This document shows, one piece after another, positions 1 to 64,000 of a stretch of 64,000 nt of DNA. This stretch comes from Gemmatimonadales bacterium. GTDB taxonomy: Bacteria; Gemmatimonadota; Gemmatimonadetes; Gemmatimonadales; GWC2-71-9. The DNA lies in contig DATNIM010000042.1 of the NCBI GenBank assembly GCA_035604455.1, forward strand, positions 33,444 to 97,443, read 5' to 3'. Under the pieces are notes generated by a model. It did no database searches. It was given only the letters and a program-made list of their open reading frames with translations, and was not told the DNA's origin. A program made the position numbers and the translations under genes. Position 1 is the stretch's first letter, and every line of letters begins with the position of its first letter.

Positions 1-1194
1 CGCCTCCGCCGCGAGCGACCGCACTTCATCGGCCACGACGGCGAACCCCTCACCGTGCTCTTCGGCCCGGGCGGCCTCGATCGCCGCGTTCAGCGCGAGC
101 AGGTGGGTCTGCCGGGCGATGCGGGCGATCGTCTGTGCAAACCCGCCGATCCGCTCCGACATTCCGGACAAGGCGCCGACCGTGCCCGCGGTCGCGCGCA
201 CTTCGTCCCCCACGACGCGGAGCGTCTGGGACGCCCGGGCGACGCGTTCCCGTCCCCGCTCGGCCGTGCTTACGAGGCGGCTCGCGTCCACCTGCATCAG
301 CTCCGCGCGCACGCGCAGAGCCTCCGCCTGGTCGGCAGCCTTGGCGCTCTCCACGCGAGCCCCGTCGACCATGCCGCGCTGGGCCGTGAGGTCGGTCGCG
401 AGATGCTGCGCCGTACCCGTGACCACGTCCGACGTGGCGTGCAGCTCTTCCGCGGCGGCGGCCAGCTCTTCCGCGAAGGCGGCGACTTCATCCGCTTCCC
501 GCTGCACGGTCGAGATCGTCGCTCCGATCTCCTCGAGCATGCGGTTGAAGCTGCGTTCGAGAAACCCGAGCTCGTCCGCCTCAAGGGCAGGCGCGCGGAC
601 CGCGAGCTGGCCTTGCTCGGCCACGCCCATCACGCTGCGGGTGTGGCGGATCCGCTGGATCAAGGTCGCAGGAATCCGCTTCAGCGCCATCGCCACGGCG
701 ATGAAGACCACGGTCTCGAGGTAGGTCACGGTATCGAGGCCCGCGCCCCCGTAGAGCGCCGCGTGCCAGCGGCTCGCGCCGAGATACAGGAGGGCCGACA
801 TCAGTACGAGAAAGTCACCGACCGCCTCGCCCTGATCGAACGCGTACGGCAGTACGGCGATGAGGAAGGCGGCGACAAGACCGCCGTGGCCGTACCATAC
901 GACGAGGACGCCGACGAGCACGGCGTCAAACAGCGCCAGCACGTACACCAGCCACCACCGATACCAGCCGCGCTCGTCCACGATCCCGGCCAGCGCGTTC
1001 AGGATCGCGGCGCTCCCGGTCACGAGGACCATCGTGCGGGGGTGCGTGCGCACGGCCCCGCTCAACCAGCCCAGCACGCCGAGCACGAGGATGCCCGACG
1101 TCAGCGCCCAGCGCCGGCCTCGCGCGCGCCGGATGGCCTGTGCGTCCCGCAGGCGATGTTCGACGTCGGCCGCGTCGTCACCCCACCCGCGCAT
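1..1194 (-). CDS. Methyl-accepting chemotaxis protein, 3' end runs off the left edge of the window (partial)
   Basis: Not in the ORF track because there is no stop in the window. Hand translation of the minus strand from ATG at 1194 gives [17 protein letters not shown]..., about six hydrophobic helices, then a HAMP-like linker ([17 protein letters not shown]). It ends in the MCP signalling hairpin ([41 protein letters not shown]) in frame to base 1. The listed 55..1263 + ORF is its antisense shadow. Confidence 0.85.
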
Positions 1195-1312
1195 CCAGGA
1201 CGCGAGCGAGCGCCTGGCGCGGGCGACGGTACCGGTGGTGCCCGGGACGGGGGTGGTAGCTGATGGCGGCACGATCAAAGGATCCTATCGCGTGCGTCTC
1301 GGAACAAGCAGC

Positions 1313-1870
1313 CTACCGGAGCCCGAGATCGGCCGCCGTGACGAGGGCATCCGTCGGGTAACCGGCGGCCTCCAAGGCATCCCGGCCCCCTTCTTCCCGG
1401 TCGACCACGGCGAGCACCCCGAGCACCCGCCCCCCTTCGGCCTCGACCGCGTGTATCGCCTCGAGGGCGGAGTGGCCCGTGGTGATCACGTCCTCGACCA
1501 CCACGACTGGGGTGTCGCCGACCACGACCCCCTCAATGCGCTTTCCCGTGCCGTGATCCTTTGGCGCCTTGCGCACGGTGAAGGCGTCCAGCACCACACC
1601 GCGCGCGTAGGCCGTAGCGGCGATGGCGTAGGCGACGGGATCGGCGCCGAGCGTCAGGCCCCCGATGAGGCGCGGGTGCCAGGCGCGCTCGGCGAGACGC
1701 TCGAAACCGAGGGTCCCCACTAGGGTGAGTCCTTCTCCCGACATCGTGGTCAGGCGGGCGTCGATATAAAAGGTTGAGCGACGACCGGATGCGAGCACGA
1801 AATCCCCGCGACGCACGGATCGAGCGAGGAGCAGGGTCCGGAGCTGGTCTACGGTCGGGGTGCGGCTCAC
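1313..1870 (-). CDS. pyrE: Orotate phosphoribosyltransferase
   Basis: 185 aa with the type-I PRTase PRPP loop (VVVVEDVITTGHSALEA) and a typical PyrE N-terminus (GDFVLASGRRSTFYIDAR). GTG start. Confidence 0.9.
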   Translation of the reverse strand: MSRTPTVDQLRTLLLARSVRRGDFVLASGRRSTFYIDARLTTMSGEGLTLVGTLGFERLAERAWHPRLIGGLTLGADPVAYAIAATAYARGVVLDAFTVRKAPKDHGTGKRIEGVVVGDTPVVVVEDVITTGHSALEAIHAVEAEGGRVLGVLAVVDREEGGRDALEAAGYPTDALVTAADLGLR

Positions 1871-1888
1871 ACCTGTAGCGATATTATA

Positions 1889-1908
1889 GTAGTAGCAAAT
1901 GCTACTAC
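1889..1908. promoter_or_regulatory. Perfect 8/8 inverted repeat GTAGTAGC-AAAT-GCTACTAC abutting a minus-strand TATAAT (1883-1888), 12 nt before the pyrE GTG
   Basis: Read directly. The AT-rich island at 1871-1921 lies between the kinase stop (1922) and the pyrE start (1870). A near-identical palindrome occurs at 61495-61514. Confidence 0.5.
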
Positions 1909-1921
1909 GTTTAATCTCATC

Positions 1922-2896
1922 TCAAGCTTGCGGCCTGCGCCCAACAAGCCGGTTCAGTGTCCCGAGGAGGCTGCCCTGCCGCTCTGGGGTGGCAGCCTGA
2001 GCTCCGGCGCTCACGTCGGCGGCGAAGGCAGCGACCGAGGGCTGCCGCGCCGCGGGGTCGCGGGAGAGGCCCTGCATGATGGCCCGCTCCAGTGCGGCGG
2101 AGACGCTTCGACCAATCAGGGCGCGGCTGAGGGGCATCGGGGCCTCGGTGAGCACGCGGCGGAACAGCTCCTGCGTCGTTCTCGCGGCGAACGGTCGTGA
2201 GCCGCTCAGGAGATAGTAGGTGATCGTGGCGAGACTGTAGATGTCTGCGCGGGCGTCTACGAGCTCGCCGCCGAGCGCTTCCGGGGCCACGTACTCGAGG
2301 CTCCCAACGAAGTAACCGGTGCGGGTGAGGCGCTCCTCGGTCGGGTCGTCGGCGTTGCGCGCGATCCCGAAGTCGAGGAGCTTGCAGTTTCCAGTGACCG
2401 CGTCGTACATGATATTCTCGGGCTTCAAGTCCCGATGGACGATGCCCGCGGTGTGCGCCGCCGTGATGGCGCCCGCGATCTGTTCGATGACCGCGGCTGC
2501 GGCCTGGGGCGCCAAGGGTCCCGTGCGCTCGATCGCGGCCGCCAAGGGCTCTCCCGCCGCCCATTCCATGGCGAGATAATGCTCACCATCGGCCTGTCCG
2601 TAGTCGTAGATTCGCGCGACGCGCTGGTCCCGCACCCGAGCACCGTATTCGGCCTCGCGGAGGAAGCGTTTCACCGCGGCGGGGTCGCCCTTGAGTTTGG
2701 CGCGCAATACTTTGAGCGCACAACCCCCGTGATCGGGGTGCTGGGCGCGGTAGACGACGGCCGTACCACCCTCTCCAATGCGTTGCTCGAGGCGGTACCC
2801 TGCGAGGGAGCGGCCCGTCAGGTCGTCGGGGGGCACGGGAATGCGCGAAACTAATCCCCCTCGCGGAGAATGAGCAAGCGACGTGCCCTCTACCAC
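1922..2896 (-). CDS. Ser/Thr protein kinase (Hanks type), soluble
   Basis: Motifs GEGGTAVVY...ALKVL, HRDLKPENIM, DFGIA and APE. The start is uncertain: GTG at 2896 overlaps the divergent slt start, and an in-frame GTG at 2836 is an alternative. Confidence 0.85.
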   Translation of the reverse strand: MVEGTSLAHSPRGGLVSRIPVPPDDLTGRSLAGYRLEQRIGEGGTAVVYRAQHPDHGGCALKVLRAKLKGDPAAVKRFLREAEYGARVRDQRVARIYDYGQADGEHYLAMEWAAGEPLAAAIERTGPLAPQAAAAVIEQIAGAITAAHTAGIVHRDLKPENIMYDAVTGNCKLLDFGIARNADDPTEERLTRTGYFVGSLEYVAPEALGGELVDARADIYSLATITYYLLSGSRPFAARTTQELFRRVLTEAPMPLSRALIGRSVSAALERAIMQGLSRDPAARQPSVAAFAADVSAGAQAATPERQGSLLGTLNRLVGRRPQA

Positions 2897-5114
2897 TTGG
2901 ACTGAGCGCGGCCGACGTGCGGCCCGCCTGGCGCTGCTTTCGGTCGCGCTCGTTCACACCGCGCGCGCCCAGGACCCTCCCGACATCGCCCGTAGCATCG
3001 ACGACCTGCGCGAGGCCGGACGCCCTTGGCATGCGGCCGAGCTCGCTGACGGGCGCGGCGCGAGCGATACAGAACCGCGTATGGTCATGGCCGAAGCGGC
3101 CGGGGCCTTCGCCGCTCACCAGTACGAACGGGCTCGGGCGCTCTTGAGCGGTCGGTCGTGGCTCGACGCGGACGAGGGTGCGGGACGGGCGGTGCTCGGT
3201 GAGGCCGAGGCCGCGCTCGGGTTATGGGACGCTGCCGTCTCGGACCTCGAAGCCGCTCGCCGCGCTGCGCGTCCCCCCGTCGCTTGGTTGCTCGCAGTGC
3301 GGGTCGGGGCTGCATTCGAGGCGCTCGGCGCGCGTGATTCCGCGGCCCGGGCCTACGCGGCGGCCCGCGGACTGACGGGCATCGGGGACTGGCTCAGGGT
3401 GCGAGAGGCCAGGGTGACGGGCGACACGACCCGCGCGTTCGCGTTACTCGCCGGGTTGAAGGCCGCCGCCGCGCGGGCCGTGCCGGTGGCGCGCGCCGAA
3501 GCGCTCCTCGCGGCGGGGGACACGGCGCTCGCGATCCCCGCGTTCGCCGCGGCGGGCCGACCGCTCGACGTCGGGGAATTGGCCCTCGCGACCGGGGACT
3601 CGACGGTCGCCCGGGAGGCGATCTATGGGATCATGGCCCACGCGCCCGAGAGCGACCCCGCGGACGTGGCGGCGGGCTGGGCGCTGGCCCGTCTGCCGCC
3701 GCGCACGGCCGCCGAGCGGGTTGCCCTCGCGCGCGCGCTCAAGGGCCACGGGGCGCCGAGCGACGGCCTGCGTGAAGTCGAGCGGGCCGTCCTGGGTGGA
3801 GACTCAAGCGGCGCCACGCGCGAGCTGCTCGGTGACCTGTGCGTGGCGACGGGCCGGGCGCGCGCGGGAATCCGCGCCTATGCCGCGGCCGCAGCCGACT
3901 CGACCGTGGCGCCCGCGGCGTTATACGCGCGCGCCCGCGCCCTGCTCCGGCTGCGCGATCCCGCTGCGACCGCTGAATTGGCGGCCTTCGCCTCGCGCTA
4001 CCCCGCGGACACGGCCGCGCCCGCCGCGCTCTTCCTGGTCGGCGAGACGGCGGTTGAGCAAGGTGACTGGACGGCCGCACGGCGCTCCTTCGGCGACCTC
4101 GTCACTCGCTATCCGACGGATCTTCGCGCCTCGCGCGCGCGGTTTCGACTCGCGGCTGAGGCGGTTCGCCGCGGCCGGCCCGATAGCGCGGTCGCCCTCT
4201 ATGAGCAAGAGGTGGCGGCCCCAGGGCCCCAGCGACAGGCCGCGCGCTACTGGCTCGGCCGTCTCGCCGTCGGTCGGGGCGACAGCGTCGCCGCGCGGGA
4301 CCTGTGGAGCGCGCTCGCCCGCGACGACTCGCTCGGCTACTACGGCCTCCGCGCGCGGTCGGCGGCCGGCCTGCCGGCGCTCCACGTCACACCCGGATCC
4401 CTGACGCCGCCTGCCGGCGCCAACTCAGGCCTCGCCACCCTCGACACGCTTGCGCTCGCGGGCCTGGATTCCGAGGCCGCTCTCGAAGTGGAGACTTTGG
4501 TGAGCGACCCGCCGGCCGACGCCGACGCACTGCTCGTGTGGAGCACGGGGCTCGCGGCTCGCGGGTGGGGACCCGCCGCCGTGCGACTCGCATGGCTCGC
4601 GGCGCAGCGCGCGCCGGGCGACCCGCGCGTGCTCGGCGCGATCTTCCCGTGGCCAAACCGCACCGCCCTCGAAGCCGAGGCACGCGAGTTCGGCCTGGAC
4701 CCGCTGTTGCTCGCGGCCCTCGTGCGTCAGGAAAGCGTCTTCAACCCCGAGGCGCGCTCGACCGCCGGCGCCCGCGGGCTGGCCCAACTCCTGCCCTCGA
4801 CCGCCGCGGCGACGGCGCGGGCGCTCGACATCCCCTTCGAGCCCGCGTGGATCACGGTCCCCGATTTGAACCTCCACTTGGGCGCGGCCCACCTCGCGAG
4901 CCTGCTCCGCCGGTTCGGAGGGCGCGTGGACGCCGCCGTCGCGGCCTACGACGCCGGGGCGCCGCCAGTCGAGCGCTGGCTCGCTCGCCCCGACGCACAG
5001 GACCCCGATCACTTCATCGAGCTCATCCCCTATGAAGAGACCCGCGGCTACACCCGCGCGGTGCTGCGCAACTGGACCATCTACCGCGCGTTGTACGCGG
5101 CCACAACCGATTGA
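2883..5114 (+). CDS. Soluble lytic murein transglycosylase (Slt70-like superhelical N-domain plus SLT catalytic domain)
   Basis: 743 aa with a signal-peptide-like N-terminus (LALLSVALVHTARAQ), an Ala-rich helical-repeat body, and a C-terminal SLT motif (LVRQESVFNPEARSTAGARGLAQLLPSTA...AYDAG). Confidence 0.85.
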   Translation: MPSTTWTERGRRAARLALLSVALVHTARAQDPPDIARSIDDLREAGRPWHAAELADGRGASDTEPRMVMAEAAGAFAAHQYERARALLSGRSWLDADEGAGRAVLGEAEAALGLWDAAVSDLEAARRAARPPVAWLLAVRVGAAFEALGARDSAARAYAAARGLTGIGDWLRVREARVTGDTTRAFALLAGLKAAAARAVPVARAEALLAAGDTALAIPAFAAAGRPLDVGELALATGDSTVAREAIYGIMAHAPESDPADVAAGWALARLPPRTAAERVALARALKGHGAPSDGLREVERAVLGGDSSGATRELLGDLCVATGRARAGIRAYAAAAADSTVAPAALYARARALLRLRDPAATAELAAFASRYPADTAAPAALFLVGETAVEQGDWTAARRSFGDLVTRYPTDLRASRARFRLAAEAVRRGRPDSAVALYEQEVAAPGPQRQAARYWLGRLAVGRGDSVAARDLWSALARDDSLGYYGLRARSAAGLPALHVTPGSLTPPAGANSGLATLDTLALAGLDSEAALEVETLVSDPPADADALLVWSTGLAARGWGPAAVRLAWLAAQRAPGDPRVLGAIFPWPNRTALEAEAREFGLDPLLLAALVRQESVFNPEARSTAGARGLAQLLPSTAAATARALDIPFEPAWITVPDLNLHLGAAHLASLLRRFGGRVDAAVAAYDAGAPPVERWLARPDAQDPDHFIELIPYEETRGYTRAVLRNWTIYRALYAATTD

Positions 5115-5157
5115 TCACGTGGAGGTTACGGCTTGTGGCCGCGTCGCGCGCGACTGC

Positions 5158-5255
5158 TTGACAACCCTCTAGAGGGGGCGCAAATCTAACCGCCCCGGCA
5201 CGATGCCGGGTTCGTGTGATGCGCCCCGCATGGACTACGGTGGAGGGCAACTCGG
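5158..5255 (+). promoter_or_regulatory. Candidate cspA promoter and structured 5' leader
   Basis: TTGACA at 5158-5163, the perfect palindrome CCCTCTAGAGGG at 5165-5176, and a hairpin CCCGGCA-cga-TGCCGGG at 5194-5210. GGAGGG lies 8 nt before the ATG. The -10 element is not clear-cut. Confidence 0.35.
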
Positions 5256-5456
5256 ATGGCCAAGGGAAAGGTGAAGTGGTTCAACGACGCCAAGGGATAC
5301 GGCTTCATCGAGCAGGACGGCGGCGAGGACGTGTTCGTCCATTTCTCGGCGATCCAGATGGACGGGTTCAAGACGCTCGCCGAGGGACAGGTCGTTGAGT
5401 TCGAGGTGAAGAACGGCGACAAAGGGCTCCACGCGGCGAACGTCATGCGCGTGTAG
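5256..5456 (+). CDS. cspA: Cold-shock protein (CspA family)
   Basis: 66 aa, [33 protein letters not shown]..., with RNP1/RNP2 motifs intact. Confidence 0.97.
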
Positions 5457-5479
5457 CGGGAGTTCCGTCCGTTCGCTCC

Positions 5480-5511
5480 GCCCCGCCCTCGGTTCGGGCG
5501 GGGTCGCTGTT
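5480..5511 (+). terminator. Rho-independent terminator after cspA
   Basis: Perfect 8-bp GC stem CCCCGCCC (5480-5487), loop tcggttc, GGGCGGGG (5495-5502), followed by TCGCTGTTT. Confidence 0.6.
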
Positions 5512-5534
5512 TACGGGCTGTTATCTTTGCGCCC

Positions 5535-8327
5535 ATGGCCTCCCCCGTGCTGTTTCTGGTCGACGGGTACGCCCTCATCTATCGCGCCTTCTTCGCCCTC
5601 ATCGCTCGTCCCCTCACGACGAGCCGGGGCGAGAACACCTCGGCGGCCTGGGGTGTCACGAACTTCCTGATCCGGCTCCTGTCCCAGCACACCCCCGACT
5701 ATCTCGGCTGGGTGCAGGACCGGGGTGTGTCGTTTCGGGTGGAACGCTACCCCGCCTACAAGGCGACTCGCGAGAAGCTGGACAAAGAGCTGGCGCAGGA
5801 ATTCGCGCACTCGGTCGAACGCATCGAGGCGCTGCTCGCGGCGTTTCGGGTCCCGGTGCTTGGAATTGACGGCTACGAGGCCGACGACGTGATCGGGACC
5901 CTGGCCACGGCGGCCGTCGCGCGGGGACTGCGCGTGGTCATCGTCTCGGGCGACAAGGACTTCTACCAGCTCGTGGGTCCCGGCATCTCGCTGCTCAACC
6001 CCGGGCGCGGCGGTCCGGCCGCGGTCGAAGAGCACTCGGTGGACGAGACGAACGCGCGGGAGCGTTTCGGCGTGCCCCCGGCTCAGGTGATCGACTTCCT
6101 GGCCCTGGTCGGCGACAGCTCGGACAACGTGCCCGGCGTTCGCGGCGTCGGCGAAAAGACGGCACTCGAGCTCCTGGCCCAATACGGCACCCTGGACACG
6201 GTGCTCGCCCACGCGGCCGAGATTCCGGGCAAACGGGCGCGCGAAGCCGTGGTGCGAGACACGGAGCTCGCCCGGCTGTCCCGGGACCTGGTGACGATCC
6301 GGCTCGACGCCCCGGTAGGACTCGATCTGGACACGCTGCGGGTCCGGGCCCCGGACACCGAGCGTCTCACGGCGCTCCTCAACGAACTCGAGTTTCGCTC
6401 GCTCCTGCCCAAGGTGGCCTCGCTGGCGCCCGCGCCCGCCCCCGAGCCGCTCGCGCCGCTCCCCCGGGTCGCCGTCTTGGACTCAAGGGCCGTCCCCGGC
6501 GCTGCGGCCACGGTGCTGGACGATCCGGCTGCCCTCGGCGCCGCGATCGCCGCATGCCGGAGCGCCCCGATCGTGGCACTCGACACGGAGACCTCGTCGC
6601 TCGATCCGATGCGGGCCGAGCTCGTGGGTCTGTCGCTCGCCGTCGGCCGTGACCGATCGTGGTACCTGCCGTTCGCCCACCGGGCCCCGGGTGAGCTGGG
6701 GGAGGTCACGCCCCGAAACCTGCCGCCCGTCACGAGCGAGGAGCTCGAGCCGTTGCGCGCCCTGCTCGGTGACCCGGGCGTGCCCAAGGCGGGCCACAAC
6801 ATCAAGTACGACTGGCTCGTGCTGCGCCGGGCGGGCGTCGAGCTGGGCGGCGTGGTCTATGACTCGATGCTTGCGGGCTTCCTCCTCGATCCCGGTCGGC
6901 GCTCCCATGCGCTGGACGAGCTCGCGCGCGAGCAGCTGGGCATCACGCTGTCGAGCTACGCAGACGTCGTCGGCCGGGGCCGTGCGGAGCGCCCGTTCGC
7001 GGCCGTGGCGCCCGCCGACGCCGCACGGTACTGCTGCGGCGACTCGGAGACCGTGTTGTTGCTCCGCGCGGCGTTCGCCACGGAGCTTCAAGCGCACGAC
7101 CTGGAGGGCTTGCTGCGGACGATCGAGATGCCGCTCGTCCGGGTGCTCGTGGGGATGGAGTGGCACGGCGTGCTCGTCGATCGGGATCGACTGGCCGAGA
7201 TCTCGCGGGCGTTCGCAAAGGAGCTGGTCGACCTCGAAGCGACGATTTACCGGGCGGCCGGTGTGGCGTTCAACCTCAACTCCACGCCGCAGCTCCGGAC
7301 CATCCTGTTCGAGAAGCTCGGGCTCCCCGCGCTCAAGCGCACGAAGACCGGTCCCTCGACCGACTTCGAGGTGCTCGAGCGGCTCGCCGGCATGGGCCAC
7401 GACGTGCCGCGGCTGCTCATCGAGTACCGCGAGCTCTCGAAGCTCAAGTCCACCTACGTGGACGCCTTGCCCGGGTACGTGAACCCCGCGACCGGCCGGA
7501 TCCACACGAGCTTCAACCAGACCGGCGCGGCGACCGGGCGGCTGTCGAGCTCGGAGCCGAACCTCCAGAACATCCCGATCCGCACGCCGCGTGGCGAGGC
7601 CATCCGGCGTGCCTTCGTGGCGCCCGCGGGCGGCGTTCTCCTGACGGCCGACTACTCGCAGATCGAGCTCCGCCTGCTCGCGCATCTCTCGGGCGACCCG
7701 GCGTTCGTGACGGCCTTCACCGAGGGCGGCGACATCCACCGCCAGACCGCCGCGCTCATTTTCGGCGTCCCGCAGGACGCCGTGACGCCGGAGATGCGCG
7801 CCCGGGCCAAGACCATTAACTTCGGCACGATCTACGGCCAAGGACCGCTGGCGCTCTCCCGCCAGCTCGGGATCACGCTCGAGGACGCCCGCCGGTTCAT
7901 CGAGCAGTACTTCGCGCGCTTCGCCGGGGTGCGGACGTGGCTCGACCGCACCGTCGCCGCGGCGCGGGAACGCGGCTATGTGGAGACGCTCTTCGGCCGG
8001 CGCCGCTACATCCCCGAGTTGCGCGACCGCAACGCGAGCGTCCGGGCGTTCGGCGAGCGAACCGCGACGAACTCGCCGCTCCAGGGCTCGGCCGCCGACC
8101 TCATCAAGATCGCCATGATCCGCATCGACGAGGCGCTCGCCCGGGAGGGCGTTGAGGCGCGCATGGTGCTGCAGGTCCATGACGAGCTCGTGTTCGAAGT
8201 GGGGACGGACGCGGTTGCGCGCGCGACCGCGCTCGTGCGACACCACATGGAGAGCGCCGCGGCTCTGCGGGTGCCGCTCGTGGTGAGTGTCGGTTCGGGT
8301 CCAAACTGGGTCGATGCGAAGGCGTAG
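5535..8327 (+). CDS. polA: DNA polymerase I
   Basis: 930 aa. It has a 5' nuclease N-terminus (LVDGYALIYRAFFA), a 3'-5' exonuclease region (ALDTETSSLD), and polymerase motifs (LLTADYSQIELRLLAHLSGD, QVHDELVFE). Confidence 0.97.
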   Translation: MASPVLFLVDGYALIYRAFFALIARPLTTSRGENTSAAWGVTNFLIRLLSQHTPDYLGWVQDRGVSFRVERYPAYKATREKLDKELAQEFAHSVERIEALLAAFRVPVLGIDGYEADDVIGTLATAAVARGLRVVIVSGDKDFYQLVGPGISLLNPGRGGPAAVEEHSVDETNARERFGVPPAQVIDFLALVGDSSDNVPGVRGVGEKTALELLAQYGTLDTVLAHAAEIPGKRAREAVVRDTELARLSRDLVTIRLDAPVGLDLDTLRVRAPDTERLTALLNELEFRSLLPKVASLAPAPAPEPLAPLPRVAVLDSRAVPGAAATVLDDPAALGAAIAACRSAPIVALDTETSSLDPMRAELVGLSLAVGRDRSWYLPFAHRAPGELGEVTPRNLPPVTSEELEPLRALLGDPGVPKAGHNIKYDWLVLRRAGVELGGVVYDSMLAGFLLDPGRRSHALDELAREQLGITLSSYADVVGRGRAERPFAAVAPADAARYCCGDSETVLLLRAAFATELQAHDLEGLLRTIEMPLVRVLVGMEWHGVLVDRDRLAEISRAFAKELVDLEATIYRAAGVAFNLNSTPQLRTILFEKLGLPALKRTKTGPSTDFEVLERLAGMGHDVPRLLIEYRELSKLKSTYVDALPGYVNPATGRIHTSFNQTGAATGRLSSSEPNLQNIPIRTPRGEAIRRAFVAPAGGVLLTADYSQIELRLLAHLSGDPAFVTAFTEGGDIHRQTAALIFGVPQDAVTPEMRARAKTINFGTIYGQGPLALSRQLGITLEDARRFIEQYFARFAGVRTWLDRTVAAARERGYVETLFGRRRYIPELRDRNASVRAFGERTATNSPLQGSAADLIKIAMIRIDEALAREGVEARMVLQVHDELVFEVGTDAVARATALVRHHMESAAALRVPLVVSVGSGPNWVDAKA

Positions 8328-8375
8328 CTGGTTGCGGCCGCTTGGGCCGTGGTTCGATATTGAAGAAAGGGAGGC

Positions 8376-8753
8376 ATGATGCGACGCGGGTTCACCCTGA
8401 TCGAGATCCTCGTAGTCGTCGTGGTCATGGGCATCCTCGCGGCCTTCGCGATGCTCAAATACTCGAACACCCGCGAACAGGCCTACCTCGCCGCCATGAA
8501 GTCCGACTTGCGCAACCTCGCGATCGGTGAAGAAGCGTTCTTCAACGACAGCGCGCACTACACCTTGAGCCTCGCGGCGATGAACAATCTGACGCCGACG
8601 TCCGGCGTCACGCTCACGGTCAACGAGGCCACGGCGGTCGGCTGGTCCGCCACGGCCGCGAGCGCCAATACCTACCAGAAGTGCTACCTGTTCTCGGGCA
8701 GCGCGTCCGCGGTGGGGAGCGCGACGGTGGAGGGCAGCATCTCCTGCTCCTGA
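8376..8753 (+). CDS. Type IV pilin / pseudopilin with prepilin N-terminal cleavage-methylation motif
   Basis: MMRRGFTLIEILVVVVVMGILAA matches the G/FTLIE class III signal. There is a C-terminal Cys pair (KCY...SCS). A strong RBS, AAAGGGAGG, precedes the start. Confidence 0.85.
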   Translation: MMRRGFTLIEILVVVVVMGILAAFAMLKYSNTREQAYLAAMKSDLRNLAIGEEAFFNDSAHYTLSLAAMNNLTPTSGVTLTVNEATAVGWSATAASANTYQKCYLFSGSASAVGSATVEGSISCS

Positions 8754-8791
8754 CGGGTGCCTATCGGGAATTCACCCGGCGGCGCGACGGG

Positions 8792-9058
8792 ATGTGCTTC
8801 GCGCTGGACGGCGGGATCTGGCTGCACCGGCACCGGCACGAGGGCGAGCCGATGGTCCACCTCGTGAGCGCGGATCGCGAGGGGCTCCTCGCGCTCGGGG
8901 AGGCGCTCGGTTTCAACGCGGCGGCCCTTCAGTACAAGGCCTTGAAGGACCCCCGAACAGGCACCCGGGTGCCGGCCTGGCACTGGGACGTCTGGGGCGC
9001 GCGGCTCGGGCGGCTCGTCCCTACACCGTCGTCTCCCGCTCCGGCATCGGCGCTCTGA
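8792..9058 (+). CDS. Small conserved hypothetical, DUF4031-like
   Basis: Internal ATG of the 8681..9058 ORF. MCFALDGGIWLHR...MVHLVSADREGLLALGEALGF...WHWDVWG resembles DUF4031 proteins from memory. It overlaps the convergent MMPL gene end by 38 nt. Confidence 0.5.
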   Translation: MCFALDGGIWLHRHRHEGEPMVHLVSADREGLLALGEALGFNAAALQYKALKDPRTGTRVPAWHWDVWGARLGRLVPTPSSPAPASAL

Positions 9059-11297
9059 CCCCGGGCCACCAGTTCCACCGGCCGGCGATGTGCATGATCG
9101 CGGGCACGAGCACCATGCGGATTAGCGTGGCGTCGAGCAGCACCGCGGTCGCGAGCCCGAATCCGATCAACTGTACGGCGAGCACCCGCGCGAAGGCGAA
9201 CGCGCCGAAGACGAGGATCATGATGAGCGCCGCGCTCGTGATGGTGGACGCGGTGGCGGACAGGCCTTCCATGGTCGCATGGTCGTTGCGGCCCGTCTTG
9301 TCGAACACTTCCTTCACCCGCGTCAGCAGGAAGACCTCGTAGTCCATCGACAGCCCGAAGACGACCGCGAAGACGAGCACCGGAGCCACCCCCCAGATCG
9401 CGTCCGTCGGCCCCTCGAGTCCGAAGATCTGCCCGCCGTAGCCGTGTTGGAACACGAGCACCGTGAGGCCGAAGGCCGCGCCGACCGAGAGGCAATTCAG
9501 GAGCACCGCCTTGAGGGGGACGAGGAGCGAGCGGAACGCGGCGAACAGCATCACGGCGGTGATGGCGAGGATGAAGCCCACGGTTCGCGGGAGTTGGCGG
9601 AGGAGGGTTTCCTGGGCATCGAGACTGCCGGCCGGAAACCCGCCGACGGCGACCTCGGCTCCGTCGAGCCCCCGGAGCCCCCGGCGGATTGCGCCGCGTA
9701 TCCCGCGCACCACGTCCATCATCCCCAAAAACGACACGCTGTCCCCCGGGATCACGTCGATGAGCGTCGTCCGGTTGTCGGTGCTCAGGTAGGCGTCGAA
9801 GAACCGGGTATTCGCGGCACGCGCGGCGGCCGGATCACTGTAGTAGATGGCGAGCTGTAGGCGGGACATGTCCGGATGGACGCTCGCGACGCCGCGGGCG
9901 AGCTTGACGCGCGGGTTTCGCGCAATGGTGTCGGTGAGGAGCTTGAGTCCGGCGAGGCGTCGCGGCGAGAGCGCCGATTCCCCCTCCGGGAAGCGGATCA
10001 CGACCCGGATCGGCGTCACGATCCCGCTCGCGCCCATGTCGCGGAGCGCGGCGAGCCCCTGGGCCGATTCTGACTGCGGGGGGAACCAGTTGTGGCTCGG
10101 GATGCCGAGCCGGATCGCGACGATGGGGGAGGTGAACAAAGCGATCGCTCCGCCCCCCAGGGCCACCGCGCGCCACGGGCGGTGACCGAGCCAGCGCGCC
10201 CACCGCTCCCATCCGGTGGGCGTATGGAAGCGGGCCAGCGGGCGAGCGAGCCACTTGGGCCGGTCGATCCCCCGTCCGATGAACGCGAGAAGCGCGGGCA
10301 GAAAGGTCGTCGCGAGGAGCACGGCCACGGCGACGACCAGCAGTCCTCCGGTGCCGACCGAGCGCGTATCGGTCATCGGGGTCGTGAGGCAGAGGCTCAG
10401 GAACCCCACCATGACGGTCAGCCCGGACGTCACCACCGCGGACCCCGCGGTCTCGATGGTGCGCACCGCGGCGTCGACCGGGGCGAGACCCCGGTTCAGC
10501 TCTTCCCGAAACCGGGTCACCACGAGCAGGGAATAATCGATCCCCACGCCTAGTCCCACCATCGTCGTGATGTTCAGGACGAAGACCGACATGACCTGGA
10601 AGCGCGCGGCGATCGTGACGAGTCCGAGCGCGATCGTGATTGCGAGCACGCCGACGATGATCGGGAGCATCGCCGCGACGAGTGCCCCGAAGGCGACGAC
10701 GAGCACGATGAGCGTGAGCGGCAAGACGCGGGCCTCGCTTTGCGAGGTGTCTTCCGCGCTGATGGTGCGCGCGTCGTAGTCCAAGGCGGCGTCGCCCGTG
10801 ACCTTGGCGTCAAAGCTCCGGGCGCCCGGCACCCGCGCGAGCACGTTCGCAAGCGTGGACCGCAGGTTGACGATCAAACTCCCGGTGCCATCGTCGGGTC
10901 GCGTCGGGCTGAGCGACGCGACGAGCATGGTCGCGTAGCGGTCGCGGGTGAGGAACCCCGAGTCCACGAGGCTCGCGATGTCGACGACCTGGCTGATGTA
11001 GGGGCGCCCGGCGGCGGCCGTCCGGATCGAGTCGAGCACGACGCGGAAACGGTGTGTCGTGGTCGGGACGGGCCCTTCGACGACGATGGCGAGATACTCG
11101 GCGAACGGGTGGGGAAACGCCGACTGAACGAGCGCGGCGGAGCGCCCGGACTCGGTGATCTGGAGGGAGGTGCCGCGGATGTCGAGCACGCGCTGTACAC
11201 GCGCCGCGCGCGGAGCAAAGAAGACAGCGAGCGCCGCCCACGCCGCGATCACCCAGGCGCGCCAGCGCACCAGGGGTTTCGCGGGTAACGTGATCAC
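9021..11297 (-). CDS. MMPL/RND-superfamily membrane transporter
   Basis: 758 aa with two 6-TM bundles, each following a large loop. The two halves are duplicated MMPL-like (GIDYSLLVVTRFREE / GLSMDYEVFLLTRVKE). Confidence 0.85.
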   Translation of the reverse strand: MITLPAKPLVRWRAWVIAAWAALAVFFAPRAARVQRVLDIRGTSLQITESGRSAALVQSAFPHPFAEYLAIVVEGPVPTTTHRFRVVLDSIRTAAAGRPYISQVVDIASLVDSGFLTRDRYATMLVASLSPTRPDDGTGSLIVNLRSTLANVLARVPGARSFDAKVTGDAALDYDARTISAEDTSQSEARVLPLTLIVLVVAFGALVAAMLPIIVGVLAITIALGLVTIAARFQVMSVFVLNITTMVGLGVGIDYSLLVVTRFREELNRGLAPVDAAVRTIETAGSAVVTSGLTVMVGFLSLCLTTPMTDTRSVGTGGLLVVAVAVLLATTFLPALLAFIGRGIDRPKWLARPLARFHTPTGWERWARWLGHRPWRAVALGGGAIALFTSPIVAIRLGIPSHNWFPPQSESAQGLAALRDMGASGIVTPIRVVIRFPEGESALSPRRLAGLKLLTDTIARNPRVKLARGVASVHPDMSRLQLAIYYSDPAAARAANTRFFDAYLSTDNRTTLIDVIPGDSVSFLGMMDVVRGIRGAIRRGLRGLDGAEVAVGGFPAGSLDAQETLLRQLPRTVGFILAITAVMLFAAFRSLLVPLKAVLLNCLSVGAAFGLTVLVFQHGYGGQIFGLEGPTDAIWGVAPVLVFAVVFGLSMDYEVFLLTRVKEVFDKTGRNDHATMEGLSATASTITSAALIMILVFGAFAFARVLAVQLIGFGLATAVLLDATLIRMVLVPAIMHIAGRWNWWPGVRAPMPERETTV

Positions 11298-11387
11298 CTA
11301 CCGTCCGTGCATGAGCGGGCCCCAATGATAGAAGCGCCCTCGGGGCGACGCTAGCGGCCGCGTACGGGCGGTGGCCATATTCCGCCC

Positions 11388-12212
11388 ATGAGCGATCGCA
11401 GACTCTCGGCGCTCACCGTCGGTGTCGCGGTATTCCTCGCGGGCTGGATTCTGAAGGACTCGATCAGCGCGGTCGCCGGCCACGTTGTGCGGCACAACAC
11501 GGCCGCGCATCCGGTGTCGGCCGCGACGAGGGCCGCGTCAGAGGTCGCCGCGCCCACCACCGCCCCTCTCCCGACGACACCGACGGCGACGCCGCAGACG
11601 GTCCTGCCCGCGGCGACCGAGCTCAGCTACATCGACCAGCTCGCGCGCTCGGACATCAGGCGACGCCTGCGCGCGAGTGTGGGCTACACCTACCTGGACG
11701 AGATCGTCGCGGAAAGCACGGACTCGGCGCTCCACCGCTGGGACGACCGCAGCACGACGCCGGTGCGCGTGTATCTCGGGCAGGACTCCGTCGAGAACTT
11801 TCGGCCGGCGTTCCTCGGGTCGGTCCGGACCGCCTTCGAGCGCTGGCAGGACGCGGGCGTGCCGGTGCGCTTCGATCTCGACGCCGACTCGGACCATGCG
11901 GAAGTGGCCGTGCATTGGAAGGAGCGGTTCAACATCGAGCGCACGGGACAGACCGACCTTGCCTGGGACAACGAAGGCCGGATTCAGCGGGCGTTGATCA
12001 CGATCGCCACGTTCGATCCGGGGGGGCGGCCGCTCTCGCCCGACGACGTCCGGGTGGTCGCGCTGCACGAGATCGGGCACCTGATCGGGCTCGACCACTC
12101 CACGGACTCGACGGACATCATGTTCGCGAAGACCCGCGCGCGCGATCTTTCACCACGCGACATTCGTACGGCCATGCTGCTCTACCAGCTGGCGCCCGGA
12201 TCCGTGCGGTAG
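11388..12212 (+). CDS. Matrixin-family (M10) zinc metalloprotease, membrane-anchored
   Basis: Zinc motif VALHEIGHLIGLDHSTDSTDIMF (HExxHxxGxxH plus Met-turn) and an N-terminal hydrophobic anchor. Confidence 0.8.
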   Translation: MSDRRLSALTVGVAVFLAGWILKDSISAVAGHVVRHNTAAHPVSAATRAASEVAAPTTAPLPTTPTATPQTVLPAATELSYIDQLARSDIRRRLRASVGYTYLDEIVAESTDSALHRWDDRSTTPVRVYLGQDSVENFRPAFLGSVRTAFERWQDAGVPVRFDLDADSDHAEVAVHWKERFNIERTGQTDLAWDNEGRIQRALITIATFDPGGRPLSPDDVRVVALHEIGHLIGLDHSTDSTDIMFAKTRARDLSPRDIRTAMLLYQLAPGSVR

Positions 12213-12295
12213 GCTTGAGGCTGCCGGCTTATATAAGGAATGGGACGCCTGCCCGTGCCACCCCCACCCGTCCAATCCGTTTGAGCAGCCGCTTC

Positions 12296-13441
12296 ATGTT
12301 AGGGCTTCTCGTCGCGCTGCAGGTCGGGTTGGCGACGCCCGTTGGTTCGGCGGCCTTCAAAGGGGCGACGTTCGACCCCCTCGTCACCGCGGGCATCGCC
12401 GAGGGGGTATTCCCCGGGGCCGTGCTCGTGATCGGGCGACGAGACTCGCTGCTCTTCGAGCGGGGCTACGGCCATCTCACCTGGGCGAAGACGAGCCCTG
12501 TTCCGGACCCGGACAGCACGTTGTGGGACCTTGCGTCCCTGACGAAGGTGTTGGCCACGACCACGGCCGTGATGCTCCTCGTCGACCGCGGCCTGGTGCG
12601 TCTCGACGCTCCGGTTGTGACCTACGTCCCGGCGTTCGGCGCTCCCGGCACCGCCGCGATCACCGTGCGCGAGCTCTTGACGCACACCTCGGGACTCAAA
12701 CCCACGCTGCCGTTGTTCCGGGAACCGGACAGCGCGGCGGCCCTCCGCCGCGTGCACGAGGCGACGCCCGTCGTTCCACCCGGAAGCCGGGTCGTCTACA
12801 GCGACTTGAATGGAATCCTGCTGGGCGAGATCGTTCAGCACGTGAGCGGAGAGCCGCTCGACCGGTTCGTGGCACGGGAGGTGTGCGGTCCGCTCGCGCT
12901 TGATCACACGCTCTTCCGCCCGCCTGCGGCCCTACGGCGCGAGATCGCGCCGACGGGCGAGTGGCACGGTCACCCGGTTGCGGGGGTGGTGAACGACCAG
13001 AACGCGGTGCGGCTCGGGGGCGTGGCCGGGCATGCGGGGCTCTTTTCGACGGGCGCGGACGTCGCGCGCTTCGCCCAGTTCATCCTGCGTGGCGGCACCA
13101 CCGCGGACGGGCATCCCCTCGTGCGGCGCGCGACGCTCGAGGAGTTTACGACGGCAGCGACGCCCGTGGCGGGAACCAAAACCGAGCGCCGCGCGCTCGG
13201 GTGGCAGGCCGTGCCGACGGGCGAGACGGTGTCGAGCGCGGGCACCCGGTTCGGGCCGCGTTCGATCGGCCACACGGGCTGGACCGGGACCTCGCTGTGG
13301 ATCGATCCCGACCGCGACCTGTTCGTGGTGCTGCTGACGAATCGCGCGTTCGCGCCCCGGACGCGCCGCCCCTTTACTCGACTAAAGGAAGTGCGCGGCA
13401 AGGTGGCAGACGCCGCTGCCCAAGCGTCCGATGGCTCCTGA
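12296..13441 (+). CDS. Serine hydrolase, beta-lactamase/esterase class C-like family
   Basis: Starts at the internal ATG with signal peptide MLGLLVALQVGLATPVGSAA. It has the SxxK motif (LASLTKVLATT), YSD, and HTGWTGT near the C-terminus. The upstream part of the listed 11915 ORF overlaps the matrixin gene and is rejected. Confidence 0.8.
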   Translation: MLGLLVALQVGLATPVGSAAFKGATFDPLVTAGIAEGVFPGAVLVIGRRDSLLFERGYGHLTWAKTSPVPDPDSTLWDLASLTKVLATTTAVMLLVDRGLVRLDAPVVTYVPAFGAPGTAAITVRELLTHTSGLKPTLPLFREPDSAAALRRVHEATPVVPPGSRVVYSDLNGILLGEIVQHVSGEPLDRFVAREVCGPLALDHTLFRPPAALRREIAPTGEWHGHPVAGVVNDQNAVRLGGVAGHAGLFSTGADVARFAQFILRGGTTADGHPLVRRATLEEFTTAATPVAGTKTERRALGWQAVPTGETVSSAGTRFGPRSIGHTGWTGTSLWIDPDRDLFVVLLTNRAFAPRTRRPFTRLKEVRGKVADAAAQASDGS

Positions 13442-13793
13442 TCGCCCGACGATCGTCTTCGATGGGTCCTGCGGGTTCTGCCGGGACACGATAGATCTTG
13501 TGTCGCGTTGGGACCGAGCCGGAACGCTGGCGCTTGTGCCCTTCCAGCAATCAGACCGCGTGGCCGAGCTCGGCCTTGCGGAGCCCGCGGTGGCGGCCGA
13601 GATGCACCTCGTGCTGCCGGATGGGCGGGTGTTTGCAGGCGCGGACGCCGTGGCGGAGATCTGCCGGTTCTTGCCCGGTCTGCGCTTTTGCGCGGTGATC
13701 TTCGCCATCCCGGGGGTGCGTCCCTTGGCGCGGCGGGCATACGCATGGGTGGCGCGACGGCGGCACTGTCTTGTGCCGACCGCGGCGCGCTGA
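13431..13793 (+). CDS. Thiol-disulfide oxidoreductase DCC family (DUF393)
   Basis: The N-terminal FDGSCGFCR motif is typical of DCC proteins. 120 aa. Confidence 0.75.
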   Translation: MAPDRPTIVFDGSCGFCRDTIDLVSRWDRAGTLALVPFQQSDRVAELGLAEPAVAAEMHLVLPDGRVFAGADAVAEICRFLPGLRFCAVIFAIPGVRPLARRAYAWVARRRHCLVPTAAR

Positions 13794-13818
13794 CCGAGCA
13801 AGGAGAAGGAGACGGACC

Positions 13819-14127
13819 ATGAGCGCTGAATCGTTGACACCAGACGTCGTCCGGGCCGCGCTGCGCCTGGTGAAGGATCCCGAGCTCGACTTGAACGTCA
13901 TCGACCTTGGGCTCGTGTACGACGTGGAGGTGGAAGACGGCGCCGTGCGGGTCGAGATGACGCTGACATCGCCGGGCTGCCCGGCGGGGCCCGAGATTAC
14001 GCACGAAGCCGACCGCGTGCTCCGCCAGCTCGCGGGCGTCCGCGACGTGGCGATCGCCATCGTCTGGGAGCCCTACTGGACGCCGGAGCGCATCGACCCG
14101 AAGGTGCGCGCGCTGATGGGGTTCTAG
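13819..14127 (+). CDS. DUF59 / SufT-like Fe-S assembly protein
   Basis: ATG preceded by AGGAGAAGGAG. VKDPELDLNVIDLGLVYDV...MTLTSPGCPAG is the DUF59 signature. Confidence 0.8.
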   Translation: MSAESLTPDVVRAALRLVKDPELDLNVIDLGLVYDVEVEDGAVRVEMTLTSPGCPAGPEITHEADRVLRQLAGVRDVAIAIVWEPYWTPERIDPKVRALMGF

Positions 14128-15251
14128 GCGAGCGCCGCGAGCAAGGTGGGGCCGAGCACGCTCACCTGCCAGCGCCTGAGCTCGGGGATAGCGGCGAGCG
14201 CAGCAGGGTCGGCGGGCATGGCGCGCGCGACCGCCTCCAGGATTCCGCGAGAACACAAGACCCCCGGATCGAGCCCGAGGGCCCGGGCGACCTCGTTGCG
14301 GGCGTTCTTCAGCCGTTCGACCCGGGCCTCGAATGCGGCGTCGCGAGGGAAGGCCTTGGGCCGCTCGAACCGCGGGAGCGCGGCCTCGGGGAGGGCCAGC
14401 GCTTGGCTCACGGCATCGAGGAACGGGGCCTGGTAGCGCTCGGCGAGGGAGGCCGGGACGCCCGGCGTCCCGACGAGCGCCGCGACGGTCTGCGGCAACG
14501 CCCGGCTGACGGCGACGAGGACGTCGTTGCCGACGACGCGAAACTTCGCGCGATCCTGCTCCGCGGCGACGCGCTCGCGCCAGTCGTACAGGATCCCAAG
14601 CGCGGCCCGCTGGCGGTCCGCGAGCGCGCGGGCGCCCTTCACGCGCAGGTAGGCGTCGGGACCGTCCGACGCCGCGTTCCAGCGCAGCCCCTCGAGCCGG
14701 CGGAATTCCTCCGCCGCCCAGGAGAGGCGGCCGAGCTCCTCCAGACGCGCGCTCAGCCGATCGCGCAGCCCGAGCAGATGACGGGTGTCGTCGGCCGCGT
14801 ACTCGAGCATTGCGTCGGTCAGCGGCCGACGCGACCAGTCGGCTTTCTGGAATTCCTTGGCCAGGCGGACGCCGGCGTATTTCTCGAGCAGGGCGGCGAG
14901 TCCGAGCGCCGGCTCGCCCGCGAGCTGGGCCGCGACCCGGGTGTCGAACAGGTTCGCGGCCCGAAAGCCGTAGTCCCGGTCGAGCACGCGCAGGTCGTAA
15001 TCGGCGTCGTGGAACACCTTTTCCACTCGCGGCTCCGCGAGGAGCGCGCCGAGGGGCGCGAGCGTCTCGAGCGCGAGGGGGTCGACGATGGCGGTGAGGG
15101 AGCGATTGGACAATTGGATGAGGTAGATGCGGTCGCGATAGCGGTGGAAGCTGGCCGCTTCGGTGTCGACGGCGACCGCGCCGTCCAGAGCGAGCGTCGT
15201 CATGACGTCGTCCAGGGCGGCCGACGTCCGCACGTACTGGTAGCCGCTCAC
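14124..15251 (-). CDS. rnd: Ribonuclease D (DEDD 3'-5' exonuclease plus HRDC)
   Basis: VAVDTEAASFHRYRDRIYLIQL..., HDADYDLRVL, and YAADDTRHLL (the DEDDy motifs), followed by a helical HRDC-like C-terminus. Confidence 0.9.
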   Translation of the reverse strand: MSGYQYVRTSAALDDVMTTLALDGAVAVDTEAASFHRYRDRIYLIQLSNRSLTAIVDPLALETLAPLGALLAEPRVEKVFHDADYDLRVLDRDYGFRAANLFDTRVAAQLAGEPALGLAALLEKYAGVRLAKEFQKADWSRRPLTDAMLEYAADDTRHLLGLRDRLSARLEELGRLSWAAEEFRRLEGLRWNAASDGPDAYLRVKGARALADRQRAALGILYDWRERVAAEQDRAKFRVVGNDVLVAVSRALPQTVAALVGTPGVPASLAERYQAPFLDAVSQALALPEAALPRFERPKAFPRDAAFEARVERLKNARNEVARALGLDPGVLCSRGILEAVARAMPADPAALAAIPELRRWQVSVLGPTLLAALA

Positions 15252-15297
15252 ACTGCGGCGCGATCGTGTGGCAGGCCGCGCACCTGGGCGCGGCCGC

Positions 15298-15471
15298 TCA
15301 TGGTTCGCGGGTGCCTAGGCGCTCGAGGCCGGCTGCGATCTCTTCTAAGGCCTTGGCGAGCGTCCGAAAGAACTCCGGATCGGGCGGCAGCGGCTCCCCG
15401 CCGAGCGGGTCGCCCGCGCATTTGCGCGCAGCCCGTGCCGCATGGCGGATGTAGTCGGTGGCAACCTGCAT
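15298..15471 (-). CDS. Possible small hypothetical protein (57 aa) upstream of rnd
   Basis: This is the C-terminal ATG-initiated part of the otherwise spurious 15298..16491 ORF. Codon third positions look coding. It has no recognisable domain and could be a shadow ORF. Confidence 0.25.
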   Translation of the reverse strand: MQVATDYIRHAARAARKCAGDPLGGEPLPPDPEFFRTLAKALEEIAAGLERLGTREP

Positions 15472-16485
15472 GGCTCCTCGCGGGTCGGAGAGCTCGTGAC
15501 GGATCCGTCGCTCCTCGTCGCTAAGATACGCGCGCGGCTCCCGTGGTGTGGGCTCGGAGCCTGGCCCACCCCGATCGAACCGGCGGACGCGCTCGCCCAA
15601 GCGAGCGGACTCGAGCAGCTGTGGGTGAAGCGCGAGGATTGCTCGGCCCGGGCCGGCGGCGGAAACAAGGTCCGGGGCCTCGAGTTCCTGTTTGGCCACG
15701 CGCCAAAAGACACCGTCTTCGTCACGGTCGGGGCCGATGGCTCCACGCACTGTCTCGCGACGGCGGTGCACGCCGCGCGCTTCAGCGGGGCGGTCCTCGC
15801 GCAGTTCCCTCAGCGTGAGACCGAGGCAAGCGTCGCGGTCCGCGCCGCGGCGGGATGCGCGGCGCGCTGCGTGGTGCGCGCACGGTCGCAGGGCACCCTG
15901 CCCCTTGCCGTGGTGCGGGCGTGGGTCTCGGCGCGGGCCTTCGGTCGCCGGCGCTGGATTCCGGCTGGGGGAGCGAGTGCGCGCGGTGTGGTGGGCCACC
16001 TCGTCGGCGGCTGCGAACTCGCGTCCATGCCGCCGCCGGACGCCATCGTGGTCCCGCTCGGATCCGGCGGCACGGCCGCCGGTCTCGCGCTCGCCATGGG
16101 CGCACTCGGGTGGCCGACGCTCGTCGTGGCGGCGCGCGTGGCGCCGCGCGCGGTCGCGAATGGCTGGCGGGTACGCTCCTTGATGCGGCGCACCGCGCGT
16201 CTGCTTGACCGACACGGCATTTCGATCGGGAGCGACGCACCTCTGATGGTGATCGATGCGCTGGGGTCGGGGTACGGCGTGCCCACGGCATCGGGCGAGG
16301 CGGCGCGTGCCACCGCCGGGGCGTTTGGGCTCGTTCTCGATCCCACCTATGGGGCCAAAGCGTTCGGAACGCTCGCGGCGCTCGGAGCCCAGGGACTCCG
16401 CCGGGTAGTCTTCTGGCACACATTCGCATGGCCGGGCGTCGGGGTTCTCACGCCCAGCTCGGCGCCCGAGGGAGAGCGTAGGTGA
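15442..16485 (+). CDS. PLP-dependent ACC deaminase / D-cysteine desulfhydrase family protein
   Basis: WPTPIEP...LWVKREDCSARAGGGNKVRGLEFL contains the PLP-lysine motif, with a Gly-rich loop (PLGSGGTAAG). The true start may be the in-frame GTG at 15496. Confidence 0.75.
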   Translation: MADVVGGNLHGSSRVGELVTDPSLLVAKIRARLPWCGLGAWPTPIEPADALAQASGLEQLWVKREDCSARAGGGNKVRGLEFLFGHAPKDTVFVTVGADGSTHCLATAVHAARFSGAVLAQFPQRETEASVAVRAAAGCAARCVVRARSQGTLPLAVVRAWVSARAFGRRRWIPAGGASARGVVGHLVGGCELASMPPPDAIVVPLGSGGTAAGLALAMGALGWPTLVVAARVAPRAVANGWRVRSLMRRTARLLDRHGISIGSDAPLMVIDALGSGYGVPTASGEAARATAGAFGLVLDPTYGAKAFGTLAALGAQGLRRVVFWHTFAWPGVGVLTPSSAPEGERR

Positions 16486-17684
16486 CCACACTGCCGCCGG
16501 TCGAGCTCAAGGTCTATGCGTACGAGTGCGATGCGTACGGGCACTTGAACCACGCCGCGCTGCTCTCCCTGCTCGAGCGCGCGCGCTGGGAGAGCCTGGC
16601 CCAGGGCCCCGGGATGGACGTGTTTCACCGAAACGGCATCGCCCCCGTCGTGCGTCGCGTGGTCGTCGAGTACCGCGCGGCCGCGTTCCCGGGGGACGCG
16701 CTGCGCGTCGAGTCGAGCGTCACGCACCGGGGGACAACGAGTTGGACTGTCCGCCAATTCGCCCGCCGCGTGGTGGATGACATCCTCATCGCCGAGGCGG
16801 AGCTCGTCTTCGTGAGCGTGGACCGCGCGGGTCGGCCGACGCCGCTGCCGGAGGAGCTCGGGCGGGTGCTGGGCGCACCGCGCGCCGGAGGGGCCGAAGT
16901 GCGACGCGTCGCGGTCCCTGGCGGCGAGCTCGCGGTCGAAGTCCGGGGGGAAGGCCCGGCGATCCTCTTTGTGCACGGGTTTCCGCTCGACCGTACCGTG
17001 TGGCGCCATCAATTCGCGACGCTCTCGCGCTGGCAGCGGATCGCGCCGGATTTGCGCGGCGTCGGCGAATCGTCCGGTGACGGCTACTCGATCGCGCGGT
17101 ATGCCGATGACGTCGTCGCGTGTCTCGATGCGGTCGGTGTCGAGTCGGCGGTCGTCTGCGGGCTATCCATGGGAGGGTACGTCCTCTTCGAACTCCTGCG
17201 GCGGCACGCCGCCCGCCTCCGGGCCGTGGTGCTGTGCGGAACGCGACCCGCGGGCGACACCGAGGAGGCCAAACGCGGACGGGACGAGCTCGCGGCCCTC
17301 GCCCGGGACCAGGGGGTCCGAGCCGTGGGGGAACGGATGCTGCCGCGGCTTCTCGCGGGAAGGACGCAGGCCGAGCAACCCGAAGTGGTCGAGCACTACC
17401 GGGAGATGGTGAGCCGCTGGTCAGGAGAGGGCATGGCGGGCGCGCTCCGGGCGATGCGCGACCGGGTGGACTCGACTGCGGTCCTCGGGGAGATTCGCGT
17501 GCCCACCCTCGTGCTGGTGGGGTCTGAGGACGCGGCGTCCCCCGTGGCAGTGGGCGAATCCATGGCGGCCGCGATCGCCGGGGCCCGGTTGGCGGTCGTG
17601 CCGGCCGCGGGGCACTTGGCGCCGCTGGAGCAGCCGCTCAGCGCGGGTCGCGCGCTGAGTGAGTTCCTGGACCGCTTGAAGTGA
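16482..17684 (+). CDS. Fusion protein: hotdog-fold acyl-CoA thioesterase (4HBT/YbgC-like) plus alpha/beta hydrolase
   Basis: N-terminus VYAYECDAYGHLNHAALLSLLERARWE (4HBT). C-terminus ILFVHGFPLD...VVCGLSMGGYV (nucleophile elbow)...AGHLAPLEQP. The GTG start overlaps the upstream stop (GTGA). Confidence 0.8.
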   Translation: MTTLPPVELKVYAYECDAYGHLNHAALLSLLERARWESLAQGPGMDVFHRNGIAPVVRRVVVEYRAAAFPGDALRVESSVTHRGTTSWTVRQFARRVVDDILIAEAELVFVSVDRAGRPTPLPEELGRVLGAPRAGGAEVRRVAVPGGELAVEVRGEGPAILFVHGFPLDRTVWRHQFATLSRWQRIAPDLRGVGESSGDGYSIARYADDVVACLDAVGVESAVVCGLSMGGYVLFELLRRHAARLRAVVLCGTRPAGDTEEAKRGRDELAALARDQGVRAVGERMLPRLLAGRTQAEQPEVVEHYREMVSRWSGEGMAGALRAMRDRVDSTAVLGEIRVPTLVLVGSEDAASPVAVGESMAAAIAGARLAVVPAAGHLAPLEQPLSAGRALSEFLDRLK

Positions 17685-17693
17685 AAATGAGAA

Positions 17694-17710
17694 GGGGCCC
17701 ATCGGGCCCC
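17694..17710. terminator. Bidirectional hairpin between convergent genes
   Basis: GGGGCCC-atc-GGGCCCC sits in the 31-nt gap between the 17684 (+) and 17716 (-) gene ends. The flanks lack a strong U tract. Confidence 0.4.
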
Positions 17711-17715
17711 TAACG

Positions 17716-17988
17716 TCAGCTGCCTTTGCGCTGTGGCTTCCCGGGAGGCGTCTCACCCTGGAACACATCGCGATTCTTCGCGATGAACGTCTTCCACTTC
17801 TCCGGAACATCCTCCTCGGGGAAGATCGCCGTGACCGGGCACTCGGGCTCGCAGGCCCCGCAGTCGATACACTCGTCGGGATGGATGTAGAGTTGGTCCT
17901 CACCCTCGTAAATGCAGTCCACCGGGCACACATCGACGCACGAGCGGTCCTTCACGCCGATGCAGGGCTCGGCAATGATGTACGGCAT
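17716..17988 (-). CDS. Ferredoxin, 7Fe/2x[4Fe-4S]-type (FdxA-like)
   Basis: [26 protein letters not shown]...[12 protein letters not shown]. Confidence 0.9.
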
Positions 17989-18053
17989 TGCAACTCCGTG
18001 TTAGACGAGGGCCTACGGTTCCCAGTCCGAGTGCGATGCGAGGCTGAAGCGAA

Positions 18054-18081
18054 AAATTAGAGCGCTGAGGATGCGAGTCAA
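18054..18081 (-). promoter_or_regulatory. Candidate sigma70-type promoter for the ferredoxin gene
   Basis: On the minus strand, TTGACT (18081-18076), a 16-nt spacer, then TAATTT (18059-18054). Confidence 0.3.
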
Positions 18082-18127
18082 GTCCCGGCGGAGGGACAAA
18101 GGCGTCGCGCGCATCTTGGCGGCGTGC

Positions 18128-18143
18128 GATACCCACCAGTATC
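18128..18143. promoter_or_regulatory. Candidate TetR operator: GATAC-N6-GTATC, 10 nt before the TetR start
   Basis: Inverted repeat read directly. A GATACCC direct repeat is also present at 18128 and 18147. Confidence 0.3.
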
Positions 18144-18153
18144 TTAGATACCC

Positions 18154-18564
18154 ATGAGTATCATCCGCGCCCGCCGGCACGCAGAAACACGCGCCCTGTT
18201 GCTTGAGGCCGGGCTGCGGGTGTGCGCGGAGCGGGGGGAGCGCGCGACGCTCGACGAGGTCGGCCGGGCGGCAGGGTTCACAAAGGGCGCGATCTACCGC
18301 CAGTTCCGTTCGAAGGGGGCGTTTCTGCTCGGGCTCTTTGAGCAATACGCCGCGGTCGCGCGGGCGGGCACCGGGGCGCGGCAGGCGGCGTGGTTCGTGC
18401 CCCTCACGATCCACTTCGCCGCCCGGGCGCTGCGGGATCCGTTGCTCAGGCGGCGGCTGGCCCTCGTGCTGGCCGAGGCTCCCGACCCAGGCACCCCGGA
18501 GGGCGCGCTGCTTGCCGCCCTGGCCCGGCTGCTCGCCGCCCCGCGAGCGAGTCGAACGGCGTAG
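18154..18564 (+). CDS. TetR/AcrR-family transcriptional regulator
   Basis: The N-terminal HTH (ATLDEVGRAAGFTKGAIYRQFRSKGAF) is the TetR signature. Confidence 0.85.
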   Translation: MSIIRARRHAETRALLLEAGLRVCAERGERATLDEVGRAAGFTKGAIYRQFRSKGAFLLGLFEQYAAVARAGTGARQAAWFVPLTIHFAARALRDPLLRRRLALVLAEAPDPGTPEGALLAALARLLAAPRASRTA

Positions 18565-18572
18565 CCCGGTGG

Positions 18573-19907
18573 CTAGGAGGGGAGCGTCGCGGGGTCCGCT
18601 GTCTCGAGCGCGGCCGCTCTTGTGATCTCGCGTGTGATGTGCATGGAGCAGAACCGGGGCCCGCACATCGCGCAGAACTCGGCCGACTTGAAGTACTCGG
18701 CGGGCAGCGCCTCGTCGTGGAGCTCCTCGGCCCGGCCCGGGTCGAGGGCGAGGCGGAACTGCTCCCTCCAATCGAAAGCGAACCGCGCCCGCGAGAGAGC
18801 GTCGTCTCGGTCGCGCGATCCCGGGCGGCGGCGGCCGATGTCCGCCGCGTGGGCCGCGATCTTGTAGGCGATCACGCCTTCGCGCACCTCCTCGGCGTTC
18901 GGCAGGCCGAGGTGCTCCTTGCGGGTGACGTAGCACAGCATGTCGGCCCCATACCAGCCGATCATGGCGGCGCCGATCGCGGACGTGATGTGGTCGTAAC
19001 CCGGCGCGACGTCGGTCACGAGGGGCCCGAGCGTGTAGAAGGGCGCCTCGTGACAGAGCTCTTTCTCCAGGCGCACGTTCACCTCGATCTGGTGCAGGGG
19101 AATGTGCCCCGGGCCCTCGATCATGACCTGGACGTCCTTGGCCCAGGCGCGCTCGGTGAGCTCGCCCAGCGTGACGAGCTCGGCGAGCTGTGCCTTGTCG
19201 GTGGCATCGGCGATCGAACCCGGGCGCAGGCCGTCTCCGAGCGACAGCGTCACGTCATAGCGGCGGGCGATCTCGAGAATCCGGTCGAAGTGGGTGTAGA
19301 GCGGGTTCTCGCGCCCGTGGTGCATCATCCAGTAGGCAAGGAGCGAACCTCCACGCGAGACGATCCCCGTGACGCGCTGGAGCGCGAGCGCCACGTGCGC
19401 CCGCAGCAGCCCGCAGTGCACGGTGACGTAGTCCACGCCCTGGGCGGCCTGGTGCTCGATCATGTCCAACAGGTCGTCGGCAGTGAGCTCCTCGATGCGG
19501 TCGGTTCGCGCGACCGCCTGGTAGATGGGCACCGTGCCGATCGGCACCGGCGACGCCGCGATGATGGCGGTCCGGATGCAATCGATATCGCCGCCGGTCG
19601 AGAGGTCCATGACCGTGTCGGCCCCGTAGTGCACGGCGTGATGGAGCTTTTCGAGCTCGGCGTCGACGTTCGACTCGACCGCCGAGTTGCCGATGTTGGC
19701 GTTGATCTTGACTGAGGCGACGGCCCCGATCGCCATCGGGTCGAGGCGCTGGGCGAGGTGGCCCGTGTTCGCCGGGATCACGAGGCGGCCTCGCGCGACC
19801 TCGTCGCGGATCAATTCGGGGGTGAGCGACTCGCGTTCGGCCACTCGGCGCATCTCGGGCGTGATCACTCGAGCGCGGGCCGAGGCCATCTGCGTGGGGC
19901 AGGTCAT
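18573..19907 (-). CDS. thiC: Phosphomethylpyrimidine synthase
   Basis: Highly conserved ThiC sequence ([22 protein letters not shown]-like [14 protein letters not shown]). Start set at the MTCPTQ ATG (19907) because the upstream 26 codons of the listed ORF lie inside the riboswitch. Confidence 0.95.
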
Positions 19908-19910
19908 CTT

Positions 19911-19995
19911 GACTCCCTTCGCCGGTGCGAACCGGATCAGGTTCAAAGGGTGTGATCTCAGCCCCGCCCACCCGGGGCAGGGCACCCCTGTCTGT
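19911..19995 (-). promoter_or_regulatory. TPP (THI-box) riboswitch controlling thiC
   Basis: The minus strand reads GACAGGGGUGCCC...GGGGCUGAGAUCACACCCUUUGAACCUGAUCCGGUUCGCACCGGCGAAGGGAGUC. This matches the conserved GGGGUGC / CUGAGA / ACCCUUUGAACCUGAUC / AGGGA elements and ends 3 nt before the ATG. Confidence 0.92.
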
Positions 19996-20024
19996 ACCCG
20001 GCCAAGGTAACTGGGCCGTGCTCC

Positions 20025-20573
20025 CTAGGGCAGCTCGCGGGGAACCGGTACCCCGTGCCGTTCGGCCGGCGCGTGCAGCTTGTCCCACTCCGCTCGAAAC
20101 GCGAAGGGATCGAGGCCCGCTGCCCGGTCAACCGCGACAATCCCGTCCAAGTGGTCGATCTCGTGCTGCACGAGCTCGGCCATCGGGCCTTCGAGAGCGA
20201 GCGTGTGCTCCTTGGCCTTGAGGTCCAAGTAGTGGACCGTCACCTGGTAGGCCCGGGTGACCCGCACGAGCAGGTTCGGGAAGCAGAAGCAGTCGTCCCA
20301 GACGAGAAAGTCGTCGGGCCCGATGTCGGTGATCTCGGGGTTGACCATGGTCCAGCGCTGGCGCTCGGACTCGAGGAACACCACCCGCACAGGCGCCCCG
20401 ATCTGGGGGGCGGCGAGTGCCCGTCCCAGGCGATGCCGTTTGCGGACGGCTCGAAGCGTGTCGCGCAGGTCGTCGGCCACGAGGCGGATCGACGCCGATC
20501 GCGGATCAAGAACCCGCTCGCAGCGAGCCCGGAGCACCGGGTCGCCCAACTGACGAACGCGACGTATTGCCAT
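20025..20573 (-). CDS. def: Peptide deformylase-like protein
   Basis: GRALAAPQIG (motif 1) and HEIDHLDG (motif 3) are present. Motif 2 is divergent (DDCFCFP instead of EGCLS). Start at MAIRRV. Confidence 0.8.
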   Translation of the reverse strand: MAIRRVRQLGDPVLRARCERVLDPRSASIRLVADDLRDTLRAVRKRHRLGRALAAPQIGAPVRVVFLESERQRWTMVNPEITDIGPDDFLVWDDCFCFPNLLVRVTRAYQVTVHYLDLKAKEHTLALEGPMAELVQHEIDHLDGIVAVDRAAGLDPFAFRAEWDKLHAPAERHGVPVPRELP

Positions 20574-20681
20574 GGGCGGCAAATGTCGGGGCTTGGGGCG
20601 GGCCGTGCAACTCCCCAAGAGGGGCCTGAAACATCATGCCCCGCAAGTGGTTGGGAATTCGCACCAATTTGTGTGTTTTAG

Positions 20682-20710
20682 TTGACAATCCCGAATAAGA
20701 TGTTTAGGAT
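20682..20710 (+). promoter_or_regulatory. Candidate sigma70 promoter of sufR and the suf operon
   Basis: TTGACA (20682-20687), a 17-nt spacer, then TAGGAT (20705-20710). Confidence 0.45.
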
Positions 20711-21391
20711 TCGCCGTGTGACCCCGGAAGAGACCCCGCAACTGGCGTCCCACAAAGGACTTCGGGGCGCTATCCTGCTCGAGCTGAAGCGGGCGGCGCC
20801 TTGTACCGCGAAACAGCTCGCCGAACGGCTGCACGTGTCGGCCAATGCGATCCGGCATCATCTGAAAGAGCTCGAGACCGAAGGGCTCATCGCCTACGGG
20901 CGGGAGCAGCGCGGTGTCGGGGCTCCGACCAACACCTACCGGCTCGCGCCGCGGGGGGAAGCGCTCTTCCCGCGCCGTTATGAGGAAGCGCTTACGCTCT
21001 TGCTCGAGCGAGTGGTGGCGCGGGACGGCCGCCAGGCGGCGGTCGAGTTGTTCGAGGAGCATTACCGGGAGCTCATCGCAGGCTGGAGCGCGGAGCTCGC
21101 CGACGCCGACCCCTGCGGCCGGCTCGAGCTGGTCGCCCGGCTGATGACGGAGGCTGGGTATATGGCGGAGTGGCGCGAAGCGGCCGGGCGGTTTCGGTTG
21201 GCTGAGCACAACTGCGCCATGCGAGCGGTGGCGGAGCGATTTCCGGAGGTCTGCGTGGCTGAGGAGAACTTCCTCCGTCACGCGCTCGGCGCCCAAGTGG
21301 AGCGGAGCTCCCATATCGCGAGTGGGTGCAACGCCTGTGAGTATACGATCACGTTTACCGGGCCGTCCCCTTCGCCCGGTGTGGAGCCCGC

Positions 21392-21395
<4 letters not shown>
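20682..21395 (+). CDS. sufR: SufR-like winged-helix (ArsR/DeoR-type) Fe-S cluster regulator
   Basis: HTH region [40 protein letters not shown], with C-terminal Cys residues (HNCAMRA...EVCVAE...GCNACE). Its stop overlaps the sufB ATG. The true start is probably ATG 20700 or GTG 20718, because 20682-20710 looks like the promoter. Confidence 0.8.
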
Positions 21396-22824
<1,429 letters not shown>

Positions 22825-22828
<4 letters not shown>

Positions 22829-23589
22829 CGGGGCCGCTGCTTCAAGTGCGGGGGCTGCACGCCGAGGTCGAGGGCCGGGAGATCCTGCGGGGCATCGATC
22901 TCGAGGTGCGTGCAGGCGAAGTGCACGCGATCATGGGCCCGAACGGCTCGGGGAAGAGCACGCTGGCGCAGGTGCTGGCCGGGCACCCCGCGTACGCCGT
23001 GACGGCCGGGAGCGTGCGGTTTCGGGATCAGGATCTGCTCGCGCTCAAGCCCGAGGAACGCGCGCGGGCGGGGCTCTTTCTCGCGTTTCAGTATCCGGTG
23101 GCGATCCGCGGGATCACGAACGCGTATTTTCTCCGGGCCGCGTTGAACGCCGTGCGGCAGGCCCGCGGCGAAGAGCCGCTCGGGCCGGTGGAGTTCATGG
23201 ACGCTCTGGCCGACAAGGTCAAGTTGATCGGCTGGGACGACAGCTACCTGCAGCGGTCGGTGAACGAAGGTTTTTCGGGCGGTGAGAAGAAACGCAACGA
23301 GATTCTGCAGCTCGCGGTGCTTGAGCCGGCGCTCGCGGTGCTGGACGAGACCGATTCGGGGCTCGACATCGACGCGTTGAAGACGGTCGCCGGGGCCGTG
23401 GTGGAGCTCCGCCGGCCGGACAACGCCACGCTTCTGATCACGCACTATCACCGGATCCTCGCGCACGTCGCGCCCGACTGGGTGCACGTGCTCGCCGCCG
23501 GGCGCATCGTGAAGTCGGGGCGCCGGGAGCTCGCCTTGGAGCTCGAAGAGCGCGGCTACGACTGGCTGCGCGAAGAGGCGGCGGTGTGA
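22825..23589 (+). CDS. sufC: Fe-S cluster assembly ATPase SufC
   Basis: Starts at [11 protein letters not shown] (an ATGA overlap with sufB). Walker [10 protein letters not shown], signature [11 protein letters not shown], and LDETDSGLD. Confidence 0.95.
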
Positions 23590-24872
23590 CCGAGGCGACC
23601 GACCCGAGGGCGCGCTACCTCGAACTCTTCCGGGCCACACCCCCTCCCGAGGGGCCGGCCTGGGTGCGGGAGCTTCGCAGCGGGGCGATCGACCGCTTCG
23701 CGGCGCGCGGGTTTCCCTCCATGAAGGAAGAGGACTGGCGCTTCACGAGCGTCGCGGCCATCGCCGAGACGCCGTTCGTGCCCGCACGCGCGGGGCATGC
23801 GGCGCCCGCGGTGGCGGGTCTCGCGGGGCCCGGGGCGCTGACATTCGTCGTGGCAGACGGTGGCGCCGCGAGCGCGCCGCACGGCGTGCGGATCGAGAGC
23901 CTGCGGGCGGCGCTGGCGCGAGACCCGGAATTCGTGCGCCGGCACCTGGGCCAGGTGGCGCATGACGACGCGAGTCCGTTTACCGCCCTCAACACCGCAT
24001 TTCTTGGGGACGGGGCGTTCGTCCATGTGCCCGACGGTGTGAGCCTCGAGGCGCCGATCGAGCTCGTGTTCGTCGGAGGCAGCCACGGCGCACCGACGGT
24101 GCGACAACCCCGCGCGCTGATCGTCGTGGGAGCGGGCGCCCGGGCGACTGTGGTCGAGCGCTACGTCGCCGGAGACGGCGGCGTCGGCTGGACGAACGCG
24201 GTGACCGAAGTCGAGGTCGGGGCCGCGGCGTCGCTTGAGTTGTACCGTGTGCAGCAGGAAAGCACGCGCGGGTTTCAGGTCGCCACGACGGCGACTCGCC
24301 AGAGGGCGTCGTCCACGCTCCGCCTCCACCCGCTCGCATTCGGCGCGGCGCTCGCCCGACACGACATCCGCACGGAGCTCGCGGGGCGCGACGCGGCGCT
24401 CATCCTGAACGGCCTCTACGTCCTCGGCGGCCGCCAGCACGCGGACCACCACACGGTGATCGACCACGCCGCGCCCGCGTGCACGAGCCACGAGTATTTC
24501 AACGGGCTCTTGGGCGAGCAGGCGCACGGCGTCTTCAACGGCCGCATCATCGTTCGTCCCGGCGCCCAGCGTACGGACTCGAAGCAGACCAACAACAACC
24601 TGCTGCTCTCAAACGACGCCCGGGCCGACAGCCAGCCCCAGCTCGAGATCTACGCCGACGACGTGAAATGCACCCACGGCTCGACCGTCGGGCCGCTCGA
24701 TGAAACGGCCGTCTACTATCTCCGGAGCCGGGGGCTCGACCCGGAAACCGCGGCCGCGATGCTCACGTACGGATTCGCCGGCGAGATCCTCGACCGCATG
24801 GAGCATCGGGGCGTGCGCGCCGCGTGCGATGCGCTGATCCGCGCCCGGCTCGGGTCGAGCGAGGCCCGCTGA
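23586..24872 (+). CDS. sufD: Fe-S cluster assembly protein SufD
   Basis: 428 aa in the position between sufC and sufS. The C-terminal beta-helix region is conserved (QTNNNLLLSNDARADSQPQLEIYADDVKCTHGSTVG). Confidence 0.9.
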   Translation: MTEATDPRARYLELFRATPPPEGPAWVRELRSGAIDRFAARGFPSMKEEDWRFTSVAAIAETPFVPARAGHAAPAVAGLAGPGALTFVVADGGAASAPHGVRIESLRAALARDPEFVRRHLGQVAHDDASPFTALNTAFLGDGAFVHVPDGVSLEAPIELVFVGGSHGAPTVRQPRALIVVGAGARATVVERYVAGDGGVGWTNAVTEVEVGAAASLELYRVQQESTRGFQVATTATRQRASSTLRLHPLAFGAALARHDIRTELAGRDAALILNGLYVLGGRQHADHHTVIDHAAPACTSHEYFNGLLGEQAHGVFNGRIIVRPGAQRTDSKQTNNNLLLSNDARADSQPQLEIYADDVKCTHGSTVGPLDETAVYYLRSRGLDPETAAAMLTYGFAGEILDRMEHRGVRAACDALIRARLGSSEAR

Positions 24873-26101
24873 TGCTCGACGCCGCCCGGCTTCGCGCAGA
24901 CTTCCCGCTGCTCGCGGCTGCGGGTGGCGCGCGGCGCGTCATCTACATCGACAACGCGGCAACCACCCAGAAGCCGGCTCGAGTACTCGCCGCGCTGGAC
25001 GACTACTACCGCACCAGCAACGCCAACGTGCACCGCGGCGCCTACGCGCTCGCGGTCCGGGCCACCGAGGCGTACGAAGGGGCGCGCGAACGGCTCTCGC
25101 GGTTCGTGCACGCCTGGGCCCCGGACGGCGTGGTCTTCACGCGCGGCACGACCGAAGCCATCAACCTTGTGGCGTCCGCGTGGGGCCGGGCGAACGTGCG
25201 CGCCGGCGACACGATCGTCGTCACCGCGATGGATCATCACTCGAACCTCGTGCCCTGGCAGATCCTCTGTCAGGAGCGGGGGGCTACGATCCGGATGGTC
25301 GAGGTCACGCGCGACGGGCGGCTCGACGAGGAGGATTTCAGGCGGGCGCTTGAACGGCGGCCGCGGCTCGTAGCCCTCCCGTACGTGTCGAACGTGCTCG
25401 GGACGATCAACCCGGTGGCCGAATTGACCCGGCTGGCACACGCGGCCGGCGCGCTTGTGTTGGTGGACGGGGCGCAGTCGACGCCGCACCTGCGGGTCGA
25501 CCTCGTGGCGCTCGATTGCGACTTCTACGCGCTCTCGGGCCACAAGATGCTCGGTCCCATGGGGTCGGGCGCGCTCATCGCCAAACCCGCCGTGCTCGAC
25601 GCCATGCCGCCCTACCACGGCGGCGGGGAGATGATCAAGCGCGTATGGGATGATCATGCGAGCTACGCCGCCCTGCCCCACAAGTTCGAAGCAGGAACCC
25701 CGAACGTGGAGGGCGCGGTCGGCTTGGCGGCGGCGATCGACTACTTGGAAGAGATCGGGCTCGAGAAGATCGCCGAGCACGAAGCCGCACTCGCCGCGGC
25801 CGCCGTGGCAGAGCTTGGCCGCATCGAGGGGATCACCGTGTTCGGTCCGCAGGACCACCGGGCGGGCGTGGTGTCGTTCGTTTACGGCGACATCCATCCG
25901 CACGACCTGGCCACGATCCTCGACCAGGACGGCGTGTGCATCAGAGCCGGGCACCACTGCGCGCAGCCGTTGATGCGGCGGCTCGGCGTCCCGGCGACCG
26001 CGCGCGCCTCCTTCTACCTCTACAACGACCTGAGCGACGTGTCCGCGCTGGCGGCCGGGCTGGTCAAAGCAGGAGGGCTGTTTGGGCACGTCCCGGCCTG
26101 A
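24872..26101 (+). CDS. sufS: Cysteine desulfurase SufS (class V aminotransferase, group II)
   Basis: Starts at MLDAARLRADFPLL, overlapping the sufD stop. IYIDNAATTQKP, the PLP-lysine context SGHKMLGP, and the active-site loop RAGHHCAQP. Confidence 0.95.
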   Translation: MLDAARLRADFPLLAAAGGARRVIYIDNAATTQKPARVLAALDDYYRTSNANVHRGAYALAVRATEAYEGARERLSRFVHAWAPDGVVFTRGTTEAINLVASAWGRANVRAGDTIVVTAMDHHSNLVPWQILCQERGATIRMVEVTRDGRLDEEDFRRALERRPRLVALPYVSNVLGTINPVAELTRLAHAAGALVLVDGAQSTPHLRVDLVALDCDFYALSGHKMLGPMGSGALIAKPAVLDAMPPYHGGGEMIKRVWDDHASYAALPHKFEAGTPNVEGAVGLAAAIDYLEEIGLEKIAEHEAALAAAAVAELGRIEGITVFGPQDHRAGVVSFVYGDIHPHDLATILDQDGVCIRAGHHCAQPLMRRLGVPATARASFYLYNDLSDVSALAAGLVKAGGLFGHVPA

Positions 26102-26525
26102 GCCCGCGCTCGTCGCGCTCTACCAGGATCTCATCCTGGACCACTACCGGCGCCCGCGGAACCAGGGGGCGCTCGAGCACCCGACCCACAGCGTCGCGCT
26201 CACGAACCCGTTGTGCGGCGATGAAATCGATCTCGATCTCGAGGTTCAGGACGACGTGATCCAGGACGTTCGGTTTCGGGGTCGGGGGTGCTCGATCAGT
26301 CAGGCCGCGGCGTCCATGATGACCCAGGTCGTGAAAGCCCGGCCCCGGAGCGACGCGCTCGCGCTCGCCGAGCGTATGACCGCCATGATGCACGGCGACG
26401 CGGGGGCCGCTGCCGATCGGGCCTTGGGCGATCTGCGCGCGCTCGCCGGCGTGGCCAAGTTTCCCGTCCGCGTCAAGTGCGCGCTGCTGCCGTGGAACGC
26501 GCTCAAGGACGCTCTCAAGTCCTAG
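26082..26525 (+). CDS. sufU: SUF-type NifU/IscU-like scaffold SufU
   Basis: LYQDLILDHYRRPRN...NPLCGDEIDL...GRGCSISQAAASMMT...KCALLPW, the three Cys ligands typical of SufU. Confidence 0.9.
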   Translation: MGTSRPEPALVALYQDLILDHYRRPRNQGALEHPTHSVALTNPLCGDEIDLDLEVQDDVIQDVRFRGRGCSISQAAASMMTQVVKARPRSDALALAERMTAMMHGDAGAAADRALGDLRALAGVAKFPVRVKCALLPWNALKDALKS

Positions 26526-26595
26526 CCACGTAGCCGCTACCCCAGTCGCACCCGCACCGTCATATTCGCGTCACCCCCCTAGCTCGAGAATCCCC

Positions 26596-27537
26596 GTGAC
26601 GCCTGTCCTCGTCCTTGAGCGCGTGACCAAGCGCTTCGCGGGCCACACGGCCGTGGACGCCCTGTCGCTCACGGTCCCTGCGGGCGGGATCTTCGGCCTC
26701 CTCGGCCCAAACGGCGCCGGCAAGACGACGACCATTCGGATGATCCTCCACATCGTCCTCCCCGACGAGGGGGTGGTCCGGCTCTTCGGCGAGGCGGGGA
26801 GTGCGCGCGACTACTCCGCCCGGATCGGCTACCTCCCCGAGGAGCGCGGGCTGTACCGGAAGATGCGCGTGCTCGACGTGCTCGTGTTTCTGGCCGAGAT
26901 GAAGGGCGTCGAGCGCCGCGCCGCGCGGGCGAGCGCCGAGGAATGGCTCGAACGGTTCGGGCTCGCCGACTGGCGGCTACGGCGCGTGGACGAGCTGTCC
27001 AAGGGCATGCAGCAGAAGGTGCAGTTCATCTCGACCGTGCTGCACAAGCCCTCGCTCGTCGTCCTGGACGAGCCCTTCGCCGGGCTTGACCCCGTGAACG
27101 CGCAGGTCTTGAAGGACGCGGTCTTGGCGCTGCGGGAGGGCGGGGCGACGGTGCTCTTCTCGACCCATATAATGGAACAGGCGGAGAAGCTCTGCGACGC
27201 GCTCGGGATCATCGTGCGCGGCCGCCTGGTCGCCTCGGGTGCCCTGGCCGACATCAAGCGCACATCATCGCGACAGCATGTGATCATCGGGTTCGCGGGC
27301 GACCCCGGGAGGGCAGCGGTGCTGTTCTCGGATCGCGCGCTCGTCGCGGCGGTCGACGACTATGGACGATACGCCGAGCTCGAGCTCGCCCCGGGGGCCG
27401 ATCCACAGCGCCTGCTCGCCGAGCTCGTTGGTCAAGGCGCCCCGCTGTCGCGCTTCGAGATCGTCGAGCCGTCGCTGCACAAGATCTTCCTCGATCTCGT
27501 GGGCCCCGAAGCGGCCGGGGAGGCACCTCGTGCGTAA
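26596..27537 (+). CDS. ABC transporter ATP-binding protein (ABC-2/NatA-like)
   Basis: Walker A GPNGAGKTT, signature LSKGMQQKV, and Walker B LVVLDEPFAGLD. Confidence 0.92.
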   Translation: MTPVLVLERVTKRFAGHTAVDALSLTVPAGGIFGLLGPNGAGKTTTIRMILHIVLPDEGVVRLFGEAGSARDYSARIGYLPEERGLYRKMRVLDVLVFLAEMKGVERRAARASAEEWLERFGLADWRLRRVDELSKGMQQKVQFISTVLHKPSLVVLDEPFAGLDPVNAQVLKDAVLALREGGATVLFSTHIMEQAEKLCDALGIIVRGRLVASGALADIKRTSSRQHVIIGFAGDPGRAAVLFSDRALVAAVDDYGRYAELELAPGADPQRLLAELVGQGAPLSRFEIVEPSLHKIFLDLVGPEAAGEAPRA

Positions 27538-28774
27538 GGTGGTCGCCGTCGTGCGCCGTGAGTTCGTCGAGCGCGTGCGGAGCCGGTGGTTCTGGATCTC
27601 CTCGGCTATCGTCCCCACGCTGTTCGGCGCCCTGCTCTTCCTGCCCGCGATGCTCGCCACGGGCGGCGCGGCCAAGCGCCTCGTCGTCGTCGATGCGACC
27701 GATTCGGGCCTTGGAGGGTCGCTGGCCGAGGCCTTGGGCGGAAGCGGCGTGTTTGTCGCCACGCGGATCCCTGCCGGAGCGGGCGTCGTCGACTCGCTCG
27801 TGCGCGAGGTCGGCGCAAAGCGGCTGGACGGCTTCGTCGTTCTGAGTGAAGACGCCATCGCCTCGGGCGATGTGCAGTACCGCGCGTCCAACGTGTCGTC
27901 GCTCCGCGACATCAGCGAGCTCGAGCGCGTGCTCTCACAGGTCATCACGGTCGCCCGCTTGAAGCGCGCGGGCATCGACCCGGCCATCATGGCGCGGGCC
28001 GAGCAAAGCATCCACCTCGAGACCGAGAAGATCTCGCGCTCGCGCACCACGGGCGAGAACGCCGCGCAGTCGTTCTCGCTCGCGTATTTCATGGGGATCA
28101 TCCTGTACACGGTGATCCTCATGTACGGCGTGAACGTGAAGAGCTCGGTGCTTGAAGAGAAGACGACCCGCATTGTCGAGGTGCTGGTGAGCTCGATCCG
28201 GCCGTTCCCGCTCCTGCTCGGGAAAGTGGTGGGCGTGGGCGCGGTCTCACTCCTGCAGCTCGTGCTGTGGGTGGTGCTCGGTCGGGCGCTGCTCGCGAGC
28301 CGCGGGCTCCACGGTCCCGAGCTGCTCGGTGGCGTATTTGAGGTGCCGCAGATCTCGGTCGCGACGGGCACGGTGTTCCTCGCGTACTTCCTGGGCGGCT
28401 TCTTCATCTATTCGGCGATGTTCGCGGCGGTGGGTGCCATCTCGTCGAGCGAGCAGGAGGCGCAGCAGGCCCAGCAGCCGATCGTCCTGATGCTCGTAGC
28501 CTCGTTCCTCTCGATGTTCGTGCTCTTGAACGATCCCGGCTCAAAGTTGTCGGTGGCGCTCTCGCTCGTGCCGTTCACGTCGCCCATCGCGATGCCCGTG
28601 CGTTGGGCGGCGGGCGATCTCCCGCCGGGCGAGGTCGCGGCCTCGCTCGCGCTCCTGGTGGCTGGGATCGTGGGCGTGACGTGGGTCGCGGCGCGCATCT
28701 ATCGCGTCGGGATTTTGATGACGGGCAAGCGCCCGGGTGTGCGCGAGCTCTGGCGCTGGGTGCGCGCGGGGTAA
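27530..28774 (+). CDS. ABC-2 type permease (NatB-like)
   Basis: The GTG at 27530 overlaps the ATPase stop. One N-terminal TM helix, a large extracytoplasmic loop, then five C-terminal TM helices. The listed 27362 start lies inside the ATPase gene and is rejected. Confidence 0.85.
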
Positions 28775-28826
28775 CGCGGTCGGAATCCCCCGCCCCGCTG
28801 GCGGAGTGGAGCGGGAGTGCGGTAGT

Positions 28827-30704
28827 ATGTCCCCCATGACTAGGGTCGTGGTCGTCGGCGCCGGGCATGCCGGGTGCGAAGCGGCGGTCGCCGCCGCGAG
28901 ACTCGGCGCTCGCGTGCTCCTCGTCACGTCGAACCTCGACACGATCGGTCACATGAGCTGCAACCCCGCGATCGGTGGCATCGCGAAGGGCACGCTCGTT
29001 CGGGAAATCGACGCGTTGGGCGGCCTCATGGGGCGCGCCGCCGACCGCGCCACGATTCAGTTCCGGATGTTGAACCGCTCGAAGGGTCCTGCCGTCTGGG
29101 CCCCGCGCGCCCAATGCGACCGCACCCTGTATCGGCGGGCGGTCCGCGTCCTGCTCGAGCGGTGGCCAGACTTGGCCATCACGCAAGGTCATGTGAAGCG
29201 GCTGCTCGTCGACGGTGGCGCGGTGCGCGGCGTCGAGCTCCTGGACGGCCGCCGCCTCGAGGCGGGCGCCGTGGTGCTCACCGCAGGGACATTTCTCCGT
29301 GGCTCGATTCACATCGGGACCGAGCTCCGGACGCCGGGCGGCCGGGCCGGGGATGCGCCGGCGGTGGCGATTGCAGAAGATGTTGAGGCTCTTGGACTTA
29401 CCGTGTCGCGCTTCAAAACGGGCACGCCCCCGCGGGTCGATGGCCGCACGGTCGACTGGACACAAGTTGAGCGCCAGGACGGCGAGGCCGGGGATTATCG
29501 GTTCTCGGTCTATGAGCGTGCAGAGCGCCTCCCTCAAGTCCCCTGTTGGCTCACGTGGGCGGGCGCCCCGGTGAAGGAGCTCGTGCACCGGCACCTGCAT
29601 CAATCCGCCATGTACGGCGGCGCCATCCACGCCCGCGGGCCCCGCTACTGCCCTTCGATCGAAGACAAGATCGTGAAGTTCCCCGAGGCCGAGCGCCATC
29701 AGGTGTTCCTCGAGCCCGAGGGTCTGGATACCCACGAGCTCTACGTGAACGGGCTCTCGACCTCGCTGCCGGTGAGCGTGCAGCTCGAGATGCTCGCCCT
29801 TGTCCCCGGACTCGAGGGCGCGCGGATGACGCGCCCCGGGTACGCGATCGAATACGACTACTACCCACCGACGCAGCTCACGCCGTGGCTCGAGACCAAG
29901 GCGGTTGAGCGGTTGTTTTTGGCGGGCCAGATCAACGGCACGACGGGTTACGAGGAGGCGGGAGCGCAGGGCCTGCTCGCCGGCCTCAACGCGGTCCGCC
30001 GTCTCGAGGACCGTGAGCCCGTCGTGCTCGGGCGCGACGACGCCTACATCGGGGTGCTGGCCGACGACCTGGTGACGCGTGGTGTCGACGAGCCGTATCG
30101 CCTGTTCACGTCGCGCGCCGAGTTCCGGCTGCTGCTGCGACAGGACAACGCACTGCGCCGGCTCCTGCCGCTGGCCGAGCGCGCGGGGCTCCTCTCGACT
30201 GAGGAACTGGCGACGGCCGAGCGCAGGCTCGGAGACGAAGAGCGCGTGCTCGCGCTCGCCCGGGAGACCGTACTCGACCCCGTTGCGGCTGAGGGCGCGG
30301 TAGGCCCGCTTCGGGCGCCCGAGTCAGTCAGCGTCCTCGCCCGTCGGCCCGGCGTCGGGCTGGGGGCCCTGTTCGCCGCGGCGCACGTCGAGCTCGACGT
30401 CTCGGGCGACGTACTCGCGGCGGCGGAGGTCGAGATCAAGTACGCCGGGTACCTGGCGCGAGAGCGTGAAGCAGCCGCGCGTCTCGCGGAGCTCGCCTCG
30501 TTCACGATCCCGCCCGAGCTTCCCTACCTCGCCTTGCACAGTCTCGCCACGGAAGCGCGCCACAAGCTCCACGGCATTCGCCCGACATCGCTCGCCCAGG
30601 CGGCGCGGATCCCCGGCGTGTCGCCGAGCGATCTGCACAACCTCGTCGCCGAGACATTGCGGTGGCGCCGCGGCCTAACACCCGCCCCTACAATGAATTC
30701 CTGA
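28827..30704 (+). CDS. mnmG: tRNA uridine 5-carboxymethylaminomethyl modification enzyme MnmG (GidA)
   Basis: Starts at [20 protein letters not shown] (FAD dinucleotide fold). Conserved [13 protein letters not shown] and [12 protein letters not shown]. Confidence 0.96.
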
Positions 30705-30716
30705 AGCACGAGGCTT

Positions 30717-30732
30717 TGTTTCACGTGAAACA
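30717..30732. other. parS centromere-like site 1 (TGTTTCACGTGAAACA, perfect 16-bp palindrome)
   Basis: Exact match to the canonical parS consensus TGTTNCACGTGAAACA. It lies 111 nt upstream of parA. Confidence 0.9.
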
Positions 30733-30740
30733 GGCTCCAG

Positions 30741-30756
30741 CGTTTCACGTGAAACG
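30741..30756. other. parS centromere-like site 2 (CGTTTCACGTGAAACG, perfect 16-bp palindrome)
   Basis: Same 14-bp core (GTTTCACGTGAAAC) as site 1, with a centre-to-centre distance of 24 bp. Confidence 0.85.
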
Positions 30757-30842
30757 CATGGCTTTCCCGAAGTTGTTCTAACTGCTATATTTACCGCTCA
30801 CCAGCGTTAGCTGCATAAGTTGTTGCGGCACAGTGAGTTGCC

Positions 30843-31658
30843 ATGTCACGCGTGATCGCGATCGCCAACCAGAAGGGCGGTGTCGGAAAAACGACGACCG
30901 CCGTGAACCTCGCCGCGTCGCTCGCCACGGCGGAGCGCCGCACGCTGCTCGTGGATGCGGATCCGCAGGCGAACACGACGAGCGGCGTCGGCATCGAACG
31001 CGATCGCGTGCGGCATTCGCTCTACGACGTGCTGCTCGAAGGGCGGGCGCTCGCGGACGTCCGGTTTCCCCACGTGCACTTCCCCTACCTCGACCTCGTG
31101 CCGGCGACGCAGGACCTGGTGGGCGCGGAGCTCGAGCTCGTCGGCCGACAGTCGCGCGAGCAGCTGATGCGGCGCGCGCTCGCGGGCCTGCGCGACCACT
31201 ACCAGTACGTCATCATCGATTGTCCCCCCTCGCTCGGGCTCGTGACGCTCAACATGCTCGCCGCGGCCGACAGCGTCCTGATCCCGATCCAGTGCGAATA
31301 CTACGCGCTCGAGGGACTGTCGCAGCTCTTGAACACGGTCAAGCTCGTGCAGCGCAACTTCAACCCCGCGCTCGCGATCGACGGGGTGCTGCTCACCATG
31401 TACGACGCGCGCCTGAACCTGTGCAAACAGGTGGCCGCGGAAGCCAAGGAGTACTTCGGGCCGCGCATGTTCGAGGTCTCGATCCCCCGCAACGTCCGGC
31501 TGGCGGAAGCCCCGAGCTTCGGCAAGCCGATCCTGTTGTACGACGTGCAGTCGGTCGGGGCGCGGAGCTACCTGGCCGTTGCCCAGGAGCTGATTCGTCG
31601 TGTTGAACACTCCCCCACCCCTGCCCCGCTCGCCACGCTCCCGGAGGTGCCCGCATGA
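30843..31658 (+). CDS. parA: Chromosome partitioning ATPase ParA/Soj
   Basis: Deviant Walker A ANQKGGVGKTTTAVNLA, and DCPPSLG. Confidence 0.95.
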   Translation: MSRVIAIANQKGGVGKTTTAVNLAASLATAERRTLLVDADPQANTTSGVGIERDRVRHSLYDVLLEGRALADVRFPHVHFPYLDLVPATQDLVGAELELVGRQSREQLMRRALAGLRDHYQYVIIDCPPSLGLVTLNMLAAADSVLIPIQCEYYALEGLSQLLNTVKLVQRNFNPALAIDGVLLTMYDARLNLCKQVAAEAKEYFGPRMFEVSIPRNVRLAEAPSFGKPILLYDVQSVGARSYLAVAQELIRRVEHSPTPAPLATLPEVPA

Positions 31659-32545
31659 CTGACGTCGGCGTTGGACGTCGCCGTCTCGGCCGCGGACTCG
31701 AAGCCCTGCTCGGCCCGACCCGCGAGGAAGCGGAGAAGGACGGCAGCTTGACCGAACTCGGGGTTCAGGAGATCCGGCCCAACCCCTTCCAGCCGCGCCG
31801 CACCGTGGACCCGACCGCGCTGGAGGAGCTCAAGGCATCGATCCGCCAGGCGGGGTTGCTGCAGCCCATCGTGGTCCGCCCGCTCCCGGACAACTCAGGC
31901 TACGAACTGATCGCCGGCGAGCGGAGATTGCGGGCCTGCGAGAGTCTGGGGTGGCAGCGGATCCCCGCCGTCACGCGCGCCGTCGACGACCGGACGGCGC
32001 TCACGCTGGCCCTGATCGAGAACCTGCAGCGCGACGATCTGTCGCCGGTCGACGAAGCCCGCGGGTATGAGCGGCTGATCGCCGAGTTCCAGCTGGCACA
32101 GCAGGACGTGGCCGACGCCGTGGGCCGCGATCGCTCGACCGTCACCAACGCGCTCCGCCTGCTCAAGCTGCCGCCCGCCGTGCTCGAGATGTTGCACGAG
32201 GGCGCGCTGTCGGTCGGGCACGCGCGGGCGCTGCTCGGGCTCGAGGATACGCGGCTCGTGACGACGCTCGCGCGCGAAGCGGCGGGGCAGGGGTTGTCGG
32301 TGCGCGAGGTCGAGGACCGAGTGCGGGGCGGACGCGCGCCGGAGAGGCGGCCGCGGATGAAGCGCGGGGTCGGCGCCGCACCTGAGGTCCGGCGGGTGGA
32401 GGACGCACTGCGGCGCCGGCTCGGGACCGACATCCGGGTCACGCTGCGCGGCAAGGGGAAGGGTCAGTTGCACATCGCGTTCTACTCGAACGACGACCTG
32501 GCCCGGTTGCTCGAGCTCATTCTCGGACGGCCGTTCGACGGATGA
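31655..32545 (+). CDS. parB: Chromosome partitioning protein ParB/Spo0J
   Basis: ParB box IRPNPFQPRR and LIAGERRLRA, with an HTH (QQDVADAVGRDRSTVTNALRLL). ATGA overlap with parA. Confidence 0.95.
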   Translation: MTDVGVGRRRLGRGLEALLGPTREEAEKDGSLTELGVQEIRPNPFQPRRTVDPTALEELKASIRQAGLLQPIVVRPLPDNSGYELIAGERRLRACESLGWQRIPAVTRAVDDRTALTLALIENLQRDDLSPVDEARGYERLIAEFQLAQQDVADAVGRDRSTVTNALRLLKLPPAVLEMLHEGALSVGHARALLGLEDTRLVTTLAREAAGQGLSVREVEDRVRGGRAPERRPRMKRGVGAAPEVRRVEDALRRRLGTDIRVTLRGKGKGQLHIAFYSNDDLARLLELILGRPFDG

Positions 32546-33330
32546 GCGGGCGCCGCGTCACGGTCGTCATCCACGTGGACGGCGATCTCGCGTCCCGTCA
32601 GTATCGGCTGCCGTTGTGGGTCTTCGACGTGGGACGCTGGGGCGCGGTCGTGGTCGTCCTCTTGGTCGTGTTGTTCTTCGCGTTCGCCGAACCGCTCGCG
32701 CAGGCCGCGGCCCGGGTGCCGGGGCTCGAGCGGGAGGTGGCGCGCTTGGACGAGGAGAACGCGCGCGTCGCGCGCCTCGCGACCGAGCTCAACCACGCCG
32801 AGGCGCACTACCAGGAGCTCCGCGACCTGCTGAGTCCGCGGGCGCCGACGGCGCCGCTCCCTGGGCCCGAGCCGATGCGAGCGCCGCCCGTGGTCGCGAG
32901 CCCCGTGGTGTCGCCGCCCCGCTACGAGACGGGTCCGTCCGCGCCCACGCACTGGCCGCTCGCCGTGGCCGGGTTTGTCACCCGAGGCCAGGTCGCCCGT
33001 CCTGATTCCGGGGGTGAAACGCACGCCGGCATCGACATCGCCGTCCCGCTCGGGTCGGCGGTGCGTGCGGCGGGCGGGGGGCTCGTGGAAACGGCGGGCA
33101 TGGACTCAGCCTACGGGCTGTACGTGCTGGTGCGTCATCCCAACGGCTACGAAACGCTCTACGGCCATGCGTCCCGCTTGCTCGTGCATGATGGCGATTC
33201 GGTGACGGCGGGGCAGGTCATCGCTCTCTCCGGCAACTCGGGCCGCTCGACCGCGCCGCATTTGCATTTCGAAATCAGGCGCGATGGCGCCGCGATCGAT
33301 CCGCTCACCCTCGTGGCGCAGGAGAACTGA
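32542..33330 (+). CDS. Membrane-anchored M23 (LytM-type) peptidoglycan endopeptidase
   Basis: N-terminal TM helix, a coiled coil (EREVARLDEENARVARL), then an M23 domain with intact ligands (HAGIDIA...HLHFEI). ATGA overlap with parB. Confidence 0.88.
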   Translation: MSGRRVTVVIHVDGDLASRQYRLPLWVFDVGRWGAVVVVLLVVLFFAFAEPLAQAAARVPGLEREVARLDEENARVARLATELNHAEAHYQELRDLLSPRAPTAPLPGPEPMRAPPVVASPVVSPPRYETGPSAPTHWPLAVAGFVTRGQVARPDSGGETHAGIDIAVPLGSAVRAAGGGLVETAGMDSAYGLYVLVRHPNGYETLYGHASRLLVHDGDSVTAGQVIALSGNSGRSTAPHLHFEIRRDGAAIDPLTLVAQEN

Positions 33331-33331
33331 C

Positions 33332-33733
33332 ATGGCGGTCTTTACCGAGAAGGGGCAGCGCACAGACTCGGAATCGACGCTCTCGATCATCGGCACCGGC
33401 ATGCGGGTGGTCGGCGACATCACGGCCGACGGCGTCGTGAAGATCGAGGGCACGGTCGTGGGTACCGTTCGAGCGGGCCGGCAAGTACTCGTGGCCAAGG
33501 GCGGGGAGGTGGAGGGCGACGTGATCGCCAAGGAGGCGATTATCGGCGGCGAGGTGCGCGGGACGGTGGTCGCCCAGGAGCGGGCCGAGATCCAGAGCTC
33601 GAGCGTCATCCACGGGGATGTCACGTGCAAGCGATTGCTCGTTCAGGAGGGCGGGGAGATCAACGGGGTCGTCCGCATGGGCGAAACCGCCACCGACAGC
33701 CGCGAGGATGGGGCTCCCGCCAAGGTTTTCTAG
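33332..33733 (+). CDS. Bactofilin (DUF583 polymer-forming cytoskeletal protein)
   Basis: Starts at MAVFTEK, 1 nt after the M23 stop. Repetitive beta-helix pattern (GTVVGTV...GEVEGDVIAKEAIIGGEVRGTVVAQERAEIQSSSVIHGDVTCKRLLVQEGGEINGVV). Confidence 0.88.
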   Translation: MAVFTEKGQRTDSESTLSIIGTGMRVVGDITADGVVKIEGTVVGTVRAGRQVLVAKGGEVEGDVIAKEAIIGGEVRGTVVAQERAEIQSSSVIHGDVTCKRLLVQEGGEINGVVRMGETATDSREDGAPAKVF

Positions 33734-33746
33734 CCACCGTTGCGGA

Positions 33747-33829
33747 TTATCCACACAATCATGTTTCGCGGATGTGGATTGTCTAACGTCCATGCTGACA
33801 AGCAATTAGACGATCGTACGTGTGGACAA
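33747..33829. other. Cluster of three DnaA boxes in an AT-rich spacer
   Basis: TTATCCACA (33747-33755, perfect). ATGTGGATT (33772-33780), which is AATCCACAT on the other strand. TGTGGACAA (33821-33829), which is TTGTCCACA, one mismatch. By hand count the 33734-33884 spacer is about 45% G+C. Confidence 0.6.
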
Positions 33830-33884
33830 ACCTATGGCGATGCCATGAAACTGTCGTTTTAGTGTCTAGATAGTGTTCTAACTA

Positions 33885-34646
33885 GTGGGCACCATGATTC
33901 TGACCGAGCTGGTCACATACCTCGATCAGTACCTTCGCCTGTCGGACGTGGGCGACGCCCCAGCTGCCTGGAACGGCCTGCAAGTCGAAAACAGCGGTGC
34001 GGTCGAGCGCCTTGGGGCGGCGGTCGACGCTTGCGAACGGACGATCGCGCTGGCTGCCGAGGCGCGCGTGGGCCTGCTCCTCGTCCACCACGGTCTCTTC
34101 TGGGACGGCCTGCCGCCCGTGCGCGGACCCCGATACCGGCGGCTCGCGGGACTGATCCGCCACGACATCGCGCTCTATAGCGCGCACCTGCCGCTCGATG
34201 CGCATCCGGAGGTGGGGAACAACGTGCTCCTCGCACGCGAGCTCGGCCTCGTCGTGCGCGGCCCCTTCGGGACGTTCTATGGCGGCGCCGCGGGCGTCTG
34301 GGGCGACCTGGTACTCTCGCGTGACGCGCTCGCGGCGCGGCTCGCTCGCGTGCTCGGCGCGCCTCCGCGCGTGCTCGCGTGCGGTCCCGAGGAGACGCGC
34401 CGCGTGGGCATCGTCACCGGGGCAGGGGGCTCGGCGATTGCGGAGGCAGCCGCGGCGGGACTCGACACGTTGGTCACGGGTGAGGGCGCGCACCACACCT
34501 TCTTCGCCGCCGAAGAGCTCGGCGTCAACGCTTTCTACGGGGGGCATTACGCGACCGAAACGCTCGGCGTCAAAGCCCTGAGCGCCCATCTCGCCGCCCG
34601 TTTTGGAATTCCCTGGACCTTCCTCGACCACCCGACCGGTCTTTAG
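33885..34646 (+). CDS. Nif3-like dinuclear-metal-centre protein (GTP cyclohydrolase I type 2 family)
   Basis: ILTELVTYLDQYL...NGLQVE...LLLVHHGLFW...YSAHLPLDAHPEVGNN...GGHYATE. The start is either GTG 33885 or ATG 33894. Confidence 0.85.
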   Translation: MGTMILTELVTYLDQYLRLSDVGDAPAAWNGLQVENSGAVERLGAAVDACERTIALAAEARVGLLLVHHGLFWDGLPPVRGPRYRRLAGLIRHDIALYSAHLPLDAHPEVGNNVLLARELGLVVRGPFGTFYGGAAGVWGDLVLSRDALAARLARVLGAPPRVLACGPEETRRVGIVTGAGGSAIAEAAAAGLDTLVTGEGAHHTFFAAEELGVNAFYGGHYATETLGVKALSAHLAARFGIPWTFLDHPTGL

Positions 34647-34717
34647 CGCGCGCCCATCACGGCCCGCGCGGCTTTCGGAATCCCTGGCCGGACGCTCGGC
34701 CCCAGGGGTTCGGCGCC

Positions 34718-35608
34718 GTGCTCAAGTGGAAATTCTCGACCCGGTTCGGCATTCGCCCGCGCGAGACCCCGCCGCCAACCGTCCGGCCCGACATTCCCAA
34801 GCTCGACCGGTCGGCGCTCGGGCTCACCTGGGTGGGGCACGCGACGTTCCTCGTGCAGACCGGCGGCATGACCCTGCTCACGGACCCGATGTGGAGCGAG
34901 CGCGCGTCGCCCGTGGCCTTCGCGGGTCCGCGTCGCGTGGTGTCGGCCGCCCTGCCGTTCGACGAGCTGCCCCCGATCGATCTCGTGCTCATTTCGCACA
35001 ACCACTACGACCACCTGGACTCGCGGACCGTTCGTCGCCTCGCGCAAACGCATCCCCGCGCGCGCTGGGTCGTGCCGCTCGGTCTCTCGACCTTCGTCCG
35101 GCAACGCGGTGTCGCGGACGTCCGGGAGCTCGATTGGTGGGAGACGGCGACGGAGGGACCGCTCGAGATCGGCTGCACGCCGGCGCAGCACTTCAGCGCG
35201 CGGACGATGGCCGACCGAAACCGGAGCCTGTGGTGCGGCTTCACGGTTCGCGCGGCCGGGCGGAGGCTCTACTTCGCCGGCGACACAGCGTACCATCCCG
35301 AGTTCGCCCGGATCGCCGAGCGCTTCGGCCCGTTCGACGCCGCGCTGCTGCCCATCGGCGCCTACGAGCCGCGCTGGTTCATGCGGGTCGTCCACATGAA
35401 CCCCGCGGACGCGGTGCAAGCCTTTATCGACCTCAGGCGTGGAGCGCCCGCGACGCGACTGATGGTCGGGATGCATTGGGGCACGTTCCGGCTCGCCGAT
35501 GAGCCCGTGCTCGAGCCGCCTATACGGGTTCGTGACGCGTGGCGCGCGGCAGGGCTTGCATCCGAGGACCTGTGGGTCCCCGTGCACGGCGAGTCGCGGG
35601 TGATCTGA
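34718..35608 (+). CDS. MBL-fold metallo-hydrolase (NAPE-PLD-like)
   Basis: LTWVGHATFLVQ...LISHNHYDHLD...FAGDTAY...MHWGTF. Confidence 0.8.
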   Translation: MLKWKFSTRFGIRPRETPPPTVRPDIPKLDRSALGLTWVGHATFLVQTGGMTLLTDPMWSERASPVAFAGPRRVVSAALPFDELPPIDLVLISHNHYDHLDSRTVRRLAQTHPRARWVVPLGLSTFVRQRGVADVRELDWWETATEGPLEIGCTPAQHFSARTMADRNRSLWCGFTVRAAGRRLYFAGDTAYHPEFARIAERFGPFDAALLPIGAYEPRWFMRVVHMNPADAVQAFIDLRRGAPATRLMVGMHWGTFRLADEPVLEPPIRVRDAWRAAGLASEDLWVPVHGESRVI

Positions 35609-35611
35609 GCG

Positions 35612-36511
35612 CTAGACCTGTTCGCCAAGCGCCCGGGCGTTGCGCTTGAGCCCCTCTGGTCCCGCGCGCTCAAGCGCGGTGTCGCGAAACCGGGCTCGGA
35701 GATCCGCGGAGTCCGCGCCCAGCAGGTCCGCGAGCGACGGGTGCGCGAGCTCCGGGCGCGGGGCCAGCTCTGGATCCGTAGTAGCCTTCGCGAATCGCAC
35801 GTTCCACGGACACACGTCCTGGCAGACGTCGCAACCGAACACCCAACCGTCGAGGAGCGCGCCGTCGCCCGGGGTGAATGCGCCCCGGTGTTCGATCGTG
35901 AGGTAGGCGATGCAGCGACGGGCGTCGAGCTCGTGGGGCGCGGGGAACGCGTCCGTGGGACAGGCGTCGACGCACCGGCGGCAGGAGCCGCAGCGATCGG
36001 CTTCGAAGGGCAGGTCGGGCGCGAGCGCCGCGTCCGTCAGCACCACCCCGATGAACGTGAACGACCCAAGCCGTGGATTGATGAGGAGCGTGTTGTTGCC
36101 GATCCAACCGAGCCCCGCGCGCTGCGCGAGCTCGCGCTCCGGCACGGGCCCTGCGTCGACGTAACAGCGGGTGCTGGCCCCGGGCACGGGGGTCGTGATC
36201 TCGCGGGCGAGCTCCGCGAGTCGCGGCTTGAGTACGGCGTGATAGTCCTTGGACCAGGCGTACTGTGCCACGCGGGGCGCCGTGTCCCGGTCGTCGCGAT
36301 GGTGGTAGTTCGTGAGTGTGACGACGGCGACCGTGGCGCCGGGGAGGATCGTCGCGGGCTCTTTGCGCTGCGGGGCTTGGCGCGCGACGTAGCTCATCGT
36401 GCCCGCGCGTCCCGCCGCGAGCCAGCGGTCGAGCTCTGTCTGGTAGCGGCTCGGTTCGAGCGTGGCGATGCCGGTGGCGCTGAATCCTAGGGCGGCCGCG
36501 CGGCGCTTCAC
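35612..36511 (-). CDS. queG: tRNA epoxyqueuosine(34) reductase
   Basis: Two 4Fe-4S motifs (CGSCRRCVDACP, CDVCQDVCPWN) and CIAYLTIE, characteristic of QueG. Confidence 0.85.
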   Translation of the reverse strand: MKRRAAALGFSATGIATLEPSRYQTELDRWLAAGRAGTMSYVARQAPQRKEPATILPGATVAVVTLTNYHHRDDRDTAPRVAQYAWSKDYHAVLKPRLAELAREITTPVPGASTRCYVDAGPVPERELAQRAGLGWIGNNTLLINPRLGSFTFIGVVLTDAALAPDLPFEADRCGSCRRCVDACPTDAFPAPHELDARRCIAYLTIEHRGAFTPGDGALLDGWVFGCDVCQDVCPWNVRFAKATTDPELAPRPELAHPSLADLLGADSADLRARFRDTALERAGPEGLKRNARALGEQV

Positions 36512-36534
36512 GGCGAGACTCCGTTCGAGCGCCG

Positions 36535-36798
36535 TCAGAGTCCCATCACCACCCGACGCCAGCGCGCAAAACGGATGACGTCCTCCACGGGAGGCACCGC
36601 GTTCTCGTCGCCGTAGATCGTCAGCATGCGCCAGCGCAGGTATTCACGGGGAGGGAGCGGCAGGAAGGGGAAGTGGCGATGCCAGCCGCGCGCTCGGAAA
36701 CTCCAAGCGAGGCGCGCGAGGTCGATCGCGACGCGCGGGCTCGCGAGCGCGCGCAGCCCGAGCCGGAAATAGAACGCGGGCCAGGATGCCGAACCCAT
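36535..36798 (-). CDS. Hypothetical protein (87 aa, Arg/Trp-rich)
   Basis: GC3-rich ORF 23 nt upstream of queG on the same strand. No domain recognised. Confidence 0.45.
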   Translation of the reverse strand: MGSASWPAFYFRLGLRALASPRVAIDLARLAWSFRARGWHRHFPFLPLPPREYLRWRMLTIYGDENAVPPVEDVIRFARWRRVVMGL

Positions 36799-36877
36799 CG
36801 CGCGAAATGTATATGCATCCGCCGTGTCCGCTCGTTCGGGCTTCCTGTATATTCCCGGCCACTATCCCGGGGGCGCT

Positions 36878-37624
<747 letters not shown>

Positions 37625-37626
37625 GA

Positions 37627-38757
37627 ATGGCCTCGAAGGAATTTCTGCGCGGCGCGCGGATTGACCCCCGGCCGCTCACCGGTCGGGAGACGATCCCCGA
37701 GCTCATCGACAACGCGTTCCTCGCCTACAACGCCGGCCGGCTGGGCGAGGCCTGTCGGCTCTTCACGGAGCGCATGCTCGCGCCCGAGTCCACGGTGGGC
37801 ATGAGTTTGACGGGCGCGATGACGCCGGCCGGGCTCGGGATGTCGACCATCATCCCGCTCCTCGAGGCGGGGTTCGTGGACTGGGTGGTGTCGACCGGTG
37901 CCAACCTCTACCACGACGCCCATTTCGGCCTCGGGCTCGCGATGCACCGCGGGACCCCGTTTGCCGACGACGTCACGCTGCGTGAGCACGGGGTCGTCCG
38001 CATCTACGACATTTTCTTCAACTATGAAGTGCTGCTCTCGACCGACGCCTACATCCGGCAAGTCTCGGCCCGCCCCGAGTTCCAGCGGTCCATGAGCACC
38101 GCCGAATATCACTATCTCCTCGGGGGCTATGTCCTTGAGCGCGAGAAGGCGCTCGGTCTCACGCGCCGGTCGGTACTCGCCGCGGCGCACGCGGCCGGCG
38201 TGCCGATCTACACCTCCTCGCCCGGCGACTCCTCGATCGGCATGAACGTGGCGGAGCAGGCCCTCGCGGGGAGCAAGCTGCGCTTCGACGTGAGCGCGGA
38301 CGTGAACGAAACGTCGGCCATCGTGTTCCGCGCCAAGGCGAACGGCGGCAAGAGCGGCGTGCTGCTCGTAGGTGGTGGGAGCCCGAAGAATTTCGTGCTG
38401 CAGACCGAGCCGCAGCTGCAGGAGGTGCTCGGGATCGCCGAAAGCGGGCACGACTACTACCTGCAGATCACGGACGCGCGGCCGGACACGGGCGGGCTCT
38501 CCGGCGCGACGCCGGCCGAGGCGGTGAGCTGGGGGAAGGTCGACCCCGACCAGCTCCCGGGGACGGTCGTGTGCTACCTCGATTCCACGGTCGGTCTGCC
38601 GCTGCTCGCGAGCTATGCGCTCGCCCGGCGAGCGCCACGGCCGCTCAAGCGGCTGTACCACGAGCGGGAGTCCATGTTCCGCACCCTCGTCGACGAGTAC
38701 CATGCCGCCCGGGCCGCCCGCGACGAGCGGGCCCGCGCCGCCGGCGGGCCCGCCTGA
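37627..38757 (+). CDS. Deoxyhypusine synthase-like protein (DHS / homospermidine-synthase-like)
   Basis: 376 aa. [25 protein letters not shown], and the catalytic-lysine context AEAVSWGKV as in eukaryotic/archaeal DHS. It starts 2 nt after the LOG stop. Confidence 0.85.
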
Positions 38758-38766
38758 GCGGCGCCC

Positions 38767-39780
38767 GTGAAGGTCGCCGTCGTCTTCGACGCGCTCCACC
38801 CGGAGTGGGAGGACGCCGACTACCAGAAAGCGGTCGCGGCCGGCGTCGATGAGGTGGAGTACGACGTAGCTCGGGCGCTCGTCGAAAACGGCCACGAGGT
38901 ATGTCTGATCGGCGTGCAGGACCGGCTGGCGCCGATGCTCGATCGGCTCGCCGCGTTTCAGCCCAAACTCGTCTTCAACGGCTGCGAAGCGTTCGCCGGG
39001 GCGGCGCGGCACGAGTACGCTGTCGCGGCGGTGCTCGAGATGCACGGCTACCGCTACACCGGCTCGTCGCCCACTGGCCTCCTCCTCGCCCGCAACAAGT
39101 CGCTCGCGAAGAAGATTCTCGCCTATCACGACATCCGGGTCCCCGCGTTCGCGGAGTTCGGGCCGGGCGAACCCGCGGTCCGACCCTCGGAGCTCCGGTT
39201 CCCACTCATCGTGAAGCCGCTCCTCGAAGACGCGTCGGTCGGGATCGCCCAGGCCTCGGTGGTCGACGACGACCAGAGCCTGCAGGAACGGGTGGCGTTC
39301 ATTCACGAGAAGTTCCGCCAGCCGGCCATCGTCGAGGAGCTCGTCGAGGGCCGGGAGCTGTACGTGGGGCTCCTCGGCAACGCGAAGCTCGAGGTCCTGC
39401 CCCTGATCGAGCTCACATTCGGGGACCAGGAGACGGGCGACCATCGCATCGCGACCTACAAGGCGAAGTGGGACGAGGAGTACCGCCGCCGGAAAGGCAT
39501 CCGGAACGTCTTCGCGAAGAGCGTGGCCGCGGACGTGGCGGCGCGCATCACGACTGCCTGCACGACCGCGTTCCGGGCCCTCCTGCTCCAGGACTACGGC
39601 CGGGTCGACGTACGGCTCGCGCACGACGACGAGGTCTACGTGCTCGAGGTGAACCCCAATCCCTTCATCGCCCGGGGACACGAGATGGCGGAGGCGGGCG
39701 AGAAGGCCGGGATGAGCTACCCGCGGTTCGTGCAGCGGATCGTCGATGCCGCACTCGAGCGGAGCCGTGGCGCATCGTAG
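38767..39780 (+). CDS. ATP-grasp ligase (D-Ala-D-Ala ligase-like family)
   Basis: KSLAKKILAYHDIRVP...FPLIVKPLLEDASVGI...ELVEGRELYVGLLGN...GRVDVRL...VYVLEVNPNP. GTG start 9 nt after the DHS-like stop. Confidence 0.85.
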   Translation: MKVAVVFDALHPEWEDADYQKAVAAGVDEVEYDVARALVENGHEVCLIGVQDRLAPMLDRLAAFQPKLVFNGCEAFAGAARHEYAVAAVLEMHGYRYTGSSPTGLLLARNKSLAKKILAYHDIRVPAFAEFGPGEPAVRPSELRFPLIVKPLLEDASVGIAQASVVDDDQSLQERVAFIHEKFRQPAIVEELVEGRELYVGLLGNAKLEVLPLIELTFGDQETGDHRIATYKAKWDEEYRRRKGIRNVFAKSVAADVAARITTACTTAFRALLLQDYGRVDVRLAHDDEVYVLEVNPNPFIARGHEMAEAGEKAGMSYPRFVQRIVDAALERSRGAS

Positions 39781-40759
39781 GGAGGTTCCCCGGCCCGAGT
39801 TGCGCTGCCCCCGCTGCGAGGCGGAGGTCGCGCGGTTCTGGCGGTACTGCTCGGACTGTGGCCGGGGCCTCGTGTGGCGGGACGAGGCGCGGGAGACCGG
39901 CGCCGAGTGCTTCTACTGCGGCTGGATCGTCTCGGACCGGTTTTCGTTCTGCCCGTGGTGCGGGCGCTCGATCGCCGACAAGGACTCGAGTCCGACCCCG
40001 CTCAAGGCGCCGACTGGATTTCGCTTCGACCGGCGGTGTCGCTCGGGTTGCGGCGGCGGGGTCATGTACCCGATGGCGTTTTGCCCCTGGTGCGGTCGCG
40101 CGGAACGGTGGCCGGACCGAGGGTTCGACAACATCTGCCCGCACTGCGATCGCGGCGTGGACGATTGGATGGACGTCTGTCCGTGGTGCGGCGAAGACGC
40201 CACCGGGCGCGACCTGATCCCCCGTGCGCTACGGCGCGCGCGGCGCCTTCTCGCCCTGAGCCGGATCACGCGCTGGGACTATCGGGTGCTGTTGCGGCCC
40301 GGAGTCTCGGGCGTCGCGCACCGGGCGCCGAAGATCCTCGAAATCGAGCGCCGGTATGTCACGAAGCGCTGGCGGGCCGAGATCTCGTGGAACCTGCTCA
40401 CCGGCCTGTTGCTCCACGAACTGGGCCACTCGTTCCTCTTTCACCACTGGGCGTGGTCCCGCACGGGCCGCTTCCGGCGCGCCTTCGGCGAGGTGCGGAT
40501 CGCCTACCGGGTGTCGGATTCGACCTGGGTCGATTTCGAGCGCCGCGGGGTCACGACGACGCTGCCGGACTACGTCACGGCCTACGCCGCGACCCACCCG
40601 CTTGAGGATTTCGCGGAAACCTTCCGGCTCTACGTGGCCCGGCGCGGCCGCCTCCGGGAGCTCTTCGCCGAATTCGGGCGCAAGCGGAAAGGGGTGCCCG
40701 TGTTCGAGAAGTTCCTCGTCTTGCACGACTACGTGCGGAGTCTGCGCGGCTGGCCGTAG
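39746..40759 (+). CDS. Four tandem zinc ribbons fused to a putative zinc metallopeptidase (HExxH) domain
   Basis: CPRC-x9-YCSDCG, CFYCG-x9-FCPWCG, CRSGCG-x8-FCPWCG and CPHCD-x9-VCPWCG, then LLHELGHSF...HPLEDFAETF. It overlaps the ATP-grasp 3' end by up to 35 nt; alternative in-frame GTG/TTG starts lie a few codons downstream. Confidence 0.75.
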   Translation: MPHSSGAVAHRREVPRPELRCPRCEAEVARFWRYCSDCGRGLVWRDEARETGAECFYCGWIVSDRFSFCPWCGRSIADKDSSPTPLKAPTGFRFDRRCRSGCGGGVMYPMAFCPWCGRAERWPDRGFDNICPHCDRGVDDWMDVCPWCGEDATGRDLIPRALRRARRLLALSRITRWDYRVLLRPGVSGVAHRAPKILEIERRYVTKRWRAEISWNLLTGLLLHELGHSFLFHHWAWSRTGRFRRAFGEVRIAYRVSDSTWVDFERRGVTTTLPDYVTAYAATHPLEDFAETFRLYVARRGRLRELFAEFGRKRKGVPVFEKFLVLHDYVRSLRGWP

Positions 40760-42448
40760 CTAACCCGCGCGGGAGAGGCGGGGCACCTCGGTGAGAAACG
40801 CGCGCGTGCGCTCGACGGCGGCGCTGTAGAGGGCGAGTTCGGTCTCCCGCCGCGCCTTGTCCCAGCCCAGCAGCTCCCCCATCAGCGCCGCGACCGCGGG
40901 CGCGGCCGCGAGCCCGCGGCCCAGGTCCTCGTAGAAGAGGTGCAGCCGGCGGATCAGCACGTCGCTCAAGCGCACGGCGAGCTCCCGTTCCACGGCGTGC
41001 ACGATTTCGGCCCAGATGTCGGGGCGGTTGGGGAGGATCAGGTCGCCGAGCTTCCGGTCCCGCTCGACCAGGTTCGCGACCGCGGCGGCTTCCGCGCCGT
41101 AGCGGCCGACCAGGTGCCGGGCCACGGGCTCGGGGATCTCGCGGGCGATCGTCGCCTGTACCAGCACCTCAAGGTCCGCCGCCTCGCCGCCCGGCAGCGG
41201 GAGCCGTTCGGTCGGCGCGGGGCGCGTCTCGGGCCGGCCGTCCTGGGCATGGAGGACGCTCGAAACCTGGTCCACGACGTCACGCCCCATGACACGGTGG
41301 GTCGTGAGCTTGCCGCCCGCGACGGTGATCAGGCCGGACGGGGCCGTGACGATCCGGTGCTCCCGCGACACTGCCGCCGGGGTGACGGCGCGGTCAGGCG
41401 AGAGCAGTGGCCGGAGGCCGGCCCAAGTCGCAAACACGTCCCGCGGCGCGAGGCGGGCGTCGGGAAACACGGCGTTGGCGGACCGGAGGAGATACACGAC
41501 GTCGTCGCCCGACGCGCGCACCCCTTCGGGCGGCACCGGGTCGTCCGTGTCGGTGGTGCCGATGTAGCTCATGTCGCCCCACGGCAGCACGAACATCACG
41601 CGGCCGTCAATGGGCGAGATGAACGTGATCGCATTCTCATGGCCGAGCCGCGCGCGGGGCACGGCCACGTGCACGCCCTTCGTCGCGCGGAGCAGCGGCG
41701 TGACCGAAGGGTCGTCCTGCTGCCGCAGCCGATCGACCCAGGGCCCCGTGGCGTTGACGACAACGCGGGCGTGGACAGACCACGTGGTGCCGGTGAGCAC
41801 GTCCTCGACCGTCGCCCCGCGCAGCATGCCGTCCGACTTGAGCAGGTTCGTGACCGAGGCATAGTTCGCCACGAGGGCGCCGGCCGCTGCTGCGCTGCGC
41901 AGCGTACCAAGCGCCAGGCGGGCGTCGTCCGTCTGCGCGTCGTAGTAGAAGCCCGCACCGGCAAGGCCCTTGGTGCGCAGGCGGGGCTCGACGCGGCTCA
42001 CCGCCTTCGGTCCGAGCCAGCGGTGCATGCGCGTGTTGCGGAAGGACGCCAGCGCGTCATAGACCCAGAGACCGGCCCGCAGCTGCCAGGCCGGGACCCG
42101 GCTCCCGCGGTAGATCGGGAACACAAACGCGAGCGGGTGCACGAGATGAGGGGCAATGCGGAGCAGGACCGCCCGCTCGCGGCTCGCCTCGAGGACGAGG
42201 CGCCAGTCGCCGTGCTCGAGATAGCGGAGCCCGCCGTGAATCAGTCGCGAGGACCCAGACGACGTCGCGCCGGCGAAATCGCCCTGGTCGACCACCGCCG
42301 TTCGGATGCCGCGGAGCGCGGCTTCGCGCGCCGTCGCTGCGCCGACGATGCCCCCGCCGACGATGAGCAGATCGACCGGGTCCGCCGCCATGGAGGCGAG
42401 CGCGCTCGCACGAGTGCGCATGGACGAAGCGGTGGCAGCGTCGGACAT
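40760..42448 (-). CDS. glpD: FAD-dependent glycerol-3-phosphate dehydrogenase
   Basis: Starts at MSDAATASS. DLLIVGGGIVGAATAREAALRG (FAD fold), SSRLIHGGLRYLE, and a C-terminal helical GlpD domain. Confidence 0.88.
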   Translation of the reverse strand: MSDAATASSMRTRASALASMAADPVDLLIVGGGIVGAATAREAALRGIRTAVVDQGDFAGATSSGSSRLIHGGLRYLEHGDWRLVLEASRERAVLLRIAPHLVHPLAFVFPIYRGSRVPAWQLRAGLWVYDALASFRNTRMHRWLGPKAVSRVEPRLRTKGLAGAGFYYDAQTDDARLALGTLRSAAAAGALVANYASVTNLLKSDGMLRGATVEDVLTGTTWSVHARVVVNATGPWVDRLRQQDDPSVTPLLRATKGVHVAVPRARLGHENAITFISPIDGRVMFVLPWGDMSYIGTTDTDDPVPPEGVRASGDDVVYLLRSANAVFPDARLAPRDVFATWAGLRPLLSPDRAVTPAAVSREHRIVTAPSGLITVAGGKLTTHRVMGRDVVDQVSSVLHAQDGRPETRPAPTERLPLPGGEAADLEVLVQATIAREIPEPVARHLVGRYGAEAAAVANLVERDRKLGDLILPNRPDIWAEIVHAVERELAVRLSDVLIRRLHLFYEDLGRGLAAAPAVAALMGELLGWDKARRETELALYSAAVERTRAFLTEVPRLSRAG

Positions 42449-42555
42449 TGGGCTCCGCTTGGCTCGGCACCGCGCCCGGTGATAGGTTTTCGGACGGTGC
42501 TCCAGGTCCCCGGCGGGTGGTTGGGTGCTGGTGCGGGGCGCGGAAGGAGAATGTA

Positions 42556-43815
42556 ATGCCGGGCGCACAGGGGCGGCGGGTGGCGGTCATCGCCGGGTGT
42601 CGGACGCCGTTCTGCCGCGCGGGAACGCTGCTCCGAAGCGCGCGAGCCGTCGATCTCGCGCGACACGTGGCGCGCGAGCTCCTCGAGCGCACGAACCTGG
42701 ACGGCCGCGCCGTGGACGAAGTGGTCTTCGGGCAGGTGATCCCCTCGCCGCTCGTCGCGAACGTCGCGCGCGAAGTGAGCCTCCTGCCGCAGTTTCCACG
42801 AGACATCCCCGCGTACTCGCTCAGCCGGGCCTGCGCCTCAGGCGCCCAGGCCATCGCTGCCGCGGCCGATCAGATCACGCTGGGACACACGAATGTGGCC
42901 ATTGCGGGCGGCGTCGAATCGCTCTCCGACATCCCGGTCCTCGCCTCGCGCCCCCTCGCGGACGCGCTCGTCAGCGCGAGCAAAGCCAAGAGCTTGAAGC
43001 AGCGCACCCTGCCGTTCACCCGCCTGCGGCCGCGGGACCTCGTTCCGGTCTCGCCCGCCATCGCCGAACCGTCGACCGGGGAGACGATGGGTCAGTCGGC
43101 CGAGAAGATGGCCAAGGAGAACCGGATCTCCCGGATCGCGCAGGACGAGTGGGCGTTGCGGAGCCACACGCTCGCCGCCCGTGGAACGGACGACGGGCGC
43201 CTGGTGGCCGAGATCGTTCCGTGGTTCCCCGAGCGCCCCGACGCCCCGGTCGTCACCGCCGACAACGGCATCCGCCGCGATACCTCGCTCGAGCAGATGA
43301 AACGGCTGCCGCCCGTCTTCGACCGCCGCTACGGCAGCATCACCGCGGCGAACAGTTCCCCGCTCACCGACGGCGCCTCGGCGGTCCTCCTCATGGGGGA
43401 GGACACGGCGCGGACCCTCGGGTACGAGCCCCTGGCGTTCATCCGGTCGTACGCCGTCGCCGCCGTGGACCCTGGATGGCAGCTGCTGCAGGCTCCCGTC
43501 TGGGCCGTCCCGAAGGCGCTCGAGCGCGCGCGGGTCGCCTGGAGCGATCTCGGCCTGATCGAGATCCACGAAGCGTTCGCGGCGCAAGTCCTCTCGAACC
43601 TGCAGGGCTTCGCCGGCCATGGGTGGACGCTCAACGAGGACCTCATCAACGTGATGGGCGGCTCGATCGCCATCGGCCACCCCTTCGGGGCGACGGGCGG
43701 ACGCCTCGTGACCACGCTCGCCCACGAAATGCAGCGCCGCGGGGTCGCGCTCGGGCTCGTTTCGATCTGCGCGCAGGGTGGCATGGGGTTCGCGATGGTC
43801 CTGGAGCGCGCGTGA
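42556..43815 (+). CDS. fadA: Acetyl-CoA C-acyltransferase (thiolase)
   Basis: ATG 42556 preceded by GGAAGGAGA. Active-site context YSLSRACASGAQAI, plus C-terminal GGSIAIGHPFGATG and CAQGGMG. Confidence 0.9.
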   Translation: MPGAQGRRVAVIAGCRTPFCRAGTLLRSARAVDLARHVARELLERTNLDGRAVDEVVFGQVIPSPLVANVAREVSLLPQFPRDIPAYSLSRACASGAQAIAAAADQITLGHTNVAIAGGVESLSDIPVLASRPLADALVSASKAKSLKQRTLPFTRLRPRDLVPVSPAIAEPSTGETMGQSAEKMAKENRISRIAQDEWALRSHTLAARGTDDGRLVAEIVPWFPERPDAPVVTADNGIRRDTSLEQMKRLPPVFDRRYGSITAANSSPLTDGASAVLLMGEDTARTLGYEPLAFIRSYAVAAVDPGWQLLQAPVWAVPKALERARVAWSDLGLIEIHEAFAAQVLSNLQGFAGHGWTLNEDLINVMGGSIAIGHPFGATGGRLVTTLAHEMQRRGVALGLVSICAQGGMGFAMVLERA

Positions 43816-45935
43816 CGGCCCTCGCACTCGAGATCACCGACGGCGTCGCGGTGGTGACGCTTGATGTCCCGGGCGCGTCGGTCAACACGATCAGCCGGGC
43901 CGTTCGCGACGAGTGCGCCGCGTGCTTCGAGCGGCTCGCCCAGGACAGGAGCGTCCGCGCGGTCGCGTTTCTTTCGGGCAAGCGCGACGGGTTCATCGCC
44001 GGTGCCAACATCGAGGAGTTCGTCGCGTTGACGAGCGCGCCCGAGGCGGAGCAGCTGGTAACGAGCGCTCAGCAGCTGCTCGAGCGGATCGCGCGGTTCC
44101 CGAAGCCCGTGGTGGTCGGGATACACGGTGCCTGCCTCGGCGGCGGGCTCGAGTTCGCTCTGGCCTGCCACTACCGGGTAGTGACCGACCATCCGAAGAC
44201 CCAGCTCGGACTTCCGGAAGTGCAGCTCGGGCTGCTGCCAGCTGTCGGGGGATGCCAGCGGCTCCCCCGGCTGATCGGCGTCCGGGCGGCGCTCGACATC
44301 ATCCTCGCCGGCCGCTCGGAGCGCGCCGCGAAAGCCTGGCGCCTGGGGATCGCGGATGAGCTCGTCCCCGTTCCCATCCTGCGCGACGTCGTACTCGCCG
44401 CGGCCGGCCGCTTGGCCGGCGGCTGGCGTCCCGAGCGCAGGCGGCCGGGCGGCGTGCTAGGGCTTCTGCTCGACCGGACACCCCTCGGCTGCCGCGTCGT
44501 CTTCGAGCTCGCGCGGCGCCGCGTGCGGGCCACCACCCACGGCAACTATCCCGCGCCCCTCGCCGCGCTCGAGGCCGTGGAATACGGCCAGCGACACGGT
44601 GTCGCGAGCGGATTGAAGCGCGAAGCCGAGCTCTTCGGTCAGCTCGCCGTGGGGGACGTGTCCCGGAAACTGGTCCAGATCTTCTTTGCCACGACGGCCT
44701 TGAAAAAGGATTACGGCATCCCCACTGCTCCCGCGCCCCTCGAGGTGCGCCGGTTGGGGGTCGTGGGTGCCGGGTTCATGGGCGCGGGGATCGCGGGTAC
44801 GGCGGTCGTGCAGGCGCAGGTCGACGTCCGCCTGAAGGACGCCGATTTGCCGAGGGTCGCGCGCGGTCTCGCGGCCGCGCGCGCCGTGGTGAACGAGCGC
44901 CTCGCGAGACGACGGATCACGCGCTACGAGCACGCGCGACTCGTCGCCTCGCTGTCCGGGAGCGACCACTACACCGGGTTCGGCCGCGCAGACCTCGTGA
45001 TCGAAGCGGTGTTCGAGGATCTCGGGCTCAAGCAGCAGGTTGTCGGAGAGATCGAGGCCGTCACGTCCCCAAGCGCGGTGGTCGCGACCAATACGTCGAG
45101 CATCCCGATCGCGTCGATCGCGAGCCGCGCGGGCCGGCCCGACCGCATCGTCGGGATGCATTTCTTTTCGCCCGTCGCGCGCATGCCGCTGCTCGAGGTG
45201 ATCCCTTCGGAGACGACGGCCCCGGAGGTCGTGAGCACGGCGGTCGCGTTCGGACGCCGGATGGGCAAGACAGTGGTCGTGGTGCGCGATCGGCCGGGCT
45301 TTTGGGTGAACCGGATACTGGCGCCATACATGAACGAAGCGGGGTACCTCGTGCTCGAAGGCGCCGCGATCGAGGAGATCGACCACTTGATGGTCGCCTG
45401 GGGATTTCCCGTCGGCCCGATCACCCTGCTCGACGAAGTCGGTCTCGACGTGGCCGAAAAAGCGTGCGGCGTGCTGTACGCGGCATTTGGCGAGCGCCTG
45501 GCGCCCTCGCCCGCGGTGCCCCGGCTCGTCAACGACGGGCGTTTTGGCCGCAAGAACCAGCGCGGGTTTTATCGGTATGCTGGCGGCAAGAAGCGCGGGG
45601 CCGATCCGACCGTGGGCGAGCTTCTCGGTGTCCAGCCCAACGGTGGCGCGCATGCCGCCACGGTTCTCCAGCGGCTCGTGCTCGTGATCTTGAACGAGGC
45701 GGCCCGCGCCTTCGGGGAGGGGATCGTACGGCAGCCGCGCGACGGCGACATCGCCGCCCTGTACGGATTCGGGTTCCCGGCGTTTCGTGGCGGTCCGCTG
45801 CGGCACGCCGACGACCTCGGCGCCGCCCGTCTGGTGAGCGAGCTCGAGCGGCTGACCGAGCGCCACGGACCCCGCTTTGCCCCCTGCGACGTGCTCGTCG
45901 AGCAGGCGCGGAGCGGGACGAAGTTCTACAACTAA
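43812..45935 (+). CDS. fadB: Multifunctional enoyl-CoA hydratase / 3-hydroxyacyl-CoA dehydrogenase
   Basis: GTG 43812 overlaps the thiolase stop. It has a crotonase fold (FIAGANIEEF, GACLGGGLEFALAC) and an NAD fold (LGVVGAGFMGAGIA). The first 429 codons of the listed 42525 ORF are an out-of-frame shadow of fadA. Confidence 0.9.
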   Translation: MTALALEITDGVAVVTLDVPGASVNTISRAVRDECAACFERLAQDRSVRAVAFLSGKRDGFIAGANIEEFVALTSAPEAEQLVTSAQQLLERIARFPKPVVVGIHGACLGGGLEFALACHYRVVTDHPKTQLGLPEVQLGLLPAVGGCQRLPRLIGVRAALDIILAGRSERAAKAWRLGIADELVPVPILRDVVLAAAGRLAGGWRPERRRPGGVLGLLLDRTPLGCRVVFELARRRVRATTHGNYPAPLAALEAVEYGQRHGVASGLKREAELFGQLAVGDVSRKLVQIFFATTALKKDYGIPTAPAPLEVRRLGVVGAGFMGAGIAGTAVVQAQVDVRLKDADLPRVARGLAAARAVVNERLARRRITRYEHARLVASLSGSDHYTGFGRADLVIEAVFEDLGLKQQVVGEIEAVTSPSAVVATNTSSIPIASIASRAGRPDRIVGMHFFSPVARMPLLEVIPSETTAPEVVSTAVAFGRRMGKTVVVVRDRPGFWVNRILAPYMNEAGYLVLEGAAIEEIDHLMVAWGFPVGPITLLDEVGLDVAEKACGVLYAAFGERLAPSPAVPRLVNDGRFGRKNQRGFYRYAGGKKRGADPTVGELLGVQPNGGAHAATVLQRLVLVILNEAARAFGEGIVRQPRDGDIAALYGFGFPAFRGGPLRHADDLGAARLVSELERLTERHGPRFAPCDVLVEQARSGTKFYN

Positions 45936-45948
45936 GCCGCTTGCCCGG

Positions 45949-46902
45949 ATGCTCGCGCGAGCAGGCCTCTTGTGGGTATCAGAGCGGCCAGCAGTCGTCC
46001 GCCTGGTGCGTTCGAGTGGACTCGGTCGGCGCCTCGCGGCGCGGTTCGTGGCGGGTGACGACGTGTCGAGCGCGGTGCGCGCTGTGCAGGAGCTCAACGC
46101 GGCGGGCGTCGCGGCCACACTCGACGTGCTCGGGGAATCGGTCACGAGTGCGGCTGAGGCGCGCGCCGCGCGGGACGCGTATCTCGAGACGCTCGACGCC
46201 ATCGCGCGGGCCCATGCCGCGAGTCATGTTTCGCTCAAGCTCACCCAGCTCGGTCTCGATGTTTCGGAAGAGCGGTGCGTCTCGAACGTCGAGGCGGTAA
46301 TCGAACGCGCGCGAGCGTTGGGCTCCTTCGTCCGTATCGACATGGAAGGGTCGGCGTACACGGAACGCACCCTCGCTCTTTTTCGCGATCGTTTCCGGCC
46401 TGAGTTCGGGACCGCGGTCGGCGTCGTGCTCCAATCCTATCTCCGGCGGACTGAACACGACTTGACGGACCTTCTCCGAGTGGGCGCGCGCATCCGGCTG
46501 TGCAAGGGGGCCTATCAGGAGCCCGCGACGGTCGCGTTTCCGCGAAAGAGCGACGTCGACGCGAACTATGTCCGCTGTATGGAGCGCCTGCTCAAGGAGG
46601 GCAGGGAGCCCGCGATCGCCACGCACGACGAGGCCCTCATCGAGCACGCCAAGGCGTTCGCTCGACGCGAGGGCCTCCCCCCTGAGCGGTTCGAGTTCCA
46701 GATGCTCTATGGCGTGCGGCGCGACCTCCAGCGCGCGCTCCGGCGCGACGGATATCGCGTCAGGGTGTACGTGCCCTTCGGGGGCGCGTGGTACCGCTAT
46801 CTCGTGCGGCGGCTCGCGGAGCGTCCCGCCAACCTGTGGTTCGTCGCGGGCAACGTCCTCCGGGAAGCCTTGTCGCGTCGCAGTGTGGATCACCGCGCAT
46901 GA
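45949..46902 (+). CDS. Proline dehydrogenase (monofunctional PRODH)
   Basis: VSLKLTQLG...RIDMEGSAYTE...VLQSYLRRTE...RLCKGAYQEP...ATHDEALIE...FQMLYGVR. Confidence 0.88.
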   Translation: MLARAGLLWVSERPAVVRLVRSSGLGRRLAARFVAGDDVSSAVRAVQELNAAGVAATLDVLGESVTSAAEARAARDAYLETLDAIARAHAASHVSLKLTQLGLDVSEERCVSNVEAVIERARALGSFVRIDMEGSAYTERTLALFRDRFRPEFGTAVGVVLQSYLRRTEHDLTDLLRVGARIRLCKGAYQEPATVAFPRKSDVDANYVRCMERLLKEGREPAIATHDEALIEHAKAFARREGLPPERFEFQMLYGVRRDLQRALRRDGYRVRVYVPFGGAWYRYLVRRLAERPANLWFVAGNVLREALSRRSVDHRA

Positions 46903-47825
46903 TCGGGGTCGTCCTCGAGCGCCAAGGAGCGACGCTGCGCGTCCAGACCGAGGGCGGGGAGGTCCGCGCGGTGCTGCGGGGCCGCCTGAAACAGGGGGAG
47001 ACCGACCACGTGGTGGCGGGCGACGTGGTCGACTTCGAACAGGGTGCGGACGGTCCCGCCACGATCACGGGGATGCGGCCGCGCAAGTCGGTGCTCGCCC
47101 GCCGCGCTGCGGGAGAGCGCGATTCACACCGCGCGCAGCCGATCGTCGCGAACGTCGACCAGGTGGTGGTCGTCACGGCGGCGCGTGAACCCGATCCGAA
47201 TCTCCGCATGCTCGACCGGTTCCTGGTGATCGCCGCCGCGAACGACCTACCTGCCGTCATCGTCGTGAACAAGGTCGATCTGGACCGAGGCGCGGTCGAG
47301 CGCTTAGGCGCCCGGTTCGGACCTGCACGCTACCGGATCGTGGCGACGTCCGTGCGCACGGGGGCGCTCGGCGGGCTGGGCGCGATACTCGAAGGTCGGG
47401 CCTCCGTCCTCGCGGGCCCGTCGGGCGTCGGCAAGTCGAGCCTCCTCAACGCGCTCTATCCCGGTCTCGGGCTTCGGACGGGCGGCGTCAGTGAGCGCTT
47501 TGGAGCGGGGCGCCATACGACGCGCGCGGCGGTGCTGGTCCCGCTCGACGCGCGGGGCGGGTTTGTAGCGGATACGCCGGGGCTGCGGGAAGTGGGGACG
47601 TGGGCGCTCGACCCGAACGCGCTCGCGGCGTGCTTCCCTGAGTTCCGTCCGTTTCTCGATCGGTGCCGGTTCGACAACTGCCGGCACATGCTCGAGCCCG
47701 ACTGCGCCGTGCGCGAGGCCGCAGGCGCAGGCGCCTTCGACGCCGACCGGCTGGCGTCCTATCAGCGGCTGTTCGAGGAGGTCAACGTTCCCGCGTGGTC
47801 GAGCGGTCGGGGCCGCCCGCACTGA
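46899..47825 (+). CDS. rsgA: Ribosome small-subunit-dependent GTPase A
   Basis: Starts at MIGVV, overlapping the upstream stop. An OB fold, then circularly permuted GTPase motifs (VVNKVDL, AGPSGVGKSSLLN, DTPG) and a C-terminal zinc knuckle (CRFDNCRHMLEPDCAV). Confidence 0.92.
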   Translation: MIGVVLERQGATLRVQTEGGEVRAVLRGRLKQGETDHVVAGDVVDFEQGADGPATITGMRPRKSVLARRAAGERDSHRAQPIVANVDQVVVVTAAREPDPNLRMLDRFLVIAAANDLPAVIVVNKVDLDRGAVERLGARFGPARYRIVATSVRTGALGGLGAILEGRASVLAGPSGVGKSSLLNALYPGLGLRTGGVSERFGAGRHTTRAAVLVPLDARGGFVADTPGLREVGTWALDPNALAACFPEFRPFLDRCRFDNCRHMLEPDCAVREAAGAGAFDADRLASYQRLFEEVNVPAWSSGRGRPH

Positions 47826-47838
47826 TGCGATGCGACGG

Positions 47839-49308
47839 TCAGGAAGCGGGAAGGGTGAACGAGAACGTGGCGCCCTCGTCGGGGCGCCCGGTGGCCCAAA
47901 TCCTGCCCCCGTGCCGCACGACGATCCGCTTCACGGTCGCAAGCCCGACGCCCGTGCCCGGGTACTCGTCCGTCGTGTGCAGTCGCTGGAAGACCCCAAA
48001 CAGACGGTCCGCCTGCGCCGGGTCAAAGCCCGCGCCATTGTCCGCCACGAAGAAGACCGTGTCGCGCTCATCCGAGCGTCGCCCGACCTCGATACGGGCA
48101 TCAGGACGCCTGCTCGTGAACTTCCACGCGTTCCCGAGCAGGTTCTCGATGGCCGCCCGCAGCAGCGCGGGGTCTCCCGTGACACGGAGATCCTTGTGGA
48201 TGACGACCTCCACCGTCCGCGCCGGGTCGTTCTTCCGCAACCCCGCGGCGCTGGCCTCGGCGAGCGCGCTCAAGTCGACGGTCTCGCGCCGCGCTTCCGT
48301 CCTCGTCACGCGGGCGAGGGTCAGCATGCCGAGGATGAGCTCGTTCATGTGACTGACGCCCGACTGAATGCGCTCCACGAGGCGACGTCCCTCCACGCCC
48401 ACGAGCGGGCCAAAGTCCTCGGCTAGGATGCGGCTGAATCCGTCGATGTGGCGGAGCGGGGCCCGTAAGTCGTGGGAGACCGAGTAGGAGAACGCCTCGA
48501 GCTCCTGATTCACGGCCTGCAGTTCGGTCGTGCGCTCCTGCACGCGGCGTTCGAGGTCGATATTGGCGGCCGCGAGCGCCACGGCCAAGCGACGCTGCTC
48601 GGCTTCGCTTTCCCGCAGGGCGGCGAGCGCGTCGTCTCGCCGGCGCTCCGCTTTCAGGATCCGCGTGATCTGCTGGCACATCCATTCGCCTTGCTTGTCA
48701 CGGGTCTCGGGGCTCGCGAGCAAGACCTCAGGCGGCACGTAGAACACGTTGTCGCGATGGAGGACGTGGCCGACGTAGAGACTCCGATGGGCGAGCAGGG
48801 CATCCTGAATAGCTCGTCCGGGAACCGTCTCGGCGTGGTACTGGCAGACTCCCGAGAGGGGCTTGTCACGGAACACCCGCTCGAGCAACGCCTCGTACTC
48901 TAGGAGTCGGTCGAAGTTCTTGTCCGGACCGAGCTCCCAGCGCATGTCGCCCGTCGCGCAGAGACCCTGATACCCGTCTCGCACGGCGTCGTCAATCAAG
49001 GTGGTCAGCATCGCGACCATCGCCTCGGGGTCGAAGCCGTCGTTGAGATGACTCCGATCGGAGGAAAGGATGAGCGCGCCGCGTTCGGTCTCGGCTTTGA
49101 CATCGACCCCTTTCGCCGAAAGGGCGCTCGCCACCATATCGAGCATGCCGGGATCGCCGAGATACAAGCATCGCCGGCCCTCCCGAAGGCCCTCGATGAG
49201 CAGTGGAACGATGACGGGGAGTTGCTCCGACGGATGACCCTCGTAAATGAGACACTTGTGGCGGCTTGCCTCGACATCGGGCTCACGTGCGAGCGGAGAC
49301 ATCGCCAT
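47839..49308 (-). CDS. Cytoplasmic sensor histidine kinase with N-terminal MEDS domain
   Basis: MEDS-like KCLIYEGHPSEQLPVIVPLLIEGLREGRRCLYLGD...GDMRWEL, a coiled coil, HisKA (FSYSVSHDLRAPLRHI) and HATPase (DNGAGFD...GTGVGLA). The start is ATG 49308 or 49302; the upstream codons of the listed ORF lack coding character. Confidence 0.85.
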   Translation of the reverse strand: MAMSPLAREPDVEASRHKCLIYEGHPSEQLPVIVPLLIEGLREGRRCLYLGDPGMLDMVASALSAKGVDVKAETERGALILSSDRSHLNDGFDPEAMVAMLTTLIDDAVRDGYQGLCATGDMRWELGPDKNFDRLLEYEALLERVFRDKPLSGVCQYHAETVPGRAIQDALLAHRSLYVGHVLHRDNVFYVPPEVLLASPETRDKQGEWMCQQITRILKAERRRDDALAALRESEAEQRRLAVALAAANIDLERRVQERTTELQAVNQELEAFSYSVSHDLRAPLRHIDGFSRILAEDFGPLVGVEGRRLVERIQSGVSHMNELILGMLTLARVTRTEARRETVDLSALAEASAAGLRKNDPARTVEVVIHKDLRVTGDPALLRAAIENLLGNAWKFTSRRPDARIEVGRRSDERDTVFFVADNGAGFDPAQADRLFGVFQRLHTTDEYPGTGVGLATVKRIVVRHGGRIWATGRPDEGATFSFTLPAS

Positions 49309-49594
49309 TCCTTTCCATGCGATCGGAGGTCTTCCGTGGCCGTCCATCCCCTGCCATTCATGGGCGTGACTGGCGCGGCGGTCAACCATCGTGGGGGAGC
49401 GCCGGGCTTCATAGGGCGCGGTTGCGGCATCGAAGGGCGAGAATGAGGCAGTGCACGTCGACCGGTGCCGTAAAGCGTTCAGCGACAACAGGTTGCCACA
49501 GAGGCAAGTGCAACAGTTACACTCCGCTCTTCTCGCTCGCGGGCCTCTCGCCCGGGGCAGCGGTTCACAATCATGACGCTTTGGGAGCGCACAC

Positions 49595-49915
49595 ATGGCG
49601 CTGCGCGAGCTGCAGCAGGCGGTCGACCGTTGGATCGACCAGTACCAGGAAGGCTACTTCACTCCTCTCACGAATCTCGCGCGGCTCACCGAAGAGGTCG
49701 GAGAGCTGGCGCGGGAGATCAACCACCAGTTCGGCGAGAAGTCGAAGAAGAAAGAGGAGCCCGAGGGATCCCTCGCGCTTGAGCTCGGGGACATCCTGTT
49801 CGTCGTGATCTGTCTTGCGAACTCCCAGGCAATCGACCTGGACGCTGCCTTTCAAGCGACCCTCACGAAGGTCGCGACGCGCGATGCCGACCGCTGGACC
49901 AAGAAGAAGCAATAA
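49595..49915 (+). CDS. MazG-like nucleotide pyrophosphohydrolase (single-domain, YpjD-type)
   Basis: LTEEVGELAREI...ELGDILFVVICLAN, an EExxE...ExxD all-alpha NTP-PPase pattern. Confidence 0.8.
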   Translation: MALRELQQAVDRWIDQYQEGYFTPLTNLARLTEEVGELAREINHQFGEKSKKKEEPEGSLALELGDILFVVICLANSQAIDLDAAFQATLTKVATRDADRWTKKKQ

Positions 49916-50031
49916 CCGGTCTCGAGTCGAGCCGTTGAACGGTGGGATCGGAAGAGGAATCGGGGCTCCGCCTTATATTGCCCGTCCAGTTCAGCGGTCA
50001 GTGCGTGAGAAATAAGGCCTTTTCTCTCGAG

Positions 50032-51276
50032 GTGAGCGTGGCCCCACCCCTCGTCGCACCGTTTGTCGGGGAGCGCTACCGAAAGGCGGCGCTCAGCGCG
50101 CTCATCGCACCGCCCTACGATGTCCTGACCCGAGACGACCGGGCACGATACGCGGCGCGCGATCCCCACAACATCGTCCACCTCATCCTGCCGGAATCGG
50201 CTGGCGAGGACCGCTATGCGCACGCCGCCACCCTGCTCGCGCGCTGGCGTGCCGAGGGGATCTTTGCCCCAGATCCGCGTCCCGCGGTCTACGTGCTCTC
50301 CCAGCGGTTTGCCCTTCCAACGGGCGAGCAGCACACGCGGCTCGGCATGTTCGCCGCGGTCTCCGCGGAGCTTGGGACGGGTAGAGTGCGCCCGCACGAA
50401 CAGACGCACTCCGTGCCGAAAGCCGACCGGTTGGCGCTGCTCCAGGCGACCCAGACGAACCTCGAGTCGATCTTTCTCCTCGCCCCGGACCAAGACCGCG
50501 CGTTCGCTCGGGCCGTGGCGCGCGCCGCGCGGGGTGCGCCCACCGCGCAGGCCGAGCTCGAGGGTGTGGACATGCAGCTCTGGGTCGTTTCGGGCCCGCA
50601 GGCTGACGAGCTCGCGGCGCTTGCCGGGCGGGCGCAGCTCTACATCGCGGACGGGCACCATCGCTTCGAAACGGCCGCTCGCTACGCGGCCGACCATCCA
50701 GGCGACGCGCGCGTGCTGTCCTTTGTCGTATCGGTGCACGATTCGGGGCTCGCGATTCTGCCGACGCACCGCGTGGTCGAGGGGCCGCGGCTCGATTCGG
50801 CGCCGCTCCTCGCGAGATGGCGAGAGTGGTTCGACGTCGGACGCGTGGCCCCATGCGCGGACCGGGTCGAGCGGCTCGCCGAACTCGGCCGGACGCGGAC
50901 GGCGTGTGTCGTGGCATTCCCGGAGGCGTTCGACGTGAGTCTGGTGCTGAAGGCGGACGCCCCACTCGACCGCATCGATCTCGGCCGAACCCCCGCTGTC
51001 CGCGCGCTCGACGTCGCCCGGGTCGACGCGCTCGTCGTGCGGCCGCTCGAAGCCGCGGCCGGCGTAGGGCTTCGCTACACGCCGGACCCGCGGGCCGCGT
51101 TCGATGCCGTGCGACGCGGCGGGGCGTCGGCCGCGGTGCTGCTCAATCCGACGCCCGTAAGCCAAGTGCTCGCCGTGGCGGACTCGGGCGATGTGATGCC
51201 CCCCAAGTCGACCTATTTCGTCCCGAAGGTGCCGAGCGGGCTAGTCTTGCGGCCGCTGGTGGAGCGCGGCGAGTAG
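50032..51276 (+). CDS. DUF1015 family protein
   Basis: VAPFVGERY...LIAPPYDVL...YIADGHHRFETA, typical DUF1015 motifs. The start is GTG 50032 or 50038, and the upstream part of the listed ORF is unlikely to be coding. Confidence 0.8.
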   Translation: MSVAPPLVAPFVGERYRKAALSALIAPPYDVLTRDDRARYAARDPHNIVHLILPESAGEDRYAHAATLLARWRAEGIFAPDPRPAVYVLSQRFALPTGEQHTRLGMFAAVSAELGTGRVRPHEQTHSVPKADRLALLQATQTNLESIFLLAPDQDRAFARAVARAARGAPTAQAELEGVDMQLWVVSGPQADELAALAGRAQLYIADGHHRFETAARYAADHPGDARVLSFVVSVHDSGLAILPTHRVVEGPRLDSAPLLARWREWFDVGRVAPCADRVERLAELGRTRTACVVAFPEAFDVSLVLKADAPLDRIDLGRTPAVRALDVARVDALVVRPLEAAAGVGLRYTPDPRAAFDAVRRGGASAAVLLNPTPVSQVLAVADSGDVMPPKSTYFVPKVPSGLVLRPLVERGE

Positions 51277-51771
51277 GGCTTTCGAGAAGGCTGGGAGATC
51301 GGCCGGGGTGCGCGAGGAGATGAGGTTCCCGTCCACCACGACCGCGCGATCCTCCCAGAGAACGCCCGCGTTCTCCATGTCGTCGCGGATCGCCCGCACG
51401 CTCGTGGCGCGCTTTCCCTTGAGGATCTTCGCCGAGATGGGCACCCACCCCGCATGGCAGATGAAGGCGACCGGTTTGCCGGCTTGAAAGATCTCGCGGG
51501 TGAGCCTGAGCACCGTCTCGGAGCGCCGTAGCTGATCGGGCGCGAACCCGCCGGGAATCACGAGGCCCGCGAAGTCCCTCGCTCGGACGTCGTCGACGTT
51601 CGCGTCCACCGTCACGGGGTAGCCCCGTTTACCCGCGTAGGTCTTTTCGCCGAGTCCCGCCACGACGGTCGTCGCCCCTTCCTCCTCGAGCCGGATCTTG
51701 GGATACCAGAGCTCGAGGTCTTCATACAGAGGGCCCGCGAAGAACAGGATCGAGGTGCCGGCGAGACTCAT
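51241..51771 (-). CDS. DJ-1/PfpI-family (class I glutamine amidotransferase-like) protein
   Basis: Starts at MSLAGTSILF. LVIPGGFAPD and the nucleophile elbow AFICHAGW. The N-terminal 93 codons of the listed ORF are rejected. Confidence 0.85.
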   Translation of the reverse strand: MSLAGTSILFFAGPLYEDLELWYPKIRLEEEGATTVVAGLGEKTYAGKRGYPVTVDANVDDVRARDFAGLVIPGGFAPDQLRRSETVLRLTREIFQAGKPVAFICHAGWVPISAKILKGKRATSVRAIRDDMENAGVLWEDRAVVVDGNLISSRTPADLPAFSKALLAALHQRPQD

Positions 51772-51827
51772 TGGTTGTGAAGATAGCTCCCTCGCCGCCG
51801 GGTCGCGCCGTCGATAGGTTTGCGCCC

Positions 51828-52082
51828 ATGTCGCCTCGGCCTCGCCAGCGTGTCCTCGACAACCTCGACACCGTGTACCGGGACGCCTACGAGCGAGCCA
51901 GAGTGGCGGGCGACAACGCCCGCATGGCGGATCTCGACGCCGCCTACCAGCGCGAGCAGCTCCTGCTCGAAGTGCTGCTCGATATCCGCGACGCGTTGGT
52001 GCCCGAGGGGCGTCGCGAGAAGCCCGAGACCCCAGACCCCCTCGGGGCACTCGAGACGATCCGCCGGATCACGGGCTGCTAG
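51828..52082 (+). CDS. Hypothetical protein (84 aa, helical)
   Basis: ATG-initiated with strongly GC3-biased codons (MSPRPRQRVLDNLDTVYRDAYERARVAGDN...). No domain recognised. Confidence 0.5.
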   Translation: MSPRPRQRVLDNLDTVYRDAYERARVAGDNARMADLDAAYQREQLLLEVLLDIRDALVPEGRREKPETPDPLGALETIRRITGC

Positions 52083-52555
52083 CCGCCGTAGCTGAACCCC
52101 GTGGCCTCGAGCGTCAGCGCATGCGCGTCCTGGTGCTCGAGGCCGGCCTCGACCACCTCACCGAGGACCAGCGTGTGGTCGCCCGCGGGCAGGGTCGCCA
52201 CGAGCCGGCAGACCAGCCATCCGAGCGCGTCCGCGAGCACGGGCGTTGAGCCGACGGGCTTGGTCTTCAAGCCCTTCAGCTTCTGCGGCGCCTGGTCGGA
52301 GGTCCGGCCGAGCTTCGCCGCCAGATCGCGTTGCGTGTGCTGCAGCAGGTTCACGGCGAAGCGGCGGGCATCCCGGATCATGCCGATTGTTTTCGACCTG
52401 TTTTCGATCGCCACGGCGAGCATCGGCGGGTCGAAGGAGGCCTGCGTGACCCAGTTGGCGGTCATGCCGTGCTCCTCCCCGCCGTGGGCAACGGTCACCG
52501 CGTAGAGTCCGTAGGGAAATTGTTGCAGGATGGCCTTGCGCGCCGCCTCGTCCAC
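52079..52555 (-). CDS. Flavin reductase-like (FMN-binding split barrel) protein
   Basis: GTG 52555 preceded by GGAGGG. FPYGLYAVTVAHGGEEHGMTANWVTQASFDPPMLAVAI...GDHTLVLGEVV. The rest of the listed 504-aa ORF is a shadow of the E1 gene. Confidence 0.85.
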   Translation of the reverse strand: MDEAARKAILQQFPYGLYAVTVAHGGEEHGMTANWVTQASFDPPMLAVAIENRSKTIGMIRDARRFAVNLLQHTQRDLAAKLGRTSDQAPQKLKGLKTKPVGSTPVLADALGWLVCRLVATLPAGDHTLVLGEVVEAGLEHQDAHALTLEATGFSYGG

Positions 52556-52681
52556 AGGAGTACCCTCCGCGTGCGTCTGTTCAGTACGTGTGGTTGAGAA
52601 TATCGACGCGAGTAGGAATGCTCGCCACCGGCTGGCTCGGGTCCCCTTGGGCCGTGTGGCAGGAGTATCTTTAGCCGCCGC

Positions 52682-54793
52682 ATGACGACCCGCACGCGCC
52701 CGCAGCACAAGATCCAGCCGCTCACGAAGCCGGATCTCCTCGAGATGTACCGGCTCATACTCCTGTCGCGGCGCCTGGACGACCGGGAGATCCAGCTCAA
52801 GCGCCAGAATCGGATCTTCTTTCAGATATCGGGAGCGGGCCACGAGGGTGTGCTTGTCGCCGCGGCCCGCGTGCTGCGGCCCGGCCACGACTGGTTCTAC
52901 GCGTATTACCGCGACCGGGCGCTCGCGCTCGGGCTCGGGCTTACGCCGGCGGAGATGCTCTTGGCCGCGGTCGCCGCGGCCGACGATCCGAGCTCGGGCG
53001 GCCGCCAGATGCCGTCGCACTGGGGCCACAAGGCGCTGAACCTCGTGAGTCAGTCGAGTCCCACGGGCACCCAGTTCGTCGAGGCGGTCGGAGCGGCCGA
53101 GGCCACGCTCCGCTACGCGCGGATCCCCGGGCTCGAGCGCGAGGAGTCGGACGAGATCGTCTACTGCTCGGCCGGCGAGGGGGCGACGAGCGAGGGGGAG
53201 TTCTGGGAGGCGCTGAACACGGCCTGCGGTCTCAAAGCGCCCGTGCTCTTTCTCATCGAGGACAACGGGTACGCGATCTCCGTCCCGGTCGAGGTCCAGA
53301 CGGCGGGCGGGTCCATCTCGAAGCTCGTCGCCTCCTTCCCGAACCTCTACGTCGAGGAAGTGGACGGCTGCGACCCGGTCGCGTCCTACGGCGCCATGGG
53401 ACGCGCGGCGGCGCACTGCCGGGCGCGCAGGGGCCCGGCGCTCGTGCACGCGCACGTGATCCGGCCCTACTCCCACTCCCTGTCCGACGACGAAGCGGCC
53501 TACAAGCCGTCCCGGGAACGCTTGGCCGAAGCGGCGCGGGATTGTCTCGTCACATTCCCCGAGCGCCTCCGCGCCGAGGGCACCGCGACCCAAAGCGAGC
53601 TCGACGCGATCGCTCGGCAGGTGGACGAGGAGGTAGCGGTCGCGACGGACATGGCGCTCGCGTCACCGCCGCCCGGACCCGAAACGGCCCTGCTGTACGT
53701 ATACTCGCCGGACGTGGACCCCACCTCGGAGCAGTTCGACACCGAGGACGACCCCCATTTCGCCGACGACCCGACCACGATGGTCGATCTCCTGAACGCG
53801 TGCCTGCGGGACGAGATGGCGCGCGACCCGCGCATCCTCGTCTTCGGGGAGGACGTGGCCGACCTCTCGCGCGAGGAGCATCTGCCCGAGGTCAAGGGCA
53901 AGGGCGGTGTGTTCAAGGTCACCGCCGGACTCCAGCGCGAATTCGGCAGCGACCGGGTGTACAACACGCCGCTCGCCGAAGCCGCGATCGTGGGGCGCGC
54001 CATCGGGCTCGCCACGCGCGGCCTCAAGCCCGTGATCGAGATCCAGTTCTTCGATTACATCTGGCCCGCCTACCACCAGATGCGAAACGAGCTCGTGACG
54101 CTGCGGTGGCGCTCGAACAACGCCTTCAGCTGTCCGATCGTGCTCCGCGTCCCCTACGGCGGATACCTGAAGGGCGGCTCGATCTACCACTCGCAGACGG
54201 GGGCGGTGCTGTTCACCGCGCTACCCGGCTTGCGCGTCGTTTGCCCGTCGACGGCGCTCGACGCGAACGGCCTGCTCCGCACGGCCATTCGCTCCGACGA
54301 CCCGGTCTTGTTCCTCGAGCACAAGCACCTGTATCGCCAGACCTACAACAAGGCCCCGAACCCGGGCCCGAACTTCCTCATCCCGTTCGGCAAGGCGAAG
54401 GTCGCGCGGCCCGGTACGCACGCCACGGTCGTCACGTACGGCGCCGTGGTGCAGCGGGCGCTCTCCGCCGCGAAGGAGCTCGAGGAGAAGGAGGGCCTGA
54501 GCGTCGAGGTGATCGATCTCCGGTCGCTCTCACCCGTCGACTGGCCCACGATCGCGGCGTCGGTGGCGCGGACGAACCGCGTGCTCGTGGCCTATGAGGA
54601 CCCGCTGTCCTGGGGTTATGGGGCCGAGATCGCGGCGCGGATCGCGGATGACTGCTTCCCGTTCTTGGACGCGCCCGTCCGGCGGGTGGCGTCGGCGGAC
54701 TGTTTCGTGGGCTATGCGCCGAGCCTGGAGGACGTGATCCTGCCCCAGGTCGAGCGCCTCACCCGGGCCCTGCGCGAGCTCTGCCGCTTCTGA
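52682..54793 (+). CDS. Fused E1 alpha/beta subunit of a 2-oxoacid (branched-chain/pyruvate-type) dehydrogenase, TPP-dependent
   Basis: 703 aa. The alpha part has [14 protein letters not shown] and the [18 protein letters not shown] motif. The beta part has VFGEDV...GGVFKVT..., [11 protein letters not shown] and a transketolase-C-like end. Confidence 0.88.
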
Positions 54794-54797
54794 CCGC

Positions 54798-56531
54798 TTA
54801 GGTCGGGGTGTCGTCGAGCGCCGCGCGGACCTCTCCGGCCGCCGCGATCGCGTGGTCGACGTCCCGGGATAGCGCCCGCGCCTGTTCCGTCGCAACGGTC
54901 AGGTCGTCGAGCACGGCCGCGACGCCGGCCGATCGCAGCCGCAACAAGTCGTAGCGCACGTTCTGCATCGCGAGGCTGCAGGATTCGAGCTGCTCGGCCA
55001 CGCGGCGCCGGCGGTCGACGAGCTCGTCCAGGGCCTGGCGCTGGCGGGCGAGCAGCCCGAGCTGCCGGTCCCGCTCGGGGCTCGGCGTTTCACCCTCGGT
55101 CGCCGTGATCCTCGCGCTGAGGCGCGCGAGCGCGCTTTCGTCCACCCCCACGCTCATCGAATGCAGCAGGCGGGCAAGCTCCTCCGCGCGCCGGAGCAGC
55201 GTGTCGACGGTCGGCGCGACATCGGGCAGCAGCTTGCGCTCGCTTGAGGGCAGCTTCTCGATGATGCGGAGAATGCCCCGACGATCGTCTCGAGCCTGGC
55301 GCACGGCGGCCTCGCCCGACCCGAACTCTTCGGGGCCGCCCGAGCGCGCTTGGACGGCGTCCGGTGCCGGAGGGCGCGCGAGCACGTCCCGCCAGGAATA
55401 GCCTGCCTGCCACAGCCGCACGTAGCGCGGCACGAGCCAGATCGCCGCCAGCACGCCCGAGACGACGAGCGACCAGCTGGGAATGTGACGCCCCGTCACG
55501 ACGTCGATCACGAAGAGGGGACCTGAGACCGATGCCCACCGCACGAAGCTCGCGCGCGCCCGCTCGACAGCGGGCGCCTCGAGTGCCGGCCGGTCGGCCG
55601 CGCTCGGGCGGCGAGCGGGTTCGCTGGGCGGCGCGGCTGGCCGCCGGGCCGGCAGCGCGGGTCGTGGCGCCACGGCCGAGCGCGCCTCGAGCGCGCGGCG
55701 CAACGCGTCCGCCGTGGGCCAGCGGTCCTCGGGATCCTTCGCGAGACAGCGCGCCACGGCGGCGGCAAGATCGGGCGGGCAGTCGGGCCGCTTCGTCGAG
55801 ACGAGCGGCGCGTCTTCGGTCATCTGCTTCACGAGGATGCCGGGCACCGTCGACGCATGGAACGGCAGCTCGCCCACGAGCATCTGGTAGCCCACGACGC
55901 CCAGGCTGTAGAGGTCCGCCCGGCCGTCGATCTCCCGCTCGCCCGCGGCCTGCTCGGGGCTCATGTAATGCGGCGTGCCGATCGCGACGCCCGTCGCGGT
56001 GAGCGTGGCGCCGGACCCTGAGAGCGCCTTGGCGATCCCGAAATCGGTGACGACCACTCGGCCGCGGCTGCCTTCGAGCAGGATGTTGTCGGGCTTCACG
56101 TCCCGGTGGATGATGCCGAGCCCGTGCGCGGCTCCGAGCGCGTCCGACGCCTCGATCAGGATGCGGCGGGCTTCCTCCGGAGCGAGTCGGCCGCGCCGCT
56201 TCAGCCGGGCCGAGAGCGGCTCGCCGTCGACATAGGCCATGACGAAGTAGACGATCCCGTCGGCGCCCTCGCCCACGGAATGGATCGGCACGATATGCGG
56301 GTGCGACAGCCGCGCCGCCGTCTCCGCCTCGCGCAGAAACCGCGTGCGGATCTCCTCGTGGAAGGCGAGATCGGGCGGCAGGACCTTCACCGCCACCCGT
56401 CGCTTCAGACGTTCATCGCGGGCGCCGTAGACCACGCCCATACCGCCGCGACCGATTTCGCCATCGAGGGTATAACCGGAACCGAGGGCGTTGCTCAGGC
56501 GTGCAGCGAGCGCGTCGGTGGGCACGGTCAT
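54798..56531 (-). CDS. Membrane Ser/Thr protein kinase with long helical C-terminal domain
   Basis: Starts at MTVPTD. GRGGMGVVY...VAVKVL, HRDVKPDNILL, DFGIAK and SPEQ. A Pro/Ala linker and two hydrophobic segments follow, then a ~170-aa helical domain of unknown function. Confidence 0.88.
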   Translation of the reverse strand: MTVPTDALAARLSNALGSGYTLDGEIGRGGMGVVYGARDERLKRRVAVKVLPPDLAFHEEIRTRFLREAETAARLSHPHIVPIHSVGEGADGIVYFVMAYVDGEPLSARLKRRGRLAPEEARRILIEASDALGAAHGLGIIHRDVKPDNILLEGSRGRVVVTDFGIAKALSGSGATLTATGVAIGTPHYMSPEQAAGEREIDGRADLYSLGVVGYQMLVGELPFHASTVPGILVKQMTEDAPLVSTKRPDCPPDLAAAVARCLAKDPEDRWPTADALRRALEARSAVAPRPALPARRPAAPPSEPARRPSAADRPALEAPAVERARASFVRWASVSGPLFVIDVVTGRHIPSWSLVVSGVLAAIWLVPRYVRLWQAGYSWRDVLARPPAPDAVQARSGGPEEFGSGEAAVRQARDDRRGILRIIEKLPSSERKLLPDVAPTVDTLLRRAEELARLLHSMSVGVDESALARLSARITATEGETPSPERDRQLGLLARQRQALDELVDRRRRVAEQLESCSLAMQNVRYDLLRLRSAGVAAVLDDLTVATEQARALSRDVDHAIAAAGEVRAALDDTPT

Positions 56532-56770
56532 TCGCAGTGGAAGGGAGTCGGCGCTAGAAGATTTAGCCCCCCCGCGCGCACCGGGCAACTGCCGTTTTCG
56601 TCGACGCTTGAAGGGTCGTTCCGGTCGCGGCGGCAGGCGCTGCCTATTTGGCGGCGACGGGACGGAACGGAAGGCGTGTTCTGGGCGTTTCTAATGGCAT
56701 AAGAGATGCCCAAGCGGTTCGTGGAGAGTGAAACCAGTCGTTGTCCTCTATGTCGTTAGCGAGTTTGCCC

Positions 56771-59209
56771 ATGAGTGAGAAACTGACACTTCCTGTGATC
56801 CCGCTGCGGGACATCGTGCTCTTTCCCGGTGTCACCGCCCCGGTAGCCGCCGGTCGCCCTGCGACGCTGCACGCGATCGAGACGGCCCTGAAGACGCCGT
56901 CGCGGCGGGTGTTTGCCGTGATGCAGCGCGACAACGTCGACGTCGTGTCGCCGGTCGGGCTGCACACCTTCGGCACGGTGGCGCGCATCGGACAGGTCCA
57001 GCGCGGGCGCGGCTCGATCCAGATGACCCTGCACGGTGACGTGCGGGCCACGGTCGTCCAGTATCGCGACGCCGGTGGTCATCTCGAGGCCGACGTGCTC
57101 GAAGCGGCCGAGCTGCCGCCGTTGAACCCTGAGGACCCGGCGTTCGTCGGGCTCTACCGCGAGACCCGGCAGCGCGCGAGCGAGCTGGGACAGAAATCCG
57201 GGCTCCCAGACGAAGTGGTGAAGCAGGTGCTCGAAGGGGTCACGGACCCCGGCCGCTTCACGGACTTGGTCGCGGGTCACCTCGACATCAAGCCGGTCGA
57301 CCGCGAGACGCTCCTCGAGACGGTGTCCGTGGAAGAGCGGATGCGCCGGGTGCTCGTGCACGTCCAGCGGCAGATCGGCGTGCTCGACGCGCAGGAGGAC
57401 ATCAAGTCCCAGGTCCAAGAGGAGCTCGGCGAGCGTCAGCGGGAGATGTTGCTCCGCGAGCAGCTCAAGGCCATCCGCAAGGAGCTCGGGGAGGAAAAGG
57501 AGGAAAGCGCGACCGACGAGCTCGAGGAGCGGCTCGCCAAGCTCGAGCTCCCAGAGGCGGCGCGAAAGGAAGTCGATCGCGAGCTCGCCCGGCTCGAGCG
57601 GGCCAACCCGGATTCCATGGAAGCCCAGGTGATCCGGACGTACTTGGAGACCGTGGCCGAGCTGCCCTGGAACACGCGGGCCGAGGAGTCGCTCGACCTG
57701 AAGCGGGCCGAGGAGATTCTCGAGCAGGACCACTACGGCCTGAAGGACGTCAAGGATCAGGTCCTCGAGTTCCTGGCCGTGCGGCAGCTGCGCCAGCAAG
57801 GCGTGGCCGCGCCCCAGGACGGCGACAGCCCGAAGACCGGGGACGACCGCGAGCTCCGCGGGCACATCCTGCTGTTCGTCGGGCCCCCTGGCGTCGGCAA
57901 GACGTCCATCGCCAAGTCCATCGCCCGCGCCATGGGCCGGCCCTACGTGCGGATCTCGCTCGGCGGCGCCCGGGACGAAGCGGACATCCGGGGTCACCGC
58001 CGGACCTACGTGGGTGCAATGCCCGGGCGCATCCTCCAGGGGATGAAGCAGGCCGGGGCGAAGAACCCCGTGTTCCTGCTCGACGAAGTCGACAAGCTCG
58101 GGATCTCCTTCCAGGGCGATCCCGCGGCGGCCCTTCTCGAGGTGCTGGATCCGGCGCAGAACGACTCGTTCACGGATCACTACTTGGGGGTGCCGTTCGA
58201 CCTGTCCGAGGTGCTCTTCGTGGCGACGGCGAACTTCCTGCAGTCGATCCCGGGGCCGCTGCTCGACCGGCTCGAGATCGTGAACTTCGCCGGCTATACG
58301 GAGCGGGAGAAGCTCGAGATCGCGAAGCGCTACCTCGTCCCGCGGCAGCTCGCGGAGAACGGGCTCGCGTCCAATCAGCTGGACGTCACGGACGACGCCC
58401 TGAGCGAGCTCATCACGAGCTACACGCGCGAAGCGGGTGTGCGACAGCTCGAGCGCGAAATCGGCCGGCTCGGCCGCAAGGTCGCCCGGCAGATCGCAAG
58501 CGGGCAAGCCGAACGGCTCACGGTCGACGCCAAGGCGGTCCACGAGCTCGTGGGGCGGCCGAAAGTGCATCCTGAGCGGAAGGCGCGCGAAGATCAGATC
58601 GGCGTCGCGACCGGCATGTATTACACACCGGTCGGAGGCGACATCATGTTCGTCGAGACGAGCGTGATGCGCGGCAAGGGCGAGCTCGTGCTGACGGGCC
58701 AGCTGGGTGACGTGATGAAGGAGTCCGCCCGGGCGGCGCTGACGTACGCCAAGTCCCATGCCGAACGGCTCGGGATCCCCTCGATGGGGCTCGAAGGCAT
58801 CGACGTCCACGTGCACGTGCCCGCGGGAGCGATCCCGAAGGACGGGCCGTCGGCAGGCGTCACAATGGCGACGGCGCTCGTCTCCGCGCTGTCGCGGCGC
58901 CCGGCGCGGCACGACGTGGCAATGACGGGCGAGGTCACGCTCCGCGGCCGGGTGCTGCCGATCGGCGGGGTGAAGGAGAAGATTTTGGGCGCGGTTCGGG
59001 CAGGCATCGACGAGATTATCCTGCCGAAGGAGAACGAGCCGGACTTGGAGGACTTGCCCGAGGACGTGCGTCGGACGTTGAACGTCCATCTCGTGGAGGA
59101 GCTCGGCGACGTGTTGTCGATCGCGCTGCGGGGTGCGCGCTTCGAAGCGGGACACCTGCTCTTTGAAAGCGCCCCGGTCGAACCGAGCTTCATGACGGTG
59201 CAGAACTAA
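56771..59209 (+). CDS. lon: ATP-dependent Lon protease (LonA)
   Basis: Starts at MSEKLTLPVIPLRD. Walker A GPPGVGKTS, LLDEVDK, and the protease active site PKDGPSAGVTMATAL. The listed TTG at 56741 is possible. Confidence 0.96.
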   Translation: MSEKLTLPVIPLRDIVLFPGVTAPVAAGRPATLHAIETALKTPSRRVFAVMQRDNVDVVSPVGLHTFGTVARIGQVQRGRGSIQMTLHGDVRATVVQYRDAGGHLEADVLEAAELPPLNPEDPAFVGLYRETRQRASELGQKSGLPDEVVKQVLEGVTDPGRFTDLVAGHLDIKPVDRETLLETVSVEERMRRVLVHVQRQIGVLDAQEDIKSQVQEELGERQREMLLREQLKAIRKELGEEKEESATDELEERLAKLELPEAARKEVDRELARLERANPDSMEAQVIRTYLETVAELPWNTRAEESLDLKRAEEILEQDHYGLKDVKDQVLEFLAVRQLRQQGVAAPQDGDSPKTGDDRELRGHILLFVGPPGVGKTSIAKSIARAMGRPYVRISLGGARDEADIRGHRRTYVGAMPGRILQGMKQAGAKNPVFLLDEVDKLGISFQGDPAAALLEVLDPAQNDSFTDHYLGVPFDLSEVLFVATANFLQSIPGPLLDRLEIVNFAGYTEREKLEIAKRYLVPRQLAENGLASNQLDVTDDALSELITSYTREAGVRQLEREIGRLGRKVARQIASGQAERLTVDAKAVHELVGRPKVHPERKAREDQIGVATGMYYTPVGGDIMFVETSVMRGKGELVLTGQLGDVMKESARAALTYAKSHAERLGIPSMGLEGIDVHVHVPAGAIPKDGPSAGVTMATALVSALSRRPARHDVAMTGEVTLRGRVLPIGGVKEKILGAVRAGIDEIILPKENEPDLEDLPEDVRRTLNVHLVEELGDVLSIALRGARFEAGHLLFESAPVEPSFMTVQN

Positions 59210-59230
59210 AGCATCCGGACACCACACACT

Positions 59231-59271
59231 CGCGAGCACCAGGGTCACGGCCCTGGTGCTCGCGTCGTTTT
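59231..59271. terminator. Strong bidirectional hairpin terminator between lon and the convergent TetR gene
   Basis: Perfect 14-bp stem CGCGAGCACCAGGG / CCCTGGTGCTCGCG with a 6-nt loop, followed by TCGTTTT. Confidence 0.7.
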
Positions 59272-59275
59272 CGCC

Positions 59276-59884
59276 CTAGCGCGCGGCCAGCCCTTCGACG
59301 ACCAGGCGCACGGCGGCGTCCTTCCACCGTGTCGCGAGTCCGGGTTCGTCGCCTCCGAGTGCCGCAGCACTCGTGGCGACGAGCGGTTCGAGCGCGAGGT
59401 AGGCGAGCATGAGGACCAGCGCCTGGGCCGCCGCGATGTGGGGGTCGACGTCGTCGCGCACGTGCCCACGTCCCTGGCCCTCGGCGACGAGGACGACGAG
59501 CCGGGCGAGCGCGGGGCTCAGCGGACGCGCTTCCGAGCGGCCGGCCTGGGCGAGTAGCGCGGCGTAGGTCGGGTTGTTCGCCAGATACTCAAAATGGGCT
59601 TCGAGCGCCTTCCGGAGGCGTTCGAGGGGTGGTCCCTCGCCCACGACCGTCTGCGCCACGTGGGCCTCGAGTTCCTTTGCGGCCTGGGCGAGCACGGTAT
59701 GGAAGAGCCCGCGCTTCGAGTGATAGTAGTAGAAGAGCAACTGCTTGTTCGTCCGGGCCCGGCGGGCGATCCGCTCCATGCGCGCCCCGTCATATCCGTG
59801 CGCCGCAAACTCCTCGCGCGCCGCATCGATTATTCGTATCGCTCTGTCATTACTCAACTTAGGATGCACGACGCGTTTCCTCAA
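59276..59884 (-). CDS. TetR/AcrR-family transcriptional regulator
   Basis: IIDAAREEFAAHGYDGARMERIARRARTNKQLLFYYYHSKRGLF, the TetR HTH signature. Confidence 0.88.
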   Translation of the reverse strand: MRKRVVHPKLSNDRAIRIIDAAREEFAAHGYDGARMERIARRARTNKQLLFYYYHSKRGLFHTVLAQAAKELEAHVAQTVVGEGPPLERLRKALEAHFEYLANNPTYAALLAQAGRSEARPLSPALARLVVLVAEGQGRGHVRDDVDPHIAAAQALVLMLAYLALEPLVATSAAALGGDEPGLATRWKDAAVRLVVEGLAAR

Positions 59885-59903
59885 CCAGGTGGTTGAGGAA
59901 AAC

Positions 59904-60845
59904 TTACCGACTCTGGGCCAATCCTGCCAGGGCGACGTCGGCCGGCGCCTCGGGGACGCCCTGTTTCAAGAATGAGAGCAGGAGGTCGTTGACCCGACCC
60001 CAGGCCTCTTCCTGGGCCGCGTGGCCCGCGGTCGGGATGACGACAAACGCGCATCGAGGGAGTTCAGACGCGAGGCGCGCGCCGAAGGCCGGCGGGATCC
60101 AGCGGTCGCGCCCGCCCCAAACGACGAGCGTCGAGGTCTGGACGCCCGCGAGCTGGCCCCGGAGGGCGTCGAACCGGAAGTGCTCGAGCACCTGGGAGAC
60201 GGCGTGACCAAACCCGGGCTCGAGCACGGGGGCGTAGTACTGGTCGATATCCCCGGGTTCGATGAGCGCGGGATCGGCGTAGGTGGACCGGAGTGCGAGA
60301 GCCACAGCCCAACGGGGCGTGAGCGCCAGCGCCACGCGCTCGATCGGCACCCAGCTCGCGAAGCGAAGCAGGAGGGGTACGCGAATCCCCATCCCCGCGG
60401 CGTCGATGAGCACCAGCCCTCGGACCCGCCCGGGGCTCGAGCGGGCGACGTCGGCTGCGATCTCGCCCCCCATCGAATGCCCGACGAGCACGGCGTCGGG
60501 GAGCCCGAGCGCGTCCATCACGCCAAGGACGAAGCGCCTGTAGGCCTCGTTCGAATAGCCCGAGTCGGGCTTTTCCGAAAACCCGAACCCCGGGAGGTCG
60601 AAGGCCACGACGCGGTACCCTGCGTCGACTACGGGCTCGAGATTCTTGCGCCAGGCGTACATCGATTCCCCGATCCCGTGTACGAACACGACGGGCGTCC
60701 CCGTTCCCGCGTCGATCAAGCGGATCCGCGTCCCGAGCACGAGAACGGACCGCGTGGTGAATCGCGTCCCTGCGGGGTAGCGGGCGGCGGGCGGGATCGC
60801 GCCGGGTACGCACGCCGCGATGAGGACGAGCCACGACCACCTCAT
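59904..60845 (-). CDS. Alpha/beta hydrolase, probably exported (lipoprotein-like LIAAC)
   Basis: VVFVHGIGES...LVGHSMGGEIA (nucleophile elbow)...AGHAAQEE. Its ATG overlaps the TrmB stop (ATGA). Confidence 0.85.
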   Translation of the reverse strand: MRWSWLVLIAACVPGAIPPAARYPAGTRFTTRSVLVLGTRIRLIDAGTGTPVVFVHGIGESMYAWRKNLEPVVDAGYRVVAFDLPGFGFSEKPDSGYSNEAYRRFVLGVMDALGLPDAVLVGHSMGGEIAADVARSSPGRVRGLVLIDAAGMGIRVPLLLRFASWVPIERVALALTPRWAVALALRSTYADPALIEPGDIDQYYAPVLEPGFGHAVSQVLEHFRFDALRGQLAGVQTSTLVVWGGRDRWIPPAFGARLASELPRCAFVVIPTAGHAAQEEAWGRVNDLLLSFLKQGVPEAPADVALAGLAQSR

Positions 60846-61492
60846 GAGCGCTCGATCACGGTGCGGGCGAGCGACACGAGGGCCGGATGCGAGCTCCAGA
60901 TCCCCTGGGCTGATCCCATCTCGGCGGTAATCGCCTGGCGGTCATCCACGAGCAACACCGCCCGCTCGCCGGGTGCGGAACTGGCGAACCCCAGGCTTCG
61001 AGCTTCCTCTGGGACCGCGCCAGCCACGGACACCCCGATCGTCGCACGCTCCGCGGCCCGTCGCCATGCCGGCAGCGTCTGGCGGAGCAGCTCGGGCGGG
61101 AGGATGCCCTGGACGCTGTGCTCCGCTCGGGCCACGACGTTGACCACGAGCGTGGCCAGCGCGCGCACCCCGGTGACAGCGCGCGTCTCGGGCTCTCCTC
61201 GGCGGCCCAAGCGCCCGAGCGCCTCGCCCAGGCGCTCGAGCGCCTCGCCCTGAGTCGCGGCGAGCCGGGCCATGAGGGCGTCGGGGTCCGTGGCACGGTA
61301 GCGGGCGGGGCGCCCAGAGGTGCGAGTCGCGGCGCCCTTCGTGACCAAGCCGTCCAGGGCACCGTATGCGTTGGCTCGGGCCAAGCGGGTGGCGCGGCCA
61401 ACCGCGTACCCCGAGCTCGGGCCCAGCTCGAGCAGGGCGGTGTAGACGCGCGACTCTGTGGTGGTGAATCCGAATGAGGTGAGGTCAACCAT
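60842..61492 (-). CDS. TrmB-family (winged HTH) transcriptional regulator
   Basis: The N-terminus LTSFGFTTTESRVYTALLELGPSSGYAVGRATRLARANAYGALDGLVTKG matches the TrmB HTH pattern. 216 aa. Confidence 0.75.
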   Translation of the reverse strand: MVDLTSFGFTTTESRVYTALLELGPSSGYAVGRATRLARANAYGALDGLVTKGAATRTSGRPARYRATDPDALMARLAATQGEALERLGEALGRLGRRGEPETRAVTGVRALATLVVNVVARAEHSVQGILPPELLRQTLPAWRRAAERATIGVSVAGAVPEEARSLGFASSAPGERAVLLVDDRQAITAEMGSAQGIWSSHPALVSLARTVIERS

Positions 61493-61494
61493 AC

Positions 61495-61514
61495 GTAGTA
61501 GTGTAAGCTACTAC
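61495..61514. promoter_or_regulatory. Inverted repeat GTAGTAG-TGTAAG-CTACTAC, 2 nt upstream of the TrmB ATG
   Basis: Read directly. The 7-bp arms are identical to those at 1889-1908. It lies in the 28-nt gap between the hypothetical gene stop (61521) and the TrmB start (61492). Confidence 0.5.
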
Positions 61515-61520
61515 GGTCCG

Positions 61521-62621
61521 CTAGTCTATGTCGATCGGCAATCCAATCAACTGCGCGATCAACGCAAGACGGAACGTGACGTCCGTCTGCCGTTGGGCCG
61601 GGCTCTTGCCAGGCCCTTCCAACGGGAAGTAGTGCCCGGTCAGAGGCGTTTCCGCCTTGGGCATGGTCCGCAGGCTCTTCGGGTTCCAGATACCCCGGTC
61701 ATCGCACTGGCTGAGCAGCCGCGCCAGCACCCGGCTCGCCGAGGGAATCTGGCGCACCAAGCCGAGACGCGCGCAGAGCTCGAGCCAGTACAGGGCGAAG
61801 GGAACGTCGGTGACCCGGCCCTGGGCGTCTGAGCGCAGCGGATCGCCCAGGAGCTCGACGGTCGGTTTCAGGAACTTCGTGCCGGCGAGCACGAAGAAGG
61901 CCCGGCGGGGCGCGGGGGTCGAGAAATACTGCGCGAGCCGCTCCAGAAACCCCGCGCGCTCGCGCTGGAGCGAGGGCATGAAGGCGAGCATCTCGATCGC
62001 GTAGGTCGTGGGCGGCAACGCGGCGGGCTCGAGGACCGTCTTGCCTTGGGCCTTCCGGAACGGCTTGGCGACGGTCTCGCTGCGCAGGTAGAGGGACATA
62101 TCGCTCGCGATTTTGTGCGCGGCCCCGCGGAGCCGAGGGTCCTCGCTGTGCGCGCCCGAGCGGGCGAGGGCGGCGCTCGCGCCCTGACGGGCGATCCCCC
62201 GGGCCCAGACGCCGAGGGCGGGATCGGTCTGCGCGGGGCGCTGGAACTCGGCCAGGAGCACGGGGTCCTCGTCGCGCGAGAGCAAGCGGAAGAAGAACCG
62301 GTCCGCGAGGCGGAACGGCCGCTGGTCGGGCGGCCACCCGAGCTCGAGCAGCCGGCGGTACTGCACGATCGACCCGGCGTCGCTCGTCCCGTGGGGCTCG
62401 AGCGTGAGGAGTGCCCCGCCCCAGAGGCCTGAGTCGCGCTGTTTACGGGCGATCGCCTGTGCCGGCTTGTAGTCGAGCACGGCTGCGCGCAGGGACTCGA
62501 GCTGGGCCGTGTCACGGGCGCCGGGCGGGACGATCTCGGCGTATGCCCGATACTGAATCGGGATGCTCGCGGCTTCGAGCAGCCAGGAGAGAGGCAACCG
62601 ATGCGAGGCCGGCAGTTCCAC
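61521..62621 (-). CDS. Hypothetical protein (366 aa) with two QW-like motifs; possible alpha/alpha-toroid fold
   Basis: GC3-rich ORF with KQRDSGLWGG and SQCDDRGIWNP (Q-x3/4-G-x-W), reminiscent of prenyltransferase/terpene-cyclase repeats. No confident family call. Confidence 0.6.
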   Translation of the reverse strand: MELPASHRLPLSWLLEAASIPIQYRAYAEIVPPGARDTAQLESLRAAVLDYKPAQAIARKQRDSGLWGGALLTLEPHGTSDAGSIVQYRRLLELGWPPDQRPFRLADRFFFRLLSRDEDPVLLAEFQRPAQTDPALGVWARGIARQGASAALARSGAHSEDPRLRGAAHKIASDMSLYLRSETVAKPFRKAQGKTVLEPAALPPTTYAIEMLAFMPSLQRERAGFLERLAQYFSTPAPRRAFFVLAGTKFLKPTVELLGDPLRSDAQGRVTDVPFALYWLELCARLGLVRQIPSASRVLARLLSQCDDRGIWNPKSLRTMPKAETPLTGHYFPLEGPGKSPAQRQTDVTFRLALIAQLIGLPIDID

Positions 62622-62784
62622 GGGTCACTCCCCTCGCGAGACTCGGGTGGCGCGGCCGTCGCAAAAAACGGGCGCAAACGTATGCGCGCCGCGCGCATTC
62701 GGCAACGGTGTCGGTTAGGCCTGCTGTGAAGGCGACGTGAAGGCTCCGGGACTTCGAAGGCCCCGGTCGATCACGCTCGCGGCG

Positions 62785-63993
62785 TCAGTCTCCGGGCGCC
62801 CCCAGCACGCGGACGATCGCCGAAGCCGTAAAGGGCTTCAGCGCGTCCCGAGCGTAGACGCTGCGCGGGTTCCAGAGTACCCAGGAATTGATTCCGAGAT
62901 CCTCCGTCGCGCGGATCTCCTGACGCACCTCGAACGGGGTGTAGCGCGGCAGGCGCCGCCCGAGTGTGAAGGCTTGGAGGTAAGGGCGCACTTCCGCGGC
63001 GTCCACCGCGTGCGAGCGGCTCAAGGCCTCTGTGAGCGCCCGGTGGACCACGCGGTACGGCTCGCCGTTCGGTCGCGCAAACCCGTAGGAGCCCGCCCGA
63101 TAATGGCTGGGATAGACCATTGGGAGCACGACATCGGCGACCGCGCTGAAGTCCTCCCAGACCTGACCGATCCCCATATCGTCGGTCGCCGAGGCCGTGA
63201 GGCCGAAAATGTCGAACGTCACCGGGACCCCGAGGGCGCCGAGCTGGGCCTTCAGGGACTGAATATGCCGGCGCACCGCCAGGCGCGCCGTGTCGCCGGG
63301 TCGGCGCGCCGAGAACACCGCCGTCGCGAGCCGCTCGCGCGGCTCGTCCGGAAATCTCACGTAGTCGAACTGCACCTCCGCGAACCCCAGGCGAACGGCC
63401 TCTTCGGCGATGCGCCCGGCGTACGTCCACACCGAGTCGTTATAGGCATCCACCCAGGCCGAGCCGATCCGGTCGCGCCACAGCGTACCGTCGGCTAGGT
63501 GCACGGACCACAGCGGCTTGTGCTCGGCGAGGCGCGGATCTTTCGCCACGACGATGCGCGCGATCGGGTAAATCCCATGCGCGAGCAGCGTGTCGAGCCG
63601 TGACCGCACGTCCTTCGTGCGCACGCACTGGTTCGCGCCGATCTCCTGGGCGGTCTGCACGGCGGAGGGATAGAGGAGGCAGCCCGTGTCGTCCTTCACG
63701 TCGATCACGAACGCGTTGATCTCGGTCTCGTCCGCGAGATGGACGAGGTCCCACAGGCGCGCCGAGGCGAACACCCAGGCGTTCACGTAGAGCGCCTTGA
63801 CCGCGCTCGGCGTCGGCAGGAGCCGCGACCACGTCGGCTGGACGTAGTGCACGTCGACCGGGCGAAGCGCGACCGATGCCTGGTCCACGGGCATCGGCGG
63901 CGCGTAGGCAAAACCACCCTGCGCAAAAAGGCCGCGACTCGTACAGAGCGCGGCCCACAGCAAGAGGGCACTTGCTTGGCGGACCACCGACAT
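62785..63993 (-). CDS. Putative exported glycoside hydrolase (DUF4015-like TIM barrel)
   Basis: Signal peptide MSVVRQASALLLWAALCTS. INAFVIDVKDDTG...ARIVVAKD...WVDAYN...GFAEVQFDYVRFPDE pattern, recalled from DUF4015 / GHL-type proteins. Confidence 0.7.
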   Translation of the reverse strand: MSVVRQASALLLWAALCTSRGLFAQGGFAYAPPMPVDQASVALRPVDVHYVQPTWSRLLPTPSAVKALYVNAWVFASARLWDLVHLADETEINAFVIDVKDDTGCLLYPSAVQTAQEIGANQCVRTKDVRSRLDTLLAHGIYPIARIVVAKDPRLAEHKPLWSVHLADGTLWRDRIGSAWVDAYNDSVWTYAGRIAEEAVRLGFAEVQFDYVRFPDEPRERLATAVFSARRPGDTARLAVRRHIQSLKAQLGALGVPVTFDIFGLTASATDDMGIGQVWEDFSAVADVVLPMVYPSHYRAGSYGFARPNGEPYRVVHRALTEALSRSHAVDAAEVRPYLQAFTLGRRLPRYTPFEVRQEIRATEDLGINSWVLWNPRSVYARDALKPFTASAIVRVLGAPGD

Positions 63994-64000
63994 AGGGGGG

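Follow-up and report, generated by a model that had tools for sequence, protein, structure and literature searches.

The parAB locus and its products

The window, i.e., the whole 64-kb stretch of DNA analyzed here, contains a head-to-tail string of four genes on the plus strand, recognized from the list of open reading frames and by direct reading of the sequence. These are parA (30843-31658; 271 aa), parB (31655-32545; 296 aa), a gene encoding an LmdC-like M23 DD-metalloendopeptidase (32542-33330; 262 aa), and a bactofilin gene (33332-33733; 133 aa). The stop codon of parA lies over the start codon of parB in an ATGA (31655-31658), and the stop codon of parB lies in the same manner over the start codon of the M23 gene (ATGA, 32542-32545). 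The M23 stop codon (TGA, 33328-33330) is followed by one base (33331) and by the bactofilin ATG (33332). The list of open reading frames places the bactofilin start at 33284, which we rejected as a mere in-frame ATG within the M23 gene; relatives conserve the start at 33332. The junctions given in the first-pass annotation were borne out by the sequence, as were all four of its domain assignments, and the genes indeed form a single, tightly packed, same-strand unit without intergenic space in the window. The unit is closed by a low-GC spacer (33734-33884) that harbors DnaA boxes at 33747-33755 and 33821-33829.

ParA matches AAA_31 in Pfam (2.4e-64), along with CbiA, ParA, and MipZ, and its Walker A sequence KGGVGKTT is of the deviant type (KGGxxK[ST]; NQKGGVGKTT at residues 9 to 18). 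Identity of parA among related loci is 58 to 89%. ParB, with the N terminus LGRGLEALL, matches ParB_N (1.7e-32), HTH_ParB (1.8e-33), and ParB_C (2.8e-9), and its GERRxRA CTP-binding motif, GERRLRA, is read in the translation as part of IAGERRLRA. Two parS sites, a perfect TGTTTCACGTGAAACA at 30717-30732 and CGTTTCACGTGAAACG at 30741-30756, lie just 5' of parA and are the sole matches in the 64 kb, against 0.06 expected. Of 71 related loci, 67 have one or more parS sites in the 250 nt preceding parA. A repeat, GTTCTAACT, present in front of both parA and nif3, was considered as a shared promoter element and rejected, being at chance level in the window and absent in relatives. By the ATPase motif, the ParB domains, and the nearby parS sites, the parA, parB, and parS of the window are those of a chromosomal ParABS system.

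The peptidase matches Peptidase_M23 (PF01551; 1.7e-32) over residues 160 to 254. All zinc and catalytic residues are present (H161 and D165 in HxxxD, H209, and H240 and H242 in HxH), and they are invariant across 61 homologs down to 28% identity as well as in the other two alignments. With a diverse alignment (A3; model mean pLDDT, 87.5), AF2 predicted a cytoplasmic β-hairpin at residues 5 to 24 (VTVVIH...RQYRLP; 32554-32613), with strands at residues 5 to 10 and 19 to 24 (pLDDT, 78 to 86). The hairpin is followed by a predicted transmembrane helix at residues 25 to 57 (32614-32712; pLDDT above 90; hydrophobic stretch WGAVVVVLLVVLFFAFA), a predicted periplasmic coiled-coil helix at residues 59 to 97 (32716-32832), a Pro-rich disordered linker (residues 98 to 138), and the catalytic domain (residues 139 to 262; 32956-33327). 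Homologs as distant as 28% identity conserve the hairpin motif, with R19 nearly invariant, and no N-terminal strands were predicted with the shallow alignment A2 (62 to 83% identity; mean pLDDT, 72.6). When the catalytic domain was compared with the PDB by Foldseek, the best matches were ShyA, EnpA, and Csd1, that is, generic M23 domains only. The enzyme is thus, as annotated, catalytically intact by its complete zinc site and membrane anchored by its single predicted transmembrane helix. In the model, it has the architecture of LmdC (predicted cytoplasmic hairpin, transmembrane helix, coiled coil, intact zinc site).

The bactofilin matches PF04519 (DUF583), the β-helical bactofilin domain, over residues 18 to 114 (1.1e-22), and its further matches include BacA of C. 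crescentus (2N3D; 1.7e-10) and the T. thermophilus bactofilin (6RIA; 7e-8). Its N-terminal MAVFTEK belongs to a motif, MA(V/I/M)F(T/S)EK, that is conserved in 63 orthologs and reads MG(I/F)FSN in more distant relatives. Compared with the membrane-targeting consensus of bactofilins, MFSKKKK (PMC12448750), the phenylalanine and the hydroxyl residue are kept, while a glutamate stands where the consensus has lysine. Judged from this resemblance, MAVFTEK is possibly a membrane-targeting peptide. The C-terminal tails of the bactofilins are poorly conserved.

Translation signals and transcription of the four genes

We next consider how the genes are expressed. A Shine-Dalgarno (SD) site, GGAGG, precedes parB (31643-31647, plus strand; duplex energy, −10.8 kcal/mol), and SD analysis placed AGGAG in front of the bactofilin gene (33320-33324, plus strand). 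Strong sites are kept for parB in 97% of 78 loci and for the bactofilin in 93% of 68 loci, while an SD for the M23 gene is absent in 94% of loci. The median duplex energies are −10.8, −3.55, and −11.7 kcal/mol for parB, M23, and bactofilin, respectively. Since parB and the bactofilin gene have SD sites and the M23 gene has none, translation of the latter probably begins by reinitiation at the end of parB, and this junction design would make peptidase synthesis in Gemmatimonadales depend on ParB translation. The first-pass annotation had described the whole string as translationally coupled. From parB to M23, where the SD is missing and the overlap is invariant, this description fits, but it does not extend to parB and bactofilin, as strong SD sites of their own make coupling not obligatory for either. 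In lineages other than the Gemmatimonadales, the junctions widen to between +2 and +149 nt, so that strict translational coupling is lineage specific and separate promoters are possible there.

A consensus scan for sigma-70 sites detected no promoter-like site on the plus strand between 30400 and 34200. The one terminator-like match in the string lies inside the transmembrane-coding part of the M23 gene and is within shuffle expectation, leaving no credible terminator there. Similarly, no terminator was found by the scan 3' of the bactofilin gene, and the spacer has no remarkable RNA fold (z = −0.76). In a coarse map of the genes in the window, junctions of −8 to +5 nt are possible for 4 of the 21 same-strand neighbor pairs outside the cluster, and only one of these 21 pairs has a −4 overlap. 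Because of this low base rate, three consecutive tight junctions are not the default here, though they are typical of operons. From this arrangement, we infer that the four genes are cotranscribed. Alternatively, promoters within the parB or M23 coding sequence could drive M23 and/or the bactofilin gene separately, the overlaps then reflecting no more than genome compaction. The strong SD of the bactofilin gene would suit such a layout, a promoter could be held by the 56- to 149-nt gaps between parB and M23 in some distant lineages, and the promoter scan was limited to sigma-70 consensus sites. We nevertheless regard this layout as very unlikely, given that the intergenic space in the window is nil, that the string contains neither a promoter-like nor a credible terminator-like site, and that the SD-less M23 start codon overlaps the parB stop codon in every locus having both genes (69/69).

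The four-gene unit is ancient

The arrangement was then surveyed in 80 Gemmatimonadota species genomes, which provided 76 informative parB loci. M23 and bactofilin genes lie directly downstream of parB in 69 of the 76, within the order mnmG-parA-parB-M23-bac-nif3 (ParB identity, 58 to 84%), and the locus of an uncultured Gemmatimonas sp. (L074) has this arrangement as well. Homologs of the Gemmatimonas-type peptidase included none labeled with a named cultured species. The parA/parB junction is −4 (ATGA) in 76/78 loci. The parB/M23 junction is the same −4 overlap (ATGA) without exception, down to a ParB identity of 58%, and the M23/bactofilin junction falls between −1 and +2 nt in 66 of the 67 loci holding both genes, with one aberrant value (−112, in L009). 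M23 and bactofilin co-occur strictly, being either both present or both absent. The remaining 7 of the 76 loci, all from Gemmatimonadales, keep parAB and parS and do not have the pair, indicating that ParABS does not need M23-bactofilin in cis.

Distant full-length homologs of the peptidase (about 28 to 48% identity) were all encoded in the order ParA-ParB-M23-Bactofilin (10/10, by independent gene calls and Pfam), and one of the ten comes from Candidatus Krumholzibacteria. The only organism labels among the distant contigs are Gemmatimonadota, Gemmatimonadales, and Candidatus Krumholzibacteria, and any count of phyla is a lower bound. In the seven distant loci analyzed at the DNA level, the GC content is 48 to 68% and ParB is 44 to 51% identical to that of the window. 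The flanks of the distant loci are unrelated, with YidC/DCD, dnaA-rpmH-yidC, mnmE-mnmG-rsmG, or EF-P/oxidoreductase upstream and ATP synthase epsilon, leuS, HSP20, NIF3, or acetyl-CoA synthetase downstream. Conservation of the gene order across the phylum, a check proposed at first pass, thus held for 69/76 Gemmatimonadota loci and for all ten distant homologs, so that the arrangement is not limited to one genome. Moreover, attributing it to "this lineage" was too narrow, because the unit, which is present in a Krumholzibacteria genome, is older than the phylum. Most Gemmatimonadales and also distant lineages retain it while the flanks differ, which shows that the unit is ancient and that selection acts on the four genes together.

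Selection on the unit can be read in different ways. An ordinary envelope or cell-shape pair may have lodged in the parAB unit by historical hitchhiking and act independently of segregation; coexpression would then be real, with no meaning beyond origin-near housekeeping. The seven relatives that have parAB without the pair fit this account. So do Gemmatimonas-like relatives in which the tight same-strand array runs on into Bmp, NIF3, and ABC transporter genes, which means that tight packing also joins unrelated functions. Furthermore, mnmG and rsmG are classic conserved neighbors of parAB that have no known role in segregation. However, only the four-gene core survives in the ten distant lineages, with both flanks replaced, and the SD-less overlap of parB and M23 is invariant in the Gemmatimonadota loci. 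Neither pattern would easily persist unless the linkage itself were selected, and we consider hitchhiking a real possibility but not the probable one. If the linkage were only historical, the locus would be a second cautionary case beside bacM of Myxococcus.

A possible tie to chromosome segregation, and comparison with known systems

The explanation that we favor, and for which we have moderate confidence, is that the string is an expression unit of four genes close to the origin, parS-parS-(promoter)-parA-parB-M23-bactofilin, with ParB-dependent translation of the peptidase, wall cutting placed by the bactofilin, and a tie to segregation. A promoter between the parS pair and parA would drive all four genes, and ParB loaded at parS could feed back on the whole unit. 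While parB and the bactofilin gene would be translated from their own strong SD sites, ribosomes terminating at the parB stop codon would restart at the overlapping M23 ATG. The cell would then make the peptidase only when ParB is made, and in a small, fixed proportion to it. By analogy to the LmdC-BacA paradigm, the bactofilin would polymerize on the cytoplasmic side of the membrane via MAVFTEK and bind the N-terminal cytoplasmic β-hairpin of the bitopic peptidase, and this binding would determine the sites at which the M23 domain, in the periplasm, cleaves peptidoglycan cross-links. In the most speculative step, linkage to parAB would tie this local wall remodeling to origin segregation in its amount and timing and possibly in its place. 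The conserved string hints, short of proof, that segregation of the chromosome and local remodeling of the cell wall are linked, and M23-bactofilin may have a functional or physical tie to ParABS.

The tie could be a direct scaffold. In that case, a polar or subpolar bactofilin patch would tether ParB-parS or ParA and recruit the M23 enzyme, and the origin would mark the place of wall remodeling, in a role like that of BacNOP-PadC, PopZ, or HubP elsewhere. Conservation of the unit across phyla would agree with this, as would the scaffolding of ParABS by bactofilins in Myxococcus xanthus and the bactofilins of Borrelia, which are encoded next to an M23 gene and organize the zones in which peptidoglycan is inserted at 1/2, 1/4, and 3/4 (PMC13393453). 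The Gemmatimonadota, moreover, have no Min, MipZ, PomZ, MapZ, or SsgAB, divide at 1/2, 1/3, or 1/4 of the cell length, and bear unexplained spherical polar appendages (PMC11271474); pole maturation, these appendages, or future division sites would be candidate places. Yet the open reading frames and Pfam matches of the cluster include no PadC-like gene, the C-terminal tails of the bactofilin are poorly conserved, and parAB persists in relatives without the pair, which makes a physical scaffold unlikely in our view. We are just as doubtful about the boldest form of the idea, in which the bactofilin of the parAB operon would be a landmark tied to segregated ParB-parS and, through the reinitiation-limited M23 enzyme, would direct peptidoglycan cleavage to origin-set sites in Gemmatimonadota, Krumholzibacteriota, and related lineages. 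Were it true, morphogenesis of poles, appendages, or division sites would be coupled to ParABS in phyla without Min, MipZ, PomZ, or comparable positioning systems. The Gemmatimonadota have cultured members, yet their cell biology is nearly unexplored and all known division-site positioning systems are absent (PMC11271474), and the favored four-gene expression unit offers a concrete, testable hypothesis tying wall remodeling to the chromosome cycle.

The two halves of this picture are each already known: origins are segregated by ParABS, and it is bactofilin-LmdC modules that set the place of peptidoglycan hydrolysis. Likewise, the M23-bactofilin module and the adjacency of parAB and bacM in Myxococcus are known, and our search of the literature did not find a fused cross-phylum parA-parB-M23-bactofilin unit. 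What the present analysis adds is the fixed genetic fusion of ParABS and bactofilin-M23, which survived wholesale replacement of its neighbors across at least two phyla.

In agreement with the first-pass annotation, pairs of a bactofilin and an M23 peptidase are known as a morphogenetic module that shapes cells (PMC10945521, PMC9507126), and adjacency of the two genes has been reported in 226 species (PMC10945521). As modeled, the M23 enzyme of the window shares with that of the LmdC-BacA module, known from Hyphomonas neptunium and Rhodospirillum rubrum, a bitopic layout with a hairpin in a short cytoplasmic N terminus, one transmembrane helix, a periplasmic coiled coil, and a complete zinc site, and in both cases a bactofilin gene directly adjoins the M23 gene (PMC10945521). 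The cytoplasmic β-hairpin of LmdC is the determinant of BacA binding (PMC10945521). In Hyphomonas and Rhodospirillum, however, the pairs are separate two-gene operons (PMC10945521), as hitchhiking would have it, whereas the pair of the window is embedded in a parAB unit with the M23 start overlapping the parB stop. The peptidase of the window is also smaller (262 aa) and has one coiled-coil helix instead of the three regions of LmdC, and the species list for LmdC-BacA includes no Gemmatimonadota (PMC10945521). M23 genes adjoin the bactofilin gene in Csd1/Csd2-CcmA of Helicobacter pylori, which shapes the cell (PMC9507126), and in BB0246-BbbG of Borrelia burgdorferi, which organizes peptidoglycan insertion (PMC13393453). 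Unlike in the window, no linkage to parAB is described for either in those papers, and the partners are others (Csd5, Csd7, MurF). As a separate lead, Leptospira has an M23-bactofilin pair near the chromosome end carrying parAB.

The bacM gene of M. xanthus lies directly downstream of parAB (PMC5703909), as the annotation had stated. The window shares this position of the bactofilin gene, but in M. xanthus parB and bacM are not reported to have an M23 gene between them (PMC5703909). Of the further statement that bactofilins scaffold ParABS in Myxococcus, the part that stands concerns BacNOP, which together with PadC, all encoded elsewhere, position ParB-parS and ParA; it does not apply to BacM, since deletion of bacM leaves the localization of ParA and ParB unaffected (PMC5703909). 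Gene adjacency therefore need not mean function, a point in favor of hitchhiking. Finally, the locus resembles the canonical origin-proximal mnmG-(rsmG)-parA-parB cluster in its upstream mnmG, in parS next to parA, in its Soj-type ParA, and in a ParB with GERRxRA. It differs from that cluster in having no rsmG between mnmG and parA and in carrying two extra genes fused downstream, with conserved junctions.

A compact parA-parB-M23-bactofilin gene string

The window belongs to a metagenome-assembled Gemmatimonadales genome, and its M23 protein shows 100% identity to an NCBI protein labeled "Gemmatimonadales bacterium." In the window, parA (30843-31658), parB (31655-32545), a gene for a membrane-anchored M23 peptidase (32542-33330), and a bactofilin gene (33332-33733) follow each other on the plus strand, with mnmG (28737-30704) as the upstream and a NIF3-family gene, nif3 (33885-34646), as the downstream neighbor. 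Reading of the sequence showed that parA and parB overlap by an ATGA at 31655-31658, that parB and the M23 gene share a second ATGA at 32542-32545, and that the M23 stop codon (33328-33330) is separated from the bactofilin gene by one base. The gene coordinates and junctions proposed in the first-pass annotation were thus in exact agreement with our sequence reading and with the ORF list, and all four of its domain identities were backed by Pfam (ParA/AAA_31, 2.4e-64; ParB_N, HTH_ParB, and ParB_C; Peptidase_M23, 1.7e-32; Bactofilin, 1.1e-22). Moreover, ParA harbors the deviant Walker A motif KGGVGKTT, and ParB the N terminus LGRGLEALL together with a GERRLRA motif. The mechanically called bactofilin ORF is too long, starting at 33284 on an in-frame ATG inside the M23 gene, and the true start is at 33332. 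The mechanical mnmG start (28737-28840) is also too long, lying about 30 codons ahead of the GIDA domain. No rsmG (gidB) is present between mnmG and parA (30705-30842), and the same holds for the Gemmatimonadales relatives.

In an approximate gene map of this DNA, junctions this tight were possible in just 4 of 21 other same-strand neighbor pairs, and only one other same-strand pair outside the cluster showed a -4 overlap. A consensus scan found neither promoter-like sites on the plus strand nor a credible terminator within the four-gene string, and the four genes would, judging from the sequence, be co-transcribed.

Two palindromic parS sites (30717-30732 and 30741-30756), 87 to 126 nt ahead of parA, account for all parS matches in the 64-kb window; in 67/71 related loci, the 250 nt preceding parA contain at least one parS. 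Since the promoter presumably falls between parS and parA, loading of ParB could plausibly exert feedback on the entire four-gene unit, and the conserved parS position suggests that ParB autoregulates the unit. Downstream, a low-GC spacer of 151 nt (33734-33884) separates the bactofilin gene from nif3 and carries DnaA boxes at 33747-33755 and 33821-33829. A DnaA box was kept in 40 of the 44 related spacers, compared to a background of 0.09 per kb. This spacer may belong to oriC or serve as a DnaA-controlled nif3 promoter; no dnaA gene is found within the window. Elsewhere in the window, the gene at 18573-19985 has a TPP riboswitch at its 5' end (19897-19999, minus strand; Rfam RF00059, 64.2 bits).

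Conservation of the four-gene core

To determine whether the four-gene order was confined to one genome, we used ParB to scan a single genome from each GTDB species, which yielded 80 loci, all from Gemmatimonadota (ParB identity, 58 to 84%), and judged gene order by tblastn with six window proteins. The order mnmG-parA-parB-M23-bactofilin-nif3 was present in 69 of the 80 loci, 4 others ending too early to be judged. The parA/parB junction was -4 in 76/78 loci, the parB/M23 junction was -4 (ATGA) in 69/69, and the M23/bactofilin junction ranged from -1 to +2 nt in 66/67. In one locus (L009, 6882-8236), the M23 match is truncated and the M23/bactofilin junction is aberrant (-112), and in another (L044), the bactofilin ORF is unusually long (174 aa); these anomalies are probably assembly or frameshift artifacts in those metagenome-assembled genomes.

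Seven Gemmatimonadales species genomes, all from the more distant group of loci, keep parS-parA-parB and lack the M23-bactofilin pair at this locus. There, parB is followed directly by nif3 (L058, L060, and L066), by a Bmp lipoprotein gene and then nif3 (L069 and L072), or by other genes (L059 and L080). Across the loci judged, M23 and bactofilin were always either both present or both absent, indicating that they behave as a two-gene cassette.

We then searched 1.84 billion cluster representatives with a profile. About 30 of the best 150 matches were full-length proteins (250 to 290 aa) of the same architecture. Ten distant full-length homologs, about 28 to 48% identical to the window M23, were examined for context, and independent gene calls with precomputed Pfam hits placed all ten in a ParA-ParB-M23-bactofilin context. 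The seven distant loci analyzed had a GC content of 48 to 68%, and their ParB proteins were 44 to 51% identical to that of the window. Junctions in these distant lineages were looser (parB/M23, -4 to +149 nt; M23/bactofilin, +5 to +67 nt). The flanks were unrelated while the core was retained, with YidC/DCD, dnaA-rpmH-yidD-yidC, mnmE-mnmG-rsmG plus a beta-helix protein, or EF-P plus a 2-oxoacid oxidoreductase upstream, and ATP synthase epsilon, leuS plus T9SS-tailed proteins, HSP20, acetyl-CoA synthetase, or NIF3 downstream. One of these loci, in NCBI assembly GCA_026387805.1, encodes a protein labeled Candidatus Krumholzibacteria. The unrelated flanks and the Krumholzibacteria locus indicate that the conserved unit is the four-gene core itself and that it predates Gemmatimonadota. 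In the Krumholzibacteria-type loci L085 and L087, mnmE-mnmG-rsmG and the beta-helix protein gene precede parA.

In Leptospira interrogans, an M23-bactofilin pair lies at 4,258,056-4,259,422 of the ~4.28-Mb chromosome I (PMC10945521 source data), in the same region as parAB (LIMLP_17770/17775) (PMC10945521, PMC11442865), and is a candidate for a further parAB-linked pair, from a different phylum.

Translation of the peptidase

The Shine-Dalgarno sequences of parB (median anti-SD duplex, -10.8 kcal/mol; found in 97% of the Gemmatimonadales loci) and of bactofilin (-11.7 kcal/mol; 93%) are strong. The M23 gene has none in 94% of the loci (median, -3.55 kcal/mol), and its ATG is fixed on the parB stop, the parB C terminus and the junction being near-invariant among related loci (...TTCGACGGATGA, 32520-32545 in the window). 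Termination-reinitiation occurs at overlapping stop and start codons, and M23 is therefore most likely made by ribosomes that have only just terminated on parB. Such a dependence on reinitiation would keep peptidase output low and strictly tied to ParB translation.

The peptidase-bactofilin pair and its possible tie to parAB

The M23 residues H161/D165, H209, and H240/H242 were retained in every aligned homolog, and the domain structurally matched ShyA, EnpA, Csd1, and LytM. AlphaFold2 run on a diverse alignment (mean pLDDT, 87.5) predicted an N-terminal beta-hairpin formed by residues 5-10 (VTVVIH) and 19-24 (RQYRLP), a transmembrane helix (residues 25-57), a coiled-coil helix (residues 59-97), a disordered Pro-rich linker, and the M23 fold; a shallow alignment left the hairpin unresolved. 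The hairpin motif, a hydrophobic-T-hydrophobic run, a P/H-H/D-G/D turn, and R-x-hydrophobic-R, was kept down to 28% identity, R19 being nearly invariant. This predicted architecture agrees with that of LmdC, in which BacA binding is determined by the cytoplasmic beta-hairpin (PMC10945521). The bactofilin domain matched C. crescentus BacA and T. thermophilus bactofilin, and its conserved N terminus, MA(V/I/M)F(T/S)EK (MG(I/F)FSN in more distant relatives), is similar but not identical to the MFSKKKK membrane-targeting consensus (PMC12448750). We infer that the bactofilin guides placement of the peptidase.

Gemmatimonadota are reported to lack Min, MipZ, PomZ, MapZ, and SsgAB, to undergo FtsZ-based fission at 1/2, 1/3, or 1/4 of the cell length, and to make spherical polar appendages formerly taken for buds; the study in question mentions neither bactofilins nor M23 peptidases (PMC11271474).

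The first-pass annotation had proposed a single coupled operon linking segregation to wall remodeling. Its gene order, junctions, and domains stand, and its interpretation is borne out in part. Our analysis adds the conservation of the core, the Shine-Dalgarno pattern, the parS sites, and the predicted LmdC-like architecture; co-transcription is only inferred, and the segregation link is speculative. Linkage to parAB would tie the timing, amount, or location of wall remodeling to origin segregation. Such a functional tie is favored by the survival of the core through turnover of both flanks and by the parB/M23 overlap, which does not vary even though ParB diverges by >40%. It is disfavored by the seven relatives with parAB alone and by two Gemmatimonas-like loci (L081, 6810-12517, and L082), in which the tight same-strand array runs beyond bactofilin into genes for a Bmp lipoprotein, NIF3, an ABC ATPase, and two permeases, with intergenic distances of -25 to +8 nt that mostly stay within -4 to +8 nt, so that packing alone is no proof of shared function. 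The Myxococcus precedent cited for the tie also weighs against it: M. xanthus bacM indeed lies directly downstream of parAB, but BacM has no effect on ParA or ParB, which are instead affected by BacNOP with PadC (PMC5703909).

In the literature searched, we found no description of a parAB-M23-bactofilin unit, nor any paper connecting Gemmatimonadota with bactofilins. Our finding offers a specific link that can be tested, in a little-studied group with cultured members. Bactofilin-M23 gene adjacency has been published for 226 species, none of them listed from Gemmatimonadota (PMC10945521). The LmdC-bactofilin module itself is known, and in the case described here it is fused into the parAB operon, an arrangement conserved across phyla.
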